A stretch of 64,000 nucleotides of DNA from Octopus sinensis (GCF_006345805.1 NC_043020.1:20956001-21020000); one strand, 5' to 3'; shown: positions 1-64,000, counted from the stretch's first letter. Notes: a model not told the origin generated them from the sequence alone. Numbers and translations are program-made.

Positions 1-29
1 ACAGCCTAAAATGGTACACAACCACTCCC

Positions 30-400
30 TGTGCCTTCTGAAGTGTTCATATGTAACGTTGCATCGTTGGGATCTATGAAATGACGACTGGTTTACCGTG
101 TAATGGTTTGGCAATCATTTTCTTTTCATTTTGATGTCGGCCATTATATGTACACGATACGAAAGATCAACATATTTCTTTATAAAATTGGTATTCGCCA
201 TTTTCAAAATATGTAATTAAATTTCTTCTTGATGAATAAATTTCCTCTCCGTGACAATTTTTGTTTCATTTAGTGTCTTATTAACATTAGGGTGGAGGGG
301 CTTGTCTGTAAAATGTTTTCAAGAATGTATTCAGTGATTTTCGGAAAATCGTATTAAAAGTCGCACGACAAAATAAGATTGGAAATCATCTGTCTAGAAA
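30..400 (-). pseudogene. Merlin/IS1595 (ISXO2-like) DDE transposase remnant
   Basis: Minus-strand translation with one frameshift at 30-108 gives NHYTVNQS/HFIDPNDATLHMNTSEGT, resembling the Merlin motif H.TVNHS..FVDP.TGAH.N.IE; upstream frames contain stops. Confidence 0.45.
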
Positions 401-1536
401 ACAGGGAGCCTGGTGTCCTTCATAAACTTTCATCAGGTCATGATGAAGTTGTGCCGCAATTGTCGATGAGTTGAGGACACTGGTGATGGAATGGGTTATT
501 ATTGGGCATACGTCATCGTTTCTTATTTCTTTACATACGTCATCGTTTCTCACACAACTGGTAAGTTGTAGTTGATACATGATGATGATCATATCCTCGC
601 ACTGCCGCTAACAGCGAATGACGATGACAATGGCGACGACAATGTGTGCTATGGCTGTGCTATGACATGGCCGAGTATGTCTTTGAAGTCTTTATTTAAA
701 GGATCAATGAAGCTTTGTCGTGAGGTGTTTGGTTGTATGAGGATCACACAAGTAAGGAAGCTAGAGAGAGGGGGAAGGAAGAGAGAAAGAAGAGGAACGT
801 AGGGGCCAGCTCTAGGATGCATTATTTGATGGTAAATAGGAGCAGTGTCAAGGCTGCAGACGGCCGACAGCCTTGTTTGCTTGAAGCAACTACGTAGAGG
901 TGTTTTAGCACTTGGTGTGTATGTGTGTGTGGCGGCGAACCTAGTGGTATAGGGTGGAGGATATTTAGAGGAATTTCACCCAGTACGAGCATTGTAAAGG
1001 TGGCTACAAGGCGGACAGTGAATGTAGAAATCTCAGTGGAAGTCCAGCATAACTGAAAAATGGAAGAGAGCAGGTACGTTAAAGTTGGTTGAGGTCCTCT
1101 TGGCAAAGATCAGAAAAGTTGATTGCAATGTAGGAAGTGGGAAACTTTGCGTGTTCTGTAATGCAGGAAGGCGTCTTTCGAATAAAGGTCTTGCAAGTGT
1201 TATGGTGGTAGTTAAAGTTATTCATTCGATTGTTTAATTTTCTCAAGTACTGTAGGCCGTGTTGTCAGTTTGTACTACAGCAGCGTAGTTGGGGGATTTA
1301 GAGTTATGTGTTTTGGTATATGAAGAAACATGCCAAAGAGAATGATTTTAGTCACCTACTTAATTGTTTCTCATGGTTCAAGAGGGAAACAGATGCACCA
1401 GTACAACAACCGTAAACATTCAGCACAATGGCTGGACAAAGACGAGCCACCAAAACACAGTCCAAAAGCAAAATTCATCAAAAGAAGCTGCTTGCGACCT
1501 TAAGAATATTATTCAACTACCACCGTAGTTGAATGA

Positions 1537-1566
1537 TATACATACATACATACATACATACATACA

Positions 1567-1602
<36 letters not shown>

Positions 1603-1615
1603 TATATGTATGTAT
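1537..1615. repeat. (ATAC)n microsatellite grading into (AT)n
   Basis: Directly visible tandem repeat. Confidence 0.95.
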
Positions 1616-2627
1616 ATAAAACTGAGAATGTGTGTCTGTCTGTCTGTCTGTGTGTTTCCCTAAAACTTGAGAACTACACAACCAATTTCATTCAAATTTT
1701 ACACATGCCTTACTTAGGATCCATGTAGTTTCATGGGCAAAAAAAATGTTCAACTTCTTGCCTAGAGCGAGCCTATAGTAATATCATATCTTCTCCACTA
1801 TTACAGTATTACGTGTTAAAAGTGAAACAAAAACATTTCTCTATTTTATGTCAGATGCTTTCACTTTAACAATAAAAATAATAATAACAATTGAATCATA
1901 TGTAGCAAGTAATAATTAAAATGAAACTAAAGTATAATATAATCGTAACATAACAAAAGTAAAAATAGCAATTGGTATAAAATTGCATCAATGGTTTCAC
2001 ATGAATAGGAATAAATTAAAAATAAAATTAGCGTGCAGAAATGGAATAGTCCAGATTGATAATAAAAAATTAAATTAAAGAAAAGACTATTGTCTATAAA
2101 ATATACAATGTAGAGAAAAAAGAAGATTTGAACACCTGGAGGAAAGCACCATCGAAAAGTGTCTTGGTGCGACTATGAAAGATATGTAACCAGAGGCGGT
2201 AAATTCGCCACAATAGAAGCAAGGTTCCAGTCAACGGAGCATGCAAGGGAGTACTCGACTCGAACTTGCAAGGTGGAAATATTTTATTTTTACCTTTATA
2301 TCTGGGACGTAGGACGTCCCAGATTAAAATTAAAAATGTCCCCCCCCACATAACAGTAGAGGTAGGCTGGATTGTAGCCACACTTCTATACAAGAGGGAG
2401 GACCAGATACAATTGATCGAAATTGCAAGAGACGGGCTTACAATTCCAGTCTGTTATATATTTTGAGTATTGTGATCACTAGCAAGATCAAGATATAACT
2501 TTGTATTTTGTATTTTATGTGTAGATGTATATATATAGATGTACATGTAATATGTACATATATATATATATACATATATACATGCACTAGCACTATGACC
2601 CGGCAACGACGGGTCATAATGCTAGTG
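1610..2627 (+). mobile_element. Non-autonomous Helitron-like element (putative extent)
   Basis: 5' part TATATAAAACTGAGAATG-(TGTC)n-...ACCAATTTCATTCAAATTTTACACA resembles Helitron/HINE 5' ends. At the 3' end, a hairpin (2585-2602/2610-2627, one mismatch) contains CTAG|T at 2622-2626. Linking the two ends is inference. Confidence 0.45.
2090..2450 (+). pseudogene. Frameshifted fragment of Tx1/L1-clade LINE ORF1
   Basis: VYKIYNVEKK, YVTRGGKFATIEARFQSTEHAREYSTRT and NILFLPLYLGRRTSQIKIKNVP align with the 62487-63059 ORF (TYKVYNIKEK, HVNRGARSATVEAHFETAEEARQISTQT, NIILLPLYLGCRTAKVTLEDIP). Confidence 0.8.
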
Positions 2628-2715
2628 TATATATATATATATATATACATATGTATAGATAGATAGATAGATCGTTAGCTACTATACACATTTTTTCTCT
2701 CGTTTTTTCTGTGTA

Positions 2716-2752
2716 CCTTTCTGTAGAAGAGCGTAAGCTCGAAACGTAAAGG
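2716..2752 (+). ncRNA. Minimal hammerhead-like motif with A6U substitution
   Basis: CCTTT-CTGTAGA-A-GAGC(GTAA)GCTC-GAAAC-GT-A-AAGG: stem II GAGC/GCTC, palindromic stem III ACGT, GTA triplet, short stem I. Confidence 0.45.
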
Positions 2753-2830
2753 ACTTTTTTCTATTCCTGAGCGTTATGCTAATACATCTGTTTGTTTTGT
2801 ACACCACATGTCTTCGTCTTTTGTTTTCCC

Positions 2831-2903
<73 letters not shown>

Positions 2904-2955
2904 ACATAAATACACACACATACATATATACATATACATGCACAGACACATATAG

Positions 2956-3112
2956 GTGCAGGCGTGGCTGTATGGTAAGAAGCTTGCATCCCAACCACAT
3001 GGTTCCGGGTTCAGTCCCCATTGCATGCCACCTAGGGCAAGTGTCTTCTGCTATAGCTTCTGGCCGACAAAAGCTTTGTGAGTGGATGTGGTAGACAAAA
3101 ATTTTTAAAAGT

Positions 3113-3118
<6 letters not shown>
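2956..3118 (+). mobile_element. tRNA-derived SINE, family A
   Basis: A-box TGGCTGTATGGT, B-box GGTTCAGTCC, core CACCTAGGGCAAGTGTCTT; shared with copies at 19300, 22565 and 55054. Confidence 0.85.
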
Positions 3119-3167
<49 letters not shown>

Positions 3168-3169
<2 letters not shown>

Positions 3170-3910
3170 CTATTTGCATCACGTGATTTCATTATTACTT
3201 ACGAACCATGAGTCAGCCTCACACCAAATACTAGATCGAAAGACAGTCGAACCGATATAGTATAATAATAGCCAAACAGCCCGTGATGTCGCGAAAAACC
3301 GGCGGGCTACGAAGAAATTAGCATTGGATGTGAAACTGACTGCCTCTGATGATCCGCAGTACGGTGAAATCATGTGAACAGATGGTGATTTCATCAGCTG
3401 ATATAATTGGTATTTAATTTGCACGTGTCATCAACATGAGATAGTATTTCTGGACGTCAACCGTAGTTTAAGGCAATTTAAACAACACGCCCAATTTACA
3501 AACACTGTTACCGTTATTAATAGCTAATTCGTATCCTACCAGCCGTTTGCGACGTAACTGAATGTTTAGCTATTATTATACTATATCGGTTCGATTGACT
3601 TTCGTCCTGGTACTTGGTGTGAGGCTGACTGCCACTCATGATTCGTAACTAATAATAAAATCACATGATGCAAATAGTTTTATATATATTATTATATTAT
3701 ATCGGTTTGACTGACTTTTTTTTTCTGTGATCGATGCAAAGACTGGCTGCCGCCGATGATCTGCAGCAACGGTCAAATCACGTGATACGGTCATGCCTTC
3801 TATCGGTGCAGAAGATAATTTCGTCAGCTGGTATAGTCGGTACTTAATCAGCTTGTGTCGTCAGCATGAACTGATATCTCTGGGCGTTAACAGCAGTTTA
3901 AGGTGATCTA
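3168..3910. repeat. Composite inverted/direct repeat block carrying decayed hammerhead-like motifs
   Basis: 3168-3273 is an inverted copy of 3568-3679; ~3335-3505 is a diverged direct copy of ~3740-3900. Motifs: CTGATGA..GAAATCATGTGA (3346) and CCGATGA..CAAATCACGTGATA (3753). Confidence 0.7.
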
Positions 3911-4179
3911 AACAACACATCCAATTTAAGCTGGATGTGCGAAATATTATTTGTTACAAACACTGCTACTGGTACTAACAGCTAATTTATAAATACACAT
4001 ACATGCATGCATGCATACATACATACATACATACATACATACATACATACATACATACATGTGTGTGTATATATGTCTGTGTGTATGTGTATATGTATAT
4101 ATATGTAAAAAATGCATTCGTATATCTATCAATAGTGTGTGTATATTATCTCTAGTGCACAGTATTATACATCCATTAC

Positions 4180-4271
4180 GGCTGATCTTACCAATCGGCT
4201 TCGCACCAGGGATTCAACGGAGTGTTTGGTAACAATCCGATTATGCAACCCTGCAATCATCAGAGGTAGCC
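4180..4271 (-). ncRNA. Decayed type I hammerhead in PLE 3' region
   Basis: GGCTACCT-CTGATGA-long stem II (CAGGG/CCCTG)-GAAG-CC-GATT-GG-TA-AGATCAGCC; A15.1 is G; stem I partly pairs. Confidence 0.5.
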
Positions 4272-4528
4272 GATATGGAATGAAATATGGCGAGTGCTCT
4301 CTATTGTTGGAGGTGAATAGACACACCCGGTGTGCGGTTGCTGTGAAAAAGGTGGTGAAACGAAACGAGTTAGCGGTTGAGTTATGTCCCTTGGTACTAA
4401 AACATCCCCACTGGAGTAGTTATGTTGCAATTCAGTAAGAGTTTTCTGGAAAAGTTTGTGGGAAATGTGTGTGTCCTTAAGATTAGTGTTCTTGTGGAAA
4501 TGGAATTTGTGTAATGATACTATATGTA

Positions 4529-5789
4529 CGAGGGGCGTTCAATAAGTAATGCCCCTGACCCACTTCCCATAGCAGTAGAGCAACGAAACTTGGCACAGTT
4601 ATTAGTCTTTTTCTACATAGAAACCACCCAGAGTTACGCATTTCTGCCATCGTTTGATGCAGCGCTGGAGACCGTTTTTGTAGAAGACCCCAGTTTGGTC
4701 CTCCAGCCACGACATGACTTTAGAAATCAAGGCTGCATCATCTGTGAAATGCTTTCCTTTCAAAAAAAACTTCATGGCTGGGAAGAGGTGAAAATCAGAG
4801 GGTGCAAGGTCAGGAGCGTAGGGGGGATGGGGGAGGAGTTCATAGCAGCACGCCTGTGCTTCTGATCTGGCGACACGCGAGTTGTGAACCGGAGCGTTGT
4901 CCTGCAGGAGGAGGATGCCTTTGCTGATCTTGCCCCACCTCTTGATTTTGATAGCTTCTCATAATTTCCTCAAAAGTGAAGCATAATAGGCTCCTGTAAT
5001 TGTGGTACCCTTTGCCAGGAAATCTGTCATCACTACTCCGTCCTGGTCCCAGAAGACTGTGAGCATGACCTTGCCAGCGGAGGGCTGCACCCTTGCCTTC
5101 TTTGGAGGAGGTGAGTCACGGTGCTTCCACTGCATTGACTGGACTTTGGTCTCTGAATCATAGTGATGGACCCAGGTTTCATCCTGTGTAATCAGTCTTT
5201 TGAAAAATTTTGACTCATCTTCTTGGCACATCTCCAAATTCATCCTCGAGCACTCGACGCGTTCTTGCTTCTGGAAAGGTGTGAGCAACCTGGGAATCCA
5301 TCTGGCAGACACCTTTTGCATATGCAAATGGTCATGAATGATAGTTTCCACAGACCCGGAATAGTTATGCATCGATCTTCCAAAATGGCAGCCTCAACTT
5401 GACGGACAGATGCCTCATCAATGGCAGAAGGGGGTGACCAGATCTGGGAGCTGTTTCCACAGAGTTCCGACCATGTTTGAATTCACGATGCCAGCGTTTT
5501 ACAAGGTCATATGATGGGGCATCATCACCATAAGTTACTTTCATTTCATTAAAAGTCTCCTGTGGTGTGCGTCCTTTCAAATACAAAAACCGGATCACTG
5601 CTCGACACTCAATAGGCTCCATTTCACACTTGACTCAGTTCAAACACCTGTAAATCAGAAACCACAATTAATTCAGTGCTGTAATTTGCCACTTACTCTA
5701 TAGAGATATAAATGATTGCACATGCAAAATTTCAGCTAGATCAAACAACTTCAAGTGGGTCAGAAGCATTACTTATTGAACGTCCCACG
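4529..5789 (-). mobile_element. Full-length mariner transposon (irritans-like TIR), TA TSD
   Basis: TIR CGAGGGGCGTTCAATAAGTAATGCCCCTGACCC matches the reverse complement of the right end with 4 mismatches; TA at 4527-4528 and 5790-5791; 1261 bp. Confidence 0.95.
4602..5622 (-). pseudogene. Mariner DD34D transposase, inactivated
   Basis: N-terminal HTH (MEPIECRAVIRFL), WIPRLL, TQDETWVH, QDNAP, PPYAPDLAPSDFHLF; frameshift near 5400-5440 and a TGA at 4959-4961. Confidence 0.93.
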
Positions 5790-5997
5790 TATACCCTTTG
5801 TAGTGGGTGTGGGCATACACATCTGTGTTCGTTAGTGTGTTTTCTTTTTTTTATGCATTGGTTAAGTCCGTAGGGCATTTATGTGTGCATGGGGTGTGTG
5901 TAGGGGTACAATATGTGTGGGAGCTTATATTGGGGGTGGTGGATAACAGTCAATTGGGTAGGTGTCCGCCGTGTTGGTGTGTATGTTTGTGGGTGCG

Positions 5998-7230
5998 TTA
6001 GTGTATGCTCTGGTCAAACTCATTGCCGGACTCCAGGGTATTTATTGGTGGAGGGCCGAAGTTAGGGGTCTGATGATTATAGTCATGATGGGACACGCAG
6101 GTATGGTAAGGTGTATTTCCTTTCATGTGGGCAAGGATTATAATTCCGCCGTTCCATGAGCATGTTGTGTTACCCCTACATGAGTGTCCTACTTCTGTCT
6201 CGGGTGTGGGCCTACCTGCTAAAATCTTTTTTACATTGAGTGCACAGCTAAACGAAGTTCTCAGGGTATGCCTCTTGAATATTTTGTAGAACCTATTTGT
6301 ACGAGGGAAGTGCTTATCTACTAAGCTAAGAAAAATCATACTATTCAGGTTTTAACACTTAAAGCGAAGGGCAGTGTGAATCACTTAAAAAGAAGGGCGG
6401 TGCTTTCTTTTGGACGGGTTAGGGACTGCCGTGTAACTAATTCTATCCTTGAAACCGCTGGCGGCGAGAGCATCATTGTAGTATAAGGCGGCAGCATAAA
6501 AAATCTCTGTTTGAAGATAGGCTGGAGATTTTTCTGCTGACGCTCTTTACCAGGTTCTTGAAAACTGTGGCTGGATGACAGGAACCTGTGTTAATGTATG
6601 ATAGCTTCTCGCTTGGCTTCCTAAAGAGTCTGTAGGCACCGGACTCCAATTCCAGGGTCACATCAGGGAAATCCGCCGTTTTCAGGTTGGTTTCTATCGT
6701 GACCTGCAGTCCAAGGGAGTTCATGGTGCTGGTGAAATCCTTTTAAGCTTGTCTAGCGTGTGACCGTTTGCCCCTCTTGATATTGCCAATGCATCATCTC
6801 TGTAAAGCCCAGAGTTAGTTGAAGGGAATTTCTTTTTGAGTACATCTACGATGAAGAAACCAACGAGGTCACACACGTCAGCACTGTCGAAGGCGCCCAT
6901 TGCTACGTCAAAGGAGCTTTCTGGGTCAGTTCGTTTGACCCAGGCCGACCCCTTACTGAAGAGTAAGGCTCTTCTAGCGGGCAATATAATGCGTATGTCC
7001 TCGTCACTGACTTCAGTGTAGGCCCTAGCGAAGTCCAGTGCCTTAAAAGGAGCTCCTCGATATAGATAGGAAAAGTTCAATATATTGAATTGGGTAAACC
7101 TAGCTCTACTCCTTCCGCTAATGGTTTTAAACCATGTTATGACCTCGATGGTGTTGCACCATAGGGCGAGGCCAGAAACATTTCTAACGCCGTTACAAGG
7201 AAAAATAAAGTCCCACTACATTACAAACAC
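5998..7230 (-). pseudogene. Penelope-like reverse transcriptase plus truncated endonuclease region
   Basis: FDVAMGAFDSADVCDLVG, GLYRDD, DFPDVTL, LSYINTGSCHP and FYKIFKRHTLRTSFSC, typical of PLE RT/thumb; several frameshifts. Confidence 0.88.
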
Positions 7231-7235
7231 CACAA

Positions 7236-9060
7236 GTGCAAAATCATAAACAAGTGCTCAAGACTCCTACACCTACTCCCACACCCACTCCAAAGCCAAG
7301 AAAAAGGAGTCTAGCCCCGGTTGCCACGGAAAAGCAAGTTGCTCCTGAATGCTTATCCTCCCAAGCCAACATCAACTGCAATGACATGGGGAAGGAAGAG
7401 CTGAACGATCAATGGATCACAGTGACAAAAGGGGGTGGGCGAAAGAGGAGGAGAGTACATAGCCCCACTCCAAGAAATTAACAAAAACTCATTCTGAAGC
7501 CACAACTGCAACACAATTCACAACCACTCCAACAAAAACAAGAACAAGATCAACAACTTCAAAAGCAGCAACATCATCAACAACAGCACGAGATTAAAGA
7601 AACCGAGAAACAACTGATTACAGAACTTCAAAAATATTCATCAGACTGTAGATGAAACGTCTCCATCAATTTCACTGTTGTGAACAAGTGTAACAGTGAA
7701 TTGATGGATTTTGTAATTCGAAACAAAAACAAAATAGAGTCAGAGGGAAAGGAATTTGAGGATTTCATCCTCAAAATCCTCAAGGACAGACTTTATAAAA
7801 CAATAAAAGTAAAATTCATCAGACGTTTATAAAACTATAATTGAAAAATTCCTAGGTAGTGTGGGATTTAAAAAAAATATGTTGATAAAGGGTTATTGGA
7901 TGGGCCTTTTAAAACATTTTTGCCAAGAGAGGCCCGGAACTTCCGGGCTTCTCGAAAATCAAGGTGAGTAATCTCCGCGTTTTCTTTCTCCGACTAGCAT
8001 GGCTGTGCTGAGAATGGTTTATGTGAACGTGCGTGGCCTAGGATCAACTTGGAAGCAAGGTCACTTGCTCAACGATATTAGGTTTTTTCATTTGGATGTG
8101 GCTGCCATTACTGAAACAAGGGTCTCCGGAAAACACGCTCTAGCATTCTTTTTTTAGGACTACGAGGTATTCTCATCTTGTGGTCTATCAGGAGCGGGTG
8201 GCGGTGTAGCAGTGCTACTCCGGAAATCCTTATATCTCCAAGCACGGTCTATCTTCCTGGACCCGGATGGTAGGGTGGTGGTCCTGGTCGTGAATGGCAA
8301 TGAAGGTGGCGCCTTTAGATTAGTGGTGGTTTATGCTCCAACAGGGACTGGAAGGTCAGATTTCTTCAGGTGTCTAGAAACATTCTTGGGAACGTCTCGC
8401 ATTTTAGTACTAGTGGGGGACTGGAATAGTATTTTGGACACACGGAAGGACTGTGTGGGTTTAGTACATAGTAGAAGGGAGTGTAAAAGACTCGAAAACC
8501 TGCTCAGGACTTTCCAGCTTTCTGACAGGTACCAAATGGATTTCCTCTGATGTGCCAGTGTGGACATGGAGCAACCGCAGCGGGTCATCCAGATCCTATT
8601 TAGATAGATTATTTGTTAGGTGAGAGGATAGGGACAGCATATGTTGCCCACAATTTAAATTGGTCGGCTACACAGATCACAAAATTTGTGATATGCTCAG
8701 TTGATTTAGATAGGACGTGTATACAGGGACCCAGTTACTGGAAGTTGAATGCGTTCTTGCCGGCTCGCAAAGACTACAGGGACTGGATAAGCGAACTAGT
8801 TAAGCAACAGTTGACGGGGGTTATCGCCAACAACCTGTAGTGGATCGCTCTGAAGAGAGCGATTAGAGTAGAATCGATAGCGTATAGCAAAGATTTAGCA
8901 ATAGAAAGAAATAGATTAGAGGGAGAACTAGATAGCAATCTAGAAGAGGCGATTAGTAAAGGCATCGTCACCGATGCGTTAGCGGCGAGAATGGCCCCTG
9001 ATAATTTTTTGAGGCGAAACATGAAGGGTGCGTTGCCAGAGCTAAGGTCCGTGCGCTAAA
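7236..9060 (+). mobile_element. Tx1/L1-clade LINE fragment (ORF1 C-terminus + APE endonuclease), 3' end lost at Dong junction
   Basis: ORF2 starts at ATG 7999: MAVLRMVYVNVRGL..AAITETR..GGGVAVLLRK..VVYAPT..VGDWNSILD..TWSN..SYLDR..GPSYWKLN, with stops and frameshifts. Confidence 0.88.
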
Positions 9061-9089
9061 ACACGAAAGAACTAAAGGGCCTGAAAGTG

Positions 9090-11622
9090 GTAATAGAGTA
9101 ACTGAAACAGCGCCTCATTGCAGAGAAAGCAAAGATGGTGAGATACGACCAAAGAATGAAGGGATGTCAGCAGAATAGGTTATTCAGAGTAGATCAGGAG
9201 AGATTCTACAAACAAATGAATGGAGAGTACAGATGAAAAGTTGACACGAGATAGCATTGAAAGTCTAAGGTTTTGGAATGACATCTGGAGCAAAGACAAG
9301 GAGCACAAGAATGATGCTGAATGGTCACAAGAACTGAAACAAACGGTAGTCAGTCCAAAACAGGCAGAACTAGTCATTTCAGTTAGGGAAGTGAAGGAAA
9401 TCAGTAAAGAAATGGGTAACTGGAAGGCCCCGGGACCAGATGGAGTTCAAGGCTACTGTATCAAAAGATTTGGTGTATGTCATGCATGAATAGCTGCACA
9501 ACTCAACACCATATTAAATGCCGACCAAGTAACAGCAGAGTGGCTGACAATGGGTAGGAGAGTGCTGTGCTTGAAAAACATCAAAAAAGGCAATACGGTA
9601 GACAATTACAAGCCGATATCCTGCTTGCCGCTTATGTAGTTTTTATTGACTGGAATAGTCGCAGAGTCAATGTACAGACATTTGGGAAAAAATGGAGTCC
9701 TGCCATATGAGCAGAAGGGGTGCAAGCGTAAGTGCAGAGGTACCAAGGATCAACTACTGGTTGACAAAACTGTACTTAGAGACTGCAAAAGGAAGAAGAC
9801 TAACTTTGCCATATCATGGATCGATTATCGTAAAGCATACGATATGATCTCACATTCTTGGATTATGGAATGTATGAACCTATCTGGTATTGCATCGAAT
9901 GTCGAGCGATTGCTTCGAAAAAGTATGGCGAATTGGAAGAAGTTTAGGAATAATAGAAATCAGGAGAGGTATCTTCCAAGGAGACTGCTTGTCCCCACTA
10001 ATCTTTGTACTGTGAATACCACTAACACTGATTCTGAGGAAAGCGAAGGCTGGGTGTATATTCAAGAACCATCAACAAAAAGTCAACCACTTGTTATTCA
10101 TGGATGACCTCAAACTTTATGGTGAAGATGAATCCCAAGTCAGTTCCTTAATTGATACGATGTAAACCTTCAGTGCTGATATCAGAATGGAGTTCAGACT
10201 GAAGAAGTGTGGTGTTAGTCTTGAAGAGAGGCAAAATCAAATGTATGGACAGGCTAGCGATACCGTCGAGGGATGTTATGAAGTAAATAGAAGAGACGGG
10301 CTATAAGTACTTGGGGAGTTTGGAAATGTATAAATTGATGGAGAAAGAAATGACAGAAAAATTTAAGGTGGAGTACGTGCACAGACTGAGACTGATCCTT
10401 AAGTCAAAATTAAACGGACGGAATAAGAATGAAGCTATCAACACCTGGGCGGTTTCACTACTTAGATATGGAGCAGGGGTGATCGCATGGACAGTAGACG
10501 AACTAAATAGCTTAGACACAAAGACAAGGAAGTTGCTGATTAGATATGGGATACTCCACCCCAAAAGTGACACAGATAGACTGTATCAAGAAGAGGGAAA
10601 GAGGACTGATTGGATGCGAACACAGTATTAGAGCAGAAGAAAACAACATAGTATGGTATGTAAAAAATGCCACAGAGCCAGTATTATTGGAAGTAAGAAG
10701 GCCAGGCTTGTGTAGGATGGAAGATTGCAAAAATTAAGCACTGTACAAGCACTTGAGAATGAATGAAATTGAAAATAGGTGGATAAAGAAAAGAATGCAT
10801 GGACAATTTCATAGGGATGTTGAAGATAAGACATACCGAGTAAAAAGATGGTTATGGATGACTAAAAGTGATTTAAAACCAGAGATGGAGACTCTAATAT
10901 GTGCTTCCCAAGATCAAGCATTAAGAACCAATTACATCAAATACAGAATAGTCAACACATCAGAAAGTGATAAGTGTAGAATCTGTGGACAAAATGAGGA
11001 AACCATATGGCATATTACCAATCAATTTACGCCACTAGACCAGAAAGAACATAAGAGATGTTATGACAACATAGCAAGGATTGTCCATTGGACTATTTGC
11101 AACTGGTATGGACTTGACAGAGCAAAAAAGTAGTACGGACATAAACCCGAAGGTATCATTGAAAATGAAAATGCAAAGATCCAATGGGATTTTATGATTC
11201 AGTTTGACCACGAGATAGAGAATAGGAAACCAGACATAGTATTAATTGAGAAAGAAAGCAAACGATGCTGGATCATAGATATAGGATGCCCAGCTGACTA
11301 CAAGGTATGCGATAAGGAAGAAAGAAAAGTCGATATATATGACAGGTTAGCTTGGGAAGTTAAGCAGTTGTGGTTTTTGAAAAAAGTGGTAGTAGTATCA
11401 ATAATTGTTGGAGCCCCAGGAACACTGAGTAAAAATCTTGAGAAGTGCATGGAACAAATAGGGGCTGCAGTAAAGGTGGAGCACTTGTAGGAAATAGCAC
11501 TGCTTGGAACCGCTCAAATACCTCGGATGGTGTTTGAAAATTATGGGGTGTTACCTTAGTTAACTGGTAGTGAACAGCTGACACCGTAGTACAACAATAG
11601 CGTTAGAAGCTGTGCAAAGACA
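9090..11622 (+). mobile_element. R4/Dong-clade non-LTR retrotransposon copy 1 (RT + CCHC + REL endonuclease), degenerate
   Basis: [77 protein letters not shown]; followed by an (AAT)n tail. Confidence 0.9.
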
Positions 11623-11626
11623 ATAA

Positions 11627-11746
<120 letters not shown>

Positions 11747-11789
11747 GTTCTATATTTAAGAGATGAGGAATTATGTACATTATGTACAT

Positions 11790-11880
11790 TATTTACATTT
11801 GATGGATATTTGTCTGCATCTTGTTTGTTGTTAACACAACGTTTCGGTTGATATACCCTCCATCCTTCTTCAGATGTCTT
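11790..11880 (-). other. PLE-type terminal fragment with decayed hammerhead-like motif
   Basis: Minus strand reads CTGAAGA-A-GG..CC-GAAACGTTGTG; stems I and II are poorly paired. Confidence 0.35.
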
Positions 11881-13790
11881 CTGATGTACTCCTTTTCAAT
11901 TTTCGTTTTCATTTCTGTAGTTAGTACTCTGTTAGATTCTAATACTCCTAGACACTTATAATTCTCCCCTCCTTTCAATGATTTTAATGTCTGGTCATCT
12001 GATAAATGGATAACTTCGCTGTTGACTACCTGTCCCCTTCTCATGACTAATATTGCACGCTTATCTATGCCAAATTCCATGTCTATATCTTTGCTGAAGA
12101 GTCTTACAGTCTGTATTGAGGAATCTATCTCTTTTTTATTCTCACTAAAAAGCTTCAGGTCATTCATATAGAACAAAGGGTTAATTTTTCCATTACCTGA
12201 ACTGATATCCTGCCTTTTCCTTCCTTAATACTAAACTGAGGGGGATCAAGCATAAAACAAATCTTAAAGGGGACAACAAGCCCCCCCTGGAAAATTCCTC
12301 TTTTGGTATTAACTTTCCCTAAGAGTATGTCGTCTGAGTAGAGATCTACTTTGCATTTCTTCATGCTAAAGCTAATTAATTCTCTTATGTTGTCTGCTAT
12401 ACTGAATATACTCAAACATTCAGTTATCCATGAGTGTGGCATCATGTCATAGGCTTTCTTATAATCTATCCATACTGTTGTTAAATTTTTCTTTTGTAGC
12501 GTTTACTTCATTTAGAACTGCTTTGTCTATATATAATAGATCATACATTCCTCTAGCCTTCCTGCAACCTTTCTGTTCTTTTGGTAGTCAATTCTGGTTT
12601 TCAAGATACTCGTAAATGCTTCCTGAAAGTATTCCTGTTAACAGCTTCCACACTAATGGTAAGCAAGTGATTGGTCTATAGTTGCTAGATATATTACTCT
12701 TCCTTTTATCCTTCATAATGAGTATTGTCCTCCCTCTTGTCATCCAGTCTGGCATTATTCCTCCATTAAGGCAATCTCGAAGTTGTTTCCTCAGTATCCC
12801 ATGTAAACTATTGAATTTCTTTAGCCAGTACCCTTGAACTAAATCTGGTCATGGGCCCTTGCAATTCAGCATTTTTCCTAACACTTTACTCATTAATTAG
12901 TTAATTTTAGATCTGGCTGCTTCTCACTCACTACTTATTCCCTCACTTTCTTTAACCATACTGCATCTCCATTATGTTTGAATGATTTATCCCAAATATT
13001 ACTCCAGAACTTTCTAGCTTCTTCTGCATTAAGTTTCTCACCTTCAGTACTTAATTCTCCACTATTTATTTGGTTATAAATCTCCTCTGGTCTATCTCAA
13101 ATAACTTATTCTGTTGATATTGATCAATTCTTTTCTGATATCTGGAGAGCTTGCCAGCTACTGCTATGATACACTGTTTCAACTCTTCTATTATTGTCCC
13201 AAATTCTTTCTCTTTGACTAAATATCTTTTCTCGAGGTAAGATTTGCATCTTGTGTTTCCTAACTTGTTCAGTTTCCAGGTTTCTATTCTATTCAGATCT
13301 TGTCTTAAGGTCTTCACTTTATTTTGTAGTCTCCTTTTCCCTATGAGATATCTAATCTTCTGGTGACTCCTCCTGCATAGATCAATAAGTTAATGTCTTC
13401 TATATTTTTAGTATCTATCCACCTTATAACAGAATCTATTTTCCTAATCATTTCTTGTAGCTTCCTTATGTTGATGTCTTTTAATGCTGGCAGTCTTTTT
13501 TTTACTCCTTTATGCATTACTCCTTGCAACTCATCTAAAATCTTCTGATCTTCCTCACTTAAATCACTTAAGTCGTTGGTGCCAGTTGTCCCTTCCTTAT
13601 TGGTAGCATTATTATTTTTTTCCTTCAGGTTTTTCTTTGGTTTGAGCTGTATCTCTTATAGTGTTGTTTGTCTTTCCCACTGCCTGGTCTTTCTATTCCA
13701 GTTCTCTTGTGATTTCTTCTACCCCCAATTTTGCCATCCACTTTCTTCTCTTAATAACATTAGCCTGATCAACTAAACAAAATAGAAAAA
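11880..13790 (-). mobile_element. R4/Dong copy 2: inverted N-terminal and RT portion
   Basis: EELKQCIIAVAGKLSRYQKRIDQYQQNKLF, PHSWITECL, KRGIFQG, FYMNDLKLF, YKCLGV; ends at KEYIRR. Confidence 0.88.
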
Positions 13791-13799
13791 ACCAAGTAG

Positions 13800-14392
13800 A
13801 TTCCCAATGTAGATTATGCAAATCAAAAGAGGAAAGCGTTACTCATATAGTAAGTGAATGTAGCAGGCAGGTACAGAAAGAATACAAGAAAAGACATGAC
13901 AATCTAGGGAGATCCACTGGGATCTTTGCAGAAAGCTAGGATTTGAAAATATTAATAAATGGTATGAATATGAACCTAGTAAAGTAGGAGAAAGTAAGAA
14001 ATACATGATATGGGGCTTTAACATTCAGCCTGACAGAGTAATAGAAGGTAGAAGGCCTGATTTAGTAGTAGTAGATAAAGAGAATAGAAGATGCCAGATA
14101 ATTGACTTTGCAGTCCCAAATGATGAAAAACTTGGCACAAGAAGTATAGAAAAAATAGCAAAGTACCAGGACCTAGCTATTGAATTACAGAGACTATGGA
14201 AAGTTCGGGTAAAATGTATCCTAGCAGTTATGGGTGCATTAGGAACTATCCCTAAAAATCTGAACAGATGGATAGAGGAAATACAGCTGTAGAAAACAAT
14301 GTTATTGGTGACAGCTAGGATACTTAGGAGTGTTCTTGGCATTTAAGGAAACTTGTAGCCCGATGTTAGGATTCTTTTATTTTCCAACAGTC
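13800..14392 (+). mobile_element. R4/Dong copy 3: C-terminal CCHC + REL portion
   Basis: CRLCKSKEESVTHIVSEC, GRRPDLVVVDK, IDFAVP, KYQDLAIELQRLW, MGALGTIP. Confidence 0.88.
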
Positions 14393-14505
14393 TAATTATT
14401 ATTATTATTATTATTATTATTATGTTTTTTTCCTTCTTTTTTCAAATTTTCCTTCATTTCTCACCGAGTGTTTTCCATACACCTAGGGCAGAGAAGCTCA
14501 TTGTC
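14393..14505 (-). mobile_element. Very short Dong 3' UTR copy with (TAA)n tail
   Basis: 14420-14503 is the reverse complement of the 3' end of the copy ending at 17368 (TGAGCTTCTCTGCCCTAGGTGTATGGAAAACACTCGG..). Confidence 0.85.
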
Positions 14506-14526
14506 TAATTTGTTGAGTGTATATGA

Positions 14527-14538
14527 ATAATAATAATG

Positions 14539-14578
<40 letters not shown>

Positions 14579-15480
14579 CCATGATAAAACGATGGCAAGA
14601 AAAGCCCCTTCATGGTAAATACTGGACTAAACTAAACGCAAAAGAAATAGACAAAGAAAAATCCCAGCAATGGTTGAGAAGCTCAGGACACAAAGCAGAA
14701 ACAGAGGGATTTTTAATTGCAGCACAAGACCAAAGCCTCCCCACCAGAAATTACCAAAAACATGTAATGAAAAGAAATATTACAAGTAACTGCAGAATAT
14801 GTGGAGATGGACAAGAAACAATAAATCATATTATCTCTAGCTGCCCAGTTCTGGCTAAGAAGGAATATATTCACAGACATGACAGAGTTGGAACCTACAT
14901 ACATTGGAAGCTATGCCAACATTATGGAATAACAACAGAAAAAAGATGGTATAGGCACACACCAGAAAAGGTCACAGAAAACGAGAAAGCAACCATACTC
15001 TGGGATATGCCGATACACACAGATAGAGAAATTAAGGCCAACAGACCAGATATAGCTGTCAGAGATCATGAAGAAAAAAAATGCTTTCTAATTGATGTAT
15101 CAATACCGGCAGATGACAACGTGTCTCTAAAAGAAATGGAGAAGCTCTCAAAATACAAAGACCTGGAAATAGAGGTAACTAGAATGTGGAATCTGAAAAC
15201 AGAAACAATTTCTATCATAGTAGGTGCATTAGGCATGATAAAAAAATATTCAGACAAATACATAACAAAAACACCAGGACTTACAAACACATATAACATA
15301 CAGAAAATTGCACTATTAGGCACTGCACACATCCTACGCAGAACACTTTCCATACAATAACCATCAGAGCATCACAACAAATCACAGCACATACCCAAGG
15401 CACACAGAGCTGCGCTCGGTAGTGAAGTGAAAGCACGCTATAAAAATAAAACTACTGAATAATAATAATAATAATCATCA
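14527..15480 (+). mobile_element. R4/Dong copy 5, 5'-truncated, flanked by (TAA)n on both sides
   Basis: Uninterrupted 14536-15360 frame (WQEKPLHG, CRICGDGQETINHIISSC, NRPDIAV, KYKDLEIE); the poly-Ile N-terminus is only the upstream microsatellite. Confidence 0.92.
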
Positions 15481-15960
15481 TCATCATCATCATCATCATT
15501 TAGCGTCCGCTTTCCATGCTAGCATGGGTTGGACGGTTCAACTGAGGTCTGGGAAGCCAGAAGGCTGAACCAGGCCCAGTCTGATCTGGCAATGTTTCTA
15601 TGGCTGGATGCCCTTCCTAACGCCAACCACTCTGTGAGTGTAGTGGGTGCTTTTTACGTGCCACAGGGACAGGTGCCAGACGGGGCTGGCAAACGGCCAC
15701 GGATGGATGGTGCTTTTTACGTGCCACCAGCACGGAGGCCAGTCAGGGCGGCGCTGGCAACGGCCACAGTTGGGTGGTGCGAGGGCCAGGTGAGGCTGGC
15801 AATGGCCACGATCAGATGGTGCTTTTTACGTGCCACCAGCACGGAGGCCAGTCGGGGCAGCATTGGCAACGGCCACGATTGGATGGTTCGCTTACGTGCC
15901 ACCGGCACTGGTATCACAGCTGCAATTTCCATTGATGTTGATCGACTTCGATTTTGGTTC
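15476..15960 (-). mobile_element. LINE/SINE 3'-end repeat (RTE-like tail) with (ATG)n tail and internal tandem duplications
   Basis: GCTGGATGCCCTTCCTAACGCCAACC motif, (CAT)n at the left end, three copies of GGTGCTTTTTACGTGCCAC plus a partial fourth; decayed similar end at ~22330-22420. Confidence 0.6.
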
Positions 15961-15962
15961 TG

Positions 15963-15965
15963 ATT

Positions 15966-15996
<31 letters not shown>

Positions 15997-17368
15997 CATA
16001 TAATAAGGTGTTAGCCATAAATTCCTTTGCAGTACCAGTTGTTCTTTATAGCTTCAATGTGCTTAACTGGAATACCAGTGAAATAATGAAAATAGACAGA
16101 AAAATCCACAAGCTACTGACTTGTAATAAGATGCACCACCCAAAGGCAGACGTGGATCGCCTTTACCTTCCCAGAGCTCAGGGAGGTCGAGGTTTGATCC
16201 AGCTTGAACTTACATACAAAACCACCACAATCGGACTGGCCAAATACCTTGAAGCAACCAACGATTGGATGCTAAAACTTGTTGAAAAACATGAAAGACT
16301 TCACTCTATTCTCAAAGAGAGCAAAAAATTCGCTGCTGATCTCTTAGTTACCCACCAGATTGATCAGGCTGAAGGAAATGCGCCAACTGCAGCTGCAAAG
16401 AAAATAAAATTAATTGCAAAGACAAAAGCACATAAAATTTTAGCTAGCAGATAGGAACAGAAACCTCTCCATGGCAATTATGTGGCCCGTAGCAAACAAG
16501 CTGATGTCGACCAGAAACACACACACCAATGGTTACGAACCTCAGGGCTAAAAGCAGAGAGTGAAAGTTTCATATTAGCTGCTCAAGACCAAAGCTTATT
16601 AACCTGGAACTACCAAGCCAATGTGATAAAAAATGGAACTGACCCAAAATGCCGATTCTGTAACAATGAGATTGAAACAATAGACCACCTAATCTCAGGG
16701 TGTAGAGTCTTAGCACCTGCAGAATATAAAGCAAGACATGACAGAGTCGGCCAGTCTTTACATTGGACAATATGTCAGTATTATAAAATCAAAAGCGCTG
16801 ACAAATGGTATAAACACCATCCTGAAGCTGTGACTGAGGGAGAAAATGTGTCGATTCTATGGGACTTCCCCGTACAGACCAGCAAGACTATAAAAGCTAA
16901 TAAACCTGATATTATTATAAAAGATCAGACAAAAAAGACGTGTTTATTAATTGACATGAGTATCCCTTGCGATCACAATATAGTGGTGAAAGAATTTGAC
17001 AAGATTAGTAAATATAAAGACCCTGCTAATAGAAATTGAAAAAATGTGGCATCTCAAGGCGACTACGGTACCAGTGATTGTAGGATCTCTAGGAATGATA
17101 AAAAAGGTACTGAAACCTATTTGAAAATGATTCCAGGCTTACTATCCTTACAGGAAGTGCAAAAAATCGTATTAACAGGAAGAACATTATCGCTGTGAAA
17201 ACAACATCCATCCATGAATTTATTTATTTATTAATTTTTAAATACATATTTTATCTGTGAATTTGTGTGTGTAATCTGGGAATGCATACAATGAGCTTCT
17301 CTGCCCTAGGTGTATGGAAAACACTCGGCGAGAAATGAAGGAAAATTTGAAGAAAGAAGGAAAAAAAC

Positions 17369-17410
<42 letters not shown>
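15963..17410 (+). mobile_element. R4/Dong copy 6, 5'-truncated, flanked by (TAA)n on both sides
   Basis: HHPKADVDRLYLPRAQGGRGL, CRFCNNEIETIDHLISGC, NKPDIII, KYKD; 3' UTR followed by (TAA)n at 17369-17410. Confidence 0.9.
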
Positions 17411-17411
<1 letters not shown>

Positions 17412-17413
<2 letters not shown>

Positions 17414-17968
17414 GCCCTGATGCAGTACCAGGCAGTGGCTCTCATGACTGCTGATCTTAACTGATTGGAAGTGTTATCATGTACATTGTTTTGCCTTGGT
17501 GTAAAAGATAGGCTACAGCAAATATTCTGCTCAATACCACAGATTTGCTTGTCAGTTGTTTGACCTTAACCAGTTGAGCATGTCCCTTAGTGGCTGACAA
17601 TATGTGCATCTCTGATCACGAGCAGAAATAGTTGGGGAGCATCATAGCCATGTGTTGAGAGGGATTCTTTGGGGTTTGAATATTTCACCTCTGGAAACAT
17701 GGGTGTTTCGTTCAATATCCTTAAACAACCCTTATTCAGGGACCTTTTGAGTAGGATGGGTTACTCGACCAGAAGAACATTCTAACTGGGTCCCACCTGC
17801 AAGGTCATGTGCACTTTATCTTGATATGAGATCACCATGTCGCGCACATATGGTTGTGATGCATGTGCCTAGTGTACCCTTATCAGACGGGTAGTGATGA
17901 TGGGTATGCTGGGCTTTGTATATTTTACCCCAGTGTCACTTTGATAGCATGCACTGCTCTCTCACTCA
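17412..17968. repeat. ~560 bp non-coding element bounded by (TAA)n on both sides
   Basis: No ORF with recognisable similarity; higher complexity than its flanks; sits between two (AAT)n tracts. Confidence 0.5.
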
Positions 17969-17984
17969 ATAATAATAATAATAA

Positions 17985-18715
17985 TATATGGATGATCTAT
18001 AACTGTATGCTACAAATGATAAACAGCTGGAAACATTACTACAGATAGTACATGGATTTACCAAAGAAGGAAATTTGGCTTAAAATATGTGCCAAAGCAA
18101 CCTTGAAAAGAGGAAAACTAGTTAGGAGTAGCAACATCTCCCTAGATAAAGCAAATGAAATAAGTGAACAAGACCAAAACCAGACATACAAACACTTTGG
18201 AATCAATGAACTAGATACAACACGCACAAATGAAAGAGATTATAAAAAGGAATACTATAGATGAGTTAGATTAATACTGAAAACAGAGCTCAACATGAAA
18301 AACAAGATAATAGGTATCACCACTCTAGCTGTCCCAGTTATAAGTTGCAACTACAATATTTTTAACTGGATTCTAAATGAACAAATCAAAATAGACAGGA
18401 AAACAAGAAAAATAATGACAAAATTTAGGATGCACAACCCAAAATCTGACATAGAAAGGTTATATACACAATGTATAGAAGGTGGTAGAGGCCTTATACA
18501 GCTAGAAAACTATTACAAAATAACCACCATAGAACTACAGAACTACCTACTTCAGAAGCAAGGAAAACTTAATAGAAATAGCCACAAAACTCAAACAAAA
18601 CAAAAAACTGTTTTCAGTCTTTAAGGAAGCTGACAAATACAAAAAAAAACAAACAAGTCACAGTACCTAACAACTATGAAGAAAAAGAAGAAACAGCAAA
18701 AGCTGTAAAACAACT
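17985..18715 (+). pseudogene. R4/Dong copy 7, RT C-terminal half
   Basis: YMDDL.LY, MHNPKSDIERLY..EGGRGLIQLE; starts directly after (AAT)n. Confidence 0.8.
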
Positions 18716-19299
18716 GCATGTGTGGAACAAAAATTCATGTGCTTATGTGTGTGTGTACCTCAAGATTGAGATCAATCACAAGTTCCAAGTCAACTTCTAA
18801 GTTAATGTTCAACAAACACTTGCTATAATTAAACATCTCACTTACACTATGACCTAATTTATAGTAAATTCATATATCTGTACACTTAACATTGACTGGC
18901 AAAGAACATACATCTTCTTACTGTCAATTATTGCATTCAAATAAATATTGTCAATAGATTTACTAAAGGAAAGCATTACCATAAATTTCACCTCGACTCT
19001 ACTTGTCTTTTTCCTGACCACTTTAAATAATTGATTGCAAAAACTATCAATGAAAAAACCTAATGTTTGTTAAATCCCTCTTGCATCTATCCAACATTTT
19101 TTATAGTATGAAACAGAAAACAAGATCTTAATAAAATAGGTCGTGTATGTTTTTTCTCTTCGTACAGTTTCTTATGCTTGACTCAAGTTTCAGATATATC
19201 TATATCAAACACGGTACTCTTATTTAATCTTTGGCGTGGCTATGGTGTGTATATATGTATAAGTGTAGGAGTAACTATAGTGATTGGAATGGCTATAAG

Positions 19300-19452
19300 C
19301 ACAAGAGTGGCTGTGTGAGTAAGGGACTTGCTTTCCAACCATATGGTACTGGGTTCAGTCCCACTGTGTGGCACCTTGGATAAATGTCTTCTACTATAGT
19401 TCTGGACCAACCAAAGCCTTTGGAGTGGATTTGGTAAACTGAAAGAAGCCTG

Positions 19453-19455
<3 letters not shown>
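19300..19455 (+). mobile_element. tRNA-derived SINE, family A
   Basis: GTGGCTGTGTG..GGGTTCAGTCCCACTGTGTGGCACCTTGG. Confidence 0.85.
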
Positions 19456-19488
<33 letters not shown>

Positions 19489-20051
19489 ATATATATATGT
19501 ATGTATATATTGCTCTTCATGTTTGAAGCTACATCGATGATTTTAACTTGCGTGCGAGATAGATTGCGTGCATATATGTACGCATGCATTTATGTGTATA
19601 TTTTATATTTATATTTATACGTCTGTATATGTATGGCGTTTGCACGCATCTTTCTGTGTATGTTGATATATATATGTACACTTTAATATAAATATGTATT
19701 GCAGTGTAATGTTTATAATAAGTTTTAATTTCTATGCATTAATTATACTTTCTTCATTAACGTCAATATGTATTTTATTCAATGTAAGGTTTTTTCCTCG
19801 AATTTTATAATTTTTATAATTTTTATATATATATACATATATTTTTGAGCTTTTTTTGTTTATCGCTCGAAGATTGACTGTTATTTCTAAAGGGCCAATC
19901 AAACAAGTCCATTTTTTTAAAGGTGTAGCGTTTGTAAGAGTCTAGATTGAATTGATATATCGGTTCCATTCTGGCAAAAACTGTCTGATGAACGGCAACG
20001 AGAAACTCAGAGTAACAGATTTTGTTGAATTTCCTGCTGCTTTAAATAAAG

Positions 20052-20084
<33 letters not shown>

Positions 20085-20085
<1 letters not shown>

Positions 20086-20767
20086 AAAGGATAAGATCGT
20101 TAATTTAAAATAAAACAACGAACTTATCAAGTGGTCAGCATGGAAAAAATAACCTTCAAAGGTAATAATTATTAAAATTATAAATTAGGGAATCTACGAG
20201 ATACTACCATGCTGAAAATAGCAGCCATGAACCGACTCTAAAACCACCTTAAGTTTTCATATAGCAACATGGAGAAAAGACAAAGAGACAAGATGAAACT
20301 AGTAAAAGTTTACTGGATAATTCTAGATCCCGGATTTCTGACTTTGCATTTAGAAATGCTTTTCCTTGTCACTCAGAAAGAAACATAAATACATATATAT
20401 ATAAATACAACATACGAATACTTACATATACGAACGTATACATACATATATATGCACGTATGCATCAAGGCTAGTTCAAAATGCCCGCTAATTCCATGTG
20501 CTATTTGGTAAAATAGAGTCGGTTCATGGCTGCTATTTTCAACATGGTGGTATCTCGGGGATAGCCTAATATATAATTTTAATAATTATTACCTTTGAAG
20601 ATTATTTTTTCCATGCTGACCACTTGATAAGTTCGTTGTTTTATTTTAAATTAACGATCTTATCCTTATTTATATAAATTTAAATTTATTTCGTCATTGT
20701 ATTTACTGCGGTGATATTTTACCATATAGCACATGGAATTAGCGGGTATTTTGAACTAGCCTTGATT
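20085..20767. repeat. Nested inverted repeats
   Basis: ~20085-20243 is inverted at ~20514-20670; ~20463-20514 is inverted at ~20716-20767. Confidence 0.85.
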
Positions 20768-20779
20768 CATACGTGCATA

Positions 20780-21060
<281 letters not shown>

Positions 21061-21067
<7 letters not shown>

Positions 21068-21176
21068 GAGAAAAGAAGCAACAAAAATGGATTAGTTTTT
21101 AGTACAATTGTTTCATACAGATGAAACAATTGTACTAAAAACTAATCCATTCTTGTTGCTTCTTTTCTCGTTTATA
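21061..21176. repeat. Palindrome, 56 bp arms (1 mismatch), 4 nt spacer ACAG
   Basis: Arms 21061-21116 and 21121-21176; each begins internally with ATGAAACAATTGTA (HHR 3' half). Confidence 0.95.
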
Positions 21177-21273
21177 ATCACCCCACACTACTGTATTGGT
21201 TAACACCATATAGTTTCCTGGTGCATCTAAATTAAATGAATTCATTAGAATTGACTTGAATCTTAATTGTTTA

Positions 21274-21330
<57 letters not shown>

Positions 21331-21561
21331 AATATATATATATCAAGGAGAAACAAGCAGTATTAAATCTCTGAGTGAGATGTAAACAGTAGCAATATGG
21401 AATTGTAACATATAATTGCCAACATATAAGTGTAACATATAAGTGTGGCGTCCTATACGGGACAGTGCTACTGGCGTTTATAACCCCAGGAAGACATCTC
21501 TCTCCTCCAGCTGGCTAACGACACACATTCTGCGTCCGATTAGTATTAGTCTTATGTGATA

Positions 21562-21606
21562 CACATGAACTCAAGTTTCTGGGTGGTTACCCATCCTCAG
21601 TGTGTG
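21562..21606 (-). ncRNA. Minimal type I hammerhead ribozyme
   Basis: CACACA-CTGAGGA-TGGGT(AACC)ACCCA-GAAAC-TTGA-GTT-CATGTG: core intact, 5 bp stem II; the first two stem I pairs are broken in a CpG-decay pattern. Confidence 0.7.
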
Positions 21607-21981
21607 CTAATCACCAGGCAGTGATGAAAACTCACCCCATTCGCAAAATACTATATGCTTTTTCCAGCGAGGAACCATCGCTGATCTTGGAAAAGGAGAA
21701 ATAAGCTATATTAAATCTTTGGGCGAGATGTAAACAGTAGCAATATAGAATCGTTATATATATATATATATGATAAATCTCTGAACGAGGTATAAACAGT
21801 AGCTGCACGACAATGTGAAGTATATTTGCCACTTAAATGTGGCTAACCACTAAGGGTGGATGCTACTGTAGCTTGTAGCTCCAGGAGAACATCTTCTCCA
21901 GCTGGCTATTGACACACTTTCTGTGCCCTATCAGTATTTGCAAAGGGAAGCCATCCTGCCCATCGTCGACCTGACGTGATA

Positions 21982-22026
21982 CACACGGACTCGGGTTTCT
22001 GGGTATTTACCCGTCGTCAGCGCACG
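21982..22026 (-). ncRNA. Minimal type I hammerhead ribozyme
   Basis: CGTGCG-CTGACGA-CGGGT(AAAT)ACCCA-GAAAC-CCGA-GTC-CGTGTG: core intact, GUC site; C.A mismatch at the base of stem II. Confidence 0.7.
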
Positions 22027-22328
22027 ACAATCACCGGTCTTCGATTCGAAGGGGTCCCAATGCAAATACATATATCCTTTTTCGAGTGACGAAAACCCAC
22101 TGATCTCGAAAAAGTGTAAACGAGCAATAATAAATCTCTGAACGAGGTATAAACAGTAGCTGCACGACAATGTGTAGGTATATTTGCCACTAAGGGTGGA
22201 TGCTGCTGTAGCTTGTAGCCCCAGGAGAACATCTTCCCCAGCTGGCTATTGACACACTTTCTGTGCCCACCTCTTCTTTATCTAAGAGAGGAACTTGCTT
22301 GGTTCAAGTCTACACACATTTACACATT

Positions 22329-22366
<38 letters not shown>

Positions 22367-22564
22367 TTAACATCCTTCTTCTATGCTGGCATGGATTAAA
22401 TGGTTTGACAGGATCTTATGAGCCCAATCTTAGATCCAGCAACTTAATTGATAACTTACAACGGGCTTGTCCCACAGAGAACGTTTCCGGTTACTTTTGG
22501 GTACGTTCTCGTACACACACACATCGGTCTGATTGTGCAAGTTCTACCTATAATCTCACTGATA

Positions 22565-22685
22565 GGATGCTGGTTAATCCGGGGTTATAGAAGAAAATAC
22601 TTGGCCAAGATGTCACACAATGTGATTGAACCCAGAATCACGTGGTTTCCAAGCGAACTTCTTAGTTATATATCTATTCCTGTAT
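22565..22685 (-). mobile_element. Degenerate SINE family A
   Basis: Reverse complement CTGGGTTCAATCACATTGTGTGACATCTTGGCCAAGT. Confidence 0.6.
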
Positions 22686-22880
22686 CCAGAGCTTATGACA
22701 AATGTTTCTGTCGGTACACCCATCCAGGGCCAGGAGAGTCAAGAAAGAACACACAGTACAAATTGAACCAAAAATTAAACTAAATCAATCATCTGTTAAG
22801 CAACCCAAATGGAAAACAACGAAAATGAGCAAATGCATGAATACATACTAACAAACCTTTATGTTCAATATTACTCTATT

Positions 22881-23504
22881 GTGAAAGCGGTGAGCTGGCA
22901 GAAACGTTAGCACGCCGGGCGAAATGCTTAGCGGTATTTCGCCTGCCGTTACGTTCTGAGTTCAAATTCTGCCGAGGTCGACTTTGCCTTTCATCCTTCC
23001 GGGGTCGATAAATTAAGTACCATTCACGCACTGGGGTCGATGTAATCGATTTAATCCGTTTGTCTGTCCTTATTTGTCCTCTCTGTGTTTAGCCCCTTGT
23101 GGGTAGCAAAGAAATAGAAATAGGTATTTCGTCTGCCGCTACGTTCTGAGTTCAAATTCCGCCGAGGTCGACTTAGCCTTTCATCCATTCGAGGTCGATT
23201 AAATCAGTACCAGTTACGCACTGGGGTTGATGTAATCGCCTTAATCCCTTTGTCTGTCTCCTCTATGTTTAGCCCCTAGTGGGCAATAAAGAAATAAGAA
23301 ACGTTAGCATACCGAGTAAAATGTTTAGCGGCATTTCGTTCGTCTTTACGTTCTGAGTTTAAATTCTACCGAGGTTGACTTTGCCTTTCATCCTTTCGGG
23401 GTCGATAAAATAAATACCAGTTGAATACTGGGGTCGATATAATCAACTTACTCCCTAACCCAAACTTGCTGGCCTTGTGCTAAAATTTGAAACCAGTATT
23501 ATTC
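22881..23504 (+). mobile_element. Trimeric tRNA-derived SINE family B with 12 bp TSD
   Basis: Three units of GTTCAAATT..GAGGTCGAC..GGGGTCGATAAATTAAGTACC; TATTACTCTATT at 22869-22880 and 23505-23516. Confidence 0.85.
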
Positions 23505-23519
23505 TATTACTCTATTCTG

Positions 23520-24110
23520 TAACAGATGACTTTTGGATATGTCTGCTGGCTACGATTTTATCAATTTGGGTTGAGTATTTGGTAAAACACAACACAGATA
23601 ATTCTTAACAACCAAAGCGGTTTCTTTTCTTTGTTTATGTCCTTGAAAAGTGAAAGTTCAAGTTCACAGAAATATATAATATTATATCTTGGGAACACAG
23701 GAAAGTTTTTGACATGGGATACACACAGGTTTCCGAGGGATGATGAGATGTGGAGAATTTGTACAGAAAAGCAATTCTCCAGTTGAAAGAATTACTCTTT
23801 AATCGCTTCTAGAATTTTGTCGATTACTATTATAAATGGATCATCAAGATATTTCTTGGATTGCTTCTGAAAATATGGCTGAAGTTCTTCCCTCAACCTT
23901 TTTAAAGTGCAGAAAAATATTTTCTTGATTCTTTTCTTTTCTTTCTTTTAGGTTCTCAATCAGATGTGTTATTGTGTCTGAAATTTGCTAGAATAAGCAA
24001 AGTACAGAACAAACAATCTTGAAATTAGCTGTTGAAGAACCACGCCCATAATATATTTTCTTTTCGTGTTTTCCCCATAGATGATGTTCTGGTCGACTTG
24101 GCATCGGGGT
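23520..24110 (-). pseudogene. Possible degenerate hAT transposase C-terminal remnant
   Basis: Minus-strand frame ..ITHLIENLKER..LQPYFQ..ISSSLGNLCVSHV.. weakly resembles hAT C-termini; a hAT-like MITE end lies nearby at ~24380-24520. Confidence 0.3.
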
Positions 24111-25580
24111 ACTTTTTTTTTAATTAATGACTAATATCAATTTCAGCAGTTCCAGATGAATCAGTGAAAAGCAAGAAATTTCTCTCCAAAAACTTTTACT
24201 ACTTCCTGGCTCAAGTTGCAAATGTATATTTTGTTATTTGATCAGTTGTTGCTGCTTAGCTTTAAGTTGGCTCTGATCGAGAATGCCTATGATGAATGAT
24301 AAACGAGACTGTAGTATGTCTGTTTCAGTTACCTGTTGGCTTTAAAGCTGTGGTGCCACATCAACGGGAGCCGCAGGGCCGGTTTCCTTGGTTGCAAAAT
24401 TTTTAGGGGCGCAAAATTTCAAAAGAAAAAAAAACTAAAACAAATAAATAAAAAGAGAGCGCATCCTCGTCGCAATGCTTGCCTTATTCCGGGCGGTATA
24501 GACCTAAATTATGCTACTGCTTTGGCTATTAAATTTATTCCTATCTTCATTGCTCAAGCCCCGTAAATTTCTATGAACTGATCTTATTATAATTATCTAC
24601 CTTGCTTGTTTAGATTTTAAACTCTCCTAGCAGGATATTTTTTCAGTAATTATTTGGATAACCCCAGATGATCGAAAGTTTTCAATTAGTTGTATTACAT
24701 GTGTGAATAACCCTACTGTTATTACTTTTTGAATGCAGATCACTCCCCTGAGGTATTTTCCCTCAGCCACATCGTCGATATTTATAATTAGCATCACTAC
24801 ATTACCTCTCTCTCTGTGTCTCTCTCACCCCCTCTCTCAGCATATGCACACCACCGTGTAAATCAAGATTTAAGTACATTTAAATATTATAATGCGCCTC
24901 TATATTACTGATGTGCGAAAAAAATGGGAGGGAGTCCCCTGACTGCCCTTTTTACGGTTAATTGATCGCTCACTCTTAGCTTTTCCTACTTCCCTGAAGA
25001 GATGTAATAAGACTGAAACATGTCTGTTAGTTTCATCAGTTGATTTTAAAGATCAAATCCACATCAATTCGCATTGTATTTATTGTACAAAAACTTAGAT
25101 CAGCTAATTTTAAAGTTATCTTTCATGCTTTTAGACTATAAACACAGAGAAAGATTTTATCTACTGACTGCTTGCATAATAAATATACCTATCGAAGTTT
25201 TTCAATTCACTGTTACATATGTTACATTCTTAGTATATAAATTGCTCTAGTGATGTATTTTCGCTCAGTCGTTTTGTTCAAAGCCAGATTTGCTAGGTAT
25301 ATAATAACCATGATGGTGTCCAACAGAATTCTTAAGGTAGAATGGCCAAATATTTGTCCAGTAGTAGCAAATATGTATTTAAATATGCTTTCATACCGAT
25401 ATGCCTATAGTCAAAGTTATTTCAGCTGTGTTCGTTCAGTTTTTTTGGTGATAACATTGGCTAATGTGTCTTAGTCCTTTTTTTAATCATTGATGGTGGG
25501 TAAGATTTGAAAGATTTAGCTAGTATTTCTAGTAGGTTAGGCGAAAACGAAGAACTTCATTCCTTGGTTTGTCTGCTTGA

Positions 25581-25973
25581 TGGCAGTTTGTATTATGGTT
25601 GTGGAGCCATCTAAATATAACTCTATTCAGAAGGCTGTAATATCATTTGATAGGAACTCGGTACAAAGAAATACATAGAACAAGGCTGTAACCTTAAATA
25701 CCTTTAATGTTGGCCTCACATATATATATACAAGCTGAATGACAAATGGAAATGGTTTGATGCGTGGAGGCTATGTTCTCCTCCTGAGCGTTACCTTCTG
25801 TCTGTCTGCTAGTAGCTGCGTGTCGTGAAAGATCCAACTAGATTATGTCCTTGCCCTACGACGTTTTGATGCCAAAAGAGGAAGAGGTGAGTGCCTGAAC
25901 CTTAATGTTGCGTGTGCCCTCTACTGGCCAACTATTTAGGCAGCCGCCGTCAGGGTAGGTAACTGCGCCTAGA
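25581..25973 (-). repeat. Gypsy 3' LTR
   Basis: Matches 31755-32130; preceded on the minus strand by the AAG10 polypurine tract (25977-25988). Confidence 0.9.
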
Positions 25974-26289
25974 GAGCCCCCCCCCCTTAGACCAGAAGCG
26001 GTCGAATAAGAATAATGTAGGCGGAGTAGGTGTGCGCTAGGAGGGCACAGAAGAATGAACCATGGCAAAACAGTTGTATGAACAATTGAAAAAATACAAT
26101 GCAAGTATGTACAAGTAAAACGTTTAGCAAAGAAAGCATCCAATCAAATAGAACTAAGTATATATGTACAATGATACAGAAAGAGAAAAAATATGAATGC
26201 GGTGTCACTGAATATGTGTCACTGGCGAGGTAAAGTTAAGAGATGTAGTCTGAGACAATTTCTTCGGCCAATGAAGTGATCTGTCAGAA

Positions 26290-29132
26290 CGTGTCCTGTA
26301 AGGTGAAGAATGCATTTTTGTGTAGTTGGTGTTTTGATGAGTGGAGGTGGTGCTGGTGGGGGTGAGAGTGTTTGTGGAATAATGGGTGTGTCAGCAAGTG
26401 GCACAAATGTGTCGGAAACAAGCTTTTTTTATTCTGTCGATAGAGACAGTCTCTTTTTTTCCGTGAATGTCCACAGCGAACAGTTTCAGCGTGCTTCTAA
26501 GAACGTGATAGGATCCAGTGTAGAGAGGTGTGAGCGGTCCCTTGACGGCATCATTTCTTACAAGCACGTGGGTCCAAGTAGAAATATATGGAGTTACTGT
26601 AGAAAAAATAGACTGGTGGCAGGTCAGCAAAGAATGACCTGAGTCGTGTGACGTAAGATGTGGTGTCCGCATTCGGTGAGTCGACGGGTGCCAACATTTG
26701 TCCAGGAAGTGCTAAAGTGGTACCATACAGGAGCTCAGCGGAGGAGTAGCCTAAATCTCCCTTGACAGCTGAGCAGCACCCCTGCAGGACAATGGGGAGA
26801 AAGTTGGACCAAAGATGAGGGTCAGGAGCCGTGCGAATAGCGGCTTTGAGCTGGTGGTGGAATCTTCCTACCATTCCGTTCGCGTCGGGATGGTAAATTG
26901 TGGTGTGGATGTGCTGAACTTCGAGCAATCTCGAAGACTCACGGAACAGATAAGCTTCAAATCGGCGTCCACGATCAGTAGTAATTCTAGAGGGTACTCC
27001 AAAGCGAGATATCCACCCGGATATGAGTGCTCTGGCGACTGTTTCCACGGAAATGTCCTCAAGAGGGATGGCTTCAGGCCATCTGGAGAAGCGGTTGATG
27101 CAGGTGAATATATAAGTAAATCCGCAACTGACCGGCTAAGGACCAACCAGGTCAATGTGAATGTGACGGAACCTGGTGTCCGTTGGCTGGAAGCATCCAA
27201 GAGGTGCTCTCACGTGACGATACACCTTGAAACGCTGACATGGCAGACAGGCACGTGACCAAGCAGTAATAGACCGACGCATATTCAGCCAGAAAAAGCG
27301 AGCCGAGATAAGTTTTACTGTGGCAGCTATGCCGGGGTGTGACAGTGAATGCAGTGCTTTAAAAACAGCACGACGGTGATGTTCAGGAACGAGGGGTCGT
27401 AGTGACCCGGTAGAAACATCGCAAAGAATAGTTCCTTCAGAAAACGGCAGAGGCAGGTATTCAAACTTGCCGCAGGAAAACTGTGGTGAAGAGACGTCCA
27501 GAGAGTCCAAGGAGGGTTGGGCAGTACCCATAGCAACCAAATTAATCGAAGCAGGAGACGACAGCGCACTGACAGGCAGGCGAGATACGGCATCGGCGGG
27601 ATGTTGTCAGTGCCAGCAATGTGGCGAATGTCACTAGTGAATTGTGATATGTAGTCCAAATGCTTTGTTTCTCTGGGTGAGTCTCGGTCCGTTTTGGCAA
27701 AGAGAGCGAACGTTAACGGTTTGTGGTCGGTGAAAATCGTGAAATCTCTACCTTCAAGAAGATGAGAGAAATGCTTTACTGCCAAGTAGATTGCTGTATC
27801 TCAATTCGGCATTTTTCAACTGGCGCGAAAAGAAGGCTAATGGCTGGCTTCGGCTGTTGACAGATTGCTCTAAAACTGCGGCAATAGCGGATGATTACAC
27901 GTTGTCAGTGAGTGTCAATTTTGCATCTGCAATAGGATGAGCGAGGAAGGATGCTTGAGCAAGGTCAGCTTTGAGAGATTCAAAAGCTTGGATGGATGTA
28001 GGAGACAGCGTTATCGAGGAGTCTTTTTTCCGTTGATCTTTCAAGAGCCAAGTCAAGGGAAGCAACTTCTCTGCGCAGTTAAAATGAAACGACGATAATA
28101 ATTAATTAAACTAATAAAATTTCTGAGCTATTTTAATGAAACAGGAGACAAGCGCTTGATGGCTTCCACTTTAGAGGGAAGCGTCGGCGTCATGAAATGC
28201 CCCAAGAATTCCAAGCTGGTAAAACCGAATACACACTTGGATTGATCTTCACATCATAGGAACATAGGCGCTTGAAGAGTTGGGTTAAGTATTGGAGGTG
28301 CTGATCTGGAGTACCACTGGCGATTAGAAGGTCATCGACAAAATGTAACCCACGGACGACCTCACCAATGAACCTTTGGAACGTGCTGGCCGCATTACAA
28401 AGGCCAAACGGCATAGACATTACGAAGACCAAACGGCTGTCTTTGGAATGTCGTCGGGGTTGACAGGGATTTTGTGGTACGCGCGTACTTAGTCGATTTT
28501 AGAAAAATCTTACAGCCGTGCAGGGCAGACGAAAAATTCTGCATATTTGGTTGGGGATAGCGATCTGCAATAGTGAGTGTTAAGACATCTAAAATCTCCA
28601 GCTGATCGAAAATCAGCTTCATTATTCCTGGTCATGTGTAAAGGTGCTGCCCACGGGCTCGTGAAGGGACGAATAAGGCCCAGCTGGAGCATGTGCTCGA
28701 ATTCAGCCCGGGCGATCCGGAGTTTTATCTGGAGACAACTGGTGTGGTCGGAAAAAAAACTGGAGGCCCCTTAGTCGTGATGAAATGTCTCGTGGAATGG
28801 ACTGAATTCGACGAATGAAATGACAAGTCAGTCAACTCTGGAAACGAAGCGAGTAACTGATGGTAGGCGTCACCCGAAGCAGCCACGATGAAGGAAGAGC
28901 TCACGAAAGGGACAGTAGAATCCTTTCCGGAGATGGCGAGTGAATTGGTGTCATCAATAAGTCGGCGTCCTCTAACGTCCACAAGGAGAGAATAGTGATG
29001 TAAGAAATCAGCACCAAGAATGCGATAGGGCAGGTCTACAATGACGAAGATCCACTTGAAATTCCTACGGATTGATAAATTCAGGGTAGGAGAGATTTGT
29101 CTGTAGATTTTGATGGCGAAATGATTCACCGC

Positions 29133-29223
<91 letters not shown>

Positions 29224-29960
29224 TCGGAAAGACCAAGATTGGTGGATGTAAACCTTCGGGGCCAAATGCTTACGCTGGCACCGGTGTCCACTATAAAGGA
29301 CTTTGAAGAATTAACATCTCGGATAAAAAATGCACGGTAAGGTGAATCAGTGCGGGAGACAACTGACGTGCCCAGCGCTCCCCTGCCGAGTTTCCCTGAA
29401 AAGAGTAAGAGCAGAGCTGTATACACCTTTCGGCTTGGTCCTTGAATTTCCTATGGTATCAGCAAATTGATGGAATAGGAAGTGCGCGTGCGCACGAGAA
29501 GTAGCGGCGTCTGGTCCTCCCTGCAGAATTATCCCATGAAGACGAACAGTTCCTGCACAAGCGTGAAACTTGACGGGTCAGTTCTCCACTAGCCCGCAAG
29601 ATTTCGGAGGATTGCGTGTCGTCCGGAGCAGAAGAATCACAAGCTCGAGTGGAGGACGAAGAAGCGCATTGAGGCAAAGGAAAAGGACTCATCTTGACGA
29701 TACTAGGAAAACGGAACGCCACGAAGAACAAGCTGGTTGAAGGAAACGCCTTTAGAAATAGCAGTCAAACACCCTAGTTGAAAGAAGACACGAGCATCAA
29801 ACTAGGATTTTTTTTAGTAGCAGAGGGTAAAATAGAAGTCTTTGCCAACGGATGAAGAACAAAACATGGCCAACACGTGAATAATCCGGGTAGGGTTGAG
29901 AGAAAGAAACTCATACCTGGCACGTAGGAAAAGTTGTTATCCATGTGAATTCTGAACAAA
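26290..29960 (-). pseudogene. Gypsy gag-pol, multiply frameshifted
   Basis: gag C*YHRKFKDQAERC; protease FIVDTGAS; RT SPWAAPLH, MPFGLCNAASTFQR, FVDDLLI; RH FTIFTDHKPL; IN HSLSHPG..CLPCQ, HIDLVGP, ITTDRG, ANGMVGRFH. Confidence 0.93.
29135..29220. repeat. (AG)n microsatellite inside Gypsy protease region
   Basis: Directly visible; yields an in-frame (SL)n run in ORF 28725-29426. Confidence 0.95.
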
Positions 29961-30708
29961 ATTTCGAGTATTTTTTTAACGTCATTTTACATGCAAGAAA
30001 ATTCTCCTGGGACTCTGTGTCTTTCAGTAAATTCAGTTACAACATGAGGAAAAATGATTTGCCGCGCCCGCTTGAAAATGGCGCCAAAATTTTCTGGTGA
30101 AGATGACAATATGGCGACGAGAGAGATCAGTGGTATGTTCCTATACGATGAATGGCGGTCTGGTCGCGTAGACGAAGTCGAGGAGAAAAAGGAATACGTA
30201 TCCATTGGTCAGAAATTCGTCCGAGATTCACCATTTTAGAAGGAATGGATCTTTTCCTTTTGATAGCCAGATTTCAACACAATTTCTAGTTAACTAAACA
30301 CTTTAAAACTTCGTATACTGGTAGAATGTGTCAAAAGAAAACATTATTTTCACTTGGCTTTTTTGATAAATTTGTAATTCGTTTGTTTAACGTAGTTTAA
30401 TTTTTCGAATTTTAACCAATCCTATGCTCTCTTTTGAGCTGAAATCATTTGCTGCGTCTAAAAACTGAGACAACATCTGTTTTGTTCGTAATATAGCGTT
30501 CGTGAGTTCGATATCAGGCTAACCTACCGGCCCCACGGTGGGATTTTTTTCTTTACGATTATTAGTAAATTTTTTCTTTACGATCATTAGTAAATTCACA
30601 TTTATTTATCAATATCGATAACGAATTACTGCCATTGTTTAGACCGGCCCCAGTACGTAACTGGTACTTAATTTATCTGGTACTTAATTTAACTGGTACT
30701 TAATTTAT

Positions 30709-30967
30709 CCCTAACTCTAACCCTAACCCTAACCCTAACCCTAAACCTAACCCTAACCCTAACCCCTAAACCCAACCCTAAACCTAACCCCTAACCCTAA
30801 ACCTAACCCTAACCCCTAACCCTAACCCTAACCCTAAACCTAACCCCTAACCCTGAACCTAACCCCTAACCAAAGCTAGCGACCGATGCCGGAAGGCTGT
30901 CACGAGATAGGGTTAGGGTTAGGGGTTAAGCTTAGGGTTAGGTTTAGGGTTAGGGTTAGGGTTAGGG
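30709..30967. repeat. Interstitial telomeric cassette: (CCCTAA)n 30709-30871, 36 bp spacer, (TTAGGG)n 30908-30967
   Basis: Directly visible, with variant units; flanked by inverted SINE-B segments. Confidence 0.95.
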
Positions 30968-31170
30968 ATAAATTAAGTACCAGTTACGCACGCACGCACT
31001 GGTGTCGATAGAATCGACTTAATACTTTTGTCTCTCATGCTTTGTCCCCTCTGTGTTTTGCCCCTTGCTGGAACAAATTTACACAAAAGGTAAATAAACC
31101 AGAAATGGGGGATCAATGTTTCATCGTTTCGGGGTCGATAAATTAAGTACCAATTACGCACTGGTGTCGA
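30968..31170 (+). mobile_element. SINE family B fragments (an inverted piece also lies at ~30650-30708)
   Basis: GATAAATTAAGTACCAGTTACGCA..GTCGAT shared with 22881-23504. Confidence 0.75.
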
Positions 31171-31754
31171 GGATTTTTTCCTCAATTTATATCACAGCCT
31201 CCGACAAGCTGGGGCATCCTTTTATGAAAAAATATTTCGCAAATTTTTACAATACGACCCACCTCCACGCACCCTCATATCCCACTCTAGACCGATTTAG
31301 GCATATTATTGTTTTGTTTTTGTTGTTTTTAGCCCTTCAAAACCATGGGAGAAGCCTTTTCGGTAAAAAAAAATAAAGAAAATATTCAAAAAATATCGTT
31401 AATATTTTTATTGGGCGACGAAATTCATCGATTTAAGAGATATGGCTGTTGTTTCTAGCACATGCCAACACAACCCTCCTCGTTTGTTTATCAATATCGA
31501 TAACGCAGCAAATGATTTCAGCTCAAAAGCGAGCATAGGATTGGTTAAAATTCGAAAAATTAAATTACGTTAAACAAACGAATTACAAATTTATCAAAAA
31601 AGCCAAGTGAAAGAAATCTGGCTATCAAAAGGAAAAGATCCCGGGGGGAAGTTTTAAAGTGCTTAGTTTACTAGAAATTGTGTTGAAATCTGGCTATCAA
31701 AAGGAAAAGATCCGAAGGAATTGTGGTGTGTGCTGCGTCGAGTCGCCACTTAGA

Positions 31755-32130
31755 TGGCTGTGTGTATCATGGTGGTGGAGCCATCTAAATATGACTCTAT
31801 TCAGAAGGCTGTAATATCATTTGATAGGAAAACGATTCAAAGAAATACATAGAACAAGGCTGTAACCTTAAATATCTTTAATGTCGGCCTCACTATATAT
31901 ACAAGCTGAATGACAAATGGAAATGGTTTGATGCGTGGAGGCCATGTTCTCCTCCTGAGCGTTACCTCTTGTCTGCGTGCCGTGAGAGAGCCAACTAGAT
32001 TATGTCCTTGCCCTACGACGTTTTGATGCCAAAAGAGGAAGAGGTGTGTGTCTGAACCTTAATGTTGCATGTGCCCTCTACTGGCCAGCTAATTAGGCAG
32101 CTTCTGTCAGGGTAGGTAATTGCACCTACA
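31755..32130 (-). repeat. Gypsy 5' LTR
   Basis: Begins TGTAGG on the minus strand; matches 25581-25973. Confidence 0.9.
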
Positions 32131-33483
32131 TTGGTATTTGACTATAGTTCTACCCTGAACGAGAAGACATGATTAAATACATTTCTTCCATAACCACACC
32201 TCTTTTTTGGCAGGGTAGTTGGTTCTAGGAATACATAATCTAATGTAATTCTCGTTTTAAAACGGTGGAATAGGATTTAACAGTTCTTTCGCTGCTATTT
32301 TTAATTGGTCAAGCAACTACAAAAACACTTGCATGATGCAAATGAGCGTTGTTCATTGATGTTATTTTTTTCTATGAATTATGCAACTGCCTTGCATTCA
32401 GTACTGTATTTCTCAGTTTCACAAGAGATGACTAGAATCGCAAACCACTTTGGTAAAATTTATCATCAAGCTGTTCTAAACTGACTTCCTTTAAACAGAT
32501 CTTTTCTTGGCGCGGAAATGCCTGTTTAAATGTTATACGACCGACCGAAAATAACATTTTTGCTGATAAAAATCACGTATACGAGCTGTCAAAAATGCTC
32601 ACATTCTCAGTAAAGTAATCAAGTAAAATGTTTTTTCATTCTGATAAGAAAAGTTTACATTAGAAGTTAGGGTATAAAAGTAGAGCATTTGAGATTTTTC
32701 TGCTGACTTTCGTAGAAGAAATGACAGGGACGAAGCATTTTTATAACAAATTATTTGGGGTCCCGAAATGGAGCTGATTCGTCACCATGATAAAGCTAAA
32801 AAGAAAAGAAAATAGTAACTTTCAGAATCAGCAAGCAAATGTAAATAATCACAATGATTGTATAACGGTTGTTGTTTAGTCACAGGTCAGTTGTTTAGTC
32901 ATGGATCAAAATATAATCTATAACGAAAATAAAATTCCTGAAACACTTCAAACTCTGTAGACAAGTTCTGCAGTGCGGGCAGAACAACTTGCCGTTGCTT
33001 ACAAATAGGATATATGAGAGAAGTGGGTTCAAACATTATATGGGACCGAGGTTCGAGGAGCCAAAGAGAGGCCTGTGGCAATCCGCAGTGCCCCACCTTT
33101 AAATTTTGAGTGATATCGTCTTTCACCTTCTCGAGGTCCGAAAGTAGTTTTGTTCTGCTAACAATCACTTTCAAAAACGTTGGTTTGAAGCACCGAATTA
33201 AACATCTGCGTCCAGCAGTGGCCTAGCTAATTGGGAGCGACCGCTCTTCCCGAGCACATTTTTCAAAATTAGTGCCTTTTCAACAATTTTTTTTTATCAC
33301 CTATGCGATAAAAGTCGAATCTCTTTTTTTTATGTTAACCGCATGGCAATGGAGGAACTTTCGGAGTCATCACATTATTTGAACAACCAACTGTTTCATC
33401 TTTTTCACGTCACACCTATATCAGTAGTTGTAAGTTTCATACGTTATGACATGGTTACTGAAACATACATACATATATAGAAC

Positions 33484-33524
<41 letters not shown>

Positions 33525-33526
<2 letters not shown>

Positions 33527-33732
33527 AAAGTACAGAAGCCATCTTAACATGGCTAACCACATAGGGGAGGGGGTGTTACTGTAGCTTTATAGCCCCGGGA
33601 GATGTGGTTAGCCATGTTAAGATGGCTTCAGTAACACCCCCTCCCCTATGTGGTTAGCCATGTTAAGATGGCTTCTATACTTTACATTATCGAGCGATTA
33701 CTGTTTCAATCTCATTCTGAGATTTAATAATG

Positions 33733-33735
<3 letters not shown>
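33525..33735. repeat. Fold-back fragment of the hammerhead repeat family between microsatellites
   Basis: 33525-33581 is inverted at ~33630-33685, with an extra partial inverted copy at ~33603-33629; ends ..GAGATTTAATAATGCC|(TA)n. Confidence 0.8.
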
Positions 33736-33814
<79 letters not shown>

Positions 33815-34259
33815 CACATATATATTTATATAATTTGGGTCTAATGACGTAATGTAATTGGTATGTACGTACGTGCTCGGTTTGGTTTACCACAAAAACT
33901 CTGGTTAGAACTGCAACTGAAAAATGGTGATGTTGAAGCTACCTTTCAAAGATAGTTAGAAGTGGTTCATCGTTGAGCAGGTAGATAAATATTAAAAACA
34001 GAGAATGAATACGCGAAATATGTGTCATCAATTTAGAGCAGTTAATTTATAATTAAAAAATTTATATATAGAGCAGAGTAATAGTAAATATGTAAAGTCT
34101 CTTAAAGCTGTTTCTAGAACAGCTGAGCGTGTGGATCATATGTTACTGAGATTTCCATATAAGCTACACATTCCATCCTCGGAGAAAGAGGAAGAAAGAG
34201 AGAGAGAGGAGGAGATAAATGAAGAATATATTATATATATATACTCATACATACGTATG

Positions 34260-34293
<34 letters not shown>

Positions 34294-37289
34294 TGTTGCG
34301 GATCTTTACGTTCTGACTTTAAATCTGCTTTTCATCTTCCATCGTCAATAAAATTTTAAAAAAGACTAATTAAGTACTGGACTGATTTAATTGGCTGTAC
34401 TCTCCCGTCCGCGAAACTGTTTTTCCCACGAGAGTTCCAGACCCCAGTAATGAGCTCATTTGCATACAACCAATCAGAACTCACCTTGACTTTGTTGTCA
34501 TGTTAGAGGTTGGCATTCAAAATGGCGACCTCCGACTGCCATGCGAATCTTGCATTGTGCTCTCATTCAAATGCCAATATCATCGATACTGAACATATGC
34601 TGACATTGTGCTGACCGTGACGACGACTGCATGGAGCCGAACGATCAGAAAAATGAAAATGACGGAGCTGACTGCGAGGATATGAAGATTTCAGATAGCG
34701 AACACGATGATGTGACAAATCCGCCACTAGAAAATTTGCACTTGCAACGCTCTCTTCAAAACCAGTTTGATACACGCTGTTGCACATCAAAAGCTGGATG
34801 TTTGAGCACTGGAATGGGGTAGATGTTAGGAAGATTTGGCTGCTATTTCTTATTGGTTAACGGGTCACTTAGAAACGACCTTATTAGTTCATATACGTCT
34901 GTGTGGACATTCTTATAGAATAGTTGGAAATTATCTAGCTTTACAAAATCCGAAATTTCGTCGAATCTGTATGTTTTAAGCGTCGTAGATTATGAATTTG
35001 GCGAAAAATATGATGCTGGTCCCCACATACACCACTTTCTGTAACTTTTCGTATTTGACTTTCGATTTTCCCCCCGGATTTTTGCTGTGAATGTGTAGTG
35101 AGACCCAGAATCGAAACCTCACAACTTTAATAACTAGTCAAGTGACGTGTGTTCTGGTTATTAACCAATCAACTTACTAGAATATCACCGTATATTAGAG
35201 AATTTCCTTAGTGTCCCAAGAGTTTGATATTTCGTAGTTATATAAGCTCAACGCACGCAAACAAATCACAGAGAGAGCACTTTGGAAGCACAAGCAGTAG
35301 GCTCTTACTTCGATAAGTTTTCCTTGAGTTCAATCCCAAGTTAAAAGGAATTCATCAACGAGGATGAACAAGCATTATTCTCACCTCTCACTCGAAGCTA
35401 ATGTTTTGTTAATAAATTAATTACAACTACGTTCGGTTCTAGCACATTACATTATGCTACTGGCAAACTATTATGTAACTATGTAAATATTGTAAATTTA
35501 CTTCGATAAAAATATGTTATTTTAACAACGTTTGCAGTTAGTTTATTATGGGACAACACGCAACTAAACTTAATACCAACCAAAAAATATCCATACAACC
35601 AGTACCACAAATGTTTTTGAAGAATTATAATCACGGATGTTTAAAACATCAATCTGCAAAAAAAAAAAAGAAAAAGAAAAAGTAAAAGAATACAAAAACT
35701 CAAAAATTACCGAATGGATGGGGTTTATTTTTTTTCGGGTTTGTATACCATGAAGCTCAAAACATATCCGAAGAAATTAGAGGGTTTGGTGCACTAGAAT
35801 ATTTCCGACGCAATTCTATGCGTCTGTGTGCAAACACATGGCAGTAATAACTCGCTCCACTCTATGCATAAGCTGTCGCAAATGAGGGATGCCTGCGGCG
35901 CCAAAACCTACATAAATTAGGGAAACGAAAGAAGTAAATAATGAATAAATGAATGCTAGCAACAAATATAAGGAACCAGAAGAAGATAACAGGAAAAAAG
36001 TAAAAGAAATGAAGAAACAACGGGGAATATATTTAAATAAATAAAATGTAGGGTTTTATATCAGATGTGTTTGAAAGAGAAATAAATTGAGTCTGCACTT
36101 TCTTGTCTTACACAACAGGAAATATCAGATAAAAGAGGTTATGTTAGTGCTGGTTGTTGTTGTGGCGGTGGTGGTGAAGGATACATGTTGGCTGGAGTTA
36201 TGTGTAAGTTTACAGCAGTTAGTGGTAGAGGGTTGTTTTATTTCTTATCGGAAGACATTATTACTCCATTGCGGGTGAAGGAAGTCAGTAAGTGGTGAAG
36301 AGGCTTTTATCTCTCATGAGTGAAGTGGAGAAGCATTTGTGCTTCAGTTAGAGTGGAAGAAGTCAATAAAATTACACGCTATCAGTACTCGGAGTTTAAT
36401 TCACTTCAACTCTCCTCTGTACTCTTCTTTTTCACCCCTCTTTCTCTCTTTTAATCCCCCTCTTCACACTTTCCCATCCTGCTTTCTCACCCCTCTCACT
36501 CAAGTCGCTTCTATCCTTTCTGCCTTTATCTTCCATTCTAGCGCCACCCCACTTACTCAAGTATTATGATGTTTGCCAAGAGTTAAAAGGAGATATTCAC
36601 ATTACCTATTCCTCACTCTTTAAAAGTCACTCTAGAGCATAATATTATACAATAATACCCGGCAACAAACCACCAGGTAGGTGGCCACTGTCTGGTGACT
36701 TCGCTCAACACTGGGCATTAGCATTCCATTAGTTAGCCTTCAAATTTTGTTTGATAACGCTCATTTAGCGTGTGCTCGCCGGGAACTCCTCAATCGCATG
36801 TTCGAGACTTTGGTATGTATAAACATTTTCCCGCCATAATTACATTTCCAAAATCAGGGTGCGTCTTTCATGCAGCAAAATACGGTAATCATATTTGTAT
36901 ATAACAAAATTATGAATAGTGTTTTTTCAAGATGCCCAAATGTTAATATGAATTTTCTAAAGCCTTAAATTTTATTTTTAAATGATACAGTGCAGCTAGA
37001 GATTCCTTGTGCACACAGACTGAGCAGCCCTCTGTCACAACAGTGTAGTCTTATATCACTGGTTTATTATCCAATGTGTCCTTTCTGCTTGTTGTTTAAC
37101 TCCAGTTCAACTCTGATCCGGCAGATAGCCTAACCACGAGCAAATAATCTGTAGTGTACGCTTAGGGAAGTTCCTCTCTCTCTCTTTCTGTTATATATAC
37201 ACAAATACGGATGTAGTAGATAACAGCTAGCCTTCGGCCACTCTTTTGGACCCTTTTGTGTCCACAGCACTGATTGGTTGGTATTAGTG

Positions 37290-37430
37290 CAGTTTGTCTC
37301 TTGCTCTATTGCGTGCCAATATGCAACCCAACCAATCGCAGCCTTCTGATAAGGTCACGTGAGACAGTCTCTTCCAAACTTCCGGTGAGCCGAAAGCATA
37401 GTATAAAACGCTAGCTTTACACCATCTTTC
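37290..37430 (+). promoter_or_regulatory. Promoter-like motif cluster, probably within a solo LTR
   Basis: CCAATC, CACGTG, CTTCCGG and GTATAAAA within ~100 bp; LTR ends/TSD not established. Confidence 0.3.
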
Positions 37431-39972
37431 GTCTTTCGGTTCTAGACCTTTTGAGGTCTAACCACTGACCACAGAGCACACAGCCTGTTCCAGCGACAAC
37501 ACAACAGCAGCCACATCTCAGTCGCCTCCGTCTTAACGTCGTCAACAACAACAGATTCTATCTCAACACTGTTCGTGAAATACTTCACCATAGTTAACAG
37601 CAAACACAACCTGCGAGAACCTTCTGTACCAAGTAACCGGCTCTGCATAGTAGCCACAGCTTCACATACGACACGTGCCTCAACTGGCTCTGCATTGCAG
37701 CCACAACTTCTTGTTACAGCACTTCAACTATCGTGTACATTGACTACGAACTGGTATTTATCATCCTTGTGTCTGAACGTTCTTTTAACATCATATTATA
37801 GACTCTTTCAATGCTCTGTACTTAATGCACACACATACACTTTGTATACATGATCCACTGGGATCAACTATACCGTTCATCCTCTCGGGATCGATAAAAC
37901 AAAGTAACCCTCCCCTCATAATCGTTGGCCTTGTACATGAATTAGAATCCATTCATTACATCTGAACTAGTTTCAGATTTTTTTTAGTCACGTTCCTAAT
38001 CTGTATGTGCTGGCCCGAATAAAAGAGCAGTTGTTCTTCCATATACGTCTCAAGTCTCTCATCTCCAGTCAACCGATGATGTCCAAGAGAACGACAAAAC
38101 AAGTCCGTTACAAAGTGTCGTTGCAAGCGTTGTTGTCAGACGTTCTAACTGCTTCACCTCCATTCATTGATGTGGCGAGACGCTTTTTATCGGCCCCAAA
38201 AGATGAAAAATAAAGTCTTCGGTAGCATTTCACCTCGGTACACTGAAGGTCGGAACAAATACTGCGAGGAATTCTATTTAATGATCTTCATATAACACCA
38301 TAAATTCACTTTGTAGTTATACAAGTTTTCTTTCTTTCCTTGTTATAGTGGTGGTGATCGTAGGAGGATCGGACCGAATAATTTTATCGTCAGATGAGGG
38401 AGCTTCTACTTGGTCGCTTGTCCTTCTAGAAATAGCAACCCAATCTCTCTTAAAGTGTATTGACTTTAAAAGAGGCAGGACACTTCGTGTAATATAATTT
38501 TGAATATACTATGTCAAATAAATGATGGGATGGCCATAACTGGAATATTTTTTGGGTTAGGGTTAACCTGGCGTTGAACAACAACTAATACTATTAATCT
38601 GTAGGAAAGTGCAATGGCGAGCTTCTGAGAGATGATGGTGATGATAATGATGATGATGAAGGCAATGGTGATGGCGTTAACAATGATGGGGTGATGATGG
38701 TAGTGTTGGTGTTGGCAACGCTCGACAATAATGATGACTATGACGATCATGATGATGGTGGTAGTAGTGGTGACGATAGTTTAAGAAACATTCAACAGGT
38801 TGATTTAGTGACCTACTTGTTGATATTTTGAGACAAGTACAGACGCCTTGCTACCTGCTACCAAAGGACAGAAAAGTTGAAGGTGTGGGAGTGTATGTGG
38901 GGTGGTGGAGAAAAGTTGACTGATTACATTGTGAATGACACAATTCTTTTGTTACGATATTTCTATTGAAATACGGTGTATTCAATAATTTTAAAAAAAA
39001 TAATGAAGACTAGTAAAATAACTGCCATTACTAAGCAGTATTTGGAACATAACACAAAATTATGATGGAAAGTATTAATTGAAATCACTCTAAAACGAAA
39101 GTTTGTATCAGAGAACCAAAGGTGGTCACAAGCGGGTCAACAAGAGTAGATTGAAACAAACCCTTTGGGACAAACCTCATTTGAAATTTTAAACTCTCAA
39201 TTAAGGCGCAAAGTAAGACAAAATACTTTAAGCTTGAAATGCATTCATCGAGCTACAGAGGATGCTTTCAGATGACTGTTTAAAACCTACGATATTATAA
39301 GTGCTTGTAGTCATTAATGATATACAACAAGCTTTAAGCACAAGTGGGACTATAACGTAATATATATTGCAAACAAAAGCTGACTTCCCCAAGAAAAATA
39401 TCAAATGCCAAGTATCACTCTATTAGATTATAATAAAAAACGGTTTCGAGGTTAAATGATTTGCCAAATTGGGTCGCACATGTAAAAAGATCGGGAAACT
39501 TACTCTGTGTTGGAGTGTACATATGCAGATAGGGCGGGGATCGTCAGGTTCAGACAAACCCAAACCCGCAGCTTGACGTAAATAAATTATGAACCAAATA
39601 TTTGCTTTAATTTTGTATTTCCTACAAATTAGGCGTTTAATTATCGAAAACACAGCTTAGTTAAAATCCTGTTTCAAGTAAAGTATTCTTTGGCAGTCAA
39701 AATTTTGTTTAACAATATCGTTTACCCTCCTTCTACCTGTACTATTATACATGATGCACTTGAATAAAATCTATGATATTATAAGTGCTTGTATGTCTGT
39801 GTAGAAAATATTTTTGCTTCGTAACCACTTGGCACTAGGCTCAATCTTGCTTCTCAGAAGCCTTTAGATGACCAGTGCTTATTGGGCGAAATTTAGAACA
39901 CGGAATCTGTGGCTGTGTTTGTGTGCGTATGTGTGCTTGTAATATATATATATATTATATATATATATATAT

Positions 39973-40004
<32 letters not shown>

Positions 40005-40040
40005 GTGTGTGTGTGTGTGTGTGTGGTGTGTGTGTGTGTG

Positions 40041-40851
40041 TGTGACCGGAGAAATTGATTTGTAAACAATATTATGAAATGTCGGAGTCAACAGTTGTTA
40101 CAATAAAAATTTGTTGTTATAATTTCATAGCGTAGGATGTGAACGATGAACAAGGCATGAAGTTTTAAGAAAGTATTTATTTACCGTTATGTTGAAAAAT
40201 ACCATACCTCGACGGGCAGGTTATAACATCCGAGAGCATGCGAAAGAAAGATGTGGTAGAATTTTTTTTTTCGCATAGTTTGGCATACACAAATTGTTAG
40301 TAGTAATCCAAAGATAGTGATAGTTGATGTTGTATGAGAAATTAATTAGAGCTAGTGAAAGTTGTAGAGTTGTGGGACGTTGTCGCACAGTTGCTGACAG
40401 TAAATTTCATTTCTCTCGCTGACCATTGTTTTTAGTAGCTGCATTCCTTGTGATCATGATTCTAGTAGTCCGTTCCCCAACTAATTGAGTCGTCACAAGC
40501 CGCCTCGCTCAGTTGTCGCCAAGTGACTACTTGGTTGAGTCGTCACCGACTGACTTTTGCTTGATGCGTTCTTGCTTTTATAACTCTCCAGAAGGATAGA
40601 TGTATCATTGAAAACAATAGATTTAGTTGGTGGTCTTGTTATCTCTATTCTAGCTTTTGGTGAAGTAGAAGAGGTTAGAAAGGGTCAAGTGGTGCAGCCA
40701 TTATTTCAGCCTAGCTAAAGGCAACTGGAAAATGTAAAACTGCTGTCAGAAAAGAACCATTGTTCCACCGTGGGAAAAGTTCTGTTGCAGTGTTAATTTA
40801 AATTTGGTTATGGTGGATCGAATCCACTTCATGCATGCAAGATCCACTACA
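40041..40851. mobile_element. Solo LTR-like repeat, copy 1
   Basis: TG..CACTACA termini; diverged direct copy at 43782-44590. Confidence 0.7.
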
Positions 40852-40856
40852 TCTAT

Positions 40857-40929
<73 letters not shown>

Positions 40930-41599
40930 AAATAAGCAACAAGGATATCCAGAGGTAATGCTTATTTTGACTTTAATCACCTTACTTTGAAATTGTATGA
41001 ATAATACCGTACTAAATTCTGGCACCTCAACTTAAGTACCATATTCATCTGAATCTAAATTTTTGTTGAACTCTTCTACCATACCCAATATATATATATA
41101 TATATGAATACCCACATAATTGTGTCTCTAACTCCAGAATTTGTTTCCCCATAACTTTAAGAAAAATGGATATTTTTTTAATGAAATTTTCTACAAATAC
41201 CTATCAGGTAGTATAGATTACGATTGTATCAGAATTTAAAGGGGAAAAAAATTGATGAGCGCACCCACGTATATGCTGACACACATAACATATATATCTA
41301 CGAAATGAAACTTGAAAATCTGGAAATTTGGAAATAGTTATATGTTGTGTGTCCGTATGTATATGTGCACACCCACAGTTTTTTTTACATTAAATTCCCA
41401 TATAATCGTAATATACACTATAGCTTTATTAAGCTATACATGAAAATAATCAGAAGCAAGAATATGTCAGTTTATTGTTTATTTTGCTTCACTCAGCTAC
41501 GATGTGAGGACGAGTACGATCGGTCATTTAAATCCCCTGGCTGCTGTCCCGCTTAACCGGAAGTCCCTTCTCTGCAGGCCAGATTGTTAGCTAGCCCGC

Positions 41600-41880
41600 A
41601 GTGAAGGTCCCTAAAGCAGATAGACAAGCCCGTTTAAGGAAACATGAAACACCAGAGCAGAAACGACGGAGGTTGGAGTCTGACACTGATAGAAAAGCCC
41701 GCTTAAGAGAACAGATGTTAACAGAATAACTTCAAAGGAACGAAGCCAAAATTGCCCGTTCCAGAGAACTGGAAACATCAGAACAACGACAAGTCAGGTT
41801 GGAATTTAGGCTTTTTCTCACTAAGAGTGAGGAACGAGCAGCCTTTAACTATGACCTGACACATGGCCATTACGATAGAT
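41600..41880 (+). pseudogene. Helitron RepHel N-terminal (STPR-like repeat) remnant
   Basis: RLRKHETPEQKRRRLESD, ARSRELETSEQRQVRLE, ERAAFNYD. Confidence 0.65.
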
Positions 41881-41914
41881 GCCTTATGCATACATTTGTG
41901 AAGAGTACAAACCG

Positions 41915-42300
41915 AGACGAAGGCCGGGTCACTGCATTTTATCTGATCAAATTCATCCTATGGTTGCGGAACTGTTTCTGGAGGAAAACGCAATCTTACA
42001 GGATGACAATGCACCAAATCACACAGCTAAAGTTGTTACTCAATGGCACGAGGAACAGTCTAGTGAAGTTGAACATCTTATCTGGCCACCACAGTCCCCA
42101 GATCTCAATATTATTGAGCATTTATGGGGAATTTTAGAAAAACAAGTAAGGAGTCGATATCCTCCACCATCACCACTACAAGAGCTGGAGACTGTGTTAG
42201 CTGAAGAATGCACGAAAATTCCTTTAGAAATAATTCAAACTTTGTACGAGTCCATAACTCGTAGAATTCAAGCTGTAATTACTGCCAAAGGCGGTCCTAC
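41915..42300 (+). pseudogene. Tc1 DD34E transposase C-terminal fragment
   Basis: ILQDDNAPNH..WPPQSPDLNIIEHLW..RRIQAVITAKGGPT; no stop or TIR before the next element. Confidence 0.9.
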
Positions 42301-42589
42301 CTCATCGGACCAATTAACTTCTGCTAAATTTAGTTCCACTAACAAAATTCATTCGTTGTTCTTGTCTGTTGTGGGCGTGTCTCGGAAGAGTCCGCCAGGT
42401 ACGCTATTGGCTGACTATGTGTACACGTGACAAGACGTGATTAGTCGACGCAGCAGCAGCTAGCTGAGCAGCATTGTGTAATTCTGCAGTTTTGAGTTCT
42501 GTTCACCTACGGCGTTGTCACATTACAGACAGTCTTACAGTGTCAGCGACAGCAGTGTACGTTATCGGCTTATCGAGTTAACGCTTATC

Positions 42590-42925
42590 GTTTTGCATGC
42601 TCTCTCTACAATGTAAGTAGTTGTCGAACCATGACAAGTACTTACATTGGAGATGACTACTTACACTGTAGAGACAGTACGCAGCAGCATAGGAGAGCGT
42701 ATAGGTGAACACTGGCGAGAGCTCAAAGAAGAGAAAGTCTCGTCGGTGCTCTACCAACTTGCTCAAGCAGAACATAGAGGCTCAGTCAATAGCATAGAGG
42801 TCAAAGTATTATCAATACATAGAACTGACACGACACTTAGACAAATCACAGAGGCTACACATATAGCAATAGACAGACCGAGCCTCAACAGAAAATACGA
42901 ATTAACACCCACCATCACACCATGA
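42590..42925 (+). pseudogene. Penelope-like GIY-YIG endonuclease remnant
   Basis: LYNVSSC..STYIG (frameshift) ERIGEH..ITEATHI..RPSLNR. Confidence 0.7.
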
Positions 42926-43362
42926 CGACTAAAGACTAAAGACTGAATAGAGAAAAATAACAGTTACAAACAGCGTAATACACATACAAAGACATATATG
43001 CACATACCTATGATAAATATAAAAGAATTAGAGATATTAAAAAAAAAGGCTATAAAGGGCACGGATACAAACAACCTAGGAGGCGAACTCATATACACAC
43101 ACGAACGCACATACGGTAACTTCACAGACGGTCGCAACAATATCAACACAACCAACAACAATGAGAACAACAACAACAACAACATCTAGTACGATGTCAG
43201 CAGCGTGGGCGAATACACAAACACAGAGGGTGACAAGAACGGTACAAAAAGTCGGGTTCAAGGGTAACAGCAGCGGCAACGGGGAAGGGAACGGGGCTGA
43301 GGGGAGGATCATAGTGCTACTAAGAACAATGCTTAGGGCCTCACATTTCGCCTTGTATATAT

Positions 43363-43435
<73 letters not shown>

Positions 43436-43781
43436 CATATACGTTTCTGATGGTAGTCAATAGTCTGGAGAATGTTGGGCTCCATCTAGCTGGCTTCTCT
43501 TTCAAATACTTCTTTAAAATGAAACCCTTAGTAGATGATGTGTAATAATTCACTGTGCTATATACTAATCAGGAACATGCTCCTTTACACTTGAACGTGG
43601 AAGGCGCTTGCTGCAGGTCACTGTTCTCGCTGGGAAATTTCTCCTTTCAGACTTTGTGTATAAAAACACATCGAACCGAGATTTGAATGACGTTATAGGA
43701 CTGCCAAACATATTTTTCGGTCTTAGAGACAGAAATTGTTTCATTCTTTCATAGCCCAGTCGGAACTCTAGTTCTTATATA

Positions 43782-44590
43782 TGTAACGGCAGAAATTGAT
43801 TAGTAAACAATATTATATGTTGTGATCAGCAGATGCAACGATAAAAAGTTGTTGGTAATGCATACTGTAAGATGTGAAAAATGAACAATGCATGAAGTTT
43901 TAAGAAAGTATTTATTTACCGTTACGTTGAAAAACACCATACCTCGACGGGCAGGTTGTGATGAATCCAAAAGCATGCGAACTAAAGTTTGTATTTGTGT
44001 CCTCTTCATTGTTTAGTAGAGAGATAGAATGATGTTGTAAGGGACAGTAGAGAGAGATAGAATGATGTTGTAAGGGACAGAATTAGAGCTAGAGAGAATT
44101 GTAGGGCATTGTCTTACAGCTGCTGACAGTAATTTGTATTTCTCTCGCTGACCATTAAATTTAGTAGAGGTACTCCTTGTGGTCATGATTATAGCAGTCC
44201 TTTCCTTAACTAATTGAGTCGTCACGAGCTACCTCGTCCACTTGTCGGCAAGTGACTAACTCCGTTGAGTCGTCACGACTGACCCGAACTCATTTTTGCT
44301 TGGGATGTGCTGGCTCATATAACTCTCCAGAAGGATAGATATATCATTGAGAACAATAGATTTAGATGGTGGTCTTGTTATCTCTATTCAAGCTTTTGGT
44401 GAAGTAGAAAAGGTTAGAAAGGGTCAAGTGGTGAAGACATTATTTCAGTCTAGCTAAAGGCATCTGGAAAATGTAAAACTGCTGTTGGAGAAAAACCATT
44501 GTTCCTTCGTGGGAAAAGCTCTGTTGAAGTGTTAATTTAAATTTGGCTATAATGGATCGAATCTACTTCATGCATGCAAGATTCACTATA
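43782..44590. mobile_element. Solo LTR-like repeat, copy 2, in (TA)n context
   Basis: TGTAACGG..CACTATA; matches 40041-40851. Confidence 0.7.
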
Positions 44591-45734
44591 TATGTAATCA
44601 GCCAAAGAGAAAAGAAATCTGCTGCTGTGTACAGAGGATTTGTCGAGTAATAAAGAAAAACACAAAGTAGCGACAACATATGAAAGATGTTCGCTGTGGG
44701 TCTCTCGTCTCAGAGAAAAATTTCTCCTTTATAGACTTAGTGTGAAATAAAAGAATGACATATTACATTGCGACAATCTGATATACATAACAGGTTGAAC
44801 AGCACAGAATACGTCCGATATACGTTAGCGTACACTATGAGCTGTTCTACAAGCACCCCGCCATCCGGCCAAGATTTAATGACTTCACGCGTGGACTTTT
44901 GTCATTCGAGTTTCTACGTCGGGTGGAATGGGTTTATTTGTCTAGTGGTTTTATCACGATTAATTTGTATTTTCTGTCGGCAAAATTTTGTGAACTTTTT
45001 TTTACGTGTTTTTCCCTCTTTTATGCTTGAAAGATTAGAACTATCTGAACACACTCAGGTTCACACTCAGGTACTCGGTTATAAATACATTTGCGTGTGG
45101 TATAACGGTGCTCCGAATGCATTAGTTTATCCTTGGTATTTTCAATATTTACATTTAGAAGCTAAAAGTTAATTACAATTCTGATACTAACCTCCATCTC
45201 ACGTAGAACAAAAAAAGAAAAAAAGCATGAAGCATATCAATAGCTATGGAGGATGCGAGGGTATTCCCCGCTCTAAAACAGCCTTACAATGTGCGTCTCT
45301 TTCTCCTTAACCTACAATGATAGCCACATTTTCTTTCTACAACGCCCTCCAGCCATCACCTTCATTACACAGGCTAGAAAATACCGTGGAAAAATTGTAA
45401 TTAATTTATAAAGAAGAAATGTATAGTTTTATGATTATCATTAAGATAAGACAAAATTTGAAATATTTCCAGCCAAAATTATGACGTAATATGACTTATC
45501 ACACATCTCCCGTCTTCTTTTCCACAAGCTCTTATCCTGCATCCTTTATTCTACCGCCGGTGACCAAAATTGGACTAAGAAATTTTGTGTAAGTTGTTTG
45601 CGTTCCCAACCATCTTGATGTTATCACCCCAGGTGATTGCCTAATACTAATTTGCCAAGCGCATAGCTCTGCTCTTGTTCATAGTAAAACTTCCACTATG
45701 TTAAAAAGAATATATAATATAATATAATATAGTA

Positions 45735-45808
45735 TAATATACATACATGAATGCATGCATACATACACACATACATACATACATACATAAATACATACAT
45801 ACATACAT

Positions 45809-45839
<31 letters not shown>

Positions 45840-45872
45840 TACACACACACATACATACATACATACATACAC

Positions 45873-45903
<31 letters not shown>

Positions 45904-45958
45904 TACATACATACATACATACATACATACATACATACATAAATACATACATACATAT
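45735..45958. repeat. (ATAC)n/(AC)n compound microsatellite
   Basis: Directly visible. Confidence 0.95.
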
Positions 45959-45999
45959 GAGCGAATCTCAGTACTAAGCGAATTTTAGAACTCCGGTAC

Positions 46000-46440
46000 G
46001 CTCAGTCATGCGCAGAAGTGCAACAAGCTGTCAAGAATTTCATCAATGTATATCAACGTTTTGGGCTCACTGTTAATACTAAAAAACTTAAGTCCTCGCC
46101 CACCCAGCCCCGAATTCTGCCCTGCCAGATTTTCACATCGTTATTTCGAGCAAGTTTGCATGCCTTGGAAGTATGCTTTCCACCAAATGAAATTCTGAAC
46201 AAGGTGTGGAATGAAGTATTGCATCGGCTTATTCAGCTTTCGGTAAACTAACAAAACGTGCTTTCAAAAACAAAGATCTAACTTTGAAAACGAAGATTAT
46301 GGTCTACCAAGCTGTTGTCATATTCACGCTCTTTTACGGTTGTGAAACTTGGACTTTATATAGTAGTGACAGTAAAATACTTGAACGCTTTCAGCTGAAA
46401 CTTCGCGCTCTCTTGAAAACAATAATTCCGTGTTGGAAAG
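46000..46440 (+). pseudogene. RTE-clade LINE RT C-terminal remnant
   Basis: RFGLTVNTKK, ASAYSAFGKL, TKIMVYQAVV..LFYGCETW..LERFQ. Confidence 0.8.
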
Positions 46441-46872
46441 AGCGAATAGCGTGAATCCCTAATCATTAAATATCGTCTTCGACGGCATAGCCATATCACC
46501 AAACTCTCTTCAGTAAACTGGCAACCGAGTAAAGACAAAGAGGAGCCTCTCTTCGATGTTACAAAGATCAGCCAAATTCAACTTGGAAGCAGGCCAACTT
46601 CGACCCCCAGGCTTTTGAGACGATCGAAACCAATCGTTCCGACTACCGACAAAACATAAACAATATTGTTTGAAAGGGAAAGAATAAGAGAAGAGGTGAG
46701 ATAACGGTAACGGAAGGCCGGACTGCAACGACCATGACCGACTCCGACATTCACATGTGGCCAATGCAATCGTGTGTTCTATGCGAGGATTGGCCTCATT
46801 AGCTACATTCACCAGCGGCATTAATGATCCAAATATTTATCCAGGAGGAGAAATAAATTCCTCGGATTCTAG

Positions 46873-49610
46873 TGTAACGAACTTAGTTTGAGTCAATATC
46901 CTCGTGCACTTTTGGGGTGCACAAAGCGATCACTCTCACTAGCCGCTGCTTTAATAATCCAGAATTCTACTAGTCAGAAACAACAAGACGCAGACGTGAA
47001 ATATATATATATAACTACTTTATTCTCTTTCTTGTTAACGATAACAATAAGTGTGTTATCTGATGTCCTTGATTCTGGGCGCGCAAGGCTGAAATTTAAT
47101 AGATTGTAATATTTACAATCTCCAACCGCTAAACCAGAAAGGATTCAAGATGGCGTCGAACAATGGAGACGATGTTGGTCTGCAACAATTTTGGTTAAAA
47201 GTCTTCGGCCAAAGGACTGCTAGAATCTAATCCTGACGGAGAGAATATATGCGTGACCGCCGCCTTCAATCGCTGGGTCCCAAGTCCCCGCTTGCTGCTG
47301 CTAGTGGTCAAACGTTCTACGATCCCCCTGCCTTGGCCAGGGTCGTGCTTCCGGTGGTTCGCGCATGCGCGAGAGGGCCCTTCCTCTCACTTGGTGAAGG
47401 CAACAACACGCGCGAAATACAAATGGACAGTGCGCGAGCGCGCGCCGTTGCAGGGTCACTACAGGCTCCCCTCCAGTGCGTACGCACGAAAGGAAACTTA
47501 TTGTAGTGACTGCAAAAACTCAAGGTGGACACCAGATAACCAAATAGCACACAATAATATAATGGCAAAATTTATAACATACACAAGAAATTTACTAAAG
47601 GAAAAAAGAGAAAAAATACTCAATGAGCAAAAATCAAGAGTGCATGCATGAAAGTGTATACGTCACAAAGTATAAACCCTTCCGCTGAAAGGAGCGGAGG
47701 GAAAGCAAAACTCACAGTTAATGAACCTAAACGAAAATTAAAATCCAACTTCTCTAAAGGTAGTTGATCCTGCGAAATAGCAGTTAAATCAATTGCTGCA
47801 GGAGAGGAAATGGAATTGGCAGAAGCTCGCTAGTAACACAAAAGGCAAAAGTGCAAACATGCTGGTGTGATGCGCGACACAGATAATTTTCTGTTAATTA
47901 CGTGACCAACAGTGGTCTAACAGGGAAAAATAATTACGCCTATAAATCGGCGCAGCGCATTTGATCATCCACGTCCTATGAGTCGGGAAAGGAATTAATC
48001 TAGCGCAAACGTGTTGCAATATTCAAGGCAATACACGTGCGAAGCAAAAGGCGCATGAAATGCAATAAGGGCTTGCCAGACCGAAAAAAACAGCAAGAAT
48101 ATGCCAGTGGTTGATCGATTATATGCCTCGTTCGTACAGGAACAAAGGTATGACATGCTGGCGCGTCATAATGGACAAACAACCCTCTCTATGTATACGT
48201 GACCGACCTAGGGTCTATAGAAATGAGGGGTGTCCACAAAAGGCAAATTCAGCATGGAAAAAAAAACAAGCGAGAAAAGCATGTGTGACGTATGTATGTG
48301 AGAGAGAACATTTATGTGTGTGTACGTGTGTGCGACAGAAATACATACAAGGTGAATGCGAGCAAAATATAAAAACAGCGCATAGAAAAATGTCTCTCAA
48401 GTGCTATTTCAGACAAGAATTAATTTACCAGTCTGCAATAGCCTGATGTACAATAGCAGTTCGTTCTGTAACAGAAATGTTGAAATCACAAATGCAGATG
48501 CCGGTTGAACACATATCGTGTAACGGTTGTGGCTTCGATGCTGTGACAGGTTAACTGGAACAGAAGAAATCTCGTAGATAGTGCTGGGCTGTGAATTCTT
48601 GGTGTGCTAATGCACAAACGGCAAGTGGACCAAACTTCCGCGAGTTGCTATGTACATCTTGGTGGAGGTCGACGGTGTTGAAAGGCGACGTTGGTGGTGG
48701 AAGGCGACTGTAGTGGACTTGGGACAACATCGTTCTTAGTGATGATGGCGACGAAGATAACGACGACGTGAAGTAGACAGACGACGATGACGATGACGAA
48801 GGTGGAGAAAAGGCATCGAATATATGATGGCGTCCGTCATCATGGCTGTAGAAGAAGAAAGAGGCTCCTTCTACAACTGTTTGTGGTGGCCGGAAACAAA
48901 TCGTCGAAAGATGAATGCGTAGAGTTAAATCGTGTTCCGACTTCGCAGAAAAACTGGATTTTTTTTGTTGATAAGTGATCTCTGGTTTTAGACCAGAATC
49001 ACGTCGGGGTCACCACTTGTAAGGAACTTAGTGCGAGTGAATATCTTCGTGCACTTTTGGGGTGCACAAAGCAATCACTCACTAGCCGTTGCTTTAATAA
49101 TCCAGAATTCTACTAGTCAGAAACAACAAGACGCAGACGTAAAATATACATATAACTACTTTATTCTCTTTCTTGGTAAACAATAACAATAAGTGTGTTA
49201 TCTGATGTCCTTGATTCTGGGCGCGCAAGGCTGAAAGTTAATAGATTGTAATATTTACAATCTTCAGCCCAAAAACGGAAAGGGGTCAAGATGGCGTCGA
49301 ACAATGGAGACGATGTTGGTCTGCAACAATTTGGTAAGGACTGCTAGAAGCTAGTTCCAACGGAGAGAAAATATATCGCGTGACGTCGCCTTCAATCGCT
49401 GGGTCCCAAGTCCCCGCTGCTGCTGGACGCTGGTGGTCAACGTCTTACGACCCCCTTGCCTCGGCTAACTGCTACGTAGGCAAAGGGGTTCTTCTTCCGG
49501 TGCTTCGCGCATGCGCGAGAGGGCCCTTCCTTTCTGTGCCTTGGTGAAGGCACCAACACGCGCGAAATACAAATGGTCGGTGCGCGAGCGCGCGTTATAA
49601 TATCACTACA
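46873..49610 (-). mobile_element. Non-autonomous LTR retroelement (2738 bp), CTAG TSD
   Basis: LTRs 46873-47463 and 49018-49610 with TG..CA ends; CTAG at 46869-46872 and 49611-49614; PPT GGAGGGGAGCC (47464-47474); no recognisable gag/pol ORF. Confidence 0.93.
48997..49015 (-). promoter_or_regulatory. Primer-binding site complementary to tRNA-Trp
   Basis: Plus strand AATCACGTCGGGGTCACCA equals, from memory, the 3' end of eukaryotic tRNA-Trp(CCA); lies 2 nt from the 5' LTR. Confidence 0.85.
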
Positions 49611-49796
49611 CTAGGGACGAGCCGACAACGATATATATGAGCGATACTTTTTACTAAAACTGTATCCAAGAGAACAGAAATAGTAGAAGTTAACGAAAAT
49701 AAAGCATTATGTAGGATCGATTATCAGCAACGTCGTTTGGGTAAAAGTAAGGATTGATATCAGAAGAATCAGATAAAAACAAATAGCTAGAAACAT

Positions 49797-50010
49797 TGGT
49801 TTCAAATTTTGACACAAAGTCAGTAAGTTCGGGAGAGGAGGTAAGTTGATTACACCGATTCCAAAGTTCAACTGGTACTTATTTTATCGACCTCAAAAGA
49901 ATGGAAGGCAAAGTCGACCTTGTCTGAATTTGAACTCAGAACGCAAAGACAGACGAAATGCCGCTAAACATTTTGTGCGGAGTGCTAACGATTCTGCCAG
50001 ATCACAGACT
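49797..50010 (-). mobile_element. SINE family B
   Basis: Reverse complement contains TGGCAGAATCGTTAG, GAGTTCAAATT and GGTCGATAAAATAAGTACCAG. Confidence 0.8.
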
Positions 50011-50466
50011 TAAAGTAACTAGCAATATGTAAGTAATGTCAATGACCCAGGTTTTATTTTATTGATTTCTGATGACATTCTTCTCTTTCTCTTCGTTCTT
50101 TTTCGATTTTCTATTCGTGCCAGGAGATGACTTCAATTCATTCTTGACCCATCCTTAATGTCGCCTTTCCTAAATTTCTCCATACAATTTCGTTTTTCGT
50201 TATATATTCTTTCTTTCCAACAGATGTTAACGACCTTATGTAAAGTTAGCTTCAAGTAGCTTATCTTGCTTTCAAGAGAGCAACGATGTCTGAGTAAACA
50301 GAAACACACTTAAACCCTCTTAAATTGTGACACGAATAAACCAATTTCCAGGGAATTATTACACAGGAAACTGGATCCTGTTAAGTCATCCGCTACTAAG
50401 GGCTTTTCATTTTAAAGAAGTATTTGAAAGAGAAGCCAGCTAGATGGAGCCCAACTCTCAGAAATG

Positions 50467-50577
50467 TTAAGAATGCCTGAAGTGAAAAAAAAAAAAGAAA
50501 TCGCTTGCCTTGGAATAAGAAATGTAGCAATATCCTGAAGAGTACACGTATACATCCATTTATTTACGTGCGCGCGC

Positions 50578-50614
<37 letters not shown>

Positions 50615-52980
50615 TCCGATCTAGTAAACATTTAAGTCAATATATATTCAGTATCCAACACAGTATTTATAAATAGGTTTATTCATATTCTTACATCATA
50701 GTTACCGTTGTTTTGGCCAAGTGAATGTCCGCGAAGCCTCACCAGAGAAGTTTTCTGACGAGGCGCAGCGAGCATTCTGGTTGAAACATCGATGGCTATG
50801 TTGCATAATGAATAAACCCATACATAATGAGACCTTACAAAATCGTAATTAAAATTACACTGTATTGAAGATGAAAAGACAATCATAGAATGATGATTAA
50901 TAATATCGAGAAAAAAAAATAATGACAAAGGAGACAGCTACAAAGTTTGATAAATTTAAATCAATGTGAATAATTCAATGGGAGTCTAATCATCGATACA
51001 TATTTCGATCTTATTAACTTTTCTTAGCGAAATAAATACTTGCTAACCCTGGCTGGTTTTAACTGATTTAGCTATATAGAGAGAACTTTTGTGAATTAAG
51101 ATTAATAGGTATGAAAACTAGGAAGAATGTCCGAGGAAAAATACCCAGTGATGCTCTCTGTATTAAAAACAAATTGCAAAGTACGTTTTAACATGAATAA
51201 TTTATAAAAAGTATACTATTATTGGAGGGAAATAAAAAAAATGAAGCATGATGTTTAATCCCGGTCAAAATCAAAACGGGGAAATACCCCTTACTTTACC
51301 ACAGTAAATATACACGTGTGTGTACAGTTAGTTGTACGTCTACTACTGGTGAGTTTAGAGGTACACATAGACTATCATCATCCAATCTGCTTCCAATATA
51401 GTGGTTTAGTTACAAATGTGCTTGGTAGTATTACTAAGTATGATATACAGAACAAATGTAAGAGAAATTATGATAAACACAAGTTTATAGCATTCGTTCC
51501 CTATGTACCATAAAAAGTCAGGAGGTATGAGAGGTGAATGCATTTAACCGCTTTTCATCCTTAGGATTACGGCCGTTTTGCAGTCTTCATGTAATAAAAA
51601 ATTCAGTGTACAATAAATTATGCAGTAATATGCATATTGCGCATTATGCAATACAAATGTATATTCAAAAAACAATGAAAATACAGAAAGCTGGCTCATC
51701 AGATCACCAGGACATCATAGTTACACCAATGATTCAACTCTAAGTATACATACAAATTCTTTATATTTACAATGTACTGAAGATCGAGACAAGGTGAAAT
51801 TAGTTTGGTGTGGTCAGTAAATGGTCAATAAAATTAAAGATATATTGCTTCCTAATACTTAAGGTGCTAGATCTAAGTTCAGTGAAATGACCATCCTTCA
51901 TGTTGGAAGTGATAAGAAAAGGAAGTGAAGTAGTTAAAGTAAATATAAAAAATAACTTTAAAAAGTATATAAAAGTTCATATATAAATACGATATAAATG
52001 AGTTAAATAGGGAACAGAGAGTTAGGTATATGAAAACTAAACTAAGAGGTAGTATCGAACAATAGTAATTTTTAAATAGGATTAAAAGGTCAAAAGACCA
52101 CACATGAAAGCTTATGGAGTTTAATTTTTATCACATTTCTAACCACACCTTTAAAATACCTTCTGTCACAATGAACTGCAGTGAAAGTAAAACAATACTC
52201 ACACCAATATAGAAGCACATGGACAGAAGCATTAACATACTAAAACATACGTAACTACACTCATCTAATTGTATACTCTTATACCTATTGATATACATTC
52301 AGACCACAGGGCGACAAACAATAGCACACATACACATATAAACACACACACAAGTACAAATACATACATATAAGTACATACAAAGCACATGCATACATAT
52401 ACACACAATATAAATACACATAGATACAAATGTATGCATATGAAAATATATGTATGCCTATAGACAGTTATACAAGCATACATATGTACATAAATACACA
52501 TACTCACATACTTGCATGTTTAGATACACGCACATATATACATTGTAAATCCTATGCAGATACACACTCATGCAAGCATATTCAGCGTGCACACACACAC
52601 ACTAACCCTGGGTATTTTTCCTCGGACATTCTTCCTAGTTTTCATACCTATCAATGTTTATCCACAAAAGTTCTTTATATACAGTTTAATCAGTTAAAAC
52701 CAGCCAGGGTGAAGAATGCTTGAAGTGAAAAAATAATAATAAATCGCTTGTCTTGGTTGGAATAAGAAATGTAGTAATATCCTGAAGAATACACGCATAC
52801 ATCCATCTATTTACGTGCGCGCGTGCGCAAACGCACACACACACACACACACACGATTCCAATCTAGTAAACGTTTAAGTCAATATATATTCAGTATCCA
52901 ACACAGTATTTATAAATAGGTTTATTCATATTCTTACATCATAGTTATCGTTGTTGTGGCCAAGTGAATGTCCGCGAAGA
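50467..52980. repeat. ~270 bp direct repeats (50467-50737, 52710-52980) plus inverted ~104 bp CCC..-ended units (51047-51150, 52606-52709)
   Basis: Both matches are visible by eye; the direct repeat begins at TTAA (50467) / TGAA (52710). Confidence 0.8.
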
Positions 52981-53245
52981 TTCATCAGAGTTAAAAATAT
53001 GAATAATGATAAAAGAAAATGTAACAAACTAAATAAAGACAAAAACAATATATTGTTATAAATGATTACAATAATAATACTAATATTGATAATGAGAATA
53101 TGAGCAATAGTAAGAAACATAGGAAAGTATACAAGCATAGATATAATATACCTAAGAATAACAATTTAATACCAATGATAATATAAAAAATAAAAAAAAT
53201 AAAAAGGATATTATATGGTTAATTATTCCATATGGGTCTCAAGTT

Positions 53246-53926
53246 ATGACTAATATTACCAAGGAGACACTTAAAACTGTAAAAATTGTTTTTAAAAAGG
53301 ACAACGGTTACTCAAATATATTTTCCAATAAAACCATAAGAGTGGGATACTCAATATCGAGAAACGTATGTAATATCATTTCCTCTATAAATAATAAGAA
53401 ATTAAATAATTATTATAATAGCATAATAAATAATAACTCTAGCAATAATATAACCAATAGTGATAGAAGTCTTAATCAACATATAGAAAAATGTTCATGT
53501 CGTGATAAGACTAAATGTAAACTCTCTAATAATCGTAATATTAATAATGTAATTTATAAATGTAGAGTAACCTCTAAGAACAATAATAATAAAATTATAA
53601 ATAAGGCTTATATTGGATCAACAGCTAATGACATTAAAAAAAGAATATCCCAACTCTACCAGACCTTCAAAAATCCTAATTTAAGTAAGCCCACAGGCTT
53701 AAGTAAATATATATGAGAACTAAAATCTAGAAAAAGAGAGTACACCCTTAACTGGAGTATAATAGATAGAACCCACTCCTATAATGGGAATAACATGTGT
53801 TTATTATGCATAACAGAATTTATGAAACTACTACAATCTAGAGATGAATCATTAAACACATATGATGAACGAGGAGTTAAATGTAGGCACCGAAGTAATT
53901 TTACCTTCAATAAAATGAAGTGCTGA
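53246..53926 (+). pseudogene. Penelope-like GIY-YIG endonuclease domain (one in-frame stop)
   Basis: CSC..KC..VIYKC..AYIGST..KKR..LSKYI*ELK..CLLC..E..LN..E..KCRH. Confidence 0.9.
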
Positions 53927-55053
53927 ACCCCCACCCCTGAATCAAATATCCACACAATTTTATTTCTACAGCACTTGAATAGACTTTATAAATAAATAAA
54001 TGAATTAAATATTACCAAAATTATATAATAACAAATTATATATATCTCCCAACATAGGTAAATTGAAGATAATAATAAAGGATAGTTTAAATTTAAACTA
54101 TGCATAATGTAATTACCCCCTTGGTACTAATCACCTATAAATTCCCATAGTTCCCTGTTATCTTCTTCCTCTAATCGCCATTTTGAAAACTAATCCTGGT
54201 ACCAGCAAAAAAGGAAGATATGTATTTGAATTTTTCTTGTTATATTTCACATTTAAACACAGGCATTTTTATTCTGAAGTATAATTTTATATCTTATAAT
54301 TTGTATTTGACATTATATATTTGACTTTACAAGGTTGATATATATACTAATTCATATTTATAATATATAATTTATAAATTTTAATTCTTAATATTACAAA
54401 GTATAATTTTAATTTTTAATCTTTCATGTTTAATTTTGCTTATTTTTTAAAGGGATATAAAATTAGATATAAAATTAGATATAAAATTTATATAAAGGGA
54501 TATAAAATTAGATTTACGCTGGCATTACGCTATCATTACGCTGGCATTGTTACTTCCTTTAGACAGCAAATGTTTTATGTGGAGAGCTCAGGTGCTGAGA
54601 TGAGAAATCCCATCCCTGCACCCGATCAGAGATGAGAAGGAAAAGATAAAGTACTCGATAACCTTTTTGTATGGAGTATCAGGAAAGTGAAAGAAAAATT
54701 TCAACAATAACCGGTAGTACTAAAATTTGGCTGCAAAATACTTAAAAAAGAAAAAAAAAGCAGGAGTAGAAAAAAGAGGAAAAGAGAAAAAGGGTAACTA
54801 TTGTGAAAATGTCATGATCAGAGAAAAATGCTAAACAAATGTTAAATAAAATTTTAAAATTGCTATTATCTTTGCTAAATACTAGATTCAAAATTTTCCT
54901 ACTAAATGCTTAGAAAATATACTTGATCTAGCATTAAAAAGGTTAAATTGAAGGGCTTATAGGGAACCTTTTTCGTGCATTTGATATTCACTTATGACGT
55001 TCGCATGTATTGTGAATTTATCGCTCGACTGGTATTTTAGTCGTGATCAACAT

Positions 55054-55450
55054 GTAGGAGTGGCTGTGTGGATATGCGTTGGAGTGGATGTGTGGTAAGT
55101 AGCTTTCTTACGAACCACATGGTTCCGGGTTCAGTCCCACTGCGTGGCACCTAGGGCAAGTGTCTTTACTATAGCCTCGGGCCGACCAAAGCCTTGTGAG
55201 TGGATTTGGTAGACGGAAACTGAAAGAAGCCCGTCGTGTATATATATGTTTGTGTGTCTGTGTTTGTCCCCACCAACATCGCTTGACAACCGATGCTGGT
55301 GTGTTTACGTCCCCGTAATTTGGCGGTTCGGCAAAAGAGACCGGTAGAATAAGTACTAGGCTTACCAAGAATAAGTCATGGGGTCGATTTGCTCAACTAA
55401 AGGCGGTGCTCCGGCATGGCCACAGTCAAGTGACTGAAACAAGTAAAAGA
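55054..55450 (+). mobile_element. Near full-length SINE family A
   Basis: Head, B-box GGTTCAGTCC, core and 3' tail ending AAACAAGTAAAAGA. Confidence 0.88.
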
Positions 55451-57109
55451 GTAACATATCTTGTATTATTTTGTCCTGTATATTTTTAACCGATTTGAAG
55501 ATTGCAGGGCAGCATTTGAGAGAATTTGGATTGCAACCTCGAGCAATTGCGGAGAGGTTTTTCACAAACTTGTGTTCTTGTGACAAGCAAGTAGTCTTTA
55601 CGTTTATGTTAAATAACTATGGCAGAATTATGATTGCAAATGAGTGTATGTGTTTGTGCATGCATATGTGTATGTGTTTGAGTCTGTATAAGTGTGCATG
55701 TATATGTGAATGTATACGTGTAACGATGTGTGAGCGTATGACTATGCATGTGTGCGTATAAGAGTACGTGTATGTACGTACGAGAATGTGCATATGTATA
55801 TGGCTGCACAAGATTGCTACCTTCAGTCGTCTTAGACTCTTTGTCATTAGAGCAAGACCGTTTGGAAACTAATGTGCAACAGCTTCTCCACGCTAAGCAT
55901 AACCACGCACATGCATCCCTCAGATTTCTTCAATCCTCTACGTCCCATGTACTCTGGCAACTATCTAGTGACAACAAAAGCAGGATTGCACATCTCTGGT
56001 GCTCCTGGTTACGACATGGCACAAAGGGAGTTATTGAGTTCTGACAGACAAGCTTCATTCTATTTCGTCAGTTCGTGAAATTATTGTACAAAGTAAAGGT
56101 GCTTTTTGACACTTTTATGGTTTTTCTTTCCATTGATGCATAAAAATGTTATTTACAACAAATAGAAACACCAACAAAAATAGAAGTATTTTTAACTGAC
56201 GAATATCTTTGAAAGAAAAATATTGTCACAAAACACTAAAAAAAACCATTGACACAGTGGAACAAAAGAACGTTTAGAGTAACGAGATCCTGCGCCGTGC
56301 GCACGCGTACATACGCACGCACACGCATAAATATATATGCACTCAATCACATCCACACACATACAAGCGCGCGCGCACACACATACACACACTTCAATAA
56401 GCGAGTAACGCTTAAAACCAAAACTGGATGAACAAGCAAGAAGGCGAAGAAGGATATTGTCTCAAATAACTGAGGCAAAGCACAGGGGTCGTGTAATGTT
56501 CTGAAATGAGGAGGAATGCCAATAATATCTGCCTATTCTCTTCTATGACAGTATCTGGGGTAACGAAATAGGAGGGTCAAACCAATTGTATTGGGAGTAA
56601 GTCCAAGGTCACGAAGAATGACATGATCTAGTAGGGTCTCAGTGGATAAATCTTCATGACCCTCAAAGACCACTCTACCATCCCAGTACGGCTTCTCGTT
56701 GTAGTTGCTTAAGGAAAGATAGTGAAACTGGTGGTGTTACATACTGGTGATATATGTAGAAACAAAAACAAAACAAAAAAGAAAAAATGCAGCTGTTATC
56801 AAAGCACTATCGGTGATTAAAATCATAGAAATACTGGAACAATCAGTCTTGTGTGCCAGAAGTTGACTAAAAGGCCTAGGGACTACTTTTATGCGACCTT
56901 GGCCAGCGATGAGTGAGAGAAAGATTGAAGAGATGTCTTCAATAACATATTCCAGTCTCAGTCACGAAGTGGATCTATCAAACTGACTTCTGCTTAATGC
57001 CTTGCGAACACTGTAAAGGTTGTAAAACGTGACATGGACAGTTGTAACAGAGACAACGAAACCGTATCCAGCATAGAGGAACACAGCAGACGTTCTGCGC
57101 GACAGAATT

Positions 57110-57460
57110 CATCCTCACATCTCTGAACAGGGCCTTAGGCTCAATTCAGACGTCTTTGTGGAGTTCCTGGAGAATGTGGTCAAAGGCCATATGTCTGTCA
57201 GCAGGCTTCAGCTCCTTGCCGTACCCCCAGAAAGAGTCAGAAGTTGTTGTTGGAGAATTTCTACAACTTCCCCGACCCAATTTCTGGCCACCTAATTTCT
57301 CCGATTGTAATCCCTTTCATTACTATGTGGTGCGCGGTTGAGAAAGAAACCAACTGCTCTGCTTGCAATGCCAAGGCTAAGCTGGCGGCCAAGTCCATAG
57401 AGGTGTTTGAAGTTCTTTTCAGAAACTCAGTGAGGAATGCTTCGAGTTGTAAAAAATGGT
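57110..57460 (+). pseudogene. Tc1/mariner-superfamily transposase remnant (maT/DD37D-like)
   Basis: GLRLNSD..RKSQKLLLENFYNF..FWPPNFSDCNPFHYYV/WCAVEKETN, with frameshifts. Confidence 0.65.
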
Positions 57461-57789
57461 AAGAGGCTTAGTGCCTCACTTTGTAAGGACGTGGAGTCCA
57501 TTTGTGAAAAATGTAAGAGGCTTATTGGCTCATATGAAAGAACCTTGTGTCCCAATGAACTATAGTAAGAAGTTTATAACCTCAATTCGTTTTATAAAAG
57601 AGAAAAATAGAACAATGTTCTCGGGAAGCATCGATCGGCAGGCGTCGTCTGCTTCTCTCATCTATATCATTATTTTGCTCATCATTCACTTCATTTGTGT
57701 TGTTATCCAGCCCGCACTTACTTCTATCTATGTAATGTCTTTATGGCAAATTCGATTAAATGAACTAAAGAAATAAGGACAGCTATATC

Positions 57790-58700
57790 ACCTGGAGGGT
57801 GATAAGGTGTGGAGTCCGCTGGCAGAGGAATTCTTCCCGCAACCAGCTTCTTTGGAGAGATTTAAACCCGGTTTCATTAAAAGACGGAATCTGACTTTAT
57901 GGTAGAATGAGTGCCGACAGGCATTCAAGCTGATCCACAAGGTGGGCAAGGCCGGCAGCGGGAATACCACCTCGGTGTTCTATAGAGGGCTGTTAGAGGC
58001 AAAAAATGACGACGTCCTAGGAGGGGCTCTGGGGTTCGACGAGAATCAACTCTCCAACCTGTTTAAGAAGACTTTCAGGCCGGGGTATTTGGACAATTAC
58101 CAAAAATCCCTAACTTGGCAGTGCTATAGGAATGCATTACCTGTTATTAAGGCACGGAATGTCAGTGCCACCGACGTGTCCAAGATGTGGGTTGGACGAT
58201 GAAACCGTTCAACACGCTTTTGTACATTGTCGGGAGCTGTCAAGCTTGATAAGTTACGTAGAACACGTGTTGTCGCATCTGGGACGAGTACAGCTGTCGG
58301 CTGGATCTATGATAAAGATGATAACACCAACTGGACTCTCAAAGGAAGGTGAGGCTTGTTTTTACTGTACGGTGGCAGTACTGAAAGAGTGTGTGCGGAG
58401 AATCAGAATGGAAGGTTTTGTGACAGGATCCTTCGTCTCTGGCCCCGGTTTGTTAAACTACTTCAGATATCATCTGAAGAGCAAGATGGGGTTGGAGAAG
58501 AGGAACCTGCCACAGAAAGAGTATGTGAAACGATGAGAAAGGTGGATGTGAGTAACCCAGCTTAATCATCGAAGAAAGGAAAAATTAGTTGCTGGGCCTT
58601 ATAGGCTGCCGGGTTCAAAATTTTTGGAACCTGCATTTTCCCCTTTTCGTTTTAGCATATGTCATGTTTTCTTATTTTATTAAAAGAAAAAAATACACAC
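57790..58700 (+). mobile_element. Tx1/L1-clade LINE 3' end (C-terminal CCHC zinc knuckle)
   Basis: SLTWQCYRNALPV; TCPRCGLDDETVQHAFVHC; A-rich end. Confidence 0.85.
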
Positions 58701-58924
58701 AAAAGTTCTCGTTGTAAGCCAATGATTCGTTTAAAGGCAAAAGTAAGCCAAGTTTTCGTTTATGTCATATTACAACTAAATTTTTAAGTCTCATTCGAAC
58801 TCATTTAACATTCTTTGTATTTGTCTGTCTTGTTATGTCCCTATCTATGTAAGATCGCATGATTGTAATAAAGATTTTGCTATAACAGTCTCATAAAAAA
58901 GTCTCAAAACTTCTGGAATGCATT

Positions 58925-58970
<46 letters not shown>

Positions 58971-59539
58971 TGTGTGTGAGTGAGTGAGTGTGTGTGCGTG
59001 CGTGTGTGTGTATGCGTGTGTACTGTATGCATGTATGCATGCGTTTATACATATTATGACATGATCATAACATTTTTTATGAAACAAACAATGGAAGAGT
59101 TTAAATATATCATTGGTCTTTGTTGTGTCTATAATACAAGAAATTTTAAAGTATTCCATAGGTGACGTCAATTCATACGTCGGAAAAAAAAGTGAACCGC
59201 TATTAAGATGTTTTTTTTCAAATTTTTTACAAATAAATCTACATTCCTTGTGGCATAAAAAAATTTCATGTGTTAATAGAGTCTCTCTTTACATATCGTG
59301 GCTAACTCCTGTATCTCATTGCAGATAGGTTAAAATGTCAGTTATCTTTTCTTTCACAGTGAGTTAATTTATTCTCTTACAACTATTATTATCAAACAAA
59401 CACCGAATGGAACTTTTGATTTATTTTTCGTTTTTAAACATTATTAACATCATGTCATAAATGGCTTTTATTTTTACCTGTCAATTTACTGACATCACTT
59501 TCAATAAGGCACTCAGCTTAAATGAAACGTTGAGGCTTA

Positions 59540-60600
59540 CAAACTTCTGACCGGTTCGCGGAATACCTCCGAGACATCTGACTCGGCAATGACACCCCAG
59601 TCTCGTACCATTTCCGCTCTACAGGTCACTCTTTGCAGCACCTGTCCGTGTTCGGATTGTCCTTGCACAGGGGTCATCCGGATCCCCGTTTGTGCCGTGA
59701 ACAGGGATTAATCTTCTCTCTTCGCTCCTCTGTGCCACATGGGCTCAACTCTCCACTTCTCTTCATCTAACCTCTTCCCCTCGCCTCTCTCCCCTCACAC
59801 CTACTTCCTTCCACCCACCTCTCCTCTCTTGTTCCGACTCCTTCTCTTCACTCCTACTCTCCTTCTCTCTTCTCTTAACTCCTACCCCCTTCTCTTTCCT
59901 CTTCATCGTCACCCCTCCCTCGTAAGACCACCCCACCCCATTCCTTCCACCCACTCTCACATACCCTACCTCTACCCCCACCCTCCGCCTACCCACATAC
60001 TCACCCTCAGCCTAACCCACACCCCACCTCACCACACCTACTACACCTTACACCACCATACCACACGACACATCACAACACACCACCACGCACACATCAG
60101 TATTGACCACTTCCCGGACCCACATTTTCAAACCTACACATACACACACGCACACGTCAAGATCATCAGCCCTCTTCCAGATGCACATACAAACTCTCTT
60201 ATTCACACGCACGAGCACCTTCGTTTTGGGATCACCACTACTTTATTATCTTCCCTTCTCCCTAGCTCTCCTGTGTGACCCTTCTGTCCGTTATTTGCCA
60301 TGATAGATTGCTAGCCACTACACATTTTTTATTTTCTCTCCTTGTTTCTTTCTGTGTTCCTTTCTGTGGAAGAGCGTAGGCTCTTTTTTCACTTTTTTCA
60401 CTTCCCGAGCTTTAAAATAATATATCTGTTTGTTGTCTACACCACCTATATTCGTCTTTTGTTTTTTTGTGAATTCTCCCTATATATATATATATATATA
60501 TATAGCGATTTTCAGATGGCCAGATAACCGAAGAGATGGTGGTGTGGCTTTCCACCTCGGCATCCGAAACTCAGAGTTTTATCTTGTCTACCGAATAATT
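59540..60600 (+). mobile_element. PLE-like non-coding terminal region (CT/CA-rich)
   Basis: Composition resembles the PLE 3' region at 5800-6000 (minus strand); contains a truncated copy of the 2716 motif (~60363-60383) and an HHR-like motif. Confidence 0.45.
60522..60584 (+). ncRNA. Type I hammerhead-like motif with U4C substitution
   Basis: AGATAA-CCGAAGA-GATG..GTGG(CTTT)CCAC..CATC-C-GAAAC-TCAGA-GTT-TTATCT; 6 bp stem I is perfect. Confidence 0.65.
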
Positions 60601-60708
60601 GTCACATATTATTTTACAGATGAATTTCCTCTATTTATATAATATTGAGGTCTCTTTCTTACTTTTGCTATCTTACCGTTGTTACCAATATATATATATA
60701 TATAATAT

Positions 60709-60764
<56 letters not shown>

Positions 60765-60835
60765 ATATATATATAAAACATTATTGGTGAATTGAAGAAA
60801 TGGAGCTGAACGCAGATTGAACAGAAATCGTTTTA

Positions 60836-60924
60836 TTTCATTCTACACGTGTTTCGAAAGGCACAAATTACCAAAATCCGATTGAATAATGGGACCATAT
60901 TGTGTCTTTCTCTTCAGGAAGAAA
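60836..60924 (-). ncRNA. Type I hammerhead ribozyme (mirror copy)
   Basis: Reverse complement of 61101-61189. Confidence 0.8.
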
Positions 60925-61100
60925 AAAGGAAATCCGTTGGAAAAACAAAAACAGAACAGAGGCGGAGCAAAAACAAATCGAACTATGCTCCTAAGAGCCC
61001 ATGGCGAAACAAGAGTTTCGCCATGGGCTCTTAGGAGCATAGTTCGATTTGTTTTTGCTCCGCCTCTGTTCTGTTTTTGTTTTTCCAACGGATTTCCTTT

Positions 61101-61189
61101 TTTCTTCCTGAAGAGAAAGACACAATATGGTCCCATTATTCAATCGGATTTTGGTAATTTGTGCCTTTCGAAACACGTGTAGAATGAAA
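61101..61189 (+). ncRNA. Type I hammerhead ribozyme with intact catalytic core
   Basis: TTTCTTC-CTGAAGA-GAAAGACACAA..TTGTGCCTTTC-GAAAC-ACGTGT-A-GAATGAAA: stem II 10/11 pairs, palindromic stem III ACACGTGT, predicted cleavage after A61181. Confidence 0.8.
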
Positions 61190-61418
61190 TAAAACGATTT
61201 CTGTTCAATCTGCGTTCAGCTCCATTTCTTCAATTCACCAATAATGTTTTAATTTCAATTATCCGCACCAACGCACGGTTGCAACGCCAGATGGTTGTAC
61301 CTCCAACCGTGCTGTTTACTGCTGTGATTTTTGCTACTAAGGTATCGGTTAAACTTTTGATTAATCTACCACAAGATTATTCATCTTTCTATTTCACATA
61401 ATATATATATATATATAT

Positions 61419-61910
61419 AAGCATTAATAAATCTCCGAACGAGATATAAACAGTAACCGCTCGACAACGTAAAGTGTACTAGCCATCTGAATGTGGCTAG
61501 CCACTGGGGGTGGGTGTTACTGACGCTTTTAGCCCCAGGAGATCGACGTCTCCAGCTGGCCTTAGACACAATTTCAGTGCCCTAGTGTTATTTGCAAAAG
61601 GAGGTCATCCTCCCTCGAAAACCTAAGTGATACATACGGACTATAGTTTACCATACGTTGACGAGAGGCAAAAACCTTGTAACTATAGTCCGTATGTATC
61701 ACTTAGGTTTTCGAGGGAGGATGACCTCCCTTTGCAAATAACACAAGGGCACTGAAATTGTGTCTAAGGCCAGCTGGAGACGTCGATCTCCTGGGGCTAA
61801 AAGCGTCAGTAACACCCACCCCCAGTGGCTAGCCACATTCAGATGGCTAGTACACTTTACGTTGTCGAGCGGTTACTGTTTATATCTCGTTCGGAGATTT
61901 ATTAATGCTT
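61419..61910. repeat. Near-perfect palindrome, 230 bp arms (2 mismatches seen), 32 nt spacer
   Basis: Arms 61419-61648 and 61681-61910; same family as 21345-22270. Confidence 0.95.
61652..61696 (+). ncRNA. Hammerhead-like motif occupying the palindrome spacer (C3U, A13U)
   Basis: CATACG-TTGACGA-GAGG(CAAAAA)CCTT-GTAAC-TATA-GTC-CGTATG; stem I perfect, stem III palindrome ACTATAGT. Confidence 0.7.
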
Positions 61911-61911
61911 T

Positions 61912-64000
61912 CAGACAGTTTTTCTAAATCAGTGACCGTGGTTGCTGGGAAAAACGTTAAATATTATTTGCAAAGGTCTCCTTCATCGAAAACCGGTGTT
62001 TTTTGAATTTTTCCTCGGAGTATACCAATATTTTTCTGTTGCTGCAAATAGTTGTGTGAGTTCGTTTCCGTTTGTCTACTTTGTCGTGTTACACGTAATA
62101 TCATTGTTGAACTGTTTTTGACCCAGTAATTTTCGCCCTTCGGGGTAGAAAATTTCTGTGTGTTTTTTTGTGTGAACTCTTAACCTGTATAGGTTATTTT
62201 TGGAAAAAAAAAATTCTCTTGTCATTTGTGACAAGTTTGTGTTGTCTAATATGGAATTAGACTTAAGTTCAAAAAAAGACTTTCCCGAGATGGGAGAAGG
62301 TATAACAACTGTTAAACAAAAGGAAACACAGGCAAAACCCAGTTTTTCAGACGCCGTAGGTGGCGAAGTGGAAGAAATGGAGGTGTCAATGGAAAGACTA
62401 TTCAAGTTCAGACCGCTGGTGCAAAAATGTGGTGAAGAAACACGATTGGTACCGCCCCCTGAAACTATACAGGCAATAAAGGAAAAATGGTCACCTACAA
62501 GGTGTACAATATAAAAGAAAAACGAATGACCGACGTAAAAAACGAAATGGTCGAAAAGTGTATGGCTCCAATATGGAGTAAAGTTAGTCATGTCAACCGA
62601 GGTGCAAGAAGCGCTACAGTGGAGGCGCATTTTGAGACGGCGGAAGAAGCAAGGCAAATTTCGACGCAAACGTTGAAAAACGAGAATATAATACTGCTAC
62701 CCTTATATTTAGGATGCAGAACAGCAAAAGTGACCCTAGAAGATATACCAACGGGCTACGACGTGATGTGGGCGGCAACAGCGGTCATTTTTGATGTTGA
62801 ATCAAAATTGACAATTTTGAGTATGAAGAGGAAAATTGCAAAACACTGGAGAGGCCAGCAGCTGGAGATGATTATCCAGGCAGAAAATGCGACGTTGGAA
62901 AGCCTACCAGACAGAGTCTTCGTGGGGGAGGGGCACTCCATACGAGTTTCGGTGGAAGGACGCAGGCCCAGATGTTTTAAGTGCGGGCAAAAGGGCCACG
63001 TTCGCTCCGTTTGCACAAAAAAAAATAATACGGGCAACGCCCCCCACAAAACGATGTGAAGAACGCAGAAAGCAGCAAAGTGGAGAACAAAGTAACGGCT
63101 GGCGAAAGCAAGGAGGAAAAAATAAACAGGTCGAACTCCAAAAAGGAGGAAGACAAGAACGAAATGCAAAATGAGAAAGGAAAGGAGGAGGAAATTAATA
63201 CAACAAAAACAAATATACAAGAAATCGAATTCACGAACGTGTCGTACAAAAGGAAAAAATCCATCACCCCTGACTCCCCACCCGTATCAAAAAAAAAAAA
63301 ACAACGCAGACGAACAAAAAAAATATTCTTCAATCCCACCCCGGCTGTACTACACTTATAGGCCAGCACTTTAACAAACCCCACCCCCCAACTGTAAAAG
63401 GGTTTAAACCCAATGAAAAAATTATTGCATACACCACAAAGAACGTGAGAGTAGCAACATGGGTGCAAGCAAGTACGCTGATCAGGTGCTACAAAGCGAC
63501 CGAGAAGGAAGCGGAGTGGCGATATGCCAGGGTCGGCGAAGAAGGATGGAAAGACAAAACCTTACAAAGCCACGTAAAAGCCGGCTTCATTCAGGATGTC
63601 ACCCAGGAGGTGACAACTGGGAAATTATACGTCAGCCCGGCAGCCACACCAACCCAGAGCCCGGTGGCAACGCCGGTGAAACACCCAGCAGCAACGGCGT
63701 AGACAGGCAGAAAGAATCTGTCAGGCTCCCTCTCGCAACCATGAGTAAATAATTTTCTTTTTTCTCGATGATTAAGTTAGGTTGTATAAATGTGCGTGGA
63801 ATGGGATCGAAATGGAAACAGGCTTGTTTTCGGGACGACCTCATTTCACATAGAATCGATGTAGCTATTGTTACCGAGTCCAAGATGAAAGGACCCCAAG
63901 CGTTCTCACCACTTCTCAATGGTTACGAGAAATGTATTTCTCCTAGCCGGGAGGGAGGTGCAGGCGTGGCAGTTCTTTTCAGGAAGAACTTGGACTTACA
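61912..64000 (+). mobile_element. Tx1/L1-clade LINE 5' portion, continuing beyond the window
   Basis: 5' UTR, frameshifted ORF1 (~62200-63750) with zinc knuckle CFKCGQKGHVRSVC, then the ORF2 start. Confidence 0.9.
63768..64000 (+). CDS. ORF2 N-terminus, apurinic-like (APE) endonuclease, open to window end
   Basis: MIKLGCINVRGMGSKWKQ..DVAIVTESK..GGAGVAVLFRK, no stop; homologous to the frame starting at 7999. Confidence 0.8.
   Translation, partial: MIKLGCINVRGMGSKWKQACFRDDLISHRIDVAIVTESKMKGPQAFSPLLNGYEKCISPSREGGAGVAVLFRKNLDL

What the first reader, a model, noticed from the sequence alone, without database searches (positions are those of the whole stretch)
30650..30995. Outward-facing telomeric cassette around a 36 bp orphan, joined to the same SINE position on both sides
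Seen: (CCCTAA)n, then AAAGCTAGCGACCGATGCCGGAAGGCTGTCACGAGA, then (TTAGGG)n. Both arrays join GATAAATTAAGTACCAGTTACG in inverted orientation, and the left side has three tandem copies of CTGGTACTTAATTT. Known: end-to-end fusions give the opposite order (TTAGGG then CCCTAA). Inference: this looks like a tiny fragment telomere-capped at both ends and captured in a break, or a telomerase-RNA-templated/fold-back repair product. The spacer could derive from telomerase RNA or subtelomere.
Basis: partly seen in the sequence, partly recalled or inferred. Interest (0 to 1): 0.7.

Follow-up and report, generated by a model that had tools for sequence, protein, structure and literature searches.

The report
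Folded-back telomere-repeat scar inside a SINE
The outward-facing telomere repeats are real, but they are best read as a short telomere-repeat insertion into one SINE that was later partly copied back on itself, all inside a small DNA transposon: an unusual-looking but essentially ordinary DNA-repair scar.

Summary
A (CCCTAA)n array (30709-30871), a 36-bp spacer (30872-30907) and a (TTAGGG)n array (30908-30967) are present. Both arrays abut GATAAATTAAGTACCAGTTACG in inverted orientation, and a 16-bp SINE piece is triplicated on the left.

The spacer is not an orphan. Its central 20 nt (30880-30899, reverse complement) are SINE positions ~133-148, ending exactly at the base before the join point (anchored shuffle test 94/20000). 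Read on the minus strand, the left half is SINE 133-148, then 8 nt of filler, then (TTAGGG)n, then SINE 149-191. That is a clean telomeric insertion into one SINE, of the class described for mammalian double-strand-break repair.

The right arm is an inverted copy of only the array plus 22 nt of SINE. Beyond that it continues in a different SINE copy. This fits a fold-back (snap-back) inverted duplication, the mechanism proposed for "outward" telomere fusions in ALT cancers.

The whole structure lies inside a 1467-bp element (30247-31713) with 211-bp terminal inverted repeats and an 8-bp target-site duplication. A 23-bp direct repeat brackets the 859 bp around the cassette.

The doubly capped mini-fragment reading is not supported. 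Copy number, read support and the empty allele could not be tested, because no host genome was reachable.

The parts
30239..30246 (.). Left copy of the 8-bp target-site duplication GAAGGAAT of the enclosing transposon
   Evidence: identical 8-mers directly outside both terminal inverted repeats
30247..30457 (+). Left terminal inverted repeat (about 211 bp) of a non-autonomous DNA transposon
   Evidence: blocks 97% complementary to 31503-31713; both termini read GGATCTTTTCC
30458..30600 (.). Internal segment U1 of the transposon, unique in the window, including a 25-bp tandem repeat x2 (30545-30596)
30601..30623 (+). Left copy of a 23-bp direct repeat (TTTATTTATCAATATCGATAACG) bracketing the 859-bp block that holds the cassette
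   Evidence: 22/23 identical to 31483-31505; 0 of 300 shuffles give such a repeat
30634..30677 (-). SINE fragment, about positions 149-191, on the minus strand; left flank of the telomeric insertion
30661..30709 (-). Three tandem copies of a 16-bp SINE piece (ATAAATTAAGTACCAG in SINE sense), left arm only
30709..30871 (-). Telomeric array, (CCCTAA)n on the plus strand and (TTAGGG)n in the sense of the interrupted SINE; about 27 units with 25/55-bp higher-order periodicity
30872..30879 (-). 8 nt AAAGCTAG (CTAGCTTT in SINE sense): filler between SINE position 148 and the array; origin unknown
   Evidence: no match elsewhere in the window
30880..30899 (-). SINE positions about 133-148 on the minus strand (CAGCCTTCCGG[CATC]GGTCG), ending exactly at the base before the join point
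   Evidence: 15/16 plus a 4-nt insertion; anchored shuffle test 94/20000; colinear alignment with five SINE copies
30900..30907 (.). 8 nt TCACGAGA at the inversion junction; origin unknown
30908..30967 (+). Right telomeric array (TTAGGG) of about 10 units; inverted copy of the SINE-proximal part of the left array
   Evidence: (93.5% over 77 bp, anchored at the SINE)
30967..31077 (+). SINE positions 148-251 in sense. The first 22 nt are identical to the left arm; the rest belongs to a different SINE copy (GGTGTCGA variant)
31119..31170 (+). Uninterrupted SINE fragment (positions about 130-181) with no telomeric insertion; serves as an in-locus 'empty site' comparison
31173..31482 (.). Internal segment U3, unique in the window; origin unknown
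   Evidence: its 86-aa ORF has no relatives
31483..31505 (+). Right copy of the 23-bp direct repeat, abutting the right terminal inverted repeat
31503..31713 (-). Right terminal inverted repeat; its terminal 29-mer is duplicated (31613-31641 and 31685-31713)
31714..31721 (.). Right copy of the 8-bp target-site duplication GAAGGAAT

Best explanation
I infer three nested events.

1. A non-autonomous DNA transposon with long terminal inverted repeats inserted here and made an 8-bp target-site duplication. This is shown by the sequence.

2. In one SINE copy, lying on the minus strand, a double-strand break between SINE positions 148 and 149 was sealed with 8 extra nucleotides plus a run of TTAGGG repeats. 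This is a short interstitial telomeric sequence of the kind attributed to telomerase acting at breaks. The insertion itself is shown by colinearity with other SINE copies; the role of telomerase is inferred.

3. A later break or stalled synthesis near SINE position 132/133 left a 3' end on the strand carrying (CCCTAA)n. That end folded back on its own array and was extended, copying the array and the first ~22 nt of the SINE in inverted orientation. The new strand was then captured through homology with a second, oppositely oriented SINE copy. This step is inferred.

The result is CCCTAA array, then a 36-bp loop (8 nt filler + 20 nt SINE + 8 nt), then TTAGGG array, with both arrays appearing to join the same SINE base. 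The extra length of the left array and the 16-bp triplication are later or concurrent slippage.

The 23-bp direct repeat around the 859-bp block suggests that serial template switching, or a staggered-break insertion, placed the whole patchwork into the transposon's interior.

No function is implied. If transcribed, the locus would form a long hairpin.
For: - Structure and coordinates.
- The arms are inverted copies: the best alignment is the one anchored at the SINE junction (93.5% over 77 bp), and the variant units occur in the same order counted from the junction (a3-b-a-x-c).
- The spacer's central 20 nt equal SINE 133-148 in the orientation of the left arm, ending exactly at the join. Shuffle tests gave 94/20000 anchored and 315/20000 unanchored. 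The joined flanks align colinearly with five SINE copies, none of which carries the insertion.
- Arm homology stops after 22 identical nt. After that the arms match at roughly half of the aligned positions (my count from the alignment) and differ by an 8-nt indel. The right arm shares the GGTGTCGA variant with the neighbouring fragment at 31119-31170.
- Terminal inverted repeats and the 8-bp target-site duplication. The 23-bp direct repeat was matched in 0 of 300 shuffles.
- Literature on telomeric insertions at breaks: they occur with no flank change (16-23%) or with added random nucleotides, and insertions inside repeats are judged against the repeat consensus (PMC2246262).
- Literature on fold-back: a (CCCTAA)n 3' end folding back gives the outward order (PMC10762111). 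Fold-back inverted duplications at breaks, with the second end captured or resolved by homology, are documented in yeast (PMC11724301, PMC7467729).
Against: - The SINE match of the spacer is short, needs a 4-nt gap, and was noticed post hoc.
- Telomeric arrays align to each other at 85-92% at many offsets, so the 'mirrored variant order' is only modestly better than the alternatives.
- No microhomology that would prime the fold-back could be identified.
- 16 of the 36 spacer nucleotides and the 23-bp direct repeat are not explained in detail.
- The left SINE fragment is truncated at about position 191, so the original SINE is no longer intact.
- There are no reads, no second haplotype, no orthologous or paralogous copy, and no host identification. 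Every external search came back empty or spurious.
Confidence: 0.6

Rival explanations
1. The cassette is a fixed internal part of a multi-copy repeat. Either the enclosing transposon amplified after acquiring it, or a SINE subfamily with an internal (TTAGGG)n at position 148/149 amplified and the two arms are separate copies of it. This concerns history and copy number. It is compatible with the fold-back origin of the first copy.
For: The cassette lies inside an element with terminal inverted repeats and a target-site duplication, so the unit is potentially mobile. In SINE terms both arms have the same configuration (array, then position 149). The genome carries other palindromic MITE-like elements.
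Against: There is no second copy of the inverted repeats, of U1/U3 or of the cassette in the 64-kb window. Five other SINE copies in the window lack the insertion. ORFs across the inverted repeats, U3 and the junction have no relatives in the protein collections. These are weak negatives, because the host genome could not be searched.
Confidence: 0.25
2. Reverse-transcriptase product. A chimeric RNA (a telomeric-repeat RNA such as TERRA joined to a SINE RNA by template switching) was inserted by target-primed reverse transcription. Twin priming or snap-back second-strand synthesis gave the inverted 5' part, and the 23-bp direct repeat is the target-site duplication.
For: A 23-bp direct repeat brackets the 859-bp block. 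The block is rich in SINE fragments. On the left arm the plus strand reads as a cDNA of the SINE followed by a cDNA of UUAGGG repeats. The 16-bp triplication looks like template jumping.
Against: No poly(A) or SINE tail lies next to either copy of the direct repeat, and 310 bp of unrelated U3 lie at the 3' side. Twin priming joins adjacent RNA segments rather than duplicating 80-100 nt. The SINE sequence 133-148 upstream of the array shows an insertion into a SINE rather than a 5' junction of a truncated SINE RNA.
Confidence: 0.1
3. One reading: a 36-bp DNA fragment received telomeric repeats from telomerase at both 3' ends and was then captured in a break.
For: The order CCCTAA, unique sequence, TTAGGG is that of a linear molecule with two telomeres.
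Against: Both distal ends join the same SINE base in mirror orientation, and the arrays share variant order counted from that end. Twenty of the 36 nt are the SINE sequence that precedes the join. Independent capping predicts none of this.
Confidence: 0.03
4. Assembly artefact: a chimeric or fold-back long read, or a collapsed repeat.
For: Palindromes are a known artefact class. The window holds two other perfect palindromes. No reads were available.
Against: The arms are short (about 80 bp), unequal (163 vs 60 bp of repeats) and diverged by substitutions and indels. The structure has biological logic: SINE continuity across the insertion, and an intact transposon with a target-site duplication around it. 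There are no Ns. The centre does not resemble long-read adapter sequences as I recall them; this was not checked with a tool.
Confidence: 0.05

Closest known systems
Short interstitial telomeric sequences inserted at double-strand breaks (Nergadze et al., Genome Biol 2007, PMC2246262; also PMC7215372)
   Same: A short (TTAGGG)n run interrupts an otherwise continuous sequence, here a repeat, with no loss of flanking bases and a few added nucleotides. The insertion is judged against the repeat consensus, as those authors did.
   Different: Here the insertion was subsequently duplicated in inverted orientation. The host is not a mammal (it is unidentified). Telomerase involvement and in-register microhomology could not be assessed.
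Outward telomere fusions in ALT tumours (Muyas et al., Nat Commun 2024, PMC10762111)
   Same: The order is 5'-(CCCTAA)n ... (TTAGGG)n-3' with a non-telomeric junction longer than 12 bp (their 'alternative' class). The proposed origin is fold-back of a (CCCTAA)n 3' end after a break.
   Different: Those events are somatic, sit on small telomeric fragments and are tied to ALT. This one is in an assembled chromosome, inside a SINE and a transposon. It involves an internal array of about 60-160 bp, and its arms extend into unique (SINE) sequence.
Fold-back inversions and templated inverted insertions at breaks (PMC7467729, PMC11724301)
   Same: An inverted duplication with a unique loop, with resolution of the second end by homology or end joining.
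   Different: The yeast events range from 5-34 bp local insertions to chromosome-scale rearrangements. Here the arms are about 80 bp plus later expansion, and no priming microhomology could be seen.
Fusion-type interstitial telomeric sequences (e.g. human 2q13; review PMC6410037)
   Same: Two telomeric arrays in opposite orientation at an internal site.
   Different: The order is opposite (TTAGGG then CCCTAA), so this locus is not of that type.
TERC-ITS loci of rodents (PMC2246262)
   Same: A non-telomeric stretch lies directly 5' of (TTAGGG)n at a repaired break.
   Different: In the rodent loci 31-118 nt are homologous to the 3' domain of telomerase RNA. Here 20 of the 36 nt are SINE, and only 8 nt next to each array remain unassigned.
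MITE-like non-autonomous DNA transposons with filler DNA from abortive gap repair (from my own knowledge of Ac/Ds and hAT elements, not from a paper read here)
   Same: Long terminal inverted repeats, an 8-bp target-site duplication, no coding capacity, and an interior made of unrelated patches bounded by short direct repeats.
   Different: The superfamily was not established (the termini GGATC... are not the usual hAT motif). Copy number is unknown.

Membership tests
Short ITS inserted at a double-strand break | Short internal run of the telomeric hexamer | tested here: met
   It was not verified that TTAGGG is the host's own telomere motif, because the host is unidentified.
Short ITS inserted at a double-strand break | The run interrupts a sequence that is continuous in the empty locus or in the repeat consensus | tested here: met
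   SINE 133-148 and 149-191 flank the left array; five SINE copies are uninterrupted; anchored shuffle test 94/20000.
Short ITS inserted at a double-strand break | Break-end nucleotides in register with the repeats (the telomerase signature) | tested here: inconclusive
   An 8-nt filler (CTAGCTTT) lies between SINE position 148 and the first repeat, so register cannot be judged.
Outward telomere fusion / fold-back inversion | 5'-CCCTAA...TTAGGG-3' order with the arms being inverted copies of each other | tested here: met
Outward telomere fusion / fold-back inversion | Somatic, ALT-associated, on small telomeric fragments | not testable with these tools
   Only an assembled sequence is available. 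The locus is embedded in chromosomal repeats, which argues against a free fragment.
Outward telomere fusion / fold-back inversion | Microhomology at the fold-back priming site | tested here: inconclusive
   No convincing priming microhomology at 30900-30912. The arrays have changed length since the event.
End-to-end fusion ITS | TTAGGG array followed by CCCTAA array | tested here: not met
   the order is the opposite.
TERC-ITS | Flanking stretch homologous to the host's telomerase RNA | not testable with these tools
   The host TERC is unavailable. No Rfam telomerase RNA match. Twenty of the 36 nt are assigned to the SINE.
Non-autonomous DNA transposon (MITE-like; 8-bp TSD class such as hAT) | Terminal inverted repeats flanked by a target-site duplication of fixed length | tested here: met
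   211-bp inverted repeats and GAAGGAAT on both sides.
Non-autonomous DNA transposon (MITE-like; 8-bp TSD class such as hAT) | Multiple dispersed copies, and a related autonomous element or superfamily-specific termini | not testable with these tools
   No other copy in the window or in the protein collections. The host genome is not searchable. The termini GGATC are not diagnostic.
LINE-mediated twin-priming insertion | Target-site duplication with the element's 3' tail next to it, and the inverted part contiguous with (not duplicating) the sense part | tested here: not met
   A 23-bp direct repeat is present, but there is no tail at either end, and about 80 nt are duplicated in inverted orientation.

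The most novel reading that the evidence does not exclude
A germline-fixed 'outward' telomeric fold-back, a signature so far reported as a somatic mark of ALT tumours, formed at an internal telomeric array in an invertebrate-like genome and sitting inside a potentially mobile transposon. If it recurs genome-wide, it would show that interstitial telomeric arrays are fold-back hot spots in normal germlines, or that a mobile element spreads telomeric hairpins. Such hairpins could be sources of small RNAs against telomeric transcripts, or seeds for chromosome healing.
Probability: 0.1. Interest if true: 0.55.

Novelty: new variant of a known kind. Interest (0 to 1): 0.3.

Why it matters
The locus records, in one place, two repair processes that are usually studied separately: the sealing of a break with telomeric repeats, and fold-back inverted duplication. 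It shows that the outward telomeric configuration known from ALT cancers can also become fixed in a germline genome.

In practical terms, outward-facing telomeric arrays in assemblies need not mean captured mini-chromosomes or misassemblies. Comparing the "orphan" centre with the flanking repeat's consensus can resolve them.

As a single locus without population or copy-number data, its wider significance is limited.

Tried and rejected
**External copies or an empty allele**
- A junction 20-mer searched in metagenome contigs gave one chance hit in a bacterial contig.
- The spacer and the SINE core gave no match in bacterial/archaeal genomes or in viral contigs.
- Exact look-ups of 11 window ORFs found nothing in the collection.
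- Homology searches with the U3 ORF and with a three-sequence alignment of ORFs spanning the inverted repeats (including the joined-flank 'empty site') gave no hits.
- A representative-library search with the ORF crossing spacer, array and SINE gave one spurious repetitive protein.

**Origin of the spacer**
- No match elsewhere in the window, in Rfam, or in the full text of papers.

**Host identity**
- The best relatives of a window retroelement ORF are unnamed contigs (Logan SRR7158634, 90%; GCA_024449705.1, 80%).
- The accessions are not mentioned in the paper library, and SINE k-mers are not in papers.
- My impression that the SINE looks cephalopod-like rests on memory only and is unverified.

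**Readings rejected**
- A large simple palindrome from 30247 to 31713: the interiors of the two halves do not match.
- U3 as a SINE head.
- The sub-threshold Rfam MIR869 hit: an effect of the telomeric hairpin, 50 bits against a 330-bit cut-off.
- Bacterial-type promoter and terminator scans: uninformative.

Full report

Yes. Reading 30000-31700 and running Tandem Repeats Finder show the following:
- a 16-bp unit repeated 3.1 times (30661-30709);
- a (CCCTAA)n array at 30709-30871;
- the 36-bp sequence AAAGCTAGCGACCGATGCCGGAAGGCTGTCACGAGA at 30872-30907;
- a (TTAGGG)n array at 30908-30967.

The 22-mer GATAAATTAAGTACCAGTTACG occurs without mismatch on the minus strand at 30656-30677 and on the plus strand at 30967-30988, each directly against an array. 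Telomeric 18-mers occur nowhere else in the 64 kb, and the 36-mer is unique in the window. The window has no Ns and is 38.6% G+C. As single-stranded DNA, 30634-31010 folds into one long hairpin (z = -9.4).

**2. The flanking repeat is a SINE-like element**

Other copies lie at 22860-23115, 23123-23295 and 23297-23454 (a tandem cluster) and at 49842-50028 on the minus strand. I judge the orientation from a B-box-like GAGTTCAAATTC in the 5' part, read by eye; ARAGORN and Rfam call no tRNA.

Using the 22860-23115 copy as the numbering reference:
- the right arm is SINE 148-251 (30967-31077);
- the left arm is SINE about 148-191 in reverse (30634-30677);
- a third, uninterrupted fragment covers 130-181 (31119-31170).

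**3. The spacer is not an orphan**

A low-stringency search showed that the spacer resembles, in reverse complement, the SINE bases that immediately precede the join point. The reverse complement of 30880-30899 is CAGCCTTCCGG-CATC-GGTCG. The SINE has CATCCTTCCGG-GGTCG, followed by ATAAATTAAG. That is 15 of 16 matches plus a 4-nt insertion, and the match ends exactly at the last base before the join.

In 20000 shuffles of the spacer, 315 reached this score against the 30 nt upstream of the join in four SINE copies. Only 94 did so while also reaching the end of that stretch. When the two flanks of the left array are joined, they align colinearly with five SINE copies, none of which has the insertion.

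Read on the minus strand, the left half is therefore: SINE 133-148, then CTAGCTTT, then (TTAGGG) of about 27 units, then SINE 149-191. This is a clean insertion of telomeric repeats plus 8 extra nucleotides into one SINE.

It matches the class of short interstitial telomeric sequences that Nergadze et al. ascribed to telomerase acting at double-strand breaks. In their data 16-23% of loci showed no flank change and 16-17% showed added nucleotides, and insertions within repeats were judged against the repeat consensus (PMC2246262). The match was noticed post hoc and is short, so I rate this step well supported rather than proven.

**4. The right arm is an inverted partial copy**

The best alignment between the arrays is the one anchored at the SINE junction (93.5% over 77 bp). 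Counted from the junction, both arrays show the same order of variants: three canonical units, the CCCTAAACCTAA variant, a canonical unit, one more unit, then the 7-mer CCCCTAA. Other offsets give 85-92%, so this evidence is modest. The identical join base on both sides is the stronger argument for common descent.

Homology between the arms ends quickly. There are 22 identical SINE bases, then an 8-nt indel and matches at only about half of the aligned positions, by my count. The right arm shares the variant GGTGTCGA with the neighbouring fragment at 31119-31170, whereas the left arm has GGGGCCGG. So the duplicated tract is the array plus about 22 nt, and the right arm then continues in a different SINE copy.

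**5. Mechanism (inferred)**

A 3' end on the strand carrying (CCCTAA)n, created by a break or stalled synthesis near SINE position 132/133, folded back onto its own array. It was extended through the array and into the SINE. The nascent strand was then captured by homology with a second, oppositely oriented SINE copy.

This leaves filler + SINE 133-148 + 8 nt as the 36-bp loop, and makes both arrays appear to join the same SINE base.

The same logic is proposed for 'outward' telomere fusions in ALT tumours, where a (CCCTAA)n 3' fold-back gives 5'-CCCTAA...TTAGGG-3' and junctions longer than 12 bp form an 'alternative' class (PMC10762111). Fold-back inverted duplications at breaks are documented in yeast. 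Local ones arise through synthesis primed at microhomologies, with the other end captured by end joining (PMC11724301). Larger fold-back inversions are resolved by secondary rearrangements that are mostly mediated by homologous recombination, including single-strand annealing (PMC7467729).

I could not find a priming microhomology. The left array is about 100 bp longer than the right (three units of about 55 bp), and only the left arm has the 16-bp triplication. I attribute both to slippage during or after the event.

**6. Context**

The cassette lies inside a 1467-bp element, 30247-31713. It has terminal inverted repeats of about 211 bp (97% in blocks; the right one carries a duplicated terminal 29-mer) and an identical 8-bp direct repeat, GAAGGAAT, immediately outside both ends. 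This is a non-autonomous DNA transposon with a target-site duplication. There are no ORFs of note. The superfamily is unresolved; 8 bp is the size made by hAT and a few other superfamilies (from my own knowledge).

Inside the element, a 23-bp direct repeat (22/23 identical; 0 of 300 shuffles) brackets 859 bp. That block contains the cassette, the SINE pieces and 310 bp of unknown origin, and the right copy of the repeat abuts the right inverted repeat. It looks like either a long target-site duplication or the footprint of leaving and re-entering a template. I cannot decide which.

The window also holds two perfect palindromic MITE-like elements, so hairpin-shaped mobile elements are common in this genome.

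**7. Rivals**

- **Doubly capped mini-fragment.** It predicts independent arrays and arbitrary outer joins. The data show the opposite (sections 3 and 4).
- **Reverse-transcriptase origin** (TERRA-SINE chimera with twin priming or snap-back). It would use the 23-bp repeat as a target-site duplication. However, there is no 3' tail at either end, about 80 nt are duplicated rather than contiguous, and SINE sequence lies upstream of the array.
- **Assembly artefact.** Unlikely, because the arms are short, unequal and diverged, and the structure is embedded in an intact transposon. Only reads can exclude it.
- **Multi-copy repeat.** The unit is potentially mobile, but I found no second copy in the window or through any protein-level route.

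**8. What could not be done**

No eukaryotic genome collection was reachable. DNA pattern scans of metagenomic, viral and prokaryotic collections were empty or gave chance matches. The host was not identified. Telomerase involvement, the origin of the two 8-nt pieces, copy number, read support and the empty allele are therefore untested.

**9. Verdict**

- The locus is a new variant of known kinds: an interstitial telomeric insertion, followed by a fold-back inverted duplication, nested in a MITE-like transposon.
- Interest is modest.

Noticed in passing
window 60774-61251: A perfect palindrome (237-nt arms, 100% complementary, 4-nt centre) set in a (TA)n tract. It looks like a fold-back MITE and gives identical 97-aa ORFs on both strands.
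   Followed up: partly
window 61419-61910: A second near-perfect palindrome (230-nt arms, 99%, 32-nt loop), also next to (TA)n and unrelated in sequence to the first.
   Followed up: partly
window 33524-33686: A small hairpin (62-nt arms, 97% complementary, 39-nt loop) between (TA)n/(TG)n tracts.
   Followed up: no
window 22860-23454: Three SINE units in head-to-tail tandem, the second and third 5'-truncated (starting at positions 74 and 41). This SINE tends to occur in partial tandem clusters.
   Followed up: partly
window 23453-23465: The third SINE unit has a different 3' region containing CCCTAACCCAAAC, a telomere-like C-strand motif. It is at a different SINE position from the insertion studied here.
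   Followed up: no
window 26551-29426 (minus strand): A degraded LTR-type retroelement (integrase zinc-binding domain, weak integrase-core hit, RNase H fragment). An upstream ORF is interrupted by an (AG)43 microsatellite at 29135-29221.
   Followed up: partly
window 14395-14504 and 17288-17397: A 110-nt inverted repeat pair (98%) bracketing about 2.8 kb that holds ORFs of the reverse-transcriptase zinc-binding type (274 aa at 14536-15360; best relatives are unnamed contigs at 80-90%).
   Followed up: no
window 20065-21343: A dense nest of inverted repeats (up to 176 nt, 92%) around long (TA)n-like tracts.
   Followed up: no
window 30523-30552: A G+C-rich stem (CCTACCGGCCCCACGGTGGG) followed by T7 inside transposon segment U1, just before a 25-bp tandem repeat. 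It looks like a terminator, but its meaning in a eukaryotic repeat is unknown.
   Followed up: no
window 30766-30977 (minus strand): A sub-threshold Rfam match to the plant miRNA precursor family MIR869 (50 bits against a 330-bit cut-off). It is an effect of the telomeric hairpin, not a homologue.
   Followed up: yes
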